64,000 bases of DNA. It comes from Candidatus Latescibacterota bacterium (GTDB lineage: Bacteria > Latescibacterota > UBA2968). The DNA lies in contig OZ242320.1 of NCBI GenBank assembly GCA_965208125.1, positions 5,152,001 through 5,216,000 of the forward strand, in the 5' to 3' direction. Shown here one piece after another: positions 1 through 64,000 of the stretch. Within the stretch, counting starts at the first letter, position 1. Each line of letters begins with the position of its first letter. A model generated the notes under the pieces. That model searched no databases. It saw nothing but the letters and a program-made list of their open reading frames with translations, and was not told where the DNA came from. The translations under genes and the position numbers were made by a program.

Positions 1-1110
1 ACGGCTATTGGCTACGCACTCATTTTGAACGTACCCAAAGGACTGAGTCAAGACGCACTGTATGCATACTTCATGATCGGTAGTCTGGGACTCTATACCT
101 GTGTCACCATTTTGCAAGTATCCTACAACAGTCTGGGCTTTGAACTGAGCCACAACTATCACGAGCGGACAAATATCTTTGCGTACCGCTCGTTTTTTCA
201 GCAAATCAGCACCATTCTCGTGAGCTATCTCTTTTATTTTTGCACGCTCGATATATTTGGCGACACCATGATGGGAGCCAAATATGTCGGCATTGGCGTT
301 GGCCTGGTTATTTTTATATTTTTGTTACCCACTGTTTTTTTCGTGCGCGAAGGCCACGCAGAACAGGCGGTCAAACAGGAAAAAATACCCGTATGGTGGG
401 CGATTAAAACAACCATGAAGACAAAACCATTTCTCATCCTGAGCAGCCTGACGGTCGTAACCATTTTTGGTGGCAATTTCACCCTGGCATTGGGACCTTA
501 TGTCAACATCTATCACGTTGCTCAGGGCGATGTAAAATTTGGAGCCGAGATACAGGGACACGCGGTTTTTATCGGGACCATCATATCCTTCGCCGCCATT
601 CCCGTATTGACCTATTTGTCCTCTCGAATCGGAAAGGTCAAAACCCTCGGTCTTGCGATCTCCTCCCTTCTACTGGGTTCTATTTTGAAGTGGTTTTGCT
701 ACACGCCAGCAATGCCCTATTTACAACTCATCGTGCAACCTTTTGTCCGCATCGGCGAGATGGGATTCTGGCTCATTATTACGTCAATGAAAGCCGATAT
801 CTGTGACTGGGACGAATGGAAAACCGGCTTTCGACGCGAAGGCATGTACGGTGCGGCAACGGGCTGGTTTCAAAAAGTGACACAGGCCACCACATTCGCA
901 CTCGGGCAGGGATATATTCTGGCAATCATCGGATTTGACGCTACAAAAGGTGTGGCGCAAGATCCGGGCGTAATGTTCTGGATGCGCTTTCTCTTTGCCG
1001 TGTTGCCCGCAATCCTGGCCATAGCGGGATTGATCCTGTTGAAATTTTATGAAATCGACGACGAAAAAGCCAAAGAGATCAAGGCAGATCTGGATAAACG
1101 AAATAAGTAA
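1..1110 (+). CDS. MFS glycoside-pentoside-hexuronide (GPH/MelB-like) sugar:cation symporter, 5'-partial
   Basis: Frame open from base 1; multiple TM helices; GPH motifs 'YNSLGFELSHNYHERT' and 'ADICDWDEWKTGFRREGMY'. Confidence 0.85.
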   Translation, partial: TAIGYALILNVPKGLSQDALYAYFMIGSLGLYTCVTILQVSYNSLGFELSHNYHERTNIFAYRSFFQQISTILVSYLFYFCTLDIFGDTMMGAKYVGIGVGLVIFIFLLPTVFFVREGHAEQAVKQEKIPVWWAIKTTMKTKPFLILSSLTVVTIFGGNFTLALGPYVNIYHVAQGDVKFGAEIQGHAVFIGTIISFAAIPVLTYLSSRIGKVKTLGLAISSLLLGSILKWFCYTPAMPYLQLIVQPFVRIGEMGFWLIITSMKADICDWDEWKTGFRREGMYGAATGWFQKVTQATTFALGQGYILAIIGFDATKGVAQDPGVMFWMRFLFAVLPAILAIAGLILLKFYEIDDEKAKEIKADLDKRNK

Positions 1111-3078
1111 GTGAAAATCATGGCAGAGCGATTCAAACAACTCTCGGAAACAACACCCGTGCGAGCGGTGACAACGCGGTCGGTAATTGCATCGATAGTG
1201 GTGATTACTACAAGCGTGCTGTGGAATGAGTGGATGCCGTACTACACGTCGGGATCGAACATCAGCCGCAGTCATTTCCCCATGGCGTTTTTCTTTCCGT
1301 TTTTGATCGCGTGTACACTCAACCTGACATTGAATCACTTGCGGGCAGGTTGGGGGCTTTCGCGGTCGGAATTGCTGGTGGTTCTGGGATCGGGCTTTGT
1401 GGGTATCGCGCTGGCTTACGACGGGTTGACGGGACACTTCTTCGGGGTTCTGGCAGCCCCCTATTATTTTGCATCTGTAGAAAATGGATGGGGTTTTATA
1501 CACAACACCATCCCCACCTGGCTCGCACCGTCGAATGCCACCGGTGAAATGACGCGGTTTTTTGAAGGCGGAGGCGGGTCCCCTCCGTGGCGCGTGTGGG
1601 CAGTACCCGTTTTCTGGTGGATGTGCTTTTTCGGCGCAATGGGCTTTGGGGTATTTTGCCTGGTCGTAATTTTGCGAAAGCAATGGGTGGATTACGAGCG
1701 TTTGGCTTATCCACTTGTCGAAGTCGCACAATCTCTGTCAGAAACAGAAAAGGGCGGCGGACTGGAAAAAACATTTCGCTCTCCCCTATTCTGGATCGCA
1801 TTTTCTCTGGTCATGCTCTTGAAATTGTGGAATATCGCGTCTTATTTTACCCCGGCATTTCCGCATATAGACATTGAACAAACACAGTGGCAACCGATTC
1901 CAGACTTTCCCTGGATGGTAAATCGCCTGAGTTTTTACGCCATTGGATTCGGATATTTTGCGCGCCTGGATGTACTCTTCAGCGTGTGGTTCTTCATTAT
2001 TTTGACCGCGTTTCAGGTGTATGTATTCAATATCTTTGGCTATCAAATCGGCGCAGCAACCCACCACTGGACAAGCGATGCTCTGGGCTGGCAGAGCATG
2101 GGCGCGTTGATCTTTTTATCTGCCTGGGGATTGTGGATGGCGCGCGCGCATTTGAAGGCCGTGATACGCAAGGCGCTATATCCCAACTGCGAAGTTGATG
2201 ATAGCGGCGAATTATTGTCCTATCGCATGGCAGTATTCGGCTTATTGGGAGCATTTGCATTTGTCTCGGCGTGGCTATATACGGCGGGCATGCCCTTGTG
2301 GGTGGTATTTTGCTTTCTCATTTTGGCGATGTTGTTATTCCTGGGCCTTGCCCGCGCCATTGCGGAATTGGGACTGGTCTATGTGTACTATCGCATTCAG
2401 CCCCACGATGCTGTGGTACAGGCATTTGGTTCGAATATGGTAGGGCTTTCCGGCGTGGTAGTGCTCGGGTTCATGCATGTGTTTAATCAGTGGCCCGATA
2501 TTGGAAAGGGATTTTTGATGCCGCCGTTCACTCAGGCGGTAAAAGCCGTGGATAAGGTCGTCAGTCCGCGGCGAATTACACCAGTGCTGTGGCTGGCACT
2601 GGCGCTGGGATTCACCATCTCAATAGTGGATACGCTGTATTTGAGTTATGAATACGGAGCCTATAATCTGGGCAATATGGGGATGAAGAAGACGGGACCT
2701 GTGGCATTTGATTTTGTGATTACAGAAATTCGGAATCCTCTGGCGCCCGGCGGCAATGGCAGGGTCATGTGGGCATTTATCGGCATGGGGCTGATGGCGA
2801 TTTTGACGACTGTTCGCTACTGGGTGCCGTGGTGGCCCCTGCACCCGATTGGCCTGGCCATGCAAGGGAACTACGGCGTGAGCAAGACGGTCTTTTCGAT
2901 TTTTATTGTCTGGTCAATCAAAGCGGTCGTCATGAAAATGGGCGGCGTGCAATTGTACGAAAGGGGAAAGCCGTTTTTTATCGGCCTGCTGGCAGCACAG
3001 GCGGTGAGCACGGGGCTGGTATTTATCATAGATTGGTTCTGGTTCCCCTTGCAAGGGCATAATGTGCATAATTTTTAG
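1111..3078 (+). CDS. Polytopic membrane protein, DUF6785/DUF6784 type (OPT-like putative transporter)
   Basis: 655 aa, highly hydrophobic; 'RKQWVDYERLAYPL' and 'WWPLHPIG' signatures recalled for this family. Confidence 0.7.
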   Translation: MKIMAERFKQLSETTPVRAVTTRSVIASIVVITTSVLWNEWMPYYTSGSNISRSHFPMAFFFPFLIACTLNLTLNHLRAGWGLSRSELLVVLGSGFVGIALAYDGLTGHFFGVLAAPYYFASVENGWGFIHNTIPTWLAPSNATGEMTRFFEGGGGSPPWRVWAVPVFWWMCFFGAMGFGVFCLVVILRKQWVDYERLAYPLVEVAQSLSETEKGGGLEKTFRSPLFWIAFSLVMLLKLWNIASYFTPAFPHIDIEQTQWQPIPDFPWMVNRLSFYAIGFGYFARLDVLFSVWFFIILTAFQVYVFNIFGYQIGAATHHWTSDALGWQSMGALIFLSAWGLWMARAHLKAVIRKALYPNCEVDDSGELLSYRMAVFGLLGAFAFVSAWLYTAGMPLWVVFCFLILAMLLFLGLARAIAELGLVYVYYRIQPHDAVVQAFGSNMVGLSGVVVLGFMHVFNQWPDIGKGFLMPPFTQAVKAVDKVVSPRRITPVLWLALALGFTISIVDTLYLSYEYGAYNLGNMGMKKTGPVAFDFVITEIRNPLAPGGNGRVMWAFIGMGLMAILTTVRYWVPWWPLHPIGLAMQGNYGVSKTVFSIFIVWSIKAVVMKMGGVQLYERGKPFFIGLLAAQAVSTGLVFIIDWFWFPLQGHNVHNF

Positions 3079-3100
3079 AGAATACAGATACGCCCTACAG

Positions 3101-5617
3101 CTACTCGTCCATCCCCGCGTCTTGCAGGGCACCCAACAAATGGGGCACGCCGAAAAACAGCAGGCTCAAGTACATAGGACTCATGCCCACTGCGCCGCGC
3201 CTTTTGGGATCGTCGCTCCAATCCTGAGATTCAGCCAGGCGGCGCAGCAGTTGCCGGCCCACCTCCAAATAGCCTCTCTCGCCTGTCAGCCTGTACGCAT
3301 AGCTCAGGTGGCGGCACAGCACCCCGCCATATCGCTGCTTCCATGCCATTTCAGGATCGAAAACGCCAGGCCCACCGCAAAACCAATCTACAGCCCGCAG
3401 ATAGCATTTGGCCACATCGGTCCGGCCTGTCAGCCGGTGCAGCAATTCGAGACCGATCATTAAATAGTGGGTCTGATAGCCCTTTTGGTCGGCGTAGGGC
3501 AGCACGAGTTTGCCCGCGGCAGAAGCCCCACCCAGAGCTTTGTGCTCAGCCGGAGTAAAAGGTGTTGCGGTGCCCATTTCTACGGCCAGAGTCGTACCTT
3601 CGGTAGCCATGCCGTAGGGCGCCTGGTCGGGCAGCCGATCGGGGGTGGAAACCTGAAAGCGCTTGTGCCAACTACCGTCGTCGTTCTGACCTCGGGCAAT
3701 AACTTGAAAAATTTCTTCGGCGCGCTGTTTGAAACGCGCTTCGCCCGTTAATTCCCACAAGTACAGCAAACCGCGCAAAGTGTTGGCAATGCTGCGCAAA
3801 CTAAAGGAAAAACGGGGATCTTCACTCCAGCGATAGCGCAGAAAAAATTCGCCAGCTTCCCCGAGCACCTCCAATGTCCGGTGGTCGCCCGTCAAATAGT
3901 AATAGTCGATCCAGTTGTCGATAAAGGTGTGCGAAGCGCAAGGCTCGTCGCCAAAGTGGTCGATGCTGTGTCGGAAACAGCCGCCGACTCGATACGGCCT
4001 GAGCGGGTGGTAGTGGCAGGTATCTACATCCATCGAGTGCCGGGTCATGGCCTCACCGAGACGGAACCAACGCCCTGCCCCGCTGCGCAAATACTGGATC
4101 CACACCCCGTGGCGCGGGTCCCACTCGCTGTTGCACCAGCCCCACCGGCCCCGGAAGCGCCAGTCGCCGGTCGATTCCTCCCAGGCCACGAGCACATCGC
4201 CCCAGTCAAAAAAACCGCGCCAGCGGTTGACTTCAATGCTGCGCGCCATCCACTCGAGAAAGCCGTCGAGCATGCGCTCGGAGTGCGGGAAGGTATCTAC
4301 CGCTCGAACCGCAAAGCCGCCTGTGACCTGGCAGCGGGCCAGCCAGCCAGGATCAACCGCGACGTGTGGCCAATCGAGCAAAGCTGTCAGCCGTTGGGGG
4401 GCGTCTTCGCTGGTATTGCGCTCGAAATAATCGATGAAAAATTCCGAGGTTTTGGCCGTGCCCAGGCCATCGCTGTACACGCCTTCTCCCTCGTGCCAGG
4501 CCACTTCCTCGGCATAGCGCCTGAAATGCAGTCGTCCGCCATCCGGATCTTTCCACAAAAATACGTCGATTCCCCCACGATCCACGCCTATGGCTTTGGG
4601 GTATTCCTCGGCCATATAGCGCAACGCCACCCCAACTCCGGCTTCCTCGCCCTCCAACACAGCCCACCCACCGGCCCGTTCGCCTTCTGCCACCCTCTCT
4701 GAGCGTCCGCCGCGCCGCCGTTCCAGGAGGAAGTGGCGATCCTGACGCTGGGCCAAAAGCAGGCCTTCGTCCTGACCCAGAACGCCTTCCATCCATCGAT
4801 TCCCACCCAGCCGGTAGCGTTGTTTTCCCCCCCATGCCACCGGGATTCGCACGGCCAGTTCCCTCAATTCGGTCTGATTTGGATCGCAGGCCACCACGAC
4901 GGTGTGCAGGACCCGCAAAAAGGCGTGGCCAGCAAAGGCGTATATCCGCGTCACAAAACGAAAGGGTTGGTAGCCGGCATAGTGGTGCATGGGCGCCTCG
5001 GATTCCAGGACACCTTCGCAGCGGATCACCGCCCGCAAAGGCCCAGATTCTTCCACCTGGACCCGGTACGCGCTTTCCCCCAGCGATGCCCGGCACATCC
5101 CGCCCATGCCGTAGATCCGCCGCTGGGTCTCCCCGAGTTCAAAAGCCTCGCAAATATCGGCCCAACTGTCGCCACCTTGCGAACTCACAGCGACTTTTTC
5201 GACAAAGCCATCTACCTCCTGCCGCCCCAATGATACCGCGTGTATCAGACTATAGCGCCGCCGACTCACGGCAAAACGCAGGGGGCCGGTACACACGACA
5301 ATGCGCTCGTCGCTCTCGCTTATTTGCAATCGATTCGCCGGAGCAGCGCGAGGGGCTTCGCCAGCATAACACAAGTGATAAACCGCCGATCCGACCACGT
5401 CGGCTTGAAAATCGACCAGGACCCACTTGATACTGCCATCGGGCCAATGGCTCAGTGGACGACTTTGCAGGGTTACAGCCCGTCCCTGAGCATCTTCCAA
5501 CCACAAATCAGTGCATTCGGCTACAGCCCCTTGTGGCAGAGGCACGCCCCGGGTTACAGGCCATGCGCGGCGTTCAATCCCGCTCTCTTCCCGGACAGTC
5601 AATGTCAGACGTTGCAT
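3101..5617 (-). CDS. Exo-rhamnogalacturonan lyase-like protein (PL26, PcRGLX/YetA family)
   Basis: N-terminal 'PVTRGVPLPQG...WPDGSIKW'; 'WRGFFDWGD', 'WCNSEWD', 'MTRHSMDVD' as in the YetA family; ATG 5617 preceded by GAGGAAG. Confidence 0.7.
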   Translation of the reverse strand: MQRLTLTVREESGIERRAWPVTRGVPLPQGAVAECTDLWLEDAQGRAVTLQSRPLSHWPDGSIKWVLVDFQADVVGSAVYHLCYAGEAPRAAPANRLQISESDERIVVCTGPLRFAVSRRRYSLIHAVSLGRQEVDGFVEKVAVSSQGGDSWADICEAFELGETQRRIYGMGGMCRASLGESAYRVQVEESGPLRAVIRCEGVLESEAPMHHYAGYQPFRFVTRIYAFAGHAFLRVLHTVVVACDPNQTELRELAVRIPVAWGGKQRYRLGGNRWMEGVLGQDEGLLLAQRQDRHFLLERRRGGRSERVAEGERAGGWAVLEGEEAGVGVALRYMAEEYPKAIGVDRGGIDVFLWKDPDGGRLHFRRYAEEVAWHEGEGVYSDGLGTAKTSEFFIDYFERNTSEDAPQRLTALLDWPHVAVDPGWLARCQVTGGFAVRAVDTFPHSERMLDGFLEWMARSIEVNRWRGFFDWGDVLVAWEESTGDWRFRGRWGWCNSEWDPRHGVWIQYLRSGAGRWFRLGEAMTRHSMDVDTCHYHPLRPYRVGGCFRHSIDHFGDEPCASHTFIDNWIDYYYLTGDHRTLEVLGEAGEFFLRYRWSEDPRFSFSLRSIANTLRGLLYLWELTGEARFKQRAEEIFQVIARGQNDDGSWHKRFQVSTPDRLPDQAPYGMATEGTTLAVEMGTATPFTPAEHKALGGASAAGKLVLPYADQKGYQTHYLMIGLELLHRLTGRTDVAKCYLRAVDWFCGGPGVFDPEMAWKQRYGGVLCRHLSYAYRLTGERGYLEVGRQLLRRLAESQDWSDDPKRRGAVGMSPMYLSLLFFGVPHLLGALQDAGMDE

Positions 5618-5735
5618 ATCTTCCTCCGCTCGTAAACACACTGGATATTTTAAAACAGCTTCTAAAAAAAGGCCAACATTTTACGTACTGCATTTGGGCA
5701 AGTTGACAATGCACAAATGCAAATCTTTCTTGTAC

Positions 5736-5764
5736 TTGACTCACAGCCCAAAAGCTGGTATTGT
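5736..5764 (+). promoter_or_regulatory. sigma70-type promoter for ctaB
   Basis: TTGACT-17 bp-TATTGT. Confidence 0.5.
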
Positions 5765-5822
5765 TATGGCTTGAAAAAATAAGTGACGCTTTTGATCAAC
5801 CTCTTTTTTTAAAATATCCTTT

Positions 5823-6704
5823 ATGAACGCCGAACTGGTACATGCGAAAACATTTGTAAATGACTTATTTGTTTTAATTAAATTTCGGATTGGACTAATG
5901 GTCGTGTTCAGCACTTCTGTGGGCTATGTGCTGGGCATGGGATATGTTCCCGATCCGATTCACATCTTCCATGTGCTATTCGCCACATTTTTGACCACTT
6001 CTGGCACGGGTGTTTTGAACCAGTTTATGGAGCGCGAGCGCGATGCGAGAATGGGACGCACGGCTGACCGACCACTGCCTGCGGGACGCATTGCGCCAGA
6101 ATTGGCCTGTTGGTTCGGGTTAATTTTAAGTGGTATGGGCATTGTCTATCTGGGCGTGCTGGTCAATGTTTTGACCGCGCTGGTAGGCTTATTAACCGTA
6201 TTGGTATATTTGCTTCTCTATACGCCCTTAAAGCCCAGAACCCCGCACAATACCGCTATTGGAGCCATCGCAGGCGCACTGCCACCAGTGGGTGGATGGA
6301 CCGCAGCTACAGGCGTTTTGAGTGGCGAGGCACTGGCACTGTTTGGCATTTTGTTTTTGTGGCAATTTCCCCATTTTTTATCCATTGCCTGGCTTTACCG
6401 CGAAGATTACGCACGAGGCGGGTTTCGCATGCTGCCCATAGAAGACCCGCAAGGCCATAGAACCGCCCATCAGGTGGTACTTTATACCCTGGTCTTGTTG
6501 TCGTGCAGCCTGATGCCAGCGCTATTGGGCATGGCTGGTGTGGCGTATTTTGGCGTTGCTGTGTTGCTCGGCCTGGGCCTTTTGTACGTCAGTTTGACCT
6601 TCGCGCAGTCGCGCACAGATGTGTTAGCACGCCGCCTGATGCGAGCAACGCTCATATATCTGCCCGTGTTGTGGACAGTGATGATGTTGGACAGAATTGC
6701 GTGA
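5823..6704 (+). CDS. ctaB: Protoheme IX farnesyltransferase (heme o synthase)
   Basis: 'NQFMERERDARMGRTADRPLPAG', 'YTPLKP', 'WQFPHF', 'YREDYARGG' UbiA/CyoE motifs. Confidence 0.93.
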   Translation: MNAELVHAKTFVNDLFVLIKFRIGLMVVFSTSVGYVLGMGYVPDPIHIFHVLFATFLTTSGTGVLNQFMERERDARMGRTADRPLPAGRIAPELACWFGLILSGMGIVYLGVLVNVLTALVGLLTVLVYLLLYTPLKPRTPHNTAIGAIAGALPPVGGWTAATGVLSGEALALFGILFLWQFPHFLSIAWLYREDYARGGFRMLPIEDPQGHRTAHQVVLYTLVLLSCSLMPALLGMAGVAYFGVAVLLGLGLLYVSLTFAQSRTDVLARRLMRATLIYLPVLWTVMMLDRIA

Positions 6705-6735
6705 GACAAGTAGATATCCGATTCAGAAGATACAG

Positions 6736-6766
6736 AAGGTGATAGGTCAGCCTATCACCTTTCTTT
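6736..6766 (+). terminator. Intrinsic terminator-like hairpin between ctaB and the ABC ATPase
   Basis: Perfect 11-bp stem AAGGTGATAGG-tcag-CCTATCACCTT followed by TCTTT. Confidence 0.55.
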
Positions 6767-6786
6767 GTATGTGCAGGAGCGGTCAA

Positions 6787-7710
6787 GTGCAAGCAGCAAT
6801 ATATGTCGAAAATGTAAGCCACAAATTTGGCGAGCGCGTTGCCTTAGACGGCATCACATTACAGATAATGCCCGGGGAAATATACGGCCTTTTAGGCCCA
6901 AATGGCGGTGGAAAAACCACCTTATTTCGCATGTTGTGTACGATGCTGTCCCCTGATCAGGGCAGGATCCGCCTGCTGGGCAAAAACGCCACTGCCAGTG
7001 CTGTGCGCGCACATATAGGGGTGGTTTTTCAGCATCCAAGCTTAGACACGCGTTTAACCGTATTGGAAAATCTACGCCATCAAGGCCATCTCTACGGTTT
7101 GAAAGGCCGCCCGCTCTCCCAACGCATCGAAGAAGTACTGGACATGATGACCCTCACAGATCGCGCAACAGATCGAGTCGAAGTACTATCTGGCGGATTA
7201 CGGCGGCGCGTTGAACTGTGCAAAAGTTTGTTGCACCACCCCGAAGTATTGATTTTTGATGAACCCTGCACCGGGCTTGATCCCGGCGCACGACGAAGGT
7301 TTTGGGACGATCTGGATACTTTGCGCTGTACCTATGGCACGACACTCGTGCTGACAACCCATTTTATGGAAGAGGCTGAGCGCTGTGATCGCATCGGCAT
7401 TTTAGATCGTGGACGGCTAATTGCCGCAGGCTCGCCCGAGGAATTAAAGCGTACAGTAGGACGCGAGGTGATCACCCTTGAGACACGTGATCCCAAAGGC
7501 TTGCAATTGCAAATCAAAAAAATTGTACGCCGCGATGTCCAGATAATTGACGGACAGGTGCGTATTGCCTGCGATGAAGGACAGCAGTTGTTGGCGCAGC
7601 TGTATCCTCTTCTGCGAGAGAAAATTCAGGCTATGACCTTGAGTGTACCCACACTTGAGGATGTTTTTGTACAGAGAACAGGACACGGATTTCAAGTGGA
7701 GGATCTGTAG
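6787..7710 (+). CDS. ABC transporter ATP-binding protein (DrrA-like, ABC-2 exporter)
   Basis: Walker A GPNGGGKT, LSGG signature, Walker B IFDEP, H-loop; GTG start at 6787 after AGGAG. Confidence 0.9.
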   Translation: MQAAIYVENVSHKFGERVALDGITLQIMPGEIYGLLGPNGGGKTTLFRMLCTMLSPDQGRIRLLGKNATASAVRAHIGVVFQHPSLDTRLTVLENLRHQGHLYGLKGRPLSQRIEEVLDMMTLTDRATDRVEVLSGGLRRRVELCKSLLHHPEVLIFDEPCTGLDPGARRRFWDDLDTLRCTYGTTLVLTTHFMEEAERCDRIGILDRGRLIAAGSPEELKRTVGREVITLETRDPKGLQLQIKKIVRRDVQIIDGQVRIACDEGQQLLAQLYPLLREKIQAMTLSVPTLEDVFVQRTGHGFQVEDL

Positions 7711-8480
7711 TGCGAATGGCTTTCTGGTTGCCTGTCGTGTCGCTGTGGCGGCGCGAGTTGGTGCGCTTTGCCCGAGATCGCAATCGACTATTCGGTGCAA
7801 TAGGCCAGCCTCTCGTGTTCTGGTTGCTATTGGGCGCTGGTTTTGAAAAGTCTTTCGCGCCCCATGGGATTTCCAGTGGATATCTGGAATATATTTATCC
7901 GGGAATATTGTTGCTGATTCTATTATTTACAGCGATCTTTTCGACCATTTCGGTAATTGAAGACCGGCGCGAAGGATTTATACAATCGGTGCTGGTCGCA
8001 CCTGTATCGCGGACCGGATTGGTGCTGGGAAAAGTTTTGGGCGGTGGAACCCTGGCATTTTTAGAAAGCCTGATATTTCTGACATTTCTGGTATTTCTGG
8101 ATATTCCCATCAGCATCGTATCTTTAGGCATGACCCTCGTTTTTTTAGCTGTGCTGGGCATTGCCCTCACAGCTTTGGGCTTTGCGATAGCCTGGCAGGC
8201 TTCATCCACTGCGGGATTTCACGCAGTAATGAATTTGCTTTTATTTCCGATGTGGGTACTATCCGGCGCGTTTTTTCCCGCAGAAGGCGCGTCGCGCTGG
8301 CTGGCATATCTGATGGCGATAAATCCATTAACTTATGGTATGGATGGTTTGCGCCAATCTCTTTATCTAACAACATCCGGTGCTAATACCCATTTGTGGT
8401 TTTGTGTTATAATAAGTGTGACATTTGCTACCCTGACCCTCAGCGCAGCCATATGGCAGGTATATCGAAAAGAGAAATAA
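7710..8480 (+). CDS. ABC-2 type transporter permease
   Basis: About 6 TM helices; 'EDRREGF', 'LSGAFFP', 'NPLTYG'; coupled to the ATPase. Confidence 0.9.
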   Translation: MRMAFWLPVVSLWRRELVRFARDRNRLFGAIGQPLVFWLLLGAGFEKSFAPHGISSGYLEYIYPGILLLILLFTAIFSTISVIEDRREGFIQSVLVAPVSRTGLVLGKVLGGGTLAFLESLIFLTFLVFLDIPISIVSLGMTLVFLAVLGIALTALGFAIAWQASSTAGFHAVMNLLLFPMWVLSGAFFPAEGASRWLAYLMAINPLTYGMDGLRQSLYLTTSGANTHLWFCVIISVTFATLTLSAAIWQVYRKEK

Positions 8481-8579
8481 GTTACGGGCTGGGAGCCTTC
8501 ACAAATTTCTGGAACAGATACCCTATTTATTTGTTGGATATTGTATTGACAGAATGAATCCTCTGCGTATGGTCTTGTC

Positions 8580-9314
8580 ATGCAGAAACTAACGCATCTA
8601 TTATTTTTTACCTGTGTCTGTATGTCCTGCCTTGGTGGCTGTAGCTTGCTCGACCGTCAGCAAAGTCCCAAAATACTGGATTTGCGTACAGACCGGGGGC
8701 CTGATCCATCGGTAGGGCGCGGGCAGGAAGTACAAATTACCATCGTGACGGATGATCCGGACAATGATGAGTTGGATTTTCGCTGGATTGCGACCGGGGG
8801 CGAATTTACGGCCAGCCGTGCTGACACACTGATTGATCTGTTTCAAGATTCAGTGACAGTTGTATGGAGAGCACCTATCGAACCCGGCGTTTATGAGTTG
8901 TTTTTAGAATTGGGTGACGGCCAATCTGAGACACTGGTGACCTCAGGAGTGCGTATTGCCGTAACACAAGCCCCCCCTATTGCTATTGTCGGTCCAGACC
9001 GGGAATTGGATTTTCACGACGCGCTGCGCGTGGTCTTAGATGGCACTGGTAGTTCGGACCCAGACCAGGACGCGCTAATGTATTTTTGGAAGCAGATTGC
9101 TGGACCGCGCGTGGGATTGCAAAATAGCAGTGGGCCATCGCCTGAGTTTCCGGTGCCTGCACCAGCAGATTACATTTTTGAACTGCGCGTGGCGGACTTG
9201 GTACAAGGAGTGGGCGATACGAGCAATGTGGCAGTTACGCGGGTTCGCGTAACAGACCGCGGTGGGCGCGTGATCGAAACAGGCCTGGCCCGGTTATTGG
9301 ACCGAGGAAAATAA
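8580..9314 (+). CDS. Lipoprotein with Ig-like/PKD domains
   Basis: Signal peptide with lipobox LGGC; 'LDGTGSSDPDQDALMYFWKQIAGP' PKD-like motif. Confidence 0.7.
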   Translation: MQKLTHLLFFTCVCMSCLGGCSLLDRQQSPKILDLRTDRGPDPSVGRGQEVQITIVTDDPDNDELDFRWIATGGEFTASRADTLIDLFQDSVTVVWRAPIEPGVYELFLELGDGQSETLVTSGVRIAVTQAPPIAIVGPDRELDFHDALRVVLDGTGSSDPDQDALMYFWKQIAGPRVGLQNSSGPSPEFPVPAPADYIFELRVADLVQGVGDTSNVAVTRVRVTDRGGRVIETGLARLLDRGK

Positions 9315-9348
9315 AAGAAAACGCGAGCCTCTATCTACATTAAAGATT

Positions 9349-9378
9349 AAAGAGCAGGTAATAACCTGCTCTTTTTTT
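9349..9378. terminator. Bidirectional intrinsic terminator
   Basis: AAAGAGCAGGT-aata-ACCTGCTCTTT plus T tract between convergent genes. Confidence 0.8.
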
Positions 9379-9380
9379 GT

Positions 9381-11507
9381 TTAAAACAGACGGAGTTGAT
9401 CGCGTGCAACGGGTTGGATCAGGGGAAACAGGCGGCGAAATTCGCCATCGGGAAATAGAACGCGAAAACGCTCGGCCATATCGTGCAATCGGCGCAGCAA
9501 ATAGCCCCGATCTTCGTCGTGAGTAAAAAATTCTGTGCGGGAAAGGGAGCCATCCTGACACTGGTAAACCGCGATCCGCTCTCCAATGCGACAGCCTTTG
9601 GCAGCCGTGGCAAGCCGGCTCAGATTCGGGTTTGAAAAGGTTTTTTTCGTAATGCGCTCAAATCGACAAAAATCTTCAGGATCAATCTTGCCGTCTTGCA
9701 ACTTGCGTCCAAGGGACAGATATGCGCGAGAAACGGCTTCTGTATCGCCATTGACGAGCAAGGGTGCGATCTGTGCAATAAATTGGCGAAAAATGCGTTC
9801 ATCGCGTCGGCTTCGCAGGCTGCTGCCCACAAGCGATACACCGCCGTTGTAATCGACGAGAATATAATTTTTTGCCTTGAGGCTGACCATCCCTTTAAAG
9901 CGACCGTCGTGCGAAAGATGAATGCCGCGGGGCAAAGTAGTCGAAATTTCTTCAATGAGTTGTTTTTCATCGGCCTCTGTTTTGACATGCGGTGGCACTA
10001 CAAAATAAGCCCCATCGGTATCTACTTCTATAATTTCCCCACCGGCATCGCGCAACTCAGCCACGAGTTGGCGGGCGATTTGCTGCCCGATTACAGTAAT
10101 TTTTTCCGCGGCGTGGTAGTCATTAAAACACGCGCGTCCGTATCCCAGATAGCCGTAAAAAGAATTGATGAGAATTTTGTAGCTGCCCTGCAACCCATTC
10201 CAGTATGCGCGATCGGTTTCGTCACGCGCGCTTTGAAAATTGGTCTTGGCCCCAAGGCGTCGTTGCGTGAGATGTTCGAGCATGGGCAAAAAAGCATTTT
10301 CAGTATCGGTCGCTGGCCGGATCTGTTGGGTTAACATAATCGATGGATAAAGACTTTCGACATCGGCTTTGACCACGCGCTTAAAAATGCCCGAAGCCAC
10401 GAGTCGCGTATAGCCCCCGCTAAATCCCTTCGATGGACGCGGTTTGGGAATGGCGAGATTGCGCCGCAGATAAAGCCCAACCATCAGGGCATTAATTTTT
10501 TCTCCCGGACCGCTGAGTGCAGCGTCTTGAAAGCCATAAGGCAAAATCTGTGTCTGATAAAATTCGGTGGGAACAACCACCTCGCTGAGTGCTTTGACAT
10601 CGCGCACATCGTCGAGTGCGTAGTTGATGAGACGTTGCGGATTGGTGCGCCATGTGCGGGCAATATCTTCCCCATCCACAAACGTGCGCCCCGCCCGTTC
10701 GAGGCCGAGTGCGTGGATGACTTGCTTGAGGCCATAGCGCTCCAGCTTGCCCCCGGTATCGTAACGCTGCACTTGCTGTAGAGTATCGACAATGTGTCGC
10801 CCGTGGACATAAGCCGGGCGAAAACCCGGGATTTGTGCCCCAACTTTAAAGACGCGCTGCCCATGCCCCGCGCGCAATGCCGACCCATCGCGCCCCCACT
10901 TTAGGGCAATACCATAGTGCTGGGCGCGCGCGACGAGATAGGGCAAGTCAAACTCAAAAATATTGTGGCCTTCAATCGTATCGGGATTGCGCGCTTCAAT
11001 CACTTTATTGAGGTTGCGAAGCAGATCTGCCTCGTTCATATCCGTAGCACTCAGCACGGTTTCAAAGCCCTGAGAATCGGAAATTGAGATGAGAATGATT
11101 TGTGCATCGGATGCCGAGGGATCGAGCGTGAGAGTCTCGATATCGAGTTGCAAGCGGTGGAGGTCGCCGTAGCGCATGCCGCGAAATAGAGTTTGTCCCG
11201 AAAGCGTCAGATGCTGCCGCACGGGATTGTTAAAATTAAAATGCGGTATTCTATCCTGAGCGAGGCGATCTCGTGCTGCGAGAAAATGGGACCAATTGTG
11301 AAAGTGTACCCGCGCGCGAAATTCGCCTCCTCCTTTGAGGCGCACGCAACCCGAAACCCCGACAAAACCAGACCGAGCGGACTCTTCGGGGGTCTCAACG
11401 AGCAACCACGGGGAAAAGAATTGCAGGTGGCAATTATCGCGCGTGTAAAGCGCCATCTGATTCCCGCCGACCAGTTCGGCAGCGAGAACACCGGGGAGAT
11501 AAGCCAT
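9381..11507 (-). CDS. polB: Family B DNA polymerase (Pol II-like) with 3'-5' exonuclease
   Basis: ExoI LDIET, ExoII GHNIFEFD, ExoIII YALDD, motif A DVESLYPS, motif B KILINSFYG, motif C DTDG; C-terminal clamp-binding QLRLF; ATG 11507 after GGAGG. Confidence 0.9.
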   Translation of the reverse strand: MAYLPGVLAAELVGGNQMALYTRDNCHLQFFSPWLLVETPEESARSGFVGVSGCVRLKGGGEFRARVHFHNWSHFLAARDRLAQDRIPHFNFNNPVRQHLTLSGQTLFRGMRYGDLHRLQLDIETLTLDPSASDAQIILISISDSQGFETVLSATDMNEADLLRNLNKVIEARNPDTIEGHNIFEFDLPYLVARAQHYGIALKWGRDGSALRAGHGQRVFKVGAQIPGFRPAYVHGRHIVDTLQQVQRYDTGGKLERYGLKQVIHALGLERAGRTFVDGEDIARTWRTNPQRLINYALDDVRDVKALSEVVVPTEFYQTQILPYGFQDAALSGPGEKINALMVGLYLRRNLAIPKPRPSKGFSGGYTRLVASGIFKRVVKADVESLYPSIMLTQQIRPATDTENAFLPMLEHLTQRRLGAKTNFQSARDETDRAYWNGLQGSYKILINSFYGYLGYGRACFNDYHAAEKITVIGQQIARQLVAELRDAGGEIIEVDTDGAYFVVPPHVKTEADEKQLIEEISTTLPRGIHLSHDGRFKGMVSLKAKNYILVDYNGGVSLVGSSLRSRRDERIFRQFIAQIAPLLVNGDTEAVSRAYLSLGRKLQDGKIDPEDFCRFERITKKTFSNPNLSRLATAAKGCRIGERIAVYQCQDGSLSRTEFFTHDEDRGYLLRRLHDMAERFRVLFPDGEFRRLFPLIQPVARDQLRLF

Positions 11508-11617
11508 TGTGTTGCCTCCAATTTGTTGCGGGAGAAGGGGAAAGCAACCTGCTAAAATATAGCCAATTTTTACCAGGCTTGCAATCTGGAGCACTTTCTG
11601 TGCATTTGAAAAATTAC

Positions 11618-11700
11618 TGCTAATTATTTCGCATTTTAGGCTTGACAATGAATTTTTAATCGGCTATTTTTTTGAAAATTGATATGCTAATTATTTCGCA
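11618..11700. promoter_or_regulatory. Two identical 16-bp imperfect palindromes (putative BlaI operators) flanking a sigma70 promoter
   Basis: TGCTAATTATTTCGCA at 11618-11633 and 11685-11700; TTGACA(11642)-17-TATTTT(11665) between them. Confidence 0.65.
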
Positions 11701-11722
11701 GAACCTGTAAAAGGAGCTAAAA

Positions 11723-12106
11723 ATGGCAAGACCGCGACAAGAGGGATTAACTGACCGTGAGATGGAACTCATACAGGTACTCTGGCAACAGAAAGAAGCA
11801 ACCGTCGAGATGATCCAGGCAAAATTACCTGACCGATTAGAAGGATCGACCATTCGCACACTCCTGCAAATCATGGAAGACAAAGGCTATGTGGCGCACG
11901 AAAAGCAAGGCCGCGCCAATGTGTACCGCCCCGTTATCGAACAGCAACGCGTTCAATCATCGGCAATGAAACACATCATTCAAAAACTATTTGGCGGTTC
12001 AACCGAACTATTGCTGGCGCGACTCGTTGAAGACGAAGAGATAGATCTGGACGACGTAGCGCGATTGCGTGAAAAACTCAAGCAGCGCAAAGGAGGCACA
12101 TCATGA
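11723..12106 (+). CDS. BlaI/MecI/CopY family repressor
   Basis: 'LTDREMELIQVLW', 'STIRTLLQIMEDKGYV', 'KLFGGS'; ATGA overlap with the downstream M56 gene. Confidence 0.92.
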   Translation: MARPRQEGLTDREMELIQVLWQQKEATVEMIQAKLPDRLEGSTIRTLLQIMEDKGYVAHEKQGRANVYRPVIEQQRVQSSAMKHIIQKLFGGSTELLLARLVEDEEIDLDDVARLREKLKQRKGGTS

Positions 12107-15100
12107 TCGACACATCTATGCTGGATCCCATTGCCATATTTCTCCTCGATGCGACTATCAAGACCTCTCTCTTTATGGGGATCGTGCTATTTGCTGTGTG
12201 GATCCTGGGCACACGACAGGCAGCCAAACGCAGCTTGCTTTTGAACTGGTGTCTTATCGGCGTGCTGATCATTCCCATTGCGTCTTTGTGCCTGCCTTCA
12301 CTGCGTTTACAATTTGATTCACTATTGCCCTCTACAGAACCAACTCTTCCATCCGTTCAACCTGTTGTCGCACCCGATACACCTCTGGTGAAATCCACAC
12401 CTGCATTGACGCAACAAAGGATGTCTGATAAGGCGTTGCCAGAAAACTCAGACCTATCTCAAGACTTCGTATCCCCCTCCCCCGCACAGATTGTTTTTGG
12501 CAAAAATGCTAAGACAGAATCGGTCAATTGGGCAGCCTACATACTGAATAAAATCACTTCAGTATATGCTTTGCATGCTGTAATGGCGGTCTATACTATT
12601 GGTGTATTAATTTTACTGATTCGTATAATCTATTCTCTAATAACGGTTTGCACGTTTCGCCGATCTCTATTGTCCTGTGAAGACGAACAGCTTCAAAATG
12701 ATTTACAGATCTTAAAGAATCAATTGGGTATTCGGCGATCTGTTGCACTCGCCGTCAGTGACCAAATCGGCAGTCCAACTCAGGTCGGACTCTTGAAGCC
12801 TGTAATCGTATTGCCCACGCCTATGATCAAATCGCACGAACAATTGGAATCGATTTTGATTCACGAACTCATTCACGTCAAGCGATGGGATTGCCTATAT
12901 CGTCTGCTGGCAATGATCGGTATGGCGTTTTACTGGTTCAATCCCCTATTCCACCGCGTCAAATATCTGCTTTTTGAAGTTCAAGAACAAGCCTGCGATG
13001 ATTGGACTGTAACTACGACCGGCAATTCTGAAAGCTATGCAGACACGCTTCTCAATGTGGCGATCCAACTACAACCACGTCCTACGATGGCTCTGGGCAT
13101 GGACATGGCGCGAACAACTCAGGTCATGGAGCGTGTCAATCGCATTATCACCCTGGGCGGCCATGTGATCCCGCGCGTTGGTCGCGTATCGGCACTGGTG
13201 ATGGCAGTGGCACTTATCGGCGGAGCGACAACTATTGGCAGCCTGACCACTTCAAAAGGCGATCACAATGATCCAAAGGTTGTATTTGAAGGTGGTGTTG
13301 CCGTAACCGATACCAGTGACGTATCACAGCGAGAACTTCCGATGAAAATGCGCGATGGTCGCCTGTGGTGGCGCGGCGAAAAGGGCCTCTATTTGCAAGA
13401 TGGAGATGCGTGGCAAAAGTTCACATTGCCGGAAGGGGGTTCATTCGACCAGATACATGCCTTTATGCAAGCGCGCAATGGCTCAATTTGGTTTGCCGGT
13501 ATAAATAAAAATGGGCCAATTGTCGTGAGCTTTAGCGGAAAGACATGGCAGATATGGGATTCAAAAACAACGGGCCTGGGAAAAATTACCGCTGGATATG
13601 ACTTTGCCGAAGATGAGGCTGGCGGTATCTGGATTTCCCACCACGGTATGGGAAATATCAGAGCATACGGAGGCTCCGATCGCTTCAAGGGTGGAAACGG
13701 TGTCTTGCATTTTGATGGCAAAGTATGGCGCAACTATACCGTGAAAGATGGATTGATTCACAATCGGGTTTACAATGTGGAAGCCGACCCCAAAGGCGGC
13801 GTGTGGATCGCAACCCTTCGCGGATTGAGCCACTATAAAGATGGAAAATGGACCTCTCATATTGTCGATAGCGTACCCATAGAGGGCGTGCGTAATGGCA
13901 ATAGATACGATGGCCACAAGATATATAAGCTATTCTATGATCGGGAAGGTACGCTTTGGGCCGTGCATGGATCGATTATTGGGCGCACCGTAATGCGGCG
14001 CAGAGGAGGAATTTCCAGCTTTGACGGCACAGCTTGGACACACTACGATGCACATGTTGGATTGCCTATAAATGCGTCTCGAAATATCTGGCAAACAGAA
14101 AATGGCGATCTATGGTTTGGTACGCATCAAGGTGATCAAACAGTGGTAGAAGCCAGAGGCTTGATGCGGTATAAAGATGGGATGTGGTTGCGATTGACGC
14201 GCAAGCACGGTATTCCCGGCGATTTTGTATGGGGTTTGGTAGAAAAAGGCGATGGATCTTTTTATCTCGGTGTTTCTGGTATTATATCTTATAAGCCACC
14301 TATCGATCACCTATCAACAATATCTGGTAAAGTGATCGATCAGCGCGATGGCCACCCTGTAGCAAATATGGGAATATGGGTTGAATACGACGATGGCGAG
14401 GTGCATGCCGGAACCCTGACAGATACAAATGGCCATTATCGCGTCGAAGTCACTCCTGGCGTATATCGCGTGCGGATCGCATCTAAGAATGCGGCTGAAC
14501 CCGTAACTGTTGAGGCAAAACCCGAGAGTAAAATTGAAGACATCGATCTGCTCTTGCTCAACTCGCGACGCATATCTGGCCTCGTACTCGACAAATTCGA
14601 TAATCCGATTGCCAATGCTGTTGTGGTGATTTCGGATGATTCTTTAGAAGACCGACGATTGTCCCCTCAGGTCGTGACTACAGATGCCGACGGGAAATTT
14701 GAAGGCTGGCAGATCTCGGGTCCGAAGGCTACTTTTGAAGCAGCAGCAAAAGGATACACACAAATCGCTCGAGAAGTTGAAAATGCTATTGAAGAGCAAG
14801 TAGTGATTAGTCTTAAAAAAGGAACGACGTTTCGCGGTCGCGTTGTGGATGAATTGGGCAAACCCATTGCCTGGGCGCGTATTGGTCCTGGACCTCCGCC
14901 GGATCCTGAAAAGAAAGTATATACATTGCCCGCATTACCCTTCCAGCGTAATACTTACACCCATGCATCGGGTCTGTTCACTCTAAATGACGTAGCGGGT
15001 GGTCACATCTGGTTGAATCATCCCGAGACCGGAATAGTGAATCAAAAAGTTATGCCTGCCGATGATGTGATAGATATCCGCGTAGAGCGTTTGCGTTTGT

Positions 15101-16113
15101 ACTCTGTTTCAGGTGTGATATCGCTAACTGGTGTGCCCGTAGAAAGGCTAAGGGTCAGAACCATTGCCCTTAACGGAGCAGAATCCAGACCTCAAGTAGG
15201 CCGCCCGGACGCTAATGGTGCATATCGCCAGGAGGGTCTGGAGCCAGGAAAATATCATATTTCCGTAACCGCACCCGCAAAAGAGGAAAGGGATGGACGC
15301 ACAATCGCAATACATCGCAGTGTTCAATCTCAGGTGCTGGTAATCAAAGATCGCGATGTAACATTGAACTTTGAGCCTCTGGGCGATGCGCGAGTTACCG
15401 GTTTTGCAACTTATAAAGGACAACCTGTTTCAGGGGTTTATGTAAGCAGCCGTGTTTTAGCCGATGATCCCATGAAATCTGTCCCAGCAAGCAGCACTCA
15501 AACAGATAAAGGTGGGCTGTTTGAATTGCGCGATCTGCCTTATGCACAGATTGAAATTCGTTTTTTTAGTAGTCCCAGTTCAAGAAAGCGCTGGAGCAAA
15601 GTCGATACGATTGATCTGACGGAAAAAAAAGAATTGAGTTATATAGCGGAATTGGATATGGAAGAGCGCAAGATGTTGAGCTTGGGAGATATAGCTCCTA
15701 CATTTGAGGCTAAGCGACTGGATGGATCAACATTCCGACTATCAGATTATCGCGGCAAAAAAGCCGTGTTGATCGATTTTTGGGCAACGTGGTGTGGTCC
15801 TTGCATCGATGAAATTCCGACAATAAAAAGAATCGCCGAAACGTATCGCGATCAGGGCCTGGAAGTCGTGGGCGTGAGTCTGGATCGAGATGAGAAGGCA
15901 CTGCGAGATTTTGTGGAAAAAGAAAAGCTGATCTATGTGCAGGTATTTGACAAAAAAAAGACGCAGGCAATTGCAAAATCCTACGGTGTATGGGGCATTC
16001 CGTCGGTATTTCTGATAAATAAAAATGGCGTCATCAATGCATTGAAGCTACGCGGAGATCGCACCGAAGCAGCAGTAAAGGCGCTATTAGCCGCCGGTAC
16101 GACAGACGGCTAA
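12103..16113 (+). CDS. BlaR1-like M56 metallopeptidase sensor fused to a beta-propeller, carboxypeptidase-regulatory-like repeats and a TlpA thioredoxin domain
   Basis: HELIH zinc motif, 'YWFNPL', 'EQACD'; 'YTVKDGLIHNRV' propeller repeats; 'ISGxVxD' repeats; C-terminal 'DFWATWCGPC'. Confidence 0.85.
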   Translation: MIDTSMLDPIAIFLLDATIKTSLFMGIVLFAVWILGTRQAAKRSLLLNWCLIGVLIIPIASLCLPSLRLQFDSLLPSTEPTLPSVQPVVAPDTPLVKSTPALTQQRMSDKALPENSDLSQDFVSPSPAQIVFGKNAKTESVNWAAYILNKITSVYALHAVMAVYTIGVLILLIRIIYSLITVCTFRRSLLSCEDEQLQNDLQILKNQLGIRRSVALAVSDQIGSPTQVGLLKPVIVLPTPMIKSHEQLESILIHELIHVKRWDCLYRLLAMIGMAFYWFNPLFHRVKYLLFEVQEQACDDWTVTTTGNSESYADTLLNVAIQLQPRPTMALGMDMARTTQVMERVNRIITLGGHVIPRVGRVSALVMAVALIGGATTIGSLTTSKGDHNDPKVVFEGGVAVTDTSDVSQRELPMKMRDGRLWWRGEKGLYLQDGDAWQKFTLPEGGSFDQIHAFMQARNGSIWFAGINKNGPIVVSFSGKTWQIWDSKTTGLGKITAGYDFAEDEAGGIWISHHGMGNIRAYGGSDRFKGGNGVLHFDGKVWRNYTVKDGLIHNRVYNVEADPKGGVWIATLRGLSHYKDGKWTSHIVDSVPIEGVRNGNRYDGHKIYKLFYDREGTLWAVHGSIIGRTVMRRRGGISSFDGTAWTHYDAHVGLPINASRNIWQTENGDLWFGTHQGDQTVVEARGLMRYKDGMWLRLTRKHGIPGDFVWGLVEKGDGSFYLGVSGIISYKPPIDHLSTISGKVIDQRDGHPVANMGIWVEYDDGEVHAGTLTDTNGHYRVEVTPGVYRVRIASKNAAEPVTVEAKPESKIEDIDLLLLNSRRISGLVLDKFDNPIANAVVVISDDSLEDRRLSPQVVTTDADGKFEGWQISGPKATFEAAAKGYTQIAREVENAIEEQVVISLKKGTTFRGRVVDELGKPIAWARIGPGPPPDPEKKVYTLPALPFQRNTYTHASGLFTLNDVAGGHIWLNHPETGIVNQKVMPADDVIDIRVERLRLYSVSGVISLTGVPVERLRVRTIALNGAESRPQVGRPDANGAYRQEGLEPGKYHISVTAPAKEERDGRTIAIHRSVQSQVLVIKDRDVTLNFEPLGDARVTGFATYKGQPVSGVYVSSRVLADDPMKSVPASSTQTDKGGLFELRDLPYAQIEIRFFSSPSSRKRWSKVDTIDLTEKKELSYIAELDMEERKMLSLGDIAPTFEAKRLDGSTFRLSDYRGKKAVLIDFWATWCGPCIDEIPTIKRIAETYRDQGLEVVGVSLDRDEKALRDFVEKEKLIYVQVFDKKKTQAIAKSYGVWGIPSVFLINKNGVINALKLRGDRTEAAVKALLAAGTTDG

Positions 16114-16135
16114 AATACGTGATAGACTTTTGCAC

Positions 16136-16175
16136 AAAAAAACGGGCAATTCTACATTAGGATTGCCTGTTTTTT
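16136..16175. terminator. Bidirectional intrinsic terminator
   Basis: A-tract, CGGGCAATTCTA-cat-TAGGATTGCCTG stem, T-tract. Confidence 0.75.
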
Positions 16176-16314
16176 ATTTTCCATATTTTCGGTCTTCTGT
16201 TCATCTTGTGCAATTCGCTTGTCAGAACGTGCATCTTTCTCCATAATCGGATTGAGAAAAATTCTTGCGAGGTGAATATCTATGTTACATCCAAATCCTT
16301 CTCATCCTATCTGA

Positions 16315-16698
16315 TCAATATCTTGCTCTGAAAAATTCTAAACTTTGAATCTGTCGAAAATGCTTTTCATTTTTGCTAACAAGCGTCAGATCATGCTCAA
16401 TGGCGGTAGCAGCGATTAGAGCATCCATAATCGTCAACCCCTGCGACAAAGTATAGTCTATTAAGAGATTGTATCCCCTGATACCAGTGCTTCTATGTAG
16501 CTCTCTGATTGTGTAATGAGCAATAAAGTCTTCAATCGCAAGTTGATCTCGTTTATCTCTTGCTCCAACGATAAGTTCTGTCGCAGAAATTCGACTGATA
16601 GAAATTGTCCCTGTGAGACCAGCGAGAAAATTAACGGCATTGGTGCTCCCTTTGGAAACATCAATCAAGACATCGGTATCAATCAAAAATTCACTCAT
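16315..16698 (-). CDS. vapC: PIN-domain toxin VapC
   Basis: 'LIDTDVLID', 'ATEL', 'DALIAATA', 'LVSKNEKHF'. Confidence 0.9.
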   Translation of the reverse strand: MSEFLIDTDVLIDVSKGSTNAVNFLAGLTGTISISRISATELIVGARDKRDQLAIEDFIAHYTIRELHRSTGIRGYNLLIDYTLSQGLTIMDALIAATAIEHDLTLVSKNEKHFRQIQSLEFFRARY

Positions 16699-16919
16699 TT
16701 CTCATACCTGTGCTGATCGCGAAGGTTACGAACATAAGAGATACCATCAGAAATGTCTTCTCGATCTTTCCAGAGACCAAAAAATGAAAATGACTTCATC
16801 GCTTCCACTTTGTCCGCTTCTTGAATATGGACCTCTCCTGTGACTCCTTCATCAATTTCTCTCAGTGTTTCAAGCGGTATGAAGACACCGTTTTCATATT
16901 TTACAGGAATTGATCGCAT
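16695..16919 (-). CDS. Antitoxin, AF2212/DUF104-like
   Basis: 'YENGVFIPL' signature; ATGA overlap with vapC. Confidence 0.75.
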   Translation of the reverse strand: MRSIPVKYENGVFIPLETLREIDEGVTGEVHIQEADKVEAMKSFSFFGLWKDREDISDGISYVRNLRDQHRYEK

Positions 16920-17030
16920 AATAAACGCTCCTCTTATTTTAATTGAAAACACCCCCCCATCACTATCCAATTCGCCGCTACCCTTATGAGAAATTTACTC
17001 AGCTTTGAGAAATAGGTCAAGGGTTTGCCT

Positions 17031-18197
17031 TTAACCCACCTGCTCTGCGCCATTGACCGCTGAACAAACGTAAATCTCAGGCGTCAAACCAGTTATCCTG
17101 GAATACCGATCATTTATCGCATCTGTCAGAGCTGAAACAGCATCTCGTTCAACGATATTCACAGTACACCCCCCAAACCCCGCGCCAGTCATCCGCGCGC
17201 CGAGCACCCCTGGCACATTTAGCGCGATTTCCACCAGCAGATCGAGTTCCTCCCCACTCACCTCGTAATCATCTCGCAAACTCTCGTGGGATGCGACCAT
17301 CAACTGTCCAAATCCCGATAAATCTCCTTGCTTGAGCAATACAACTGCCCGTTGCGTGCGTTCATTTTCAGTTATCACATGGCGACATCGCTTCAGCACG
17401 GATTCCGATAGCGCATCACCGTAAACATCCAGCATCTCCATCGACACATCGCGCAGTGCCCGTATATCTGCTCCCATCTCTCGTGCGAGAAGCGAGACCC
17501 CACTTTCACACGCGGCCCGCCGATCATTATATGCCGAATCCGTCAGCCCGCGCGTCACGCCCGAGTTACAAATCACAATTTGAACATCGTCGCCAAAAAG
17601 AGGGACAAGCTCAAACGAGAGATCGCGGCAATCGAGAAAAAGCGCGTGACCTGCCCGGCCATTTGCCGAGATAAACTGATCCATGATCCCACAATTGACA
17701 CCCACAAAATGATTTTCTGCGCGCTGTCCCAAAAGAGCCAGATCAGGCCCGCTTATTTCAATGCCATTTAACACAACCAGTCCCTTCCCCACCGCCATCT
17801 CCACAGCAGCCGAACTGCTCAATCCCGCCCCCATAGGTACATTGCCCACAATCGCCGCATCAAAACCACACAGCGAATGCCCGAGCTTTTGAAACTCGCG
17901 CACCACGCCCTTTGGATAATCCGCCCAATTGCCTTGCGCCTCCAATACACCATCGCTCTGGAACTCAGCCACCTCTTCGTGCATCGCCGAGTAAATCCGC
18001 ACCCGCGAATCAACTCTCGATCGCGCCGCAACAACCACCCAGCGATCAATCGCGGCGGGAAACACAAATCCCTCATTGTAATCCGTGTGTTCCCCAATCA
18101 AATTGACGCGCCCAGGTGCCTGCACGACGACATCCGCCTGCCCCTCAAAAACCGATGCAAAAGCGTCTCGCGCCTGTGCAATAATCGAATGCAACAT
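17031..18197 (-). CDS. galK: Galactokinase
   Basis: 'APGRVNLIGEHTDYN', 'GAGLSSSAA', 'CGIMDQ', 'GARMTGAGFGGC'. Confidence 0.96.
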   Translation of the reverse strand: MLHSIIAQARDAFASVFEGQADVVVQAPGRVNLIGEHTDYNEGFVFPAAIDRWVVVAARSRVDSRVRIYSAMHEEVAEFQSDGVLEAQGNWADYPKGVVREFQKLGHSLCGFDAAIVGNVPMGAGLSSSAAVEMAVGKGLVVLNGIEISGPDLALLGQRAENHFVGVNCGIMDQFISANGRAGHALFLDCRDLSFELVPLFGDDVQIVICNSGVTRGLTDSAYNDRRAACESGVSLLAREMGADIRALRDVSMEMLDVYGDALSESVLKRCRHVITENERTQRAVVLLKQGDLSGFGQLMVASHESLRDDYEVSGEELDLLVEIALNVPGVLGARMTGAGFGGCTVNIVERDAVSALTDAINDRYSRITGLTPEIYVCSAVNGAEQVG

Positions 18198-18202
18198 TGA
18201 AA

Positions 18203-20359
18203 TTACCCCTTCTCGACTTTCCGCATCGCCCAACGAATCTCCTCTGCCGTCATATCCGGATCTGAGGGATTGATGAGATTGCCAAAAATATCTGCCCCTA
18301 CCACGTGCTTTCGCAAGCCAGGTCCCCGCAAAAGCGACGTAATGTGAATTTGCATGTGATAGCCGCGATCCACGCCATCTGTTGGTGCTTGCATCAATGC
18401 CAGAGTATAGTGATACGGCGCTCCAAACAACTCGTCTAACCCGCCGAGAACATCGCGCAACCCCACTGCCAAATCGCGCCGATCTTCCCTTTCCAAATCC
18501 AGCAAGCTCGCAACATGTGCCTTTGGCACAATGACCACATCATAGGGAAATTGCGCGGCAAACGGAACATAAGCCAGCACATGAGAGCGATCAACAATAA
18601 CTCGCCGGCCATCTCCGGCTTCCATGTGGTTAGCATCACACACAAAACAGCGCCCCGTTTTCTCGCGATAGGATTCAAACATAGCCAATTGCGGTTTCAC
18701 TATCAGATCGGGAATCTCGCGATACGCATAAACCTGTCCGTGAGGATGCGGTTGAGAATTGCCCATCACCGTGCCCCGGTTCTCAAAAATCAGCGGATAC
18801 ACAATATCAGACGCCTTCCCCAACCGATCGTAAATCTCCGCCCATGCGTCAATCACCTGAACGAACGCATCCAAAGACAGCGTTGATAAACGCTGGGCGT
18901 GATTCGGTGAATAGACCACCACTTCGCACACACCCCGAGATGTACGCGAGAGATATGGACCCAATTGTGCCTGCGTTTGATAGGCGTCCAATACCAGCGT
19001 GGGAAAATCATTCTCAAATGTCCACACACTCTTGTAATTGGGATTTACATCGCCCGTCGCGCGCGTATTTCCAGGGCAGAGATAGCATTCGGGATCATAA
19101 GCCTTATCATCTGCTCCCTCCATAAGCTGCGTTTCTCCGCGCCAGGGTCTGTCTGCGCGATGGGCGGCGATATTGACCCACCGATTCCAAAAAGGATTGA
19201 ATCGCTCCTCCTGCACAACTCGATACCCATGTGGATGGAGCCGATGCCAGTGCCAGGCGGATTCCAGCGTCTCGTATAGCGTTTCCTTCGCAGCCCATCC
19301 CATATCGCGCTGAATGCGACTCGCATCGGCAATAAGCGTTGCGGGATCGCCACTACGCCGCGGTCCTGCCTCTTCGGAAATCTCATGGCCGGTCACTTCA
19401 CGTGCAGCTTCCAGAATCTCCCGCACGCTCACGCCCTGCCCCCTGCCGAGATTGTACGTCGCAGACTGTCCCCCTGCCAACAACATATCCAGGCTCTTAA
19501 TATGTGCATCGGCCAATTCCATCACAGAAATATAATCTCGTACAGCCGTGCCATCGGGGGTTGCATAATCATCCCCAAATATGACTATCTTCTCGCGCTG
19601 CCCCAAAGCCACTTGCAAAACAATGGGGATCAAATGCGTCTCGGGATCGTGATCTTCACCAATCAACCGCGAAGGATCGGCACCTGCGGCATTAAAATAG
19701 CGGAGAACAACATATCTTCCACCAGCCTCTCGCTCGGCATGCAGCAACAGGCGTTCATCCATCATTTTCGTAATGCCATAAACATTCGTGGGAATTTTTA
19801 GCAGAGCAATATCTTCTTCGGAGAGTTTGAAAGCGATATGTTTTTTATACCATCTCAAAAGTGTCTCAAAATCCACTGCAGCGGGCATTAACTGACTTTT
19901 CTCAAAGCCGCCATCAGCGATCCATTTCTGCTGATAATTTTCCTTCAACGGAATGTGTTCTGCGCGGGGTTCGCCATACGTCGCCGCCGTAGATGATTTC
20001 ACAATGGGCAATCCCTTGCCCACATCCAACAAATTCTGAAAAGCAATCACATTATTTTCAAAATATCTGTACGGTATATCTTGAGATTCTCCTACCAGCG
20101 TCCGGGCGGCAAAATCGATAATACCACAAAAATCGTGATCATCAAAAACAGAAGCCAGAGCACTGTAATCGAGCAAATTGACATGCTCGAAACAAAATTG
20201 CTCTGGTCCATACACCCGTTCAAATAGAGTAACGACTTCCCGGTGTCCCGTTGACAGGTCATCCAGCACCACAACCCGGCGGTGACCTTCCAGCAAACGC
20301 CGAACCGCGTGACTGCCAATATAGCCTGCTCCACCTGTCACCAAAACAGCATCTACCAT
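18203..20359 (-). CDS. galE-galT: Fused UDP-glucose 4-epimerase / galactose-1-phosphate uridylyltransferase
   Basis: N-half GGAGYIG, SSTAATYG, YGITK, LRYFNAAG; C-half 'RFNPFWNRWV..HRADRPW', CYLCPGN, catalytic GNSQPHPHGQ, all in one frame. Confidence 0.9.
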   Translation of the reverse strand: MVDAVLVTGGAGYIGSHAVRRLLEGHRRVVVLDDLSTGHREVVTLFERVYGPEQFCFEHVNLLDYSALASVFDDHDFCGIIDFAARTLVGESQDIPYRYFENNVIAFQNLLDVGKGLPIVKSSTAATYGEPRAEHIPLKENYQQKWIADGGFEKSQLMPAAVDFETLLRWYKKHIAFKLSEEDIALLKIPTNVYGITKMMDERLLLHAEREAGGRYVVLRYFNAAGADPSRLIGEDHDPETHLIPIVLQVALGQREKIVIFGDDYATPDGTAVRDYISVMELADAHIKSLDMLLAGGQSATYNLGRGQGVSVREILEAAREVTGHEISEEAGPRRSGDPATLIADASRIQRDMGWAAKETLYETLESAWHWHRLHPHGYRVVQEERFNPFWNRWVNIAAHRADRPWRGETQLMEGADDKAYDPECYLCPGNTRATGDVNPNYKSVWTFENDFPTLVLDAYQTQAQLGPYLSRTSRGVCEVVVYSPNHAQRLSTLSLDAFVQVIDAWAEIYDRLGKASDIVYPLIFENRGTVMGNSQPHPHGQVYAYREIPDLIVKPQLAMFESYREKTGRCFVCDANHMEAGDGRRVIVDRSHVLAYVPFAAQFPYDVVIVPKAHVASLLDLEREDRRDLAVGLRDVLGGLDELFGAPYHYTLALMQAPTDGVDRGYHMQIHITSLLRGPGLRKHVVGADIFGNLINPSDPDMTAEEIRWAMRKVEKG

Positions 20360-20485
20360 ATCAGCTCCTATACAGAATGGTGTACCACGGAGAGAAAATT
20401 ATCACTTTGCACACAAATATACACATCGCACAAACAGACTGAACTATTTTTACAACGCGATATATACCTTGCATTTGTTTTGAAC

Positions 20486-20514
20486 TTGACATCTCGTCAT
20501 AAAGGTCTTATTTT
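20486..20514 (+). promoter_or_regulatory. sigma70-type promoter for greA
   Basis: TTGACA-17 bp-TATTTT. Confidence 0.55.
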
Positions 20515-20558
20515 CCATATAGACAACAAGTTGCCCTTTTATGTTATATTGTGTGCAA

Positions 20559-20610
20559 AAAAGTCTATCTCGAAACCCAATATCGGCTTCCGAGATAGAC
20601 TTTTCGTTTC
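20559..20610 (+). terminator. Terminator-like hairpin in the greA leader
   Basis: 14-bp perfect stem AAAAGTCTATCTCG/CGAGATAGACTTTT, then CGTTTC. Confidence 0.6.
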
Positions 20611-20623
20611 ATGGGATATTATT

Positions 20624-21097
20624 ATGAACCGCGTTTACCTAACCAAAAGCGGGTATGAGAAAATTCGAACTGAGTTGATCCGTCTGCAAACTAAAGAACG
20701 ACCAACTGTCATTGCGGCGATCAAAAAGGCACGCGAGTTTGGCGATTTGAGCGAAAATGCCGAATATCACGCAGCCAAAGAACGACAGGCATTCCTCGAA
20801 AAGAAAATTGTTGAATTACAAGAAAAACTCACGAACTCAGAAATTATCGACGAAAGCCAAATCCCCAAAGACAAAGCCTATCTGGGGGCGACGGTCAAAT
20901 TACAGGATAAAAAAAATGGCAGAGAAATGCAGTACACGCTGGTCACTGTAGATGAAGCCGATTTTGATCAAAATAAAATATCGACAGCATCTCCCATTGG
21001 CAAAGCTCTGTTGGGAAAACGCGTTGGCGAGGTCGTCGATGTACAGGTGCCCGTCGGCATACTCACTTACGAAATTCTCGATATCTCAAGAGATTGA
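20624..21097 (+). CDS. greA: Transcription elongation factor GreA
   Basis: 'AREFGDLSENAEYHAAKE', 'SPIGKALLG'. Confidence 0.96.
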   Translation: MNRVYLTKSGYEKIRTELIRLQTKERPTVIAAIKKAREFGDLSENAEYHAAKERQAFLEKKIVELQEKLTNSEIIDESQIPKDKAYLGATVKLQDKKNGREMQYTLVTVDEADFDQNKISTASPIGKALLGKRVGEVVDVQVPVGILTYEILDISRD

Positions 21098-21140
21098 GTT
21101 TTTTCTTTTTTACAAATTTTTTGTCTTTCAAATAACAAAC

Positions 21141-21177
21141 AAAAAGGGCAAACCGACATCTGTCGATTTGCCCTTTT
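21141..21177. terminator. Bidirectional terminator between greA and rplQ
   Basis: AAAAGGGCAAA...TTTGCCCTTTT stem with inner CGACA/TGTCG. Confidence 0.85.
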
Positions 21178-21192
21178 AAAATGCACAGAAGG

Positions 21193-21636
21193 TCAAGCGT
21201 CTTTCTTTTCCTCTACAACTTCCTCTTCTTCAGCAGAAGTGTCAGACCCGGTTTCCCCAACATCGGATTCGGTTATTGCATCATCGGCCACCAGTTCAAT
21301 CAAACACAACTCGCTGCTGTCACCTCGTCTGGAACCGAGCTTGAAAATGCGCGTATATCCGCCACTTCGATCGGCAAATGAGGGACCAATTTCTTCAAAT
21401 AACTTTGTGAGCACCACCTTATTCTGAATGCGTCGCAAGACTTGACGCCGCGCATGCAAGTCGCCACGCTTGGCAAAAGAGATCAATCGTTCGGCGACAC
21501 TGCGCAATTCTTTCGCCTTTGGCAGTGTAGTACGCAACTTGCCGTTGTCAAACAGAGATGTGGCCATATTGTTGAGCATGGCTTTTTTGTGGCTTGCCGT
21601 GCGACCCAGCTTTCTACCCCTTTTCCCGTGCCTCAT
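21193..21636 (-). CDS. rplQ: 50S ribosomal protein L17
   Basis: 'MRHGKRGRKLGRTASH', 'GGYTRI'. Confidence 0.97.
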   Translation of the reverse strand: MRHGKRGRKLGRTASHKKAMLNNMATSLFDNGKLRTTLPKAKELRSVAERLISFAKRGDLHARRQVLRRIQNKVVLTKLFEEIGPSFADRSGGYTRIFKLGSRRGDSSELCLIELVADDAITESDVGETGSDTSAEEEEVVEEKKDA

Positions 21637-21647
21637 TGGTTTCCTCG

Positions 21648-22664
21648 TTAAAATTCGTCGTCCAAAATCGAGACGTGTTCAGATTTGGCAGCGACTTCTT
21701 GATATTTGCTCACATCAATGCCAAATGCGATGCCCAAATTTTCGAGAATAGCTGTCAATTCATTAAGCGATTTGCGGCCAAAATTGCGGAATTTGAGCAT
21801 TTCATTTTCCGTTTTTTGAACGAGGTCTTCAAGTGTTATAATATTGGCTGCTTTTAGACAATTAGCCGACCGCACTGACAATTCCAGCTCATCTACAGGC
21901 ATCTTGAGCAGCGCTGCAATGCGGCGAGTTTCTTCATCGACAACTTCCTCTAATTCTTCTTCTGGCTCTTCTTCAAAGTTGATAAACAACTCGAGATGAT
22001 TTTTCAATATTCTCGCGGCATGAGCCACTGCATCATCGGGGCGCACAACGCTGTTTGTCCAAACAGCTAATGACAGTTTATCGTAATCGGTCTGCTGTCC
22101 CACTCGCGCATTATCGACTTCATAATGCACTTTGCGAATTGGAGAAAAAGCAGCATCCAACACAATGGTTCCCATGGGCTGCTCTATCTGCTTGTTCGCC
22201 TCTGCCAGCACATAGCCCCGGCCTTTTCCAACGGTGATTTCCATGTCGAGCACACCGTCTTTGTCGAGTGTTGCAATATGCAAATCGGGATTCATCACCT
22301 CGACATCAGCATCGACTTGCAGATCGCCAGCCTTGAGTTCTCCCGGTCCTTCTTTTTTTACATATAGTGACTTGTCTGCATCTGTATGCACGCGCAGACA
22401 AACTTCCTTGAGATTTAGAACGATTTCCGTCACATCTTCAACGATGCCCTCGACCACGGTAAATTCGTGCTGAATCCCTTCAATTTTTACGGCCTTAACA
22501 GCAGCCCCCTCAATGGAGGAAAGCAAAACACGGCGTAAAGCATTCCCAATCGTAGCCCCAAACCCGCGCTCAAGAGGTTGAACACTAAACAGGCCGTAAT
22601 TGTCACTCAGGCTTTCTTCATCGATCTGTACAAATCGAGGCATTTGAAAATTTTTCGCTTCCAT
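21648..22664 (-). CDS. rpoA: RNA polymerase subunit alpha
   Basis: 'PLERGFGATIGNALRRVLLSS', 'LELSVRSANCL', 'NFGRKSL'. Confidence 0.97.
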   Translation of the reverse strand: MEAKNFQMPRFVQIDEESLSDNYGLFSVQPLERGFGATIGNALRRVLLSSIEGAAVKAVKIEGIQHEFTVVEGIVEDVTEIVLNLKEVCLRVHTDADKSLYVKKEGPGELKAGDLQVDADVEVMNPDLHIATLDKDGVLDMEITVGKGRGYVLAEANKQIEQPMGTIVLDAAFSPIRKVHYEVDNARVGQQTDYDKLSLAVWTNSVVRPDDAVAHAARILKNHLELFINFEEEPEEELEEVVDEETRRIAALLKMPVDELELSVRSANCLKAANIITLEDLVQKTENEMLKFRNFGRKSLNELTAILENLGIAFGIDVSKYQEVAAKSEHVSILDDEF

Positions 22665-22690
22665 AAACAAAAGCTCCTGGTGCGCGTCCA

Positions 22691-23320
22691 TTACTTGGAG
22701 TAAAGCTCAACAATGAGCTGCTCTTCAACAGGCGTCGGTATATCATCTCGCTTTGGATATTCTACAAGCGTACCACTCAAGTTCACTTTATCTACGGAAA
22801 GCCAGGACGATTGACCTCCATCACCTGTGCGCTTGAGTGCATCGTGAATAAGTTGCAATTGACGACTTTTTTCTCGCACCTGCACAGTATCTCCCGGCGA
22901 AACCTGGAATGAGGGAATATCCACGGTTCGTCCATTGACAGCAATGTGTCGATGTCTCACGAGTTGCCGCGCTGATTTTCGAGATGGCGCAAACCCCAAA
23001 CGATATATCATGTTGTCCAAGCGACATTCGAGCATTTGCAAAAGCAACTCACCCGTCACACCCTTTCTGCGAGCGGCTTTTGAATAATACGTGCGAAACT
23101 GGTTTTCCAGCACGCCGTAGATACGCTTTGTTTTTTGTTTTTCTCGGAGTTGAAGTGCGTATTCCGATGGCTTTCGACGCATGTTTTGTCCATGCATGCC
23201 GGGCGCATAACTTCGTCGGTCAAATGAACATTTATCCATGTAACACCGCGCACCTTTGAGAAACAATTTCATACCTTCTCGTCGGCACAATTTACAACTT
23301 GAGCCAGTGTATCTCGCCAT
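22691..23320 (-). CDS. rpsD: 30S ribosomal protein S4
   Basis: 'MARYTG..CKLCRREG', 'QLREKQK', 'IVELYSK'. Confidence 0.97.
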   Translation of the reverse strand: MARYTGSSCKLCRREGMKLFLKGARCYMDKCSFDRRSYAPGMHGQNMRRKPSEYALQLREKQKTKRIYGVLENQFRTYYSKAARRKGVTGELLLQMLECRLDNMIYRLGFAPSRKSARQLVRHRHIAVNGRTVDIPSFQVSPGDTVQVREKSRQLQLIHDALKRTGDGGQSSWLSVDKVNLSGTLVEYPKRDDIPTPVEEQLIVELYSK

Positions 23321-23343
23321 TCAATATCTCCCTGTTTTCTGTG

Positions 23344-23727
23344 TTAAACGCGACGTCGCTTAGGAGGGCGGCACCCATTGTGTGGAATTGGAGTAACATC
23401 TTTGATCGCTGAAATTTCCAATCCAGCTCCCTGCAGCGACCGCACGGCGGCTTCTCGCCCCACGCCAGGTCCTTTGACCCAGACTTCTACCCGACGCAAA
23501 CCCATTGCCATCGCCTCTCGCGCCGCATCCGTAGCAGCCAGCTGAGCGGCATAGGGTGTACTTTTTCTCGATCCCTTAAATCCCACTTTCCCCGTTGATG
23601 ACCAGGAAATAACTCTGCCTTCACGATCACTCAGGGTGACAATAGTATTGTTAAAACTGGCATTGACGTGTGCAACGCCATGAGCTTCAACGCGTCTATT
23701 CCGTCGTCTCCCTCTTCTGACTGCCAA
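23344..23727 (-). CDS. rpsK: 30S ribosomal protein S11
   Basis: 'ASFNNTIV', '[13 protein letters not shown]', '[13 protein letters not shown]'; TTG start after AGGAGGAG. Confidence 0.96.
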
Positions 23728-23758
23728 ACGACTCCTCCTTTGATTGTCCTGCGTTTGG

Positions 23759-24133
23759 TTATACGGTTCGTCTTCGACTGCCAATACCGGGTTTCTTTCC
23801 CTTGCGCGTCCTGGCGTTGGTGCGCGTCCTCTGGCCTCTCACCGGTAATCCCCGACGCCATCGCAAACCGCGATAGCATCCAATATCCATCAATCGCTTG
23901 ATGTTCATTGCAACTTCACTCCGCAGGTTTCCTTCAACCTTGTATTCGCCTTCAACAACCGAGCGCAATTTGGTGACTTCCTCATCAGTCAAAGCATCTA
24001 CGCGCGTGTCAGGCGAAATCTGCGTTTGTGTCAAAATTTTTTGTGACGTACTCAAACCAATGCCCAAAATATATGTCAACGCAACTTCTACGCGCTTTTC
24101 TCTGGGAATATCTACACCTGCAATTCGGGCCAT
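23759..24133 (-). CDS. rpsM: 30S ribosomal protein S13
   Basis: '[10 protein letters not shown]', '[18 protein letters not shown]'. Confidence 0.97.
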
Positions 24134-24154
24134 GTGATAGCGTCTCCTATGAGT

Positions 24155-24271
24155 TTATCCCTGTCGCTGTTTGTGTCGCGGGTTGACTTTGCAAATCACG
24201 CGCACAACACCGCGTCGGCGAATAATCTTGCAGTGATTGCAACGACGGCGAACAGATGATTGGACTTTCAT
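24155..24271 (-). CDS. rpmJ: 50S ribosomal protein L36 (Zn-binding type; missing from the ORF track)
   Basis: Manual translation [38 protein letters not shown]. Confidence 0.96.
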
Positions 24272-24298
24272 AAATAAATCTCCAGCATTTAGAATAAA

Positions 24299-25642
24299 TC
24301 AAGCTCGGCGCCCTCGAATGCGGCCTTTTTTCATAAACCCATCGTAGTGGCGCATCAACAAATGCGACTCAATCTGCTGTAAAGTGTCGAGCGCCACACC
24401 GACCATAATCAATAAACCCGTGCCGCCAAACACTTGTTCGAGGCCTGGATGAACCCCCATAGAATTAATAATAAAGTATGGGCCAACAGCTATTGCAGCT
24501 AAGAAAATCGCACCTGGCATGTTGATTCGCGTAAGCACCCGATCAATAAAGTCTGAGGTGCGTTTGCCCGGTCTGACGCCGGGAATAAATCCGCCTTGCC
24601 GTTTCATATTATCAGCCAGATCAATCGGATTAAACACAATAGCGGTATAAAAGTAAGCAAAGAAAATGACCAGCAATGAGTAAATCGACCAGTAGGGCAA
24701 TGACACCCAGGACATACTCGGCGTAAAAGCAGCCGCGAGATTTTGCATAAATTCATTATTAGGGGCAAATCCGGCCATTGTCGCAGGCAAAAACATAATG
24801 GCCTGAGCAAAAATAATAGGCATCACGCCAGAAGTATTGACTTTAAGCGGTATATGTGTGCTTTGCCCACCATATACCCGCCGCCCAACGACGCGTTTGG
24901 CGTATTGTACCGGAATTCTACGCGTACCCTGTGTGATGAGTACCACCAGGGCAGTCAATGCAACAACGATAACTAAAACAGCTATTTCAATCAAAATTGG
25001 TTTGTCATTGGTCACAAAATCCCGATATTCCTGCCGCACGACAAAGGGCAATGCCGCAATAATGCCAATAAAAATGAGTAGCGACATCCCATTGCCGATG
25101 CCGTGTGCATCAATCTGTTCGCCCAACCACATAATAAACACGGTTCCGGCAGTAATTGTCAATACGGTCAACAGACGGAAGCCCCATCCGGGATAGAGCA
25201 CGACCGAAAGGCCAGTTTCTGGCGACTGAAGGCTTTCCAGAAAAAAACTCACGCCCAGAGACTGTGCTGCAGCCAGTGCAACTGTGCCATACCGCGTATA
25301 TTGAATGATCTTTTTGCGCCCTGCTTCACCTTCCTTTTGCAACTTTTGGAGGGATGGCACCACAGCACCCATCAATTGAAAAATAATGGACGCACTAATA
25401 TAAGGCATAATACCCAGTGCAAATACCGTCGCACGGGTAAACGCCCCACCTACAAACATGTCGTAGAGGCCAAAGATCGTCTGGCTGGTGCCCGCAAAAA
25501 ATTCACCCAGGGCAACCCGGTCTATTCCGGGTATGGGAATCTGCCCGCCCAGGCGATAAATCGCCAGAATACCCAGCGTAAATAATACCTTATTTCGCAG
25601 TTCTGGAATCTTAAAAACGCTCTTGACGCTCTCGAGCAACAC
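24299..25642 (-). CDS. secY: Preprotein translocase SecY
   Basis: 'FALGIMPYISASII', 'GIGNGMSLLI', 'GGFIPGVRPG'. Confidence 0.97.
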   Translation of the reverse strand: MLLESVKSVFKIPELRNKVLFTLGILAIYRLGGQIPIPGIDRVALGEFFAGTSQTIFGLYDMFVGGAFTRATVFALGIMPYISASIIFQLMGAVVPSLQKLQKEGEAGRKKIIQYTRYGTVALAAAQSLGVSFFLESLQSPETGLSVVLYPGWGFRLLTVLTITAGTVFIMWLGEQIDAHGIGNGMSLLIFIGIIAALPFVVRQEYRDFVTNDKPILIEIAVLVIVVALTALVVLITQGTRRIPVQYAKRVVGRRVYGGQSTHIPLKVNTSGVMPIIFAQAIMFLPATMAGFAPNNEFMQNLAAAFTPSMSWVSLPYWSIYSLLVIFFAYFYTAIVFNPIDLADNMKRQGGFIPGVRPGKRTSDFIDRVLTRINMPGAIFLAAIAVGPYFIINSMGVHPGLEQVFGGTGLLIMVGVALDTLQQIESHLLMRHYDGFMKKGRIRGRRA

Positions 25643-25661
25643 CGCCTCCTCTCAGCCGTGC

Positions 25662-26126
25662 TCAGTCGGTTTTGGCCGCGCCACCGATGTTGGCCTCAAC
25701 TTGTCCCCCAGCTGCAAGAACTTTTTTTGCTGCTGCAGCTGATATCGCCTGAACCCGAATCTGTAATGGTGCAGAAATTTCGCCTCGCCCCAAAATTTTC
25801 ACAGGGCGTTTTGTAGAGGCAATCAAACCCGCAGTTTTGAGCACTTCAGGGGTAATCTCACCTGAAAGTTCTTTTTCCGCCAAATCGTCGAGATTTACGA
25901 CCTGATAGGTCACCCGAAAAGGATTGTTAAACCCAACTTTCGGCAAGCGCTGGTGCAGGGGCATTTGCCCTCCTTCAAACCAAACTTTGCGCTTGGATCC
26001 CGAGCGTGCTCGCTGTCCTTTGTGCCCTTTACCCGCTGTTTTACCCGTTCCGGAGCCAGGACCAATGCCCAAACGTTTCTTTTTAAAAGTTGCCCCTTTG
26101 GGCGGAGAGAGATTCCCAAGTTTCAT
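25662..26126 (-). CDS. rplO: 50S ribosomal protein L15
   Basis: 'GSGTGKTAGKGHKGQRAR', 'FEGGQMPL'. Confidence 0.96.
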   Translation of the reverse strand: MKLGNLSPPKGATFKKKRLGIGPGSGTGKTAGKGHKGQRARSGSKRKVWFEGGQMPLHQRLPKVGFNNPFRVTYQVVNLDDLAEKELSGEITPEVLKTAGLIASTKRPVKILGRGEISAPLQIRVQAISAAAAKKVLAAGGQVEANIGGAAKTD

Positions 26127-26142
26127 TCTCGCATCCCGCGTT

Positions 26143-26334
26143 TTATGTTTCTTCAACTTTGACCAGATGTGCAACAGTCGCCAACATGCCGCGCAATTGA
26201 GGAGAGTCAGCGTGTTCCACAGTATGCCGAATGCGGCGAATTCCCAACGCATCCAGAGTTTGTTGTTGTTTTTTTTGCCGCTTAATTGCACTGCGAATTT
26301 GTGTAATCCGCAGCGTTTTTTGCTCGCCCATCAC
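26143..26334 (-). CDS. rpmD: 50S ribosomal protein L30
   Basis: '[10 protein letters not shown]', 'TLDALG', position in spc operon. Confidence 0.93.
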
Positions 26335-26849
26335 TGCCCCCGTACAGAAACCAATTCGGATTCTTCTACACCGCGCAATAGTGCAAACATTCTCGCATCT
26401 TTCAATCGCGTTAATCCCTCCATCGCGGCTTTAACAGCATTCTGGGGGTTTTGCGAACCCAATGATTTTGTCAGCACATTTTGAACACCAGCCAGTTCCA
26501 AAACCGCACGCACACCGCCTCCTGCGATAATACCCGTGCCAGGTGCGGCCGGTTTGAGCAAAACCCGAGAAGCACCAAACTTTCCAATAATCTCGTGCGG
26601 CAATGTACCATCAACGACTGGCACGCGCACCAGATTCTTTTTGGCCTCGTCGGTAGCTTTGCGAATGGCTTCAGAGACTTCGCCTGCTTTCCCCATCCCA
26701 ATGCCCACAATGCCTTTTTTATCACCAATTACACAAAGCGCGTTAAAAGCAAAACGCCGTCCACCTTTGCGAACGTGAGAGACCCGCTTGATACTGTTGT
26801 TGATGACGATTTCCGTCAGATCTAAACCCGTGGCTTCAATTCTGCTCAA
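26331..26849 (-). CDS. rpsE: 30S ribosomal protein S5
   Basis: 'KGGRRFAF', '[12 protein letters not shown]', 'KSLGSQNP'. Confidence 0.96.
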
Positions 26850-26865
26850 AATCGCCTCCTTAACA

Positions 26866-27240
26866 TTAAAATTTTAACCCGCCTTCGCGTGCACCTTCTG
26901 CCAATGCTTTGACACGACCGTGATAGAGATAACCAGCGCGGTCAAAAACAACCTGCGAAATTCCAGCTTCCTGCGCTCTTATAGCCAAAGCTTTACCCAC
27001 TTCGCGACTCCTGTTGCATTTGCCTTCAATAGTTTTTAACTGATCTTTGAGTTGCGGAGTATTTGAGGATATCCCCATTAGAGAACGTCCATTCATATCA
27101 TCAATTAATTGCGCCTGAATATGTTTTAGACTCCTGAAAATCGTCAGACGCGGACGATCGGCCGTTCCCTGAAGTCTCTTTCTAATACGCATTTGACGGC
27201 GCTTGTGCATCTTTGTTTTTTTAATTTTTTTATCTGCCAT
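26866..27240 (-). CDS. rplR: 50S ribosomal protein L18
   Basis: 'RPRLTIFRS', '[18 protein letters not shown]'. Confidence 0.96.
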
Positions 27241-27256
27241 TAAACAACCTCAAAAT

Positions 27257-27823
27257 TTAAGCTACTGCGGCCTTCCCAGCCTTGCGTCGCACGTATTCGT
27301 TACTGTAGCGGATACCTTTCCCTTTATAGGGTTCGGGAGGCCGAATATTTCGAATGTTCGCCGCCGTGCGTCCCACGAGTTCTTTATCGGCCCCACTGAT
27401 CTTAACCAGCGCCTGGGAATTTTCTATCTCAGGAGGAGGAGCATCGATACTAAATTCAATTCCCTGAGGAGCTTCAACCGTCACTGTATGGCTGTACCCC
27501 ACGTTGATGTCCAAATTCTTCCCTTTCATATCTGCGCGATATCCCACCCCAACAACTACCAGTTGCTTCTCAAAACCAGCCGTAACCCCCTGAACAGCAT
27601 TTGCCAATAAGGCACGCGTGAGACCCCAAATAGATTTGTGATGCCGGTCTTCGGGATCTTGCACCGTAACAGAAAGGGATTCACCCTCTTGCACGACCTG
27701 CGTGAGTGGATGTAAAGGCACCTGTAAAGCCCCCTTAGGGCCTTTTATCTCCGCCTCTGTTGCTCCAATTTTCACATTGACGCCCCCTGGAACGTCAATC
27801 GGCTGTTGACCTATTCTCGACAC
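27257..27823 (-). CDS. rplF: 50S ribosomal protein L6
   Basis: 'MSRIG', 'GVGYRA', 'RPPEPYKGKGIRY'. Confidence 0.97.
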   Translation of the reverse strand: MSRIGQQPIDVPGGVNVKIGATEAEIKGPKGALQVPLHPLTQVVQEGESLSVTVQDPEDRHHKSIWGLTRALLANAVQGVTAGFEKQLVVVGVGYRADMKGKNLDINVGYSHTVTVEAPQGIEFSIDAPPPEIENSQALVKISGADKELVGRTAANIRNIRPPEPYKGKGIRYSNEYVRRKAGKAAVA

Positions 27824-27843
27824 GATGCACTCCTTCCAGACCT

Positions 27844-28239
27844 CTACCAGACGCTACAAATAACTTCGCCGCCAACACCTTCTCGACGCGCAGTTCGATC
27901 TGTCAAAATACCTTTTGATGTCGATAAAATAGCGACACCCAATCCATTGAGTATTCGAGGAATTTCGTCTTTGCCTACATATTTTCTCAGACCGGGGCGA
28001 CTTTCGCGCTTCAACCCTTGAATCGCGCTTTCCTCATCGGGACTATATTTGAGATAAAGACGCAAATAACCCTGTCGGTTGTCATCGATATACGCATAGT
28101 TGTGAACAAAGCCGCTTTCTTTTAAGATGCGGGCAATCTCGCGCTTCATCCTGGAACTCGGAATATCCACCTTGCGATGTCCGGCGCGACAGGCATTTCG
28201 CACACGCGTCAACATATCGGCAATCGGATCCGTCATCAT
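27844..28239 (-). CDS. rpsH: 30S ribosomal protein S8
   Basis: '[14 protein letters not shown]', 'SRPGLRKY', 'GGEVIC'. Confidence 0.97.
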
Positions 28240-28256
28240 GTGAGCTTCTCCCTCAA

Positions 28257-28442
28257 TTACCAACTGGCCTTTGTCACGCCGGGAATCTCACCAGCGAGAG
28301 CCAGCTCGCGAAAACATATACGACAAATCCCAAATTTGCGCAAATAACCGCGTGGTCTGCCGCACCTGTGACACCGATTATAGCGGCGGACCGCAAATTT
28401 TTGTTTGCGCTTTGCTTTGGCAATCATAGACTTTTTAGCCAT
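28257..28442 (-). CDS. rpsN: 30S ribosomal protein S14 type Z
   Basis: 61 aa with CxxC...CxxC, 'PGVTKASW'. Confidence 0.96.
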
Positions 28443-28473
28443 ATTAATCCTGACCTCGTGTTGATTCTTTTAT

Positions 28474-29022
28474 TTAATCTTGATTTTGAAACGGCATACC
28501 CATTTCGTTGAGCAATTCAAAAGCCTCTTCATCGGTAGAGGCCGTGGTGACCAGGGTTACATCAAGGCCGCGAATTTTATCGATCTGATCATAGTCAATT
28601 TCGGGAAAAATAATTTGTTCCTGAATACCGACAGTATAGTTGCCTCGCCCATCAAATGAGCGCATTGAAAGGCCGCGAAAGTCGCGAATACGCGGCACAG
28701 AAAAATTAAAAAATCGATCGAGAAATTCATACATACGAGATCTGCGAAGGGTGACAGCACAGCCAATGGGTACACCCTGCCGCAGCTTAAAATTTGAAAC
28801 GGCTTTTCGCGCCCTGCGAATGGAGGGCCGCTGTCCTGCAATGCGGGTCAAATCTTCAACAGCATTTTCGATGACCCTGGCATTGAGAACGGCTTCACCA
28901 ACACCCATATTTAAGACAACCTTTTCCAATTTGGGCACCTGCATGCGATTTTTATACCCAAACCGCTGGATAAGCGCAGGTACAACTTCATTTTCGTAGT
29001 ATTCTTGTAATCGGGTTGCCAT
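28474..29022 (-). CDS. rplE: 50S ribosomal protein L5
   Basis: 'PRIRDFRGL', 'FDGRGNY', 'IFPEI'. Confidence 0.97.
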
Positions 29023-29032
29023 GTCGTCCTCG

Positions 29033-29353
29033 TTATTCAACTTCGGGAATTTGTTCACCACTTTTTTTCGCAATTCGCACACGCGCCCCGTCTTCAAGGC
29101 GCTGTATGCGAATCCGGGTCCGCTCATCGGTTTGTGAATCGACAATCATGAGATTGGACACATGCAAGGGCGCTTCCTTTTCCACAATGCCGCCTTGCTG
29201 ATTATTGGGATTGGGGCGCGTATGGCGCTTAACATTGTTGATCCCTTCTACCAACACGCGTTCCCTCTTGGGCCACACATTCAAAACACGCCCCCGTTGA
29301 CCAGTATAAACACCGCTTATCACCTCAACATGATCACCCTTGCGAATCCTCAT
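29033..29353 (-). CDS. rplX: 50S ribosomal protein L24
   Basis: KOW motif '[10 protein letters not shown]', '[14 protein letters not shown]'. Confidence 0.96.
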
Positions 29354-29376
29354 CTCAACACACTTGCCTTTCTTTT

Positions 29377-29745
29377 TTAAATCACTTCGGGTGCCAAAGA
29401 CACAATGCGCATAAATCGTCTCTCTCGCAACTCGCGGGCGACAGGTCCAAATATGCGCGTCCCCTGGGGTTCGCCTTCTGCACTGATTAAAACAGCGGCA
29501 TTGTCATCAAATCGAATATAGGACCCATCTGCTCTGCGCGTCTCTTTCTTTGTACGGACGATCACGGCACGTGCAACATCACCGCGCTTCACCCCGCTGT
29601 TTGGCTGTGCATCTTTAACTGAAACCACAACAGTATCACCAAGTTTGGCATACTTGCGTTTGGTACCCCCTAAAATGCGAAAGCACATCACCTTTCGGGC
29701 ACCTGTATTATCCGCGCAATTTAATACCGAATATTCCTGGACCAT
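29377..29745 (-). CDS. rplN: 50S ribosomal protein L14
   Basis: 'ADNTGA', 'FDDNAAV', '[12 protein letters not shown]'. Confidence 0.97.
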
Positions 29746-29756
29746 GTTCTCTCCAC

Positions 29757-30017
29757 CTAATGTGCCTTTTTGATAATTTCCACCAATCGCCAACGTTTGG
29801 TCTTACTCAAAGGCCGCGTTTCAACAACCATCACCTCATCACCTGTTCGGGCTTCATTGTTCTCATCATGTGCTGCCAATTTTGAACGTCTTTGCATAAC
29901 TTTTCCATAAAGCGGGTGTGGCACCTGCCGCCGCACTTCAACGACAATTGTTTTATTAGATTTGTCGCTGACTACCAGCCCTACACGTGTTTTGCGATAC
30001 CTGCGAGTTTCCACCAT
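29757..30017 (-). CDS. rpsQ: 30S ribosomal protein S17
   Basis: 'VVSDK', 'HPLYGK', '[11 protein letters not shown]'. Confidence 0.96.
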
Positions 30018-30037
30018 ACAGCGATTCTCCTTAAAAA

Positions 30038-30250
30038 TTACGCATTGGGAAGTTCGCGAATACCCAGCTCGTGTTCGCGCAACACGGTTTTTAGCCGAGC
30101 GAGATCCCTACAAGCATCTCGAAACGCAATTGGATTATCAAGCTGACGCGTAGCCAACTGAATGCGAAGATTCACAAGTTCATCTTCCTGTTCAGCAATC
30201 CTTTCCCTTACATCGCTTGCGGTCAAATCTCGAATTTCACTCGGTTTCAT
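30038..30250 (-). CDS. rpmC: 50S ribosomal protein L29
   Basis: 'ELVNLRIQ', 'DLARLKT', operon position. Confidence 0.93.
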
Positions 30251-30666
30251 TCGTCGTGTCCCCCGCGTTCTACAAAGCGGACTTTAATGGGCAATTTCTG
30301 GCTGGCCAATTTGATTGCGCGTTGCGCGCTTTCGCGTGGCACGCCCTCAATTTCAAACATGATCCGCCCGGGTTTGATGACTGCCACCCAGTATTCGGGA
30401 TTGCCTTTGCCCTTGCCCATACGGGTCTCTGCAGGCTTAACCGTAAGGGGTTTATCTGGAAAAACGCGAATCCAAATTTTTCCACCGCGTCTCAATGACT
30501 TGGAAATCGCCACGCGGGCCGCTTCAATCTGTCTATTGGTAATCCATCCCGGTTCAAGGGCCTGCAAACCGTATTCACCAAAAGAAATATTAGCCCCTCG
30601 AGAGGCCATACCTTTGCGACGCCCCCTCTGCTGCTTTCTCCATTTGACCCGTTTTGGCATTAACAT
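30247..30666 (-). CDS. rplP: 50S ribosomal protein L16
   Basis: '[11 protein letters not shown]', 'ETRMGKGKG'. Confidence 0.97.
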
Positions 30667-30689
30667 AATAGCCGCTCCTATCCCGACGC

Positions 30690-31340
30690 TTAAGTTGCCA
30701 GATGGACGTCCTGGCCCATTTTTTCCCCGTGACAGATCCAAACTTTTACCCCTACAGTACCCGAGGTTGTATAAGCAGTAGATCTGGCATAGTCTATGTC
30801 AGCGCGAAGTGTATGGAGTGGAACACGCCCTGCAGGCTCTGATTTTTCAACGCGAGACATTTCCGCTCCACCAAGACGGCCTCCACACACAACTTTAATC
30901 CCTTCAGCCCCCATGCGCACCGCCGAAGCAACGGCTTTTTTCATTGCACGGCGAAATGAGACGCGTTGCTCGAGTTGTCGGGATATATTATCGGCGACGA
31001 GTTGGGCGTTGAGTTCCGGTCGCTTAATTTCGTTAATATTGATATAAATTTCTTTGCCTGTCAGATGCTTTAACTCGTCTCGCAATTTATCGACCTCTGC
31101 GCCTTTACGCCCAATTACAATTCCAGGACGAGCAGTGTGAATCGAAATTGTCACCCGCTTAGGCGCACGCTCAATGTCTATTTGCGCGACGCTTGCTCGC
31201 TGCAGGCGGCTGGTAATATATCGCCTGAGCATGAGGTCTTCTTGAAGCAGGCTGGCAAAATCGCGATTGGCAAACCAGCGGGAGCGCCAATCTTTGACAA
31301 TCCCCAACCTCACTCCGATTGGATGCGTTTTCTGGCCCAA
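30690..31340 (-). CDS. rpsC: 30S ribosomal protein S3
   Basis: 'MGQKTHP', '[10 protein letters not shown]', '[14 protein letters not shown]'. Confidence 0.97.
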
Positions 31341-31349
31341 AGTGATCTC

Positions 31350-31691
31350 CTATTCCTCGTCTGAAACAACCAGCGTGATGTGGCTATATCGCTTGCGAAT
31401 CATGCCGGCAGCACCGCGTGGCTGAGGACGCAATCGCTTTAACGCGATACCACCATCGACAAATGCTTCTTTCACAAAGAGCGCTTCTTCAACCGCGGAT
31501 TCTTCTTCGCGGTTGATCGCATTTGCAACCGCAGATTGCAAGGTGCGCTCTACAATACGCGCGGCCTTTTTAGGTGTAAATTGCAGAATGTGGAAAGCTT
31601 CCTCCACATCTTTACCCCGCACGAGATTAACCACCTGTCGTACCTTGCGCGGTGAAATTCTTGAATAGCGCAATACCGCCCGAGCTTCCAT
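31350..31691 (-). CDS. rplV: 50S ribosomal protein L22
   Basis: 'RISPRKVR', 'SAVANA', 'SHIT'. Confidence 0.96.
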   Translation of the reverse strand: MEARAVLRYSRISPRKVRQVVNLVRGKDVEEAFHILQFTPKKAARIVERTLQSAVANAINREEESAVEEALFVKEAFVDGGIALKRLRPQPRGAAGMIRKRYSHITLVVSDEE

Positions 31692-31713
31692 TTAAAATTC
31701 CCGTCTCAAAAAA

Positions 31714-32004
31714 TCACTGCAAAGAAGTGGCGCGTTCAGTAGATCGCCCCGCGCGCGCTCCCCGATGCGTGCGCGTGGGGGCAAATTCACCGAGTTTGTG
31801 GCCAACCATGTTTTCTGTGATATAAACGGGGATAAATTTATTTCCATTGTGCACAGCAAGCGTATGCCCCACAAACTCTGGCGCGATTGTCGATCGTCGC
31901 GCCCAGGTCTGAATAACCCGCTTATTACCAGTCTTATTCATTTGCTCAATCTTTTTTAAGAGACTCGGCTCAATAAAAGGCCCTTTTTTAATTGACCGTG
32001 CCAT
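31714..32004 (-). CDS. rpsS: 30S ribosomal protein S19
   Basis: '[10 protein letters not shown]', '[13 protein letters not shown]'. Confidence 0.97.
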
Positions 32005-32020
32005 AAAAGAATACTCCTGA

Positions 32021-32845
32021 TTACTTGCGTCTCTGAATGATCATTTGGTCAGATTTATTTTTCTTTTTGCGCGTTTTATATCCTTTTGTGGGTTGGCCCC
32101 AGGGCGTCACCGGATGCCTACCACCTGTTGCTCGGCCTTCTCCACCACCGTGAGGATGGTCAATTGGGTTCATAGCAACACCACGCACTTTTGGACGTTT
32201 GCCTAACCAGCGAGTCCGTCCTGCTTTTCCGACAACGACATTTTCATGCTCTAAATTGCCGACCTGTCCAATGGTCGCATAACACGATACCGAAACCAAC
32301 CGACGTTCGCCAGAAGGCAGACGAAGAGTTGCAAGATTGCCTTCTTTCGCCATCACCTGAATTTCAGCACCTGCCGAGCGACCAATTTGTCCGCCTTTTC
32401 CTGGCTTGAGTTCAACATTGTGCACATTGCTACCCAAAGGAATATTCGCCAGAGGAAGCGCGTTGCCGGGGCGAATCTCTGCATCTGCGCCAGAGGCAAC
32501 CTCATCGCCGACACGTAAGCCAATTGGTGCCAGAATATAGCGTTTTTCGCCATCGACATAATGCAAGAGTGCAATGCGTGCCGATCGATTTGGATCGTAC
32601 TCAATGCTATGCACAATTGCAGGCACACCGACTTTATCGCGCTTGAAATCAATTCGGCGATACATGCGCCGATGCCCGCCACCGCGACGACGGATCGTGA
32701 TACGCCCCCGGTTATTGCGTCCCCCAGATTTTTTATTGGGTTCAATAAGTGATTTCTCAGGTGTATTTTTGGTAATCTCTTCAAAAGAAGAGACTGTCTT
32801 AAATCGCAGCGAAGGCGTTAATGGGCGAAATTTCTTGACGGGCAT
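32021..32845 (-). CDS. rplB: 50S ribosomal protein L2
   Basis: '[12 protein letters not shown]', '[17 protein letters not shown]'. Confidence 0.98.
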
Positions 32846-32850
32846 GAGAT

Positions 32851-33138
32851 TTATCCTTCAAAAAAGTCGATACTGTATCCATCGGCCAGGGTGACAACAG
32901 CCTTTTTCCAGTTGGAACGGCGTCCCTGAAACCGTCCAAGTCGCTTGATCTTACCATGCACTGTGCTCGTATTGACCTTTACAACCTCGACCTCAAACAT
33001 AGCTTCAACCGCACGCTGAATATCGACTTTGTTTGCACTACGGAGAACTTCAAATACATATTTATTCTGACTTTCCTGCAAATTAGAAGCCCGTTCTGTA
33101 ATAACGGGACGCCGAATAATCTGCATAGAATTTTTCAC
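32851..33138 (-). CDS. rplW: 50S ribosomal protein L23
   Basis: 'RPVITE', 'ANKVDI', 'WKKAVVTL'; GTG start overlapping the rplD stop. Confidence 0.95.
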
Positions 33139-33767
33139 GAGGCCCCCCACAGAGCACGAATGCGAGACACTGCACCGCATGTGAGAACCAGAACATCGGC
33201 ATTGACCACATCATAAGTTGAAACTTGTGAAACGGGTAATACGGAAAGTCTGGGAATATTTCGACAGGATTTGACGGTATTTTCAGCAATACCATCTGTC
33301 AAAAGCAATATCTTTTGCCCCTGAATTTCAAGCATTTGTGTCATTTGTGCCATTCGCTTTGTCTTGGGTTCCTCAAGCTCAAAATCTTCCAGAACAGATA
33401 TAGCTTTGCCGAGTGCTTTTTGCGAAAATGCCGAGCGTATGGCCAGTTTCTTGACTTTTTTAGGCACCCGTTCCAGAAAATATCTCGGTCTGGGACCATG
33501 GGCTATCCCACCACCGATCAAAATAGGCGATCCAGCAGTTCCCTTACGAGCACGACCTGTACCTTTTTGTCGGTACATCTTCCGTTTTGACCGATTGACT
33601 TCTGAGCGGGTTTTTGTCGAGGCATTGCCTTGCCGCTGATTGGTCAAATACGCTTTAACAACATAATAGATCGCGTCAGCCGATGGTTCAATTCCAAAAA
33701 CTGTCTCGGGTAACTCCACCGATCCAACTTCTTCACCTTCAAGATTGCAAACCTCAACAGATGCCAT
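33135..33767 (-). CDS. rplD: 50S ribosomal protein L4
   Basis: 'RQGNASTKTRSEV', 'RQKGTGRAR'. Confidence 0.96.
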   Translation of the reverse strand: MASVEVCNLEGEEVGSVELPETVFGIEPSADAIYYVVKAYLTNQRQGNASTKTRSEVNRSKRKMYRQKGTGRARKGTAGSPILIGGGIAHGPRPRYFLERVPKKVKKLAIRSAFSQKALGKAISVLEDFELEEPKTKRMAQMTQMLEIQGQKILLLTDGIAENTVKSCRNIPRLSVLPVSQVSTYDVVNADVLVLTCGAVSRIRALWGAS

Positions 33768-33784
33768 AATCGCCTTACCTCAAA

Positions 33785-34408
33785 TCAGTTGCGTTTCTCA
33801 ATAACAACCGTAGCCCCTTTACTGCCTGGCACGGCACCTTTTACGAGGAGCAAATTTTGCTCGGTATCAACACTCACGACCTTTAAGCCTCGCACCGTTA
33901 CCCGCTGGTCACCCATATGACCTGCCATGCGCATCCCCTTAAACACCCGCGAAGGATTCGAACTTTGACCTATTGAACCAGGCGCGCGATGTCGATCTGA
34001 TTGTCCATGGGTTTTGGGGCCACCTCTGAATCCGTGACGCTTAACACCCCCCTGGAATCCACGGCCTTTTGATCGCGCCGTAACATCGACAACTTCGCCT
34101 ACTTCAAACATGCTGACATTAAGTATCTCACCTATAGCATATTCGGAGACATCATCAACTCGAAATTCCACAAGGCCTCGATGGGGATTAACACCTGCCT
34201 TCTTGAAAATCCCTTGATCTGCGCGGTTTAGCCGATTGGATCGAATCTCATCATACCCAACCCTCAATGCCATATACCCATCCGAATCCCAATTTTTGAT
34301 CTGAACAATGGGACACGGAACAACTTCGAGAACTGTGACAGGCGTCAACATTTCTGCGTCATCAAATGCCTGTGTCATACCGATTTTTTTTCCAATCAAT
34401 CCCAGCAC
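33785..34408 (-). CDS. rplC: 50S ribosomal protein L3
   Basis: 'GKKIGMTQ', 'KGRGFQG', 'HRAPGSIG'. Confidence 0.97.
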   Translation of the reverse strand: MLGLIGKKIGMTQAFDDAEMLTPVTVLEVVPCPIVQIKNWDSDGYMALRVGYDEIRSNRLNRADQGIFKKAGVNPHRGLVEFRVDDVSEYAIGEILNVSMFEVGEVVDVTARSKGRGFQGGVKRHGFRGGPKTHGQSDRHRAPGSIGQSSNPSRVFKGMRMAGHMGDQRVTVRGLKVVSVDTEQNLLLVKGAVPGSKGATVVIEKRN

Positions 34409-34410
34409 GA

Positions 34411-34719
34411 CTACACCTTGATTTCAATATCAATACCCGCAGGCAGGTCCAACTTCATCAGAGCATCTACCGTTTGGGGCGTTGAGTTGTGAATGTCAAT
34501 CAGCCTTTTGTGTACGCGCATCTCAAACTGCTCACGCGATTTTTTATCGACATGAGGAGATCGCAATACCGTATAGAGAGAGCGCCTCGTCGGCAGAGGA
34601 ATGGGGCCTGAAATAAGCGCCCCAGTCCGTTTTGCTGTCCGAACAATTTCTTCAGCGGAACGATCCAGCGCATTGTGGTTGTATGCTTTTAGTCTAATTC
34701 TAATTTTTTGTGCAGGCAC
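34411..34719 (-). CDS. rpsJ: 30S ribosomal protein S10
   Basis: 'IRIRLKAY', 'GPIPLPT', '[13 protein letters not shown]'. Confidence 0.97.
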
Positions 34720-34739
34720 AGGGCATCCCTTTGCGGTTC

Positions 34740-35933
34740 TTATTCAACAATTTCAGTAATCACACCCGAGCCAATGGTTCGACCACCTTCCCGCACGGCA
34801 AATCGCAGTTCGGTCTCCATAGCAATTGGCGTAAGCAGTTCCACAGACATAGTCACATTATCGCCGGGCATCACCATTTCTACGCCCTCGGGCAACTCTA
34901 CTTTGCCAGTCACATCTGTGGTGCGGAAATAGAACTGAGGTTGATAGCCAGTAAAGAAAGGTTTACTCCGCCCACCCTCTTTGTCCGTCAACACATAAAC
35001 TTCGCCTTTAAACTTTTTATGGGGGGTCACTGAGCCCGGCTTAGCAATTACCATGCCGCGTTCAATCTCATCTTTGTCAACGCCGCGAAGCAACAAACCG
35101 ACATTGTCACCAGCCCTGCCCTCATCGAGCAGTTTGCGGAACATTTCCACACCGGTAACTGTTGTTTTGCGACTCTCGCGAATACCCACAATCTCAACTT
35201 CCTCATTGACATTGACTACACCGCGTTCAATGCGACCAGTACCCACTGTACCGCGACCAGTAATCGTAAAGACGTCCTCAACCGGCATCAAAAAATCTTT
35301 GTCAATCTCACGCACAGGCTCCGGAATATTTTCGTCTACTGCTTCCATCAACTCCCAGATACAGGCACAATCTTCGGAATCGGGATCGTCAGACTCCAAA
35401 GCTTTGAGAGCAGATCCCTGAATCACTGGCACATCATCACCGGGAAAATCGTATTGATCCAACAACTCGCGGACTTCCAGATCGACCAGTTCGAGCAATT
35501 CTTCATCATCGACCATATCGACTTTATTCATAAATACCACGATAGAAGGCACATTGACCTGGCGTGAAAGCAGAATATGCTCGCGGGTCTGAATCATGGG
35601 ACCATCTGCAGCACTAACGACCAGAATCGCGCCATCCATCTGCGCGGCACCCGTGATCATGTTCTTCACATAGTCAGCATGCCCGGGACAATCTACGTGG
35701 GCATAGTGCCGATTTTCTGTTTGGTACTCCACATGGGCCGTATTAATGGTGATTCCACGCTCTTTTTCTTCGGGTGCTTTGTCAATGTCGTCAAAAGGCA
35801 TATAATCGGCAAGCCCCTTGGCTGCCAGCGTCTTGGTAATAGCGGCAGTCAGCGTGGTTTTGCCGTGATCGACATGCCCAATTGTGCCGATGTTGACATG
35901 GGGTTTGTCCCGTTCAAATTTTTCCTTCGCCAT
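34740..35933 (-). CDS. tuf: Elongation factor Tu
   Basis: [33 protein letters not shown]. Confidence 0.98.
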
Positions 35934-35978
35934 GTTTTCCTCCTGAAAAGATCGAACGAAATAAAAAAACGCGTTCGC

Positions 35979-38072
35979 TTACGTTGCAAATACATTGACT
36001 GAAGAGAGAATGTCTTCAGCGATGCTCTGCGGCATTTCCTCAAATTTGGAAAATTCCATTGAATAAATCGCACGGCCCTGTGTGATAGACCGCAACTTTG
36101 TTGCATAACCAAACATTTCACTCAGCGGCACAGTAGCCGAGATAACCTGTGCATCGGGGCGGTTGACAATGCCTACAATATGCCCTCGACGCGCATTCAG
36201 GTCACCTATAACATCGCCCATATAGTCTTCAGGCACAACGACTTCCACATCAAAAACAGGTTCCATAAGATAAGTTTTAGCCCGTCTGGCAGCCTCTTGA
36301 AAAGCCATTGAACCTGCAATCTTGAAGGCTATTTCAGAAGAATCAACATCGTGGTAGGAACCGTCAAACAGTTCGACTTTGACATCATCTATTGGATACC
36401 CAGCCAAGACCCCACCTGTCATTGCCTCCTGAATTCCCGCGCGCACGGCAGGAATATATTCAGACGGAATTGCACCACCTGTAATTTTGTTTTCAAAAAC
36501 AAGTCCTGTACCGGGTTTACCAGGTTCCAGGTTGATAACCACATGACCGTATTGTCCTCGACCGCCACTTTGGCGGACAAAGCGCCCGTGAATATTTTGA
36601 ACGGCATTGCGGAGGGCCTCTTTGTAAGTGACCTGTGGTTTGCCAACATTGGCCTCAACCCTGAATTCGCGTTTGAGACGATCCACAATAATCTCCAGGT
36701 GCAATTCACCCATACCTGAAATAATGGTCTGTCCGGTGTCAGGATCAATAGCTACGTGAAAAGTCGGGTCTTCTTCGGTTAGCTTGCTTAATGCAATGCC
36801 AAGTTGATCCTGATCAGCCTTGGTTTTTGGCTCAATTGCCACAGAAATTACGGGCTTGGCAAACTCCATTGCTTCCAATATCACAGGCTCTTTTGCATCG
36901 CACAGCGTCTCTCCTGTTGCCGTGTCTTTTAGCCCAACAACAGCTGCGATATCACCCGCAGATACCGCATCGATCTCTTCCCGCTTATCTGCGTGCATTT
37001 GCAACATACGTCCGATGCGCTCGCGTTTGCCCTTGTTGGCATTGAGAACATAAGAACCTTTATTTAACTGACCTGAATATACGCGGAAGTAAGTCAACCG
37101 CCCAACATAAGGATCTGTCATCACCTTAAAAGCCAAAGCAGCAAAAGGTACTTCGTCGGAAACCGGACGAGAAACCCCAATGTCGAAATTTTTGAGATCG
37201 TGCCCCATAATTTCAGGCACATCGCGAGGCGAGGGCAAATATGCGACAATAGCATCTAACAAGCGCTGCACGCCTTTATTTTTAAATGCCGACCCACAAA
37301 GCACAGGTAAGGCAGCCCCGTTGATTACAGCCTGGCGCAAAGCAGCTTTAATCTCTCCCTCGCTGATATCTTCACCTTCGAGAAATTTTTCCATCAAAGT
37401 GTCGTCAAAATCGGATACAGCTTCCAGCAATTGCTCGCGGCCTTCATAGGCGCGTTCTGCCAGATCGTTTGGGATACTATCTTCCGTAAACAGGGTGCCT
37501 AAAGAATCATCCTCGTAGGTCACGAGTTTCATCTTGATCAAATCAATCAAGCCCGTAAACATCTCCCCAGCCCCCACAGGCAACTGAACGGGAACAAAAT
37601 TGGCCCCCAATCTTTCACGCATCATTTCTACTACGCGGTCAAAATCGGCACCCGTGCGATCCATTTTGTTGACAAAAGCAATCCGAGGGACGGAATATTT
37701 ATCAGCCTGACGCCAGACAGTTTCCGATTGGGGTTCAACGCCTCCAACTGCGCAAAACAGCCCTACAGCACCATCTAAAACGCGCAACGATCGCTCGACT
37801 TCGGCAGTAAAATCAACATGTCCTGGCGTATCGATAATATTGATGCGGTGGTCATCCCAAAAACACGTTGTAGCCGCCGACGTAATAGTAATGCCGCGCT
37901 CGCGCTCTTGAGCCATCCAGTCCATGGTGGCAGCACCATCGTGGACCTCACCCATCCTGCGCAAAATACCTGTATAATAGAGAATGCGCTCGGTTGTGGT
38001 GGTTTTGCCTGCGTCAATGTGCGCCATAATCCCAATATTGCGGGTGCGCTCTAAGTCGTATTTTTTTGCCAT
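35979..38072 (-). CDS. fusA: Elongation factor G
   Basis: [33 protein letters not shown]. Confidence 0.98.
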
Positions 38073-38081
38073 CTTATTCAC

Positions 38082-38549
38082 TTACCAGCGATAATGCGCA
38101 AATGCGCGATTGGCTTCTGCCATGCGATGCGTTTCTTCACGTCGTTGCATTGCACGTCCTTGTCCGTTTGCTGCATCCATAAATTCACCGGCCAAACGCT
38201 GAGCCATTGTCTTTTCGCCTCGTTCCCTGGCAAATAAAATCAACCAGCGAATAGACAGCGCAAGACGCTCATCGGGACGGACTTCTTCTGGCACCTGGTA
38301 AGTCGCACCACCGACGCGGCGCGACCTCACCTTGACAACCGGTTTGACATTGTCAAGTGCTTTTTCAAAAATCTCTAAACCGGAATTTCCACTTCGCGCT
38401 TCAACCAGATCAAGTGCCTCGTAAAAAATTCGTTCACCCACACTCTTTTTGCCCTTGCGAAACAAGCAGTTGACAAAACGCGTCACCAACAGACTGCTGT
38501 ATTTGGGATCTGGAGCCAGATGTCGTTTTTCCGCTCGCCGTTTTCGCAT
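38082..38549 (-). CDS. rpsG: 30S ribosomal protein S7
   Basis: '[12 protein letters not shown]', '[13 protein letters not shown]'. Confidence 0.97.
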
Positions 38550-38635
38550 ATCGGGATATACCTTCTTTTTACAATAAGGGGGATACACCACCAAGGTGGT
38601 ATCCCCCATGTTTATCAAATAACAGGCACTTGAGA

Positions 38636-39007
38636 TTAACCCGCTTTTTTTGTGCCGTATTTGGAACGACCCTGTTTGCGGTCTTCCACGCCAGTTGTGT
38701 CGAGTACGCCCCGAAGAATGTGATACCGAACCGAAGGAAGGTCCTTGACGCGACCGCCCCGAATGAGTACCACAGAGTGCTCCATGAGATTGTGTCCTTC
38801 ACCCGGAATATAGGCTGTTACTTCAAGACCATTCGTCAACCTGACACGCGCTACTTTGCGCAGAGCTGAATTGGGCTTTTTGGGCGTTGTGGTATAGACG
38901 CGTGTACAAACACCGCGTTTTTGAGGACAGGCTCTCAAAGCGGGTGCAGAAGAACGCTTGCGCTTGGCTTTTCGCCCCTTCCGAACCAGTTGATTAATTG
39001 TGGGCAA
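38636..39007 (-). CDS. rpsL: 30S ribosomal protein S12
   Basis: 'PTINQLVR', '[11 protein letters not shown]'; TTG start after GGAGG. Confidence 0.97.
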
Positions 39008-39066
39008 CTCAACCTCCGTAAATAAATTATGGGAGACTTGTAATATACCTGGTGCAATGATAGCTG

Positions 39067-42000
39067 TCAAGCATTAATTGGAGGCAGACCAATGCTTTCA
39101 GTACTCTCTTCTGCAAGAGCTTCAAAAACCTGTGATTCTTCCACCACATCTGTATCCAAATCGCGGTATTTCAAAGCACCTGTACCGGCGGGAATAAGGT
39201 GTCCGATGATCACATTTTCCTTTAATCCCAACAGCGCGTCAACTTTACCCTGTACTGCTGCTTCGGTAAGTACTCGGGTAGTTTCCTGGAAAGACGCGGC
39301 CGAAATAAAACTCTCGGTCAAAAGAGAGGCTCGTGTAATCCCCAACAAGACGGGATTGTTAGTTGCAGGATCGCCCCCTTCAGCGAGGACCTTTTCATTT
39401 TCCTCGAGAAAGCGGAATCGGTCAACGAGTTCGTCTTCGAGAAAATTGGTATCTCCAGGATCTGTCACCTGCACTTTCTGCAACATCTGTCGGACTATGG
39501 TTTCAATATGCTTATCATTGATTTTCACACCCTGGAGCCGATAAACCTGCTGAATTTCGTCAAGGAGATATTCCTGAACTTTTCGATCTCCCAGAATAGC
39601 CAGAATATCGTGTGGATTTACCGATCCTTCAGAGAGACGATCACCAGCGGTCACGCGATCACCTTCTTGCACGCGCAGATGTCGTCCGTAGGGAATGGTG
39701 TATTTTTTTTCTTCGCCCTCATCAGCCGTGATCAGGACAACACGCGAGCCTCTCACCATACCACCAAAGCGCACCGAGCCGTTGATTTCTGTTACCACAG
39801 AAGCCTCTTTGGGGCGACGTGCCTCAAAAAGCTCAGCCACACGCGGCAAACCACCTGTAATATCTCGTGTTTTACTGCGTTCTCGCGAAATCTTAGCCAG
39901 TGTATCGCCAGCTGCTACTTGATCGCCATCATGCACCACCAGACGCGCTCCCAGGGGAATGATGTAATGGCCCAGTTCTTCACCATCTTCATCAACAACC
40001 AGAATGTGTGGAGATAAGGTGCGGTCTCGGTGCTCAATCACGACCAGTCCGGCAATGCTGGTGGTTTCATCGATCTCTTCGCGATATGTCATCCCTTCTA
40101 CGAGATCCACAAACTGAACCCTACCAGCTTTGGGCGATACAATCACATTATTATAGGGGTCCCATTCGTAGAGAGCCTGGTCCTCTTCCACATCTTGTCC
40201 CTCCCGCACGCGCAACACGGCTCCATGCGGTACATGGTAGTGCCCCCCTCTTACACGCCCCTGATCATCCTGTACTTCGATCTCACCATTCCGACCGACC
40301 ACAACCCACGCATCTGCATCGCGCTGGACAAACTCGAGATGCTTAAAGATGACTTTTCCCGCACGCTTTGCACCTATCTCGGCCTGCTCGGCAATGCGGT
40401 TGGTAGTACCACCAATGTGAAAAGTGCGCAATGTCAGTTGCGTTCCCGGCTCACCCACACTCTGGGCCGCAATAACACCTACAGCCTCTCCAATATCAAC
40501 AGGTAGTCCGGTGGCGGGATTGCGACCATAACAGGCCATACAGACCCCTCGTCGAGTTTCACACGTCAATACGGACCGCACAAAGACGCCTTCAATACCT
40601 GCATCGGCAATTTTGTCGGCCAATTCTTCATCCAATAAAATGCCTGCGTCAACAATGCGGTCACCTGTAATGGGGTCTTCCACATCCTCTAGCACTGTGC
40701 GTCCTACAATGCGATCAGACAGCGATTCAACAACTTCTTCTCCTTCTTTCAGAGCTTCCATCTCAATGCCCAATATCGTTCCGCAATCGGCTTCAGAAAT
40801 AACCACATCTTGCGACACATCCACCATGCGACGCGTCAAGTATCCCGCTTCAGCGGTCTTCAAGGCCGTATCAGCCAGCCCCTTGCGACTGCCGTGCGTC
40901 GAAATAAAATACTCAAGCACGGTCAGACCTTCTTTAAGTGACGAAACAATAGGTGTTTCAATAATTTCGCCAATCGCTCCCGTCAATTTTTTTTGCGGTT
41001 TATTCATCAGCCCGCGCATACCACCGAGTTGCTTGATCTGATCGTCGTTGCCTCGCGCACCCGAATCCTTCATAATCCAGATCGAATTGAAGCCATCTTC
41101 GGCTTTTTCAAATGCACCAATCATAGCCTGGGCAATGTGATTAGTCGTATGCTGCCACACATCAATCACTTTGTTGTAGCGTTCGCCCTCAGTAATAGCC
41201 CCGATCGCGTGTTGTTCAATAATTTTTTCCACTTCGTCCATAGCACCGGTAATCAACTCTTCCTTTTCGGGAGGCACGACCACATCGCTCACCGCAATCG
41301 AAATACCCGACTGCGTCGCATAATCGTATCCCAATTTCTTCAAGCCATCGAGAAAATCTGTCGTAATGCGGTTGCCATACCGACTGTGGACTTCAGAAGA
41401 AACTTTGCGGATACCTTTGTCATCGATCAATTCATTGATAAAGGACATCGTTTCGGGGATAATTTCATTAAAAATGACGCGCCCAACTGTAGTTATCAAA
41501 AGTTTGCCATCAATGCGAACGCGCACGGCTTCGTGCAGGCCAATGCGTTCAAAATCATATGCCATGCGAGCTTCATCGGTACTGCTAAAGGTTTTGAGGT
41601 CCTCTTCCTTACCGTGAACAATTTTTGTCAGATAATACAAGCCCAATGCTATTTCCTGGGGTTTATCGACCACAACAGGAGACCCATCGGCGGGTTTGAG
41701 CAAATTGTTTGAAGACAGCATCAATACCCGCGCTTCAATCTGGGCCTCAAAAGAAAGCGGCAGGTGCACGGCCATCTGATCACCGTCAAAATCGGCATTA
41801 AATGCCGCACAGACCAGAGGGTGAATGCGAATGGCTTTGCCTTCTACAAGCACGGGTAAAAACGCCTGAATGCCCAGGCGATGCAATGTCGGGGCGCGAT
41901 TGAGTAAAACGCAGTGATCCTGGATAATTTCTTCGAGAATATCCCATACTTCAACGCGCTCGCGTTCGACCAATTTTTTTGCACTTTTAACGGTTTGAAC

Positions 42001-43158
42001 AAGCCCTTTTTCTTCGAGCCGCCGAATAATAAATGGCTTGAATAATTCCAGAGCCATATGTTTGGGCAGGCCACATTGATAAAGCCTCAAATGAGGATCG
42101 ACTACAATCACAGAACGGCCCGAATAATCGACGCGTTTACCCAAAAGATTCTGGCGGAATCGGCCCTGTTTACCCTTGAGCAGATCGGAAAGTGACTTGA
42201 GAGATCGATTGCCATCACCGCGAACAGCACGGGACCGGCGACCATTGTCAAACAGGGCATCTACAGCCTCTTGAAGCATGCGTTTTTCATTGCGTAAAAT
42301 GACTTCGGGCGCTTTGATTTCAATCAGTTTTTTTAGCCGATTATTTCTATTGATCACGCGGCGATATAAATCGTTGAGATCCGAAGTTGCGAACCGCCCG
42401 CCTTCTAAGGGCACAAGAGGACGCAAGTCGGGCGGGATGACGGGAATCACATCGAGAATCATCCAATCGGGCTGATTGTCCGATTGACGGAAAGCTTCAA
42501 CGACCTTGAGGCGTTTGAGCGCCTCTTGTTTGCGCTGCACCGAAGTCTCGAAACGAGCTTGTGTTCGCAGTTCGGCAGATAAATCCTCAATATCGATCGC
42601 AGACAGCAGTTTTTTGATCGCACCAGCTCCCATATCCACTTCAAACGAATACCCCTCGTCTTCTAGTTCAATCACCTCATCTTCAGTGAGCAAATCTTTG
42701 GATTTGAGCTCTGGTGCGTCGCCAGGATCAAGTACCACATATGATTCGTAGTAAATAATCCGCTCGAGATTGCGAACGGAAAGATTGAGCAAATACCCCA
42801 TGCGAGACGGCAGAGACTTAAAAAACCAGATATGTGTCACCGGAACCGCCAATTCGATATGTCCCAGTCGTTCTCGTCTGACTTTCGATTGGGTCACTTC
42901 TACCCCACACCGATCGCATACCACACCACGGTACCGAATTCGTTTGTATTTACCGCAATGGCACTCCCAGTCTTTAACAGGTCCAAAAATGCATTCGCAA
43001 AATAAACCATCGCGCTCGGGCTTAAAAGACCGATAATTGATGGTTTCCGGTTTGGTGACCTCGCCGCGCGACCACCCGCGGATGGTATCTGGCGAAGCCA
43101 GTTGAATGCGAATAGAATTAAAGTCTAAGGGTTGATTGGCAAAATTGGTATCGGCCAC
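39067..43158 (-). CDS. rpoC: RNA polymerase subunit beta'
   Basis: NADFDGD catalytic motif, N-terminal Zn finger, 'GEPGTQLT'. Confidence 0.98.
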
Positions 43159-43188
43159 GAGAGAACCCCCTTTTCAAATCTTATGTCG

Positions 43189-46100
43189 TCAGTCAATCTG
43201 CGCGTTTTCGAGTACCACGTCCAAACACAGACTTTGCAATTCTTTGACCAGAACATTAAATGATTCTGGCACACCGGGTTCGGGTGGATTTTCTCCCTTT
43301 ACAATAGTCTCGTAAATTTTGGATCTACCCGCTACATCGTCGGATTTAACAGTGAGCATTTCCTGTAACATGTGTGCAGCACCATAAGCTTCGAGCGCCC
43401 AGACTTCCATTTCCCCAAAGCGCTGTCCGCCAAACTGAGCTTTACCGCCCAAAGGTTGCTGTGTGACCAGTGAATAGGGTCCAATCGAACGCGCGTGAAT
43501 CTTATCACTGACCAGATGCGACAGCTTCAACATATAAATGATGCCGACCATCACTTCTTTATCAAATGATTCCCCTGTTTTGCCATCGTAAAGGGGCGTT
43601 TTTCCGTTTTCGGGCAAACCAGCTTCTCGCAACATATTCTGGACATCGTCCATGCTCGCGCCATCAAACACAGGGGTCGCAAAGTGGAGATCCAGTTTGT
43701 GGGCTGCCCAACCTAAATGGGTTTCGAGGATTTGACCGAGATTCATGCGAGATGGTACACCGAGCGGATTCAAAACCAGATCAATGGGCGTACCATCGGG
43801 CAAATAGGGCATATCTTCTTCGGGTACAATAATCGAAATTACACCCTTGTTGCCGTGCCTACCGGCCATTTTATCCCCTACCATCAATTTTCTTTTGCGA
43901 GCGACATACACCTTCACCAGTTGCACAATGCCCGGCGGAAGTTCATCTCCGCGCGCGATTTTTTCAAGCTCTCGCTCGAGTTCTTCCTCCGCCTGCTGCA
44001 TCACGTAAGCGGCCAGTTCAATCAGTCGATCCACCTTTTGGGTTATCGCTGGACCATCACACCAATCCCCATCGGGTCTCACAGCACCCAAGTCAAATTT
44101 TTCCAGCAACCTTGCATTCAGCGCCGTGCCAGCCTTTACAACCACCTTGCCTTCTTCATCGCGCAAGGTATTGACTTTGCGATTTTTGAGAAGAGCCAAA
44201 ACCTGCTGATCGCGGCTTTGTTTTAATGACTCAATCTTGTCGGAAATGCGTTTTCCAGCAGCTTGGGCCTTTTCTCTGTCTTCATTTCGCGTCTTTTCAT
44301 CGCGCTCTTTACGAGAAAAAACTTTGCGATCCATGACCACGCCATCCATTCCCGGAGGAGCTTTGAGCGATGCATCGCGCACATCGCCGGCCTTTTCGCC
44401 AAAAATCGCACGCAACAAACGCTCTTCAGGCGACAATTCGGTTTCGCCCTTTGGGGTCACCTTCCCAACGAGAATATCACCCTGATTGACCTCTGCCCCC
44501 ACGCGAATGATGCCGTGCTCATCGAGATTGCGAACAGCTTGCTCACTCACGTTGGGAATTTCACGCGTAATTTCTTCTGTGCCGCGTTTGGTATCGCGGA
44601 CCTGGAGCTCAAATTCTTCAATGCTAATTGACGTAAAAATATCCTTTTTAATGAGCCGTTCAGAAACAATAATAGCATCTTCAAAGTTGTACCCATGCCA
44701 CGACATAAACGCCACGAGCACATTGGCACCCAGTGCGAGATCCCCTCTATCTGTGGCACAACCATCGGCCAATAACTGCCCCTTTTCAACTTTATCCCCA
44801 ACCTGTACGGCTGGGCGCTGGTTGATACAAAAATCCTGATTGGATCGCTTGAATTTGGTCAGATCGTAAATGTCTTCTTCAGACAGCGAAATGGTTTCAA
44901 TACTGCGACTTTTTCTGCGCCTAACGACAATTTTGTCGGCACTGACATACGTCACAACACCGGCGTTTTTCGCAATGATCACAGCTTTTGAATCAACGGC
45001 AACTTTGCGCTCGAGGCCCGTTCCAACACGCGGGGCATCAGTGATTAAGAGAGGCACACCTTGCCGCTGCATATTAGACCCCATCAATGCGCGGTTGGCC
45101 TCATCGTGCTCGAGAAAGGGAATGAGCCCGGCGGCGGCACTCACAAGCTGGAAAGGTGAAACGTCCATATAGTCAATCACTTCGGGATCGACCACGGGAA
45201 AATCGCCTCGCCGCCTCGCCTGCACGACAGTATTTTGAAACCCGCCCTTATCATCAAGCGACAGATTGGCCTGTGCAATAGTATGGCGATCTTCTTCATC
45301 GGCAGGCAAATATGCAATATCCTGTGTAACTTTGCCATTTTTGACCTTCCGATAGGGCGTCTCGAGAAAGCCGAAAGGATTGACCTTGGCATAAGTTGCC
45401 ACAGACACAATCAGGCCAATATTTGGGCCTTCGGGCGTTTCGATGGGACAAATGCGACCATAGTGCGTGTGATGCACATCACGCACCTCAAACCCCGCCC
45501 GATCGCGCGTTAACCCCCCAGGTCCTAATGCCGACAAACGACGTTTGTGGGTCAATTCGTCAAGCGGATTGATTTGCTGCAAAAACTGCGACAATTGGCT
45601 GCTGCCAAAAAAGGCCTGAACTACAGTAGATACAGTCCGCGCGTTGACCAGATCGTGGGGGGTAAGTTGCTCAGAATCGCGCAAACTCATGCGTTCTCTA
45701 ATCGTGCGCGCCATGCGTGCCAAACCAATACTAAATTGCTTGGAGAGCAGTTCGCCAACGGAGCGCACCCGCCGATTGCCCAAATGATCGATATCATCGG
45801 TAAACCCATCCCCCATGGCCAGGCTTAGTAGATAGCCAATGACGTTAATAAAGTCATCGATACACAGCATGGTGAAGTCAAGCGGAATATTATCGATCAT
45901 ATCCAAACGCTGGTTAATGCGATAGCGTCCAACAGTGCCCAGATTATAACGCCTGGGACTAAAAAAATGTCGCTCGAGCAATCCGCGTGCAGTTTCAATA
46001 TTGGGTGGATCGCCAGGGCGCAGCAGGCTATAAATCCGCGCGAGTGCTTCTTCCTCATTGTCACACGGATCTTTGTCCAGCGTATTGTTAATAATCCCGC

Positions 46101-47049
46101 CATCGTTTTCTGGATCGATATCCATCACTGTGATTTTGACGATCCGATTTTCCTTAAGGGCTAAGAGATGCTCCTCCATCAACGTGGTATATGCTTCGAC
46201 AATGACTTCGCCTGTCTTTTTATTTACCACATCTTCGGTAACAATTTGACCAAGCCAGTTCTTATATCCTTCGAGGAGGTCGGCATCATCGCTGGCTTTG
46301 GTAATGGCCTCCTGCTGCTCTTTAGTGACAATGCCACCGACGAGTTCTTCAGTAACTCTGACTGTGGTATCACCGTGAAAAATGCCCAGAATTTCCTCGA
46401 ACTTGTCAAACCCCAAAGCTCTCAACAAAGTCGTAACTGGCAATTTGCGTTTGCGGTCGATATGAACGTACATAATGTCGTTGATATCGAGACTAAATTC
46501 GAGCCAGGCTCCGTTGTCGGGAATGATTCTAGCTGAAAATAAACGCTTGCCATTAGGATGAATAGTGTCGTCAAAAAATACGCCAGGAGACCGGTGTAGT
46601 TGGCTGACGATCACGCGTTCTGAACCATTGATGACAAATGTACCTTCATCGGTCATCAATGGCAGTTCGCCCAAGAACACCGTCTGCTCGACGATATCTT
46701 TAACGCGAAATTCGCCATTCCCCTGCTTTTCTCGGGAAATCAGACGAAGCGTTGAACGCAGAGGCACGGCATAAGTCGTACCGCGTTCGAGACATTCTTG
46801 TACATCGTATTTAGGAGTTCCAACGGAATAATCTACAAACTCTAAAGAATAGAGATTGTGGGCGTCTGTGATCGGGAAAATACCGTGGAAAACCGCCTGT
46901 AGCCCTTGCTTTTCGCGTGCTACAGGCGGTATATCCTTCTGTAAAAACCAGTCATAAGAATCGATCTGGATATCCAGCAGATTCGGCATTTCGATTGCAG
47001 ACGTGAGAGTTCCATACGATTTCCGGTCAATAAATCCTCTATCTGCCAA
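43189..47049 (-). CDS. rpoB: RNA polymerase subunit beta
   Basis: '[12 protein letters not shown]', 'GGQRFGEME', '[12 protein letters not shown]'. Confidence 0.98.
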
Positions 47050-47122
47050 GGGCTCACGCTCCTATGCTGGAAGGCTAACGGTCAGTTACGGATTTGTATT
47101 GCTGCACAAACTTACGACAACC

Positions 47123-47497
47123 CTACTTGAGTTCTACCACCGCACCGGCTTCTTCCAGTTCTGCCTTGATCTGTTCGGCTTCTTCTTTTTCTACGCTTTC
47201 TCTGACGGTATTGGGGGCCCCATCAACCAGAGCTTTGGCTTCTTTAAGCCCCAACGAGGTAAGGCTGCGAACAACCTTGATCACCTGGATTTTCTTGTCT
47301 CCAGAAGACGACAAAATCACATCAAATTCTGTCTGCTCTTCAACAGCGGGAGCAGCATCACCGCCACCGCCGCCGGGTGCTGCAACAACAGCTGCCTGTG
47401 CAGTCACACCAAACTTTTCCTCAAGTGCTTTGACCAATTCGGCCAACTCGAGCACTGAGAGTTTTTCAATTTCGCTAATAATGGATTCAACAGCCAT
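47123..47497 (-). CDS. rplL: 50S ribosomal protein L7/L12
   Basis: 'LEEKFGV', '[10 protein letters not shown]', 'LGLKEAK'. Confidence 0.97.
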
Positions 47498-47540
47498 GAA
47501 TATGCCTCCATCCAACAATGAATTGGGTGTGATAAGCGGT

Positions 47541-48074
47541 CTATTCGCCGCTTTCTTCCTCTTTTTTCTCAGCAACAGCTTGAAGTGTACCAACGAGTTT
47601 TTGCAAAATGCCATTCAACGTAAAGGCGAGGCCACTTATTGGACTTTGCATTGCAGATACCATCTGGCCCAGCAGAACATCGCGCGAAGGTATTTGGGCC
47701 AACCTCTCGATCTGGTCTGCGACAAATATATCGCCATCAATGTACCCGGCTTTAATCGCAGGCTTGCCATCGGTTTCTTCAGCGAATTTGGACAGTACAC
47801 GGGCCGGTGCTACGGGGTCTTCATCGGCGCAAACAAGCCCAGTGGGACCGCGGAACACATCGTCGAGTCCTTCAACTCCGGCTTGTTTAAGTGCCAATTT
47901 AGCCAACCGATTTTTGATTACGCGGTAAGAAACCGATTCTTCGCGGAGTTGCTTTCTCAACAGGGTGAATGAAGGAACGTCTAACCCCGTAAAATCAGTT
48001 AGATATACCCCCTTGGCCCGTTTTAAGATATCTGTCAATTCTGCGACAGTAGCCTCTTTTTGAGCTGTTGGCAT
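47541..48074 (-). CDS. rplJ: 50S ribosomal protein L10
   Basis: 'DFTGL', 'VIKNRL', 'GPTG'; operon position. Confidence 0.95.
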
Positions 48075-48091
48075 TTCTGTACCTTCCTTAA

Positions 48092-48793
48092 TCAATTGGC
48101 CGCCAGCGCGGTGCGGTCCAGGCGGATACCCGGCCCCATTGTAGTAGATAATGTGACAGAGCGCATGTACTGCCCTTTTGTAGCAGCTGGACGCGCTTTA
48201 ATAATTGCGTCGATCAATACCTGGGCATTTTCCCGAAGGCGCTGTGCATCAAAAGACGCTTTGCCCACAGGCGTATGCACATTGGCCGTTCTATCGACTC
48301 GATATTCTACGCGTCCCGCTTTGGCTTCCTGCACCGCACGTGCCGCATCGGGTGTCACTGTGCCACTCTTGGGATTGGGCATGAGACCTCGAGGTCCAAG
48401 AATACGTCCCAATCGTCCGACCTGTCCCATCATGTCGGGCGTAGCAATAGCCACATCGAAATCTGTCCAGCCACCATTGATCTTTTCCACCAGGTCTTCG
48501 GCTCCTACAAAATCTGCACCCGTCGCTTCGGCAGCAGTAGCAGGCTCGCCCTTGGCAAAAACGGCAACGCGTACGGATTTGCCCAGCCCGTGTGGCAAGA
48601 CGACTGTGCCGCGCACGAGTTGGTCGGCTTGCCGCGGATCAATGCCCAGTCGAAACGTAATCTCAACTGTTTCGTCAAATTTTCGAATGGGCATTTTTTT
48701 TAAGATGTCAATGGCGTCGGCCAGACCGTAATGCGTTTGGCGGTCAAAAAGCGCAGCCGCTTGTTTATAGCGTTTGGATTGCCCTCGTGCCAT
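48092..48793 (-). CDS. rplA: 50S ribosomal protein L1
   Basis: 'KFDETVE', '[16 protein letters not shown]', 'TTMGPG'. Confidence 0.97.
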
Positions 48794-48805
48794 ACATACC
48801 TCCGG

Positions 48806-49231
48806 TCAATTGTTGACGGTCAGGCCCATACTGCGAGCCGTTCCTGCAATCATGCGCTTGGCAGCTTCGACGCTGCTCGCGTTGAGGTCTTGAACTTTCA
48901 TTTCTGCAATTTCCTGGAGTTGGGCATCGGTCACGGACCCCACTTTTTCTCGGTTGGATTCTGGCGACCCTTTGACAATCCCCGCTGCCCTTTTGAGCAA
49001 TACGGATGCAGGTGGACTTTTCAACTCAAAAGAAAAACTCCTATCCGCGTAAACCGTGATAATCGCGGGAATGATCAAACCCTGTTTGTCCTGAGTTTGT
49101 GCATTAAAAGCTTTGCAAAACTCCATGATATTGACGCCGTGCTGTCCCAAAGCTGGACCAACCGGTGGTGTGGGAGTCGCCTGCCCAGCGGGAATTTGTA
49201 ATTTGATTGTAGTGAGAATCTTTCTCGCCAT
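48806..49231 (-). CDS. rplK: 50S ribosomal protein L11
   Basis: '[19 protein letters not shown]', 'GTARSMG'. Confidence 0.97.
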
Positions 49232-49243
49232 TGGTGCCTCTCA

Positions 49244-49780
49244 TTATCGCGATTCGACAGCTTCTTCAACCTGCAAAACATCTAATTCCACGGGTGTATT
49301 GCGTCCAAAGATGCTAACCATTACTTTGATCTTGCTCTTTTCTGGATTGATGTCGTCAACCAGGCCAATAAAATCGCTGAAAGGCCCATCTATCACCTTA
49401 ACGCGATCGCCTACTTGATATGGAACATCAGAGGTTTCCTCGACCGGACGACGCTCAATTTGCCCCAAAATGCGGTTCACCTCTTCTTCGCGTAAAGGTT
49501 GCGGTTTTCTGCCTGGACCGACAAAGCTCGTCACACCCGGCACACTGGTGACAAAATAGAGGGACTCTTTGTCCATATCCAGTTCAACCAAAAGGTAACT
49601 GGGCAAAAATTTCTTGAGAGAGGTCGTTTTCCGTCCATCCTTCATCTCGACGACTTCTTCAGTTGGCACAATCACCCGGCCAATTTTGTCGCCAACATCA
49701 ATGTTTTCTTTGGCGGCCTCAATATAGCTCTTGACCTTATTTTCATGCCCAGAATAGGTGTGGACAACGTACCATTTCAT
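49244..49780 (-). CDS. nusG: Transcription factor NusG
   Basis: 'WYVVHTYSGHENKVK', KOW 'GDRVKVIDGPF', 'IFGRNTPVEL'. Confidence 0.97.
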   Translation of the reverse strand: MKWYVVHTYSGHENKVKSYIEAAKENIDVGDKIGRVIVPTEEVVEMKDGRKTTSLKKFLPSYLLVELDMDKESLYFVTSVPGVTSFVGPGRKPQPLREEEVNRILGQIERRPVEETSDVPYQVGDRVKVIDGPFSDFIGLVDDINPEKSKIKVMVSIFGRNTPVELDVLQVEEAVESR

Positions 49781-49810
49781 CAGTCGAAGACTCCCCGACA
49801 AAAAATCCCG

Positions 49811-49996
49811 TTAAATCAGGATAAACTCCATAATACTCGCCAAAAAAGTATCTACAATATAAATGAATCCGGCCAGTGCAAGTGACAATATAAGTACTAT
49901 TGTGGTTGATGATTTGAGTTCGTCACGAGTAGGCCAGGTGACCTTTCCCATTTCAACGCGCACTTCGCTGAGAAATTGACTGATTTTACCAAACAT
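49811..49996 (-). CDS. secE: Preprotein translocase SecE
   Basis: 'EMGKVTWP' plus one TM helix, directly upstream of nusG. Confidence 0.95.
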   Translation of the reverse strand: MFGKISQFLSEVRVEMGKVTWPTRDELKSSTTIVLILSLALAGFIYIVDTFLASIMEFILI

Positions 49997-50011
49997 AAGA
50001 AAATAAAAAAA

Positions 50012-50087
50012 TGGCAGGCCAGGCAGGACTTGAACCCGCAACCGTCGGTTTTGGAGACCGATGCTCTACCAGTTGAGCTACTGACCT
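50012..50087 (-). tRNA. tRNA-Trp: tRNA-Trp (CCA)
   Basis: 76 nt cloverleaf, anticodon loop CTCCAAA, TTCAA T-loop, encoded CCA end. Confidence 0.96.
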
Positions 50088-50098
50088 ACCCAAAACAA

Positions 50099-50174
<76 letters not shown>

Positions 50175-50199
50175 GTTGGGCAATCCCCACTTGAGGTTC

Positions 50200-50276
50200 T
50201 GGAGCGGGAAACGGGACTCGAACCCGCGACCCTCAGCTTGGAAGGCTGACGCTCTGGCCAACTGAGCTATTCCCGC
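50200..50276 (-). tRNA. tRNA-Gly: tRNA-Gly (TCC)
   Basis: 77 nt, anticodon loop CTTCCAA, GTTCGA, encoded CCA. Confidence 0.96.
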
Positions 50277-50288
50277 CCGGCTGTGTAT

Positions 50289-50319
50289 AAAAAACGACCC
50301 TTTTCTGCAAAAGGGATCG
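50289..50319 (-). terminator. Terminator-like hairpin just upstream of tRNA-Gly
   Basis: Minus strand CGATCCCTTTT-gcag-AAAAGGGTCG followed by TTTTTT. Confidence 0.55.
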
Positions 50320-50352
50320 GTATTGCCAAAAAATATTTTTCCGAGAATTAGC

Positions 50353-50381
50353 AAGATATGAAAAAGATAGTCTAAGGTCAA
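50353..50381 (-). promoter_or_regulatory. sigma70 promoter upstream of tRNA-Gly
   Basis: TTGACC-17 bp-TATCTT on the minus strand. Confidence 0.55.
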
Positions 50382-50495
50382 GAGAATTTTGTATAAAATC
50401 AAACCTGTAATAGATCAAAAAAAGGTAAGTCAGCATTTTGTGTAATGCGAGCCTGGCACTTTCGCATTATTTGGGGAGGAAACAATTGGAGTTTT

Positions 50496-50581
50496 TGGTG
50501 GGGGGTGGCGGATTCGAACCACCGAAGGCATAAGCCAGCAGATTTACAGTCTGCCCCAGTTGGCCGCTTTGGTAACCCCCC
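50496..50581 (-). tRNA. tRNA-Tyr: tRNA-Tyr (GTA)
   Basis: 86 nt with long variable arm, anticodon loop CTGTAAA, encoded CCA. Confidence 0.96.
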
Positions 50582-50599
50582 AAATTGTACAGGCTTGAA

Positions 50600-50686
50600 A
50601 AAATACCAGAAGATATTTCGATAGTCAAGACCAAAATCGCTCAATGCCAATTGCAGATTGACAAATTCGCCTACCTTTGCTATTTT
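50600..50686. promoter_or_regulatory. Back-to-back sigma70 promoters
   Basis: Minus: TTGACT(50628-50623)-17-TATTTT; plus: TTGACA(50658)-17-TATTTT(50681). Confidence 0.6.
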
Positions 50687-50747
50687 CCGAGTTCAGTTTT
50701 CCGCAGTTAATCTTCTCTTGTCAGATGCCTGTTGTGAAAGGAGCAAA

Positions 50748-51662
50748 ATGACCGACCCCATTCAAAATTATGCGCGTATTGGTATTGTTCACTTTATGGC
50801 CTATAAAGCCTGCATTGGAGGCGAAGGCCCGATTTTGGAAACCCTGGAAAAAATTGCCCTTGACCCCTATTTCCAGGTCGTTGAAGTCACCCACATGAAA
50901 GACCCGCAAGTGCGCACACAAGCACGCGACTTACTCACCGCTGCCCACATGGATGTGGCTTTTGGAGCGCAACCCATTCTGCTGGGCAATCAGCTCAATA
51001 TCAATGCCCCCGATGTCGCCCAACGTCAAAGTGCTGTTGACGCCGTCAAAGTGGGAATTGACCAGGCAGAAGCACTCGGTGCTCCAGGGTGTGCCCTGCT
51101 TTCAGGCGTAGATCCGGGTCCCGAGGGCCGCGAAGAAGGTCTCGACCTGCTGGTAGATTCTTTGAGCCAACTCTGCGAGTATGCCAGCGAAAAAAATATG
51201 GACATTGTACTTGAAACCTTTGACCGCGTACCTTATGGCAAAAATTGTATTGTAGGGCCTAATGCCCTCGCCGTTGAAGTATCAAACCGCCTCAGACGTC
51301 AGTATCCCAATTTTGGCCTGATGCTCGATTTGAGCCATTTTCCACTTCAAGGTGAAGACACGGTTTACGCCATCAACATCGCGCGGGATCACATCGTTCA
51401 CATGCACGTTGGCAATTGCGTGATGTCCAACCCCAATCACCCTGCCTATGGCGATAACCATCCCCGATTTGGCTGTGAAGATGGCGAAAACGATGTACCC
51501 GAAGTTGTGGAATTTCTCCGCGAACTGCTCAATATCGGTTACCTCGATCCCGATAAGCGTCCCATCCTTAGCTTTGAAGTCTCTCCGATGGAAGGAGAAT
51601 CTTCGGAAATAATTATTGCCAATGCCAAGCGCGTGCTCGACGAGGCCTGGGCGCAAGTCTAA
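50748..51662 (+). CDS. Sugar phosphate isomerase/epimerase (xylose isomerase-like TIM barrel)
   Basis: Metal ligands 'VLETFD', 'LDLSH', 'HMHVGN', 'SFEV'; ATG after AGGAG. Confidence 0.8.
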   Translation: MTDPIQNYARIGIVHFMAYKACIGGEGPILETLEKIALDPYFQVVEVTHMKDPQVRTQARDLLTAAHMDVAFGAQPILLGNQLNINAPDVAQRQSAVDAVKVGIDQAEALGAPGCALLSGVDPGPEGREEGLDLLVDSLSQLCEYASEKNMDIVLETFDRVPYGKNCIVGPNALAVEVSNRLRRQYPNFGLMLDLSHFPLQGEDTVYAINIARDHIVHMHVGNCVMSNPNHPAYGDNHPRFGCEDGENDVPEVVEFLRELLNIGYLDPDKRPILSFEVSPMEGESSEIIIANAKRVLDEAWAQV

Positions 51663-51677
51663 ACGCGCACTCAAACT

Positions 51678-51720
51678 AAAAAAGCCGGACCTTCCGAGAT
51701 GGAAAGGTCCGGCTTTTTTT
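51678..51720. terminator. Bidirectional intrinsic terminator
   Basis: AAAAAAGCCGGACCTT...AAGGTCCGGCTTTTTTT. Confidence 0.9.
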
Positions 51721-51732
51721 ATCGCGAAATAC

Positions 51733-52479
51733 TCAATTCCAATACTCACTTCGTGCAGGCGGTCCAGACTTTAATGCCCTGCGGATCAACAGACCCAAAA
51801 CCCGGGTAAAAACCACTAATAAAAAAAAATTAAACATCGAAGCCAGCACCAACCCCACCCACGCCAACGGTTCCAATATCAAACTGCCGAGCAGAGATAT
51901 CCCAAACAGACCAAAACATGCTTGAACGTAGTCGAATCGAATAATCTGGCGCAAATCCCGCCAAACAGGCCCCGGCTCAAATGCCATCCACACGCGTCCC
52001 TCAGTGGCAAAACGCGTAAATACAATGGGAAAAAAACCGTAAAAAAAGATGACCATAAGTGTAAACAATAGCAACATAGGCCCGGCTTCTTCTACAGAAC
52101 CCGGTATCAAACCCAATACCGAAATCACCATTGCAAAACTCGCAAATCCAATGACACTATATCCCAGGACAATGAGGAATAACCAAAATCCCGCTACCCC
52201 GTAAGCCCACCAATTGCTCCATGATGGCAAGTGCAACGATTCAGTACCGTTGAGTGCATCGACAAAAATCCGGTATAAGTACCCCCAGGTAATGAACAAT
52301 AATCCAAAGATTACAACCAGCAATACCCCCCCCATCCAGAGCTTTATTTGCCCGGTGAGAATCAGAATCAGCACCAGCACGGACAGCAAATTTAATGCGC
52401 CGCCAGGGACAATTTTTTGCCACCAGCGCGGCGTCTTAAACAGGGAGCGAAGTGTATTAAACAAAATAATGCCAAACAT
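51733..52479 (-). CDS. Membrane protein, DUF4013-like
   Basis: 'WWQKIVPGG', 'GYLYRI', 'LPSWSNW'; about 6 TM helices. Confidence 0.6.
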   Translation of the reverse strand: MFGIILFNTLRSLFKTPRWWQKIVPGGALNLLSVLVLILILTGQIKLWMGGVLLVVIFGLLFITWGYLYRIFVDALNGTESLHLPSWSNWWAYGVAGFWLFLIVLGYSVIGFASFAMVISVLGLIPGSVEEAGPMLLLFTLMVIFFYGFFPIVFTRFATEGRVWMAFEPGPVWRDLRQIIRFDYVQACFGLFGISLLGSLILEPLAWVGLVLASMFNFFLLVVFTRVLGLLIRRALKSGPPARSEYWN

Positions 52480-52493
52480 AGCTTCCTAACATA

Positions 52494-53687
52494 TCAGACT
52501 GCGTCAAGTGCCCGTCCAACATCGACAATAATATCCTCAGCGTCTTCAATGCCCACAGCATAGCGCACCAACTCATCGGCAATGCCAATTGCCAATCGGT
52601 CTTCTCGTGCCAATTCGTAATACGAAATAGATGCGGGATGCGAAACGAGACTCTCCACACCTCCCAGACTGGCCCCTATACACGGAATTCGCAAGCGATC
52701 AATAAAATCCAGCGTCCCTGCCTCATCCGCATCTAAATCAAAACTCACCAGCCCGCCAAACCCACGCATCTGCGCTTTGGCAACATTGTGGTGTGGATGG
52801 CTTTCCAAACCGGGATAATACACGCGCTTTACCCGATCGTGCTTTTCCAAAAACCGCGCCAACATCAGCGCTGTTTCATTTTGCTTACTCATTCGCAGTG
52901 GGAAAGTCTTGATCCCCCGGATCAGCAAATAAGCGCAATGCGGGTCAATCACTCCCCCCAAAATACCTCGATAGTCCCGAATCGCACCAACAAGGGGCGC
53001 ATTGCCCAGCACAGCTCCAGCCATCAAATCGTTGTGTCCGCCCAAATACTTGGTCGCTGAATGAATGACCAGATCGATGCCAAATTCGAGCGGGCGCTGG
53101 TTTAAGGGCGTTGCAAATGTGCTATCAATAATCGTCTTGACCCGATGCCTTTTTCCAATGTCAACCAGTTTTTCCAGATCGATCACATTGAGATGTGGAT
53201 TGGTCGGAGATTCGGAAATAATTACCCGCGTGTTATCCCTGACTGCACCTTCTAATTCGGCGTAATCACCCGCGTGAACAAATGTGGTTTCAATACCAAA
53301 TTTTTTTAACACCATCTGACAAAATTGCGCGGTCTTGCGATAGCAATCATCCATAATCACCGCGTGGTGCCCGGTTGAGAGCATGCCCAGCAGCGTGGTT
53401 GTTACAGCACTCATACCCGACGAAAATAAAATAGCGGCCTCTGCGCCTTCCAATTCTGCGAGCTTGGATTCTGCGGCATGCTGTGTTGGATTGCCGTAGC
53501 GTCCGTAGTCAATCTGTGGGTTTTTGCCCGCTACAAACGCCTTAACCGCATGCGTATCTTCAAATACATAAGTCGATGTCTGGGCAATGGGCACTGTCAG
53601 AGATTTTCCCCAGTGTCCCCTTTCTTCACCTGCATGTACAGCCCGTGTTCCCGAACAGGGTCCGTGCGTTTCGCACTTTTCAGACAT
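52494..53687 (-). CDS. metB: Cystathionine gamma-synthase (Cys/Met metabolism PLP enzyme), plant-like signature
   Basis: 'YGRYGNPT', 'FSSGMSA', 'DCYRKT', 'ESPTNP', PLP lysine in 'HSATKYLGGHND', 'SLGGVESL'. Confidence 0.8.
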   Translation of the reverse strand: MSEKCETHGPCSGTRAVHAGEERGHWGKSLTVPIAQTSTYVFEDTHAVKAFVAGKNPQIDYGRYGNPTQHAAESKLAELEGAEAAILFSSGMSAVTTTLLGMLSTGHHAVIMDDCYRKTAQFCQMVLKKFGIETTFVHAGDYAELEGAVRDNTRVIISESPTNPHLNVIDLEKLVDIGKRHRVKTIIDSTFATPLNQRPLEFGIDLVIHSATKYLGGHNDLMAGAVLGNAPLVGAIRDYRGILGGVIDPHCAYLLIRGIKTFPLRMSKQNETALMLARFLEKHDRVKRVYYPGLESHPHHNVAKAQMRGFGGLVSFDLDADEAGTLDFIDRLRIPCIGASLGGVESLVSHPASISYYELAREDRLAIGIADELVRYAVGIEDAEDIIVDVGRALDAV

Positions 53688-53700
53688 GCGCTATCTCCAC

Positions 53701-53728
53701 AAAAAAAGCGGAGCTAAAAAAGCCCCGC
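53701..53728 (-). terminator. Riboswitch expression platform, terminator 2
   Basis: GCGGGGCT-ttttt-AGCTCCGC followed by T7. Confidence 0.75.
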
Positions 53729-53737
53729 GCAGTACGC

Positions 53738-53766
53738 AAAAAAACCGGACTAAAAAGCCCGGTTTT
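53738..53766 (-). terminator. Riboswitch expression platform, terminator 1
   Basis: CCGGGC-ttttta-GTCCGG followed by T7. Confidence 0.75.
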
Positions 53767-53774
53767 GGGAATAA

Positions 53775-53825
53775 CTTTTTAGCGACTTGTTTAAAGTGGC
53801 TGCAATATGCCGCAAATCACCACTT
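53775..53825 (-). ncRNA. SAM-II (SAM_alpha-type) riboswitch aptamer
   Basis: AAGUGG-UGAUUU-GCGGCAUAUUGCAG-CCACUU-UAAACAAGUCGCUAAAAAG: P1 AAGUGG/CCACUU, conserved UGAUUU and GCUAAA, pseudoknot GCGGC..UUG/CAAGUCGC; lies upstream of a methionine gene. Confidence 0.85.
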
Positions 53826-53844
53826 GCTATAACTGTATTTTGGG

Positions 53845-53873
53845 AATGTAACCAAAACCCTCAACCCTGTCAA
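53845..53873 (-). promoter_or_regulatory. sigma70 promoter driving riboswitch-metB
   Basis: TTGACA-17 bp-TACATT directly after the thrC stop. Confidence 0.65.
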
Positions 53874-55238
53874 CTATCGGTTGGCTTCAATTCGGTCGAG
53901 AATCGCCTTTTTCACAGCATCTACTTCAGGAGGCAACACAACGGGTTCATTGCGGTAATGCGGGCTTACGCCCCATTCCTGTAACTGATCGCGATGATAC
54001 CCGAGCTTAAATTCGCTAAACTTCAACCCGTGAGCCGTTGAAATCACGATCACGCGATCGCTTTTCTGAATTACGCCCCTGTCAATCAACTTGAACAATG
54101 CCGCGAAAGCCACCCCGGTGTGCGGGCAGGCAAACAAGCCCGTGCGGTCGGCACGGGCAGCCGCGTCGGCCAATTCTTCCTCGCTGGCTTGTTCTACAAC
54201 ACCGCCGAATATTTTGAGTGTTTTGATCGCTTTTTCCCGACTCACCGGATTGCCGATCTGGATCGCACTCGCCAATGTAGGCTGTGCCTGAATCGGTTCA
54301 AAACTATCAAAATTCTTTTCAAAACTTCGATAGAGAGGATTTGCCCTATCGGCCTGGGCAACCGCAATGCGCGGCAACCTGTCAATTAAACCGAGGGCTT
54401 CCATTTCGAGAAAACCCTTACCGAGCGCACTCACATTGCCCAGATTTCCGCCGGGAATCACAACCCAATCGGGCACTTCCCAATCAAATTGCTGCACCAA
54501 TTCGATGCTGATTGTTTTTTGTCCCTCTACCCGTAGTGAATTCATCGAATTGGCCAAATAAATATTCTCCTCGTGGCAAATCTCCTGCACGAGCCTCATA
54601 CACCCGTCAAAGTCGGTTTCCAAACTCAGCACCAGCGCACCATTGGCCAGAGGTTGCAAAAGTTGTGCAGTCGAGATTTTGTCCCTCGGCAAAAAGACCA
54701 CCGATTGTATGCCCGCCGCCGCACAATACGCAGCCAATGCCGCTGAGGTGTCTCCAGTAGATGCACACGCAACCGCCGGAATACGCGCCCCCTCAAACAG
54801 CATCTGTTTCACCATGGATACCAGCACCGTCATGCCCAAATCTTTGAACGACCCCGTATGGCTGTTACCGCATTGCTTAACCCACAAATCCTCAACGCCA
54901 ATTTCTCGACCCAAACGCTCAGCCCAAAACAGATTGCTCCCCCCTTCGTACATCGACACCACATTGTCTTCGTGAACCACGGGACAGACCAGTTCTTTTT
55001 TTCCCCACACCGAACTGCCATAAGGCCATTCCGTAGTCATATAACGCTTATCAAACAACCCACGCCAATAACTGCCCGACTTGCGTTTGAGCACCTCCAT
55101 ATCGTGCGCCACTTCGAGCAACTCTCCACACTTTGGACATGCGTAAATCACATCCGTCAGCGCATATCGCCCCTCGCACCCTTGAAAACACCGAAACCAC
55201 GCATTGTAAGTTGTATAATTCATATTTTCGTTACGCAT
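53874..55238 (-). CDS. thrC: Threonine synthase, plant-like class
   Basis: '[16 protein letters not shown]' (PLP lysine), '[11 protein letters not shown]', 'PGGNLGN', 'STAHGLKF'; alternative start 55223. Confidence 0.92.
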
Positions 55239-55295
55239 TATGACAAACCCAGCACAAATGCACCAAACTCGCTAACACTACCACATATCACAGAG

Positions 55296-55556
55296 TTATT
55301 CCAATGGAGCTATTTTGCCGGGATCCTCTAAATCTTGTACTCTTTCCCAGGCTACTCGCAATTCCGCTTGATGCAAAGACGCCCAGCGAAGCACAAGTCG
55401 TTGCTCTCTTGTCGGTAAGAATCCTTTTAGTACTTCAAGAGTTTCAATTCCAATAACAGCCTGATTACCACCATACAGTGCGTGAAAATGCGCTGGCGGA
55501 TGTTCTCTAAAATGAATTTGGATGATAATTCCGTAAAAGCGACAAAGTTCAGGCAT
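55296..55556 (-). CDS. DUF4160 domain protein (putative toxin)
   Basis: 'MPELCRFYGIII..EHPPAHFHALYG', 'WASLHQAEL'. Confidence 0.85.
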   Translation of the reverse strand: MPELCRFYGIIIQIHFREHPPAHFHALYGGNQAVIGIETLEVLKGFLPTREQRLVLRWASLHQAELRVAWERVQDLEDPGKIAPLE

Positions 55557-55833
55557 TCTCAATCGCAACTTGTGCGCCCGGCATCACTTCATCCACAGAC
55601 TTGCCCGTGAGTTCCATATATAGCGCGTCAGAACAAATATCCAGATCATCGCCCCAGGCTATTGCACCCCCTTCTGCGACTCGCACAGTCTTAAAAAATG
55701 TGCGGTCATTCCAGGCTGCAAACACGCCGCGTCCAGCCATATCCGATAAGTCTATCTCGCCCGCGACCCCATCCGAATAGCGCACCCAAATACAGTAACC
55801 ATCACGCGGTTCTACGGCAATTGGTCGTATCAT
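55549..55833 (-). CDS. DUF2442 domain protein (putative antitoxin)
   Basis: 'YSDGVAGEIDL', 'FFKTV', 'IAWGDDLDICSDALY'; 8-nt overlap with DUF4160. Confidence 0.85.
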   Translation of the reverse strand: MIRPIAVEPRDGYCIWVRYSDGVAGEIDLSDMAGRGVFAAWNDRTFFKTVRVAEGGAIAWGDDLDICSDALYMELTGKSVDEVMPGAQVAIENA

Positions 55834-55900
55834 AGCACTTCTCCTTTTGCTACTGTTTCGTCTATATTTATCGCCATAATCGCAGACGTGTCGGCTACCA

Positions 55901-56200
55901 TCATTTCGGAAGCCCCTGATCATCGTATAACTCATCCTGCCAGACTTTGGATGGCGGATTATTTTCGTCGTATTTGTCAGGGTTTTCTTCACGCCAGCGG
56001 CGTCCGGCTGCACTTAAAAGCTCATACTCCTCCGCTATTTCCTCAGGCGTCATCTTTCGACATACTGGAGCCGTTTGGGCTTCCAGATCGTCCAGTGCCT
56101 TATGAAGCATCTGCTCCACTGCGTCCGGACCAGCAAAGCCCAGCCGACTTGCTAAATCAGCTATGCGAGTTTCTGTTTCCGGCTTGAGCGTTGTAGCCAT
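55901..56200 (-). CDS. VapB-type antitoxin (Rv0623-like), no cognate toxin adjacent
   Basis: N-terminal 'KPETETRIADLASRLG' and C-terminal 'LYDDQGLPK' typical of this family. Confidence 0.6.
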   Translation of the reverse strand: MATTLKPETETRIADLASRLGFAGPDAVEQMLHKALDDLEAQTAPVCRKMTPEEIAEEYELLSAAGRRWREENPDKYDENNPPSKVWQDELYDDQGLPK

Positions 56201-56292
56201 GTTGTTCTCCTTGTCTCCAGAGTCGCATTACAATGACATGAACAAAAGTGTAGCAACAACGCCATTTTGTCAACCGCATTTCAAAACATTAT

Positions 56293-56428
56293 CAGGATGG
56301 GCAGTGCCTGCATTGGAAGGATTTTATCCAGTGATGAAGGATAGACAGGATACACACCCGCCCAGGCTGCCCAGCCGAAACCCTTGTCAGAATCAGGATG
56401 AGCAGGATTTGAGGATATACAGGATATA
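56293..56428 (+). repeat. Degenerate AGGAT-unit repeat cluster
   Basis: TTGTCAGAATC-AGGAT-gagc-AGGAT-ttg-AGGAT-atac-AGGAT plus further AGGAT units at about 56294-56351. Confidence 0.45.
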
Positions 56429-56439
56429 CACCTGCTTGC

Positions 56440-56640
56440 TCACTGTTCACCCCAATTCGCGCTCTATCAATTCACGTTTATCAGAATATTTATTTTTCAT
56501 TATCTGAGAAGCCAATTCCTTGCGATGCGTCAACCAAACCGTCTTGCGTCCGCCCGTGAGCCAATAAGCCAGCAGTGCCCCGCAATAATAGTCTTGCCAC
56601 CGCCAGTAGGCAACTGCATCATCACCCGTGCTTTGGTATC
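56440..56640 (-). pseudogene. Relic of an SF2 (DEAD/DEAH, ResIII-like) helicase N-terminus
   Basis: Manual translation: RVMMQLPTGGGKT (Walker A, 56613-56590), then after a frameshift VWLTHRKELASQ (motif Ia, 56539-56504). Confidence 0.75.
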
Positions 56641-58013
56641 AACGAATGGATCAGTGTTACTGATTCGAGGACCTTATTCGGCAAACTATATGACTTTACT
56701 TCTCCATCCTCGAAGAAATGATGCGTCGCCTGAGGAAATAGACTGCGGTGCAATGGACGGAGCGCATTCGGATTATGAAAGACCTGCAATTCGTCTGCCC
56801 ACCCTTCGCGATATTCTGGGTCCTCAATATCAATTGCGAATTTGAATGGCATAGCTGACTCTGGATTGGGATTGAGTATTGTACCTTTACGAATTAGTCT
56901 AACGTTTGGATCGCCGAAACCAGCAAGGACGCCCATCCTGCTGAACTTTGACAGCGTTCCAGCATTCGTGAATAGCACAGCCGATACGTTCTCGGCATTC
57001 GGCTGGTCAAAGAAGCATGATGGTACCTCCTTCTCTTTCCATTTGTGCCTCTTTATCGACCCATAGTACCAAGATAAGTCCTCATCGGCATCGTTGTCGA
57101 ACTCTACTTCTAGCCCGAATAGATAAGCGAAGAGGGCGGGTCCAGACCAGATCATCGTCTGTGGACCATGGAAATCGGCTATTGCGATGATGTAGGGCAA
57201 GCCTTGAACATGGCTTCGCTCCCAATCCTTCTTCTTTAGTTTCTGAAACAAAGGACTGCCAAACTTGATCGGCATGTAATCTCGACGAAGCCGCTTCAAG
57301 TCCTCGGAGCTTGTAGGTTTTGGTGGCTCTACAGGTTTTCCATCATCGCCGATAGTAGGGTTTACAGTAGTCGCTTCGATAGCGATAGTGTGCCCACCAG
57401 TCGAAGCGATGAAATCCGGCTGTGCATGGCTTCTGTCAAGCCTGAATCCTTCCTCTACCAGTGCTGCAAATAAGTAGAGCTCCCAAAGGCGGCTGTTGAA
57501 GCCTGTGGTTTGAAAATCCTTGACAAAGTTGCCATCTGACTCGTCAAATATGTTCGCCATTTCTGAGATTATCTCTCTCGCTGCTGAAAAAGTCGGGCGG
57601 TTAAGAGCCAAAAAGTCAGGATGGAGTCTATCAGGAGATTGTTGTGGCATAAAGAAATCGAGGCATTTTTCGATCTCGTCTCCTTGTTCAAACTCTGTAT
57701 CTTCTTTCGCATACACCTCGGGCATGCGCTGGATCAGAGCTACCTCCGCCATCTGCCGTGTGAAATACGATTGACCGACATCCACACAACGATAGCGCCC
57801 GCGCTTGTCCCGAGCTAAAATGACGAAATTGTAGTCTCGATCTGTCAGGTCCATGATCACCACGCCAAGAAGGCGTTCGTCATCCGTCGCCCATAGTGAG
57901 CATTCCATTGTTGGAGCAAATTGTGGAACCGCTCGCGACCACATCGCCAAGACTTCAAAGCGATATGGATTCATGCGTGTAACATACATAGTCTCAAGTA
58001 TCCTCCAATACAT
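56622..58013 (-). CDS. Hypothetical protein with putative PD-(D/E)xK nuclease-like domain
   Basis: 'FVKDFQTTGFNSRLWELYL...QPDFIA...IAIEATT'; probable start 57989 after GGAGG. Confidence 0.55.
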   Translation of the reverse strand: MYWRILETMYVTRMNPYRFEVLAMWSRAVPQFAPTMECSLWATDDERLLGVVIMDLTDRDYNFVILARDKRGRYRCVDVGQSYFTRQMAEVALIQRMPEVYAKEDTEFEQGDEIEKCLDFFMPQQSPDRLHPDFLALNRPTFSAAREIISEMANIFDESDGNFVKDFQTTGFNSRLWELYLFAALVEEGFRLDRSHAQPDFIASTGGHTIAIEATTVNPTIGDDGKPVEPPKPTSSEDLKRLRRDYMPIKFGSPLFQKLKKKDWERSHVQGLPYIIAIADFHGPQTMIWSGPALFAYLFGLEVEFDNDADEDLSWYYGSIKRHKWKEKEVPSCFFDQPNAENVSAVLFTNAGTLSKFSRMGVLAGFGDPNVRLIRKGTILNPNPESAMPFKFAIDIEDPEYREGWADELQVFHNPNALRPLHRSLFPQATHHFFEDGEVKSYSLPNKVLESVTLIHSLIPKHG

Positions 58014-58056
58014 TGAACAGTTTCAAAGGCGTCTAATCACCGGGCGGCACACGTTA

Positions 58057-61000
58057 TTACCCTTCCTTGCCAAAGGCATTGACAAAGATCAGAAAATCGC
58101 TAAAACTAATGGTTCCATCACCATCTAAATCATATCGTGCATCATATCCTGCATCACCTTGACTTAATCCAAACTGGCTTGCAAAGAGCAAAAAATCAGC
58201 AAAACCAACAGCACCATCGCCATTAAAGTCGGGATCAGGAGTCTGAGGTGTAGAGTATAGCGACATATCCCATAGCAGAACCGTGCCATCACTTGACCTC
58301 GAAGCGAGCAGCATTCCATCGGGCGAAAACATTATAGAATAAACCCCAGAATGCTCAAGCGTAGCGATAGTGCGACCTGTCATAACATTCCACAGCTTGA
58401 CTTCATCATTAAAATATCCTCCCGAAGCGAGACTCGTCCCATCAGGCGAAAACGCCACAAAGTCAACCCCACCCGTATGAATTTCAAAAGCAGCGATATT
58501 GCGTCCCGTAGGGACTTCCCACAACTCGATCCATCCACTATTGTCTCCCGAAGCCAGTATCGTTCCATCTGGTGAAAACCCTATAGAATGAACTTGATAC
58601 CAAGGCGGCCATTCTTCAAGGGTCGTGATATTGCGACCTGTCGCAACATCCCACAGTTTGATTTCATTATGTCCTCTTGAAGCGAGAATTGTACCATCGG
58701 GAGAAAACTCTACGGACAGGACTTGCCCCCTGTGTCCTTCAAGAGTAACGATATCGCGCCCCGTCGAAATGTCCCATAACTTGACCGTTCTATCATCTGA
58801 TCCCGAAGCCAGCAGCATTCCATCTGATGAAAATACCATAGAAGAGATCCAAGATGTATCTCCTTTACGGTTAGCGATATTACCTCCCGTCGCAACGTCC
58901 CATATTTCGACGCCCTGAGTTCCCCATGAAGCGAGGGTTGTACCATCGGGAGAAAAAGCCACAGAATGGATATGTTCTGTACGCCCTTCAAGCGTAGCGA
59001 CGGTGCGACCTGTTGAAATATCCCACAACTTGATTGTGTTATCATAAGACGCCGACGCAAGTGTTATTCCATCAGGAGAAAAACTCACAGAACGCATCTC
59101 ATCCGTATGTCCTTCAAAGGCGGCAACAGGATGACCAGTATTAACATCCCATAGCTTAAACATTCCATCTACTCTCACTGCGATCATCTTTCCATCGGGA
59201 GAGAATGACAAAAAAAAGACATTGCGCGAATGGCCTTCAAGAATAGAGATATTTTGCGTCAACACATCCCACACTCTGACTCCATCTTCGCCTCCTGAAA
59301 CGAGGGTTGTGCCGTCTGGTGAAAACGCAACAGAACGGATGATATCTGTATGCCCTTCGAGCGTGGCGATATTTGTTTGCGTCGCCATGTCCCACAGCTT
59401 GATTACCCCATCGTGTGCTCCTGACGCGAGAATTGACATTTTAGGCAAAAAAGCCACAGAAGTAACCCCGCCCGTATGCCCTTTAAGCGTAACGAGATGT
59501 CGCCTCGTTGGCACATCCCACAGCCAAACACTTCCTGCATCTGCTGAACTATTTCCACCCCAGGCTCCTGATGCAAGTGTACCATCGGGAGAAAACATAA
59601 CAGAATTGACCAAATGCGTATGTATAAGGGTAGCGATATGTTGTTTCGTCGCGACATCCCACAACTTGACTTACTGTCCTGAAACTGAAGCAAGGGTTGT
59701 CCCATCAAGTGAAAAATCCACAGCAGTAACCCCGCCTATATGCTCTTCAAGCGTAGCGATAGTGCGACCAGTCGCAATGTCCCATAACTTGACCGTTCTA
59801 TCACTTGAACCCGAAGCGAGCATTGTGCCATCAGGAGAAAAAGCCACAGAATTGATAGATCTCGTATGCCCGGTGAATAGTGCGAGTTCACGCAATGTCA
59901 CCACATCGTAAAGCCACACACCAGAGCCACTTGCCACAGCAAGGCGTTGACCATCTAACGAAAACGCTACGGCTCTATCACTTCCACCTAACCGTCCTTT
60001 TCCCAGACGAATTATTGCGCCATCGGGTAAATACCATTTACGGTAATCATCTCCCATAATCGGTGTGATAGGCGTTCCAACTCCCACGGCGTTAAAAGTC
60101 ACAGGCCCAAATCCAGGGATTGTTACTTCAACAGTATTTGTTCCTGGATTTGGGCCAAGTGTAATCATACTCTGCGCCCTGCCGTTGGCATCAGTCATTG
60201 TATTCTCAACAGTGAATCTTTCCCTGAGCTTCCCATCACCTTTGGTGACCGTGAACATGACCTGTACATCTGATAAGGGATTATCGTGCTGATCTTTCAC
60301 TTCAACGACAAACGGGTTTGCCAACTCCATACCGGGCGTGCCCTGCTGGTTATCACCTGAGATTTTCACAAGCGATTGAGGACGAGGTCGTATCCATTCA
60401 GACACATCCCATAGAATGATCGTGCCCCCGCTATACCAGGCCCCCGCTCCTGAAGCAAGGGTTGTCCCATCGGGAGAAAACGCAACAGAATAGACAAATG
60501 GCGCGTAACCAGAATGCTTATCTATATGTTTATACGTCGCAATATTTTGTCCCGTTGAAATGTCCCATAGCTTGACTGTACCATCCCCCGCTCCTGAAGC
60601 AAGGGTTGTCCCATCGGAGGAAAATGTCACAGAATGGACTGTACCTGTATGCCCCTCAAAGGTGGCAATATTTTCTTTTGTCGCCACATCCCATAGCTTG
60701 ACCGTTTTATCCTCCCCTGCCCCAGAAGCAAGGGTTGTACCATCGGGCGAAAACGCAACAGACGAGACCCAAGACTTATGCCCCTCAAGTGTAGCGATAT
60801 TTTCCTTTGTCGTTATGTCCCACAGCTTGACTGTTTCATCAGATGATCCTGAAGCGAGCGTTGTTCCATCGGAAGAGAATGCCACGGAATGAACCGTACC
60901 TGTATGCCCCTCAAGAGTGGCGATATCGCGCCTTGTCACAACGTCCCACAGCTTGATTCTCCTCCCCGCCTCTGATGCGAGCGTTGTTCCATCAGGAGAA

Positions 61001-62444
61001 AACGCAATAGACGAGGACGAGCCCACTCCCTCAAAAGTGGCGATATTGAGCCTTGTCAAAACATCCCACAGCCTGATTCCATCTCCCCCCCTGAGGCGAG
61101 CGTTGTTCCGCCGGGAGAAAACGCAACAGACGAAACCCAAGACTTATGCCCTTCAAAGGTGGCAATATTTTCTTTTGTCGCCACATCCCATAGCTTGACT
61201 GTGCCGTCCCCTGCTCCTGAAGCGAGCATTGTACCATCAGGCGAATATGCAACAGATTCGACCGTCGGGATAAGTCCTGTGGGACTATAAGGACTATGCT
61301 CAAGGGTGACGATATGGTGTGGTGACATTTCCCACAGACTAAAACCCTCTGTACGAACATTCCCTTCAGTATCGACTGCCTGAATAGAAATCGGATGCAC
61401 GTCGAGATTCCAAAGTCTCGTAAAGCCATCAGATGGAATAATACCATCATAATCAAATTCAATAATGGTATCTCTATCACCTGATAATCCACGACATGCC
61501 TTGACTTCAAGACTTCCAGCGGTAAAGTGGGGTTCCCTTGTGCTAACGAATAGAATTACCTGATGAAGGTCATCTGTATCGCTGACTTTGAGTTGAATAG
61601 AGACACTCCTTGAGCCTGCTGGATATCCAAGTGGTGAGGTGATTTCGATTGTGGGCGGCGGTGCTTCTTGCGCTTCAACACTGGGATTGAAGTAAGGATG
61701 TACGGCTAAAAATTCGGCACTACACACAGATAACCGATCCCATCCTGGGCCATACGACATGATGTAATTGCCATCCCTGAAATCGTGCTGCAACCCAAAG
61801 GCATGTCCAAGTTCATGTGCCGCTGTGTGAAAGCTAAAGCCTCCATGAACCAAGGCAAATCCGCCATTTTTTCCTATATCGCCTCCTATCCCTCCCACAC
61901 GCTGACCACGACTACCAATTGCATTTATACTATTGTCAACGACGATGAGGTAAATGTTCGCATCACGATCAAACGCCTGTTCAATCTCATCAAGCACGGT
62001 AAGTGTATTGTCAAGATAGTGGCTATCTGGGTACTGACCATCCACGCGATGAATCATTGGATCGCCCTGTGTATCGATTTCAAAGTGGAAGGTTTTTGTT
62101 CCCTTGTCATGTGCCTGCATCTGCTCGGCATAAAAGGTCTGAATCTGGCGAATTGCTACTTTCATCGAATCAACCACTTCTTGACGAAAGGGACGGTCAT
62201 TCGGTAAGAAATAGATCATCCGCACCGTGCGGGGTTCGCCAACGTTCAAATTGAGTGCGTGCTTTGTAGCGGCATAGATGCTATCGCGTGTCTGTATATC
62301 TTCGAGATTGAGAGGTAGGCAGAAATGCACATCATTGGCGGGCAGGGACGAAGCATGACCGATAGATGAGAGGCAGAGAAATGCGAATAAGTACGCGATC
62401 AATCTGAAAGCAACGACGGAAAAAGAAAAAACAGGTCTTTTCAT
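58057..62444 (-). pseudogene. Disrupted secreted protein: metzincin protease + WD40 propellers + Big_1 Ig domain + dockerin/EF-hand
   Basis: Signal peptide, HELGHAFGLQH with IMSY Met-turn, many 'GH..VAFSPDG..LASG..VKLWD' repeats, 'KISGDNQQG', 'DFNGDGAVGFADF'; frameshift in G7 (61085-61091) and in-frame TAA (59671-59673) split it into three ORFs. Confidence 0.8.
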
Positions 62445-62541
62445 AGGTTATACTCCTAACCACACATGAACATAAATCAGGCGGACCTCAGATAGAGATG
62501 CTCTGCTCATCGTGAATGAGGCAGCCCACTTCCAGATAGCA

Positions 62542-63488
62542 TTAGTCGTTCTTGTTTCTCATGTGAGCACACCAACTACAGCAGGGTTCGCTATCCAGTT
62601 CTTCTGGTGGTATGTTCTCGCCGCATCTGATGCATATATGCGTTGCTTCATGATCGCAGTTGGCACATTTTTCCTCAGAGATTATATATGTTTCTCTTGA
62701 ACACTCTGGACATGAGACATAGGGAAGCTCATTTCCATCTGTTAATGACAGATACATATCCCAACTCAGTTCTTCCTCTATCGCTCTGGGAATCAGCTTT
62801 TCGGCGTTTTCCTCGTTCCCACAGGCACGACATTTCAATGAGACTTCGTCTCGCGGAGAATCCATCGGTGTTGCGATCAATAGGTCAGCCCCACACTCTA
62901 GTACAGGTTCTTCACGGCCTCAGAGAGGACCGGTGAGTTCCAATCTATCAATTCTATCGCCTTCTCACAATCTTTACGCTCGGCTTGATAAACCTCGGCA
63001 ATTTGAAGCATTTCGTCCCAAGTTGTCTCACCAAGGAGACTTCTTGGATCTTCGCGCAATTCTCTATCAATGAAGTCTCTGAGTAGCACAAAGGCATTTG
63101 CGATTACACCATTAAGTGTCGTAGCATTAATGGTCGGGTAGTAATGCTCGACATCATTGCGGACCGAACTGATTTTCTTCAACTTCTGCCAGTCAGTCGT
63201 GATTCCCAAGTCCGAGAAACGCTCTCGGATTTGATGAACATTTACAGTCTTCCGTCCAGTACCTACAGCGACAACCTTCCCCGAAGAATCCCTCTGGAAT
63301 TTTGTCTGTGCCTTGATCAGAACCTCCTTTGATTCTGGAGGAGATTTGCGTCTCAGGGCTTCCTTATACAAAAGCAACAGTCCGGCATAAACATTTCTGA
63401 CAGAGGCAAGTAGCCTGGGGCGGCTTCCATCTTTATAGTCCTCAACCCCAACCTGGATTGCCTCAATGGCGTTTGTCAGCAAGTTCAT
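62542..63488 (-). pseudogene. Frameshifted HEPN-like domain + multi-zinc-ribbon protein
   Basis: RNDVEH (R-x4-H) at 63161-63144; frame break near 62899 inside a CxxC; five more CxxC pairs in the downstream ORF. Confidence 0.6.
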
Positions 63489-63632
63489 AGCGACCTCCAT
63501 ATAACTCGTCATTTAACATTGCGAAGGTTATAGACAATACAGATATACTTCATAAGTTTGTCAGTGGCTTTCTATTCGTCTATCCGTACTTCGGGCAAGA
63601 TGCGTGCTATACACTTCTTCAAATTTTTGCTT

Positions 63633-63654
63633 TGACAATATAACATATTTGTCA
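63633..63654. promoter_or_regulatory. Palindromic operator overlapping a TTGACA -35 box
   Basis: TGACAA-tataacatat-TTGTCA upstream of the XRE gene. Confidence 0.5.
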
Positions 63655-63703
63655 TACCTACAATATGAAATCCAAGATAAAATATTACAACAATTAGGGA
63701 AAA

Positions 63704-63997
63704 ATGATGACACACGCAGAATTAAAAATGAAGGCTCTCGCAGACCCCGAAACCAGGGCCGAGTATGAAGCTCAAAAACCTGAGTTTGAATTGCTCGACA
63801 AGCTGTTAGAAGCCCGAAAACGTGCTGGGCTGACCCAGGAGCAGGTCGCCGAGAAAATGGGCACCAAAGCAACGGCAATCACCCGCTTAGAGTCTGCGAA
63901 TAGCAATCACTCGCCATCTGTTCACACGCTGCAGAAATTCGCCGACGCTGTCGGATGTCAGCTCAAAATCGAACTGATTCCCCGCAGTACGCGATAA
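63704..63997 (+). CDS. XRE/HigA-like HTH antitoxin or regulator
   Basis: 'ARKRAGLTQEQVAEKMGTKATAITRLES..SPSVHTL'. Confidence 0.88.
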   Translation: MMTHAELKMKALADPETRAEYEAQKPEFELLDKLLEARKRAGLTQEQVAEKMGTKATAITRLESANSNHSPSVHTLQKFADAVGCQLKIELIPRSTR

Positions 63998-64000
63998 ACG

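Follow-up and report, generated by a model that had tools for sequence, protein, structure and literature searches.

The question raised by this locus is how a single SAM-II aptamer can control two consecutive predicted terminators that lie between it and its gene. SAM-II is the textbook minimal pseudoknot riboswitch. To our knowledge, mechanistic study of this class has dealt with the translational form only. An earlier note on the window (the whole stretch of 64,000 nucleotides that was analysed) had described a promoter, a SAM-II pseudoknot, two hairpins with U7 tails and a ribosome-binding site. We find all of these elements on the minus strand, in that order and at the positions given there (Table 1). 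Downstream of the thrC stop codon, the promoter is followed by the aptamer, the terminators T1 and T2, the GGAG motif and the ATG. Our analysis indicates that the riboswitch is probably a kinetic OFF switch of transcription, in which the aptamer tail is directed at the terminator loop, for a PLP enzyme of the methionine pathway in Latescibacterota.

Table 1 Features of the riboswitch leader and of the adjoining genes (window coordinates)
Feature	Position	Strand	Details
thrC (threonine synthase) CDS	53874..55238	-	TIGR00260 223 bits vs cut-off 167; PF00291
Sigma-70-like promoter (predicted)	53845..53873	-	TTGACA-17-TACATT, 10/12 matches; -35 TTGACA 53873-53868, 17-nt spacer, -10 TACATT 53850-53845; predicted start near 53838
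SAM-II (SAM_alpha, RF00521) aptamer	53758..53833	-	45.4 bits vs gathering 36, E 5.1e-7; P1: 53824-53819 pairs with 53800-53795
Aptamer 3' tail GCUAAAAAG	53775..53783	-	Aligned to model ...UCGCUAAAgAG; invariant in 21/21 genus members
Predicted terminator T1	53738..53762	-	CCGGGC-UUUUUA-GUCCGG (53762-53745) + U7; stem 53762-53757 / 53750-53745, loop UUUUUA 53756-53751, U7 53744-53738
Predicted terminator T2	53701..53728	-	GCGGGGC-UUUUUUA-GCUCCGC (53728-53708) + U7; stem 53728-53722 / 53714-53708, loop UUUUUUA 53721-53715, U7 53707-53701
Shine-Dalgarno GGAG	53695..53698	-	7 nt ahead of ATG (53687-53685); invariant in genus alignment
Regulated gene, 397-aa Cys/Met-metabolism PLP enzyme	52494..53687	-	PF01053 439.8 bits
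DUF4013 protein gene	51733-52479	-	Next after the PLP enzyme gene
DUF2442 protein gene	55549-56013	-	Upstream of thrC
Three consecutive tRNA genes	50015-50276	-	RF00005, 67.8-72.2 bits
Hairpin within thrC CDS	54138-54158	-	8 pairs, 7 G-C, then poor T tract

Judged by its sequence, the locus is a genuine and otherwise ordinary SAM-II aptamer, which presumably binds SAM. The covariance model RF00521 recognises it with a score above the gathering threshold, in agreement with the class named in the earlier note, and the match is full-length (model positions 1-79 of 79) in the window search as well as in the whole-genome search. The leader is not a tandem riboswitch with two aptamers: the match is the only one in the window and in the 5.75-Mb genome. 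Both the P1 stem of SAM-II with its conserved loop (GAUUUG...UUGCAG) and the junction and tail (UAAA..AA..CGCUAAA.AG) are present, and these columns are invariant in all 21 members of the genus. The conserved partner sequences of the P2 pseudoknot and triplex are present as well; the Rfam model and RNAfold score no pseudoknots. According to the passages on structure in PMC5352136 and PMC2258182, the tail is the 3' strand of the P2 pseudoknot, which is stabilised by SAM.

The aptamer precedes the gene of a Cys/Met-metabolism PLP enzyme, a leader position typical of SAM-II, which is found ahead of methionine and SAM genes. The earlier note had called this gene metB. Its sequence places the product in the family of cystathionine gamma-synthase, O-succinylhomoserine sulfhydrylase and methionine gamma-lyase, an assignment at the level of the family. 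Every NCBIfam equivalog falls under its cut-off on the protein, and metB can therefore be kept as a family-level name only. Neither of the neighbouring DUF4013 and DUF2442 genes has an evident link to methionine metabolism. The three tRNA genes lie further along the same strand.

The stop codon of thrC adjoins the sigma-70-like promoter, upstream of the riboswitch, and no terminator is found between this stop codon and the riboswitch. The promoter is plausible, though not statistically distinctive: the region contains 1 promoter-like site, against a mean of 0.6 in shuffled sequence. TTGACA and TACATT-like hexamers are retained in the upstream flanks of relatives. The hairpin inside the thrC coding sequence resembles a terminator and is probably not functional.

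Contigs of relatives were retrieved from four RNA-library runs in a search at 85% likeness and are mostly 90-99% alike to the locus. The leader, both terminators and the ORF are spanned by X15 (53335-53839), X17 (53300-53824), X18 (53300-53821) and X16 (53300-53874). As assembled contigs, these data show the leader and the ORF on one piece and are uninformative on starts, ends and levels, so that they speak neither for nor against regulation. Contig X16 diverges upstream of 53874, indicating that thrC is not always the upstream neighbour. In a screen of runs with sampled words of the locus, no run contained more than 0.29 of the words. Contigs like window positions 53300-54300 (X15-X18) are present in coral and sponge metatranscriptome libraries.

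Both T1 and T2 have the form of an intrinsic terminator, a G+C-rich hairpin with a U tract immediately behind it. In our own hairpin scan T1 has 7 pairs and an energy of -10.4 kcal/mol, and T2 has 8 pairs and -13.4 kcal/mol. The two hairpins are present in the MFE and in the centroid fold (z -2.88). A consensus terminator scan listed T2 and missed T1; our own hairpin scans recovered both. A third terminator-like match (53741-53723) has 3 G-C pairs and overlaps the U tract of T1 and the 5' arm of T2. We regard it as a weak alternative hairpin rather than a terminator.

The aptamer tail is complementary to the loop and 3' arm of both hairpins, as the earlier note had observed. The tail GCUAAAAAG(U), at 53783-53774, forms 10 contiguous pairs, 2 of them G-U, with GCUUUUUAGU of T1 at 53758-53749; the 9-nt complement given in the note, CUUUUUAGU, corresponds to 53757-53749. 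With UUUUUUAGC of T2, at 53721-53713, the tail GCUAAAAAG forms 9 contiguous pairs, including 1 G-U. The complement takes in the final 1-2 bases of the 5' arm, then the loop, and ends 2-3 bases into the 3' arm. An alternative helix on the 5' arm of the terminator, the arrangement of a classical expression platform, is not found here.

Such complementarity is rare in the genome. The control set consisted of 3,544 terminator-like hairpins from both strands, of which 39 (1.1%) have at least 8 contiguous pairs with the tail in the loop region. At least 9 contiguous pairs are found in 13 of the 3,544, and T1 and T2 are among them. Ranked by the energy of the duplex with the tail, T1 is 14th and T2 72nd. 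Eight matching control hairpins, seven of them from the group of 39, have no SAM-II-like tail upstream and were taken as chance matches.

The leader was folded with P1 enforced, either with the tail free or with the tail and P1 loop blocked to mimic SAM binding. When the tail is free, the tail:T1-loop helix is part of the MFE structure at transcript lengths of 88-91; at 124-127 this structure combines the folded T1 with a tail:T2-loop helix. The terminator wins once either 3' arm is complete. When the tail and P1 loop are blocked, the terminators alone form. The energies are -7.5 to -10.4 kcal/mol for AT1 as compared with -11.5 to -15.4 kcal/mol for T1, and -29.5 kcal/mol for the AT2 state as compared with -30.2 kcal/mol for T1 and T2 together. 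In both comparisons the antiterminator is the weaker structure, and antitermination can therefore only be kinetic, not thermodynamic. The available time window is short, because only a few nucleotides separate the emergence of the loop from that of the 3' arm. The tail:loop helix of 9-10 bp should exclude the remaining stem of 4-5 bp, since the two together would form an H-type pseudoknot with zero-length linkers, an arrangement that is presumably impossible on steric grounds.

Based on these features, we propose the following sequence of events. Transcription would start at the promoter that overlaps the thrC stop codon, or reach the leader by read-through from thrC. With SAM bound, the P2 pseudoknot and triplex would retain the A-rich tail GCUAAAAAG, T1 would fold and T2 after it, and RNA polymerase would terminate at the U7 tracts. 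When SAM is scarce, the free tail would pair with the U-rich apical loop and the first 3'-arm bases of the emerging T1. This helix would be incompatible with the short T1 stem, so that closure of the hairpin would be delayed past the decision window and the polymerase would read through. T1, being more stable, would form afterwards and free the tail, which could then repeat the process at the loop of T2. The target is the loop and not the 5' arm, probably because the complement of an A/U-rich strand cannot be a G+C-rich arm.

The layout is widespread among relatives. RF00521 was found in 57 of 61 related genomes and in 15 of 17 genera. We analysed 65 of the 68 matches; G051:C12, G029:C30 (below gathering score) and G028:C99 were left out, and L239, whose genome is flagged as unpublished, was excluded from every analysis. 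A hairpin with a U tract is present within 170 nt in 61 of the 65 loci. The loop region pairs with the tail of its own locus over at least 8 contiguous pairs in 56 of the 65 loci (57 genomes), which corresponds to 13 of 15 genera and, counted by distinct hairpin sequence, to 35 of 46, and over at least 9 in 49 of the 65; since the genomes are related, these locus counts overstate independence. The apex C-UUUUU-(A/G)-G stays constant while the stems differ completely among genera. Nine of the 65 loci do not have a loop with at least 8 pairs: 4 have no called hairpin and 5 fall below 8. All three loci with an AAAAGG tail are among these 5. In genus g6, the first hairpin is weak, and the loop UUAGCGGC of the second hairpin pairs with the adjacent tail segment GUCGCUAA.

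Within the genus of this genome, the aptamer and T1 are almost invariant, and the sole change in T1 (G010) preserves the pairing. Conservation is higher in these two elements than over the initial 30 codons of the regulated gene, in which third positions vary. A comparison of relatives for one versus two terminators, which the earlier note had suggested, gave both T1 and T2 in 20 of the 21 members. The exception, G018 (locus L002), has lost the 5' arm of T2 and kept T1, and it represents a natural single-terminator variant.

The loop of T2 is the fast-evolving part, with five states in the 21 species. The form CUUUUUUAGC is shared by this genome and one other, CUUUUGUGGC occurs in 15 of the 21, and three further forms are rarer. 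CUUUUGUGGC has only 6 contiguous pairs with the tail. It is conceivable, though rather unlikely, that T1 alone is controlled by the riboswitch, with T2 being an unregulated back-up or attenuator, or a remnant of a T1 duplication whose resemblance to a tail complement was inherited and not selected. The variability of the T2 loop, the species that has no T2 and the rank of the T2 duplex energy, only 72 of 3,544, agree with such a reading, as does the likeness of T1 and T2 in loop and tract sequence. This resemblance may reflect duplication, so the matches of T1 and T2 to the tail are not independent. The Bc1 c-di-GMP-I riboswitch of the Bacillus cereus group (PMC11218506) provides a precedent. 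Bc1 likewise has one aptamer, its two Rho-independent terminators are spaced by a few tens of bases, and only its T1 unfolds; the second terminator stays folded and masks the response of the first. Bc1 differs in its ligand, and at the present locus both loops complement the switching strand.

Several observations argue against an unregulated T2. A constitutive terminator of this strength (-13.4 kcal/mol, U7) would limit expression even at low SAM. The common CUUUUGUGGC variant, modelled as a bulged duplex with the tail, has an energy of -9.2 to -9.4 kcal/mol and still ranks 49 of 3,544. In the apo MFE at lengths 124-127, the tail is paired to the T2 loop. Strong complements in the second hairpin exist in other genera; g9, g11 and g17 again have tandem terminators whose loops are complementary. 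In L046 and L053 both hairpin loops are complementary, T1 by eye and T2 with 11 and 10 pairs, respectively. The tandem loops of L065 have 10 and 8 tail pairs, the second hairpin of L007 has 11, and the second loop of g6 pairs as described above. We count these recurring tandem loops as evidence for regulation of T2, although they do not prove a hand-off of the tail.

Regulation of T2 by such a hand-off is plausible. The combined proposal is more tentative: that the free tail is passed from the T1 loop to the T2 loop, giving two samplings of SAM per transcript, and that loop invasion is perhaps the standard platform of SAM-II riboswitches with A/U-rich tails. We consider this possible and, taken as a whole, doubtful. 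If the hand-off takes place, a single sensor would achieve a steeper response, similar to that of a tandem riboswitch.

The pairing between tail and loop extends beyond Latescibacterota. When named genomes were scanned with a sequence pattern, this layout turned up behind SAM-II aptamers of Omnitrophota, Gemmatimonadota, Calditrichota, Melioribacteraceae and other Bacteroidota MAGs; the scan is biased by its pattern and is therefore used for breadth only. Unbiased RF00521 searches centred on three of the pattern-scan genomes supplied variant tails. Covariation was assessed by our own counts of contiguous pairs and motifs, without a formal statistic, and the genomes are related, so the events are not independent. 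In L185, the tail GCUAAAACGCU forms 11 pairs with the loop GGCGUUUUAGC, combining AAAACG with CGUUUU. L247 is of the same type, with 9 pairs, and L244 shares the 8-nt motif CGUUUUGG with L247, its hairpin not being called. In L243 (AAAGAG with UUCUUU), the tail UCGCUAAAGAG and the loop UUCUUUGGCGG form 11 pairs including 3 G-U. The Melioribacteraceae locus L187 (G065) contains two complete tandem SAM-II units, each with its own terminator, of which unit 1 combines AAAUAG with CUAUUU and unit 2 AAAAAG with CUUUUU. L255 may hold three aptamer-like units.

Motif counts in 106 loci outside Alphaproteobacteria follow the same trend. Of 80 AAAAAG tails, 56 have the motif [CU]UUUUU[AG]G downstream, as against 0 of 8 AAAACG tails. 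The counts for [CU]GUUUU[AG]G are 2 of 80 and 3 of 8, respectively. Many Gemmatimonadota loops pair with a shifted tail segment, GUCGCUAA(AA), and loops UUAGCGGC or UUGGCGAC match this part of the tail, GUCGCUAA, which is not U-rich. Taken together, these pairings suggest loop invasion in Latescibacterota, Gemmatimonadota, Calditrichota, Melioribacteraceae and Omnitrophota.

A different target is seen in Rhizobiales, where 71 of 101 genomes contain RF00521. Of 30 loci fetched, 21 have a called hairpin. The tail in these 30 loci runs on into a G+C-rich GGCCGG. Of the 21 with a hairpin, 17 have its best complement entirely within the 5' arm of the terminator, which indicates that competition between tail and terminator is general for SAM-II. 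GCGUC-type tails, found in most loci on the Ignavibacteria side, likewise have a 5'-arm complement (by eye). As far as can be read from sequence, the shared principle is that the tail is contested by the pseudoknot and the terminator, and the loop target accompanies A/U-rich tails.

These counts bear on the possibility that loop and tail, though complementary, do not form an antiterminator at all. The terminators would then be constitutive, or act via pausing, Rho or a riboswitch-derived small RNA, and the U-rich loops would serve, for example, folding kinetics or protein binding. The lower thermodynamic stability of the antiterminator helices relative to the terminators suits this explanation. 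In another riboswitch class, the kinetics are tuned by the loop sequence of the terminator, as stated in PMC11754884, and S. meliloti SAM-II leaders give rise to stable small RNAs, one terminator having no predictable antiterminator, as described in the relevant part of PMC9373788. We nevertheless consider this explanation improbable. The loops follow the tail variants (AAAACG/CGUUUU, AAAUAG/CUAUUU and AAAGAG/UUCUUU), some of them fit the shifted tail segment, which is not U-rich, and tail-complementary loops occur in only about 1% of the other terminators in the genome.

The kinetic OFF switch thus remains our preferred reading. Against it stand the weaker antiterminators, the brief time window, the lack of conservation of the T2 loop complement within the genus and the 9 of 65 loci without a match. 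The proposal of the earlier note that the free tail acts as an antiterminator is largely upheld for T1, whose loop complement recurs in 56 of 65 loci and for which variant loops match variant tails. For T2 it may apply as well.

A translational switch of the kind seen in the crystallised metX SAM-II, with incidental hairpins, is hardly credible at this locus: the structural literature describes the Shine-Dalgarno sequence as being sequestered by SAM-II (passages in PMC10907184 and PMC5352136), and the Gemmatimonadota loci L219 and L229, which by eye have no terminator and a GAGGA right after the tail, look translational, in a phylum that also has loop-directed terminators, but here the tail itself does not contain GGAG, and the GGAG at 53698-53695 lies 76 nt past it, outside the aptamer and behind two hairpin-plus-U7 elements.

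The earlier note described SAM-II as best characterised in Proteobacteria as a translational switch. A premise that SAM-II is mainly translational, which would make a terminator unusual, is not supported, as frequent terminators are reported in the SAM-II sections of PMC1273637 and PMC2258182. According to Corbino 2005, a terminator separates P2 from the ORF in many representatives of SAM-II (PMC1273637). Barrick and Breaker 2007 name terminators as the commonest SAM-II association and describe the gene-control mechanism as not experimentally established at that time (PMC2258182). The combination of SAM-II and a terminator has been known since 2005, and its presence alone is therefore not new. 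For S. meliloti, Scheuer 2022 predicted termination at metZ, and an antiterminator for the metA terminator was not predictable (PMC9373788). In the parts of the literature that were searched, we found no report of pairing between a SAM-II tail and a terminator loop; a related antiterminator may appear in the supplements of PMC9373788 and PMC1273637. Both the loop-directed wiring and the use of two terminators by one aptamer are apparently undescribed variants.

Known systems share individual features with this locus. Alphaproteobacterial SAM-II leaders (A. tumefaciens metA, S. meliloti metZ) have the same aptamer family, class of regulated gene, order of aptamer, terminator and ORF, and OFF logic (PMC1273637, PMC2258182, PMC9373788). 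The present locus differs from them in having two terminators per aptamer and in its host phylum, Latescibacterota. While the GGCCGG extension of the Rhizobiales tail pairs with the 5' arm of the terminator, the A-rich tail found here finds its complement in the apical loop and at the start of the 3' arm. The preQ1-I antiterminator is a hairpin that shares an arm of the terminator, and it is not known to be a tail-to-loop helix. This riboswitch differs in ligand and fold family, but likewise has a small H-type pseudoknot aptamer that captures its A-rich 3' tail when the ligand binds and otherwise leaves it available for anti-termination (PMC2258182).

The guanidine-IV riboswitch of mepA is also described as regulating through base pairing with an intrinsic terminator's terminal loop (PMC10907184). 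There the ligand promotes loop pairing and turns expression ON, whereas in our proposal the ligand removes the loop-pairing strand and turns expression OFF. Tandem SAM-II/SAM-II and SAM-II/SAM-V arrangements likewise offer two successive decision points, for which a steeper (pseudo-cooperative) response was proposed (PMC9481103). Sherlock 2022 lists 44 double SAM-II arrangements in the same paper. These tandem systems consist of two complete aptamers, whereas the present locus has one aptamer and two expression platforms.

The locus and its relatives provide a concrete wiring diagram for clades with an A/U-rich switching strand. With the complement hidden in the terminator loop, an earlier-forming helix of 9-11 bp could hold open a stronger hairpin. 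The natural covarying pairs of tail and loop constitute ready compensatory mutants, and the combination of one aptamer with two terminators is a simple system for asking whether repeated sampling sharpens the response. This layout could also serve as a compact blueprint in the design of synthetic terminator switches. The present data document the use of SAM-II in a candidate phylum without cultured members. In several Latescibacterota relatives, a second SAM-II precedes a gene of the zinc-dependent alcohol-dehydrogenase family in place of a classical methionine gene. An example is L010:318-1496 (-), with PF08240 and PF00107; by eye, the same is seen in L006, L058, L060 and L062-L064.
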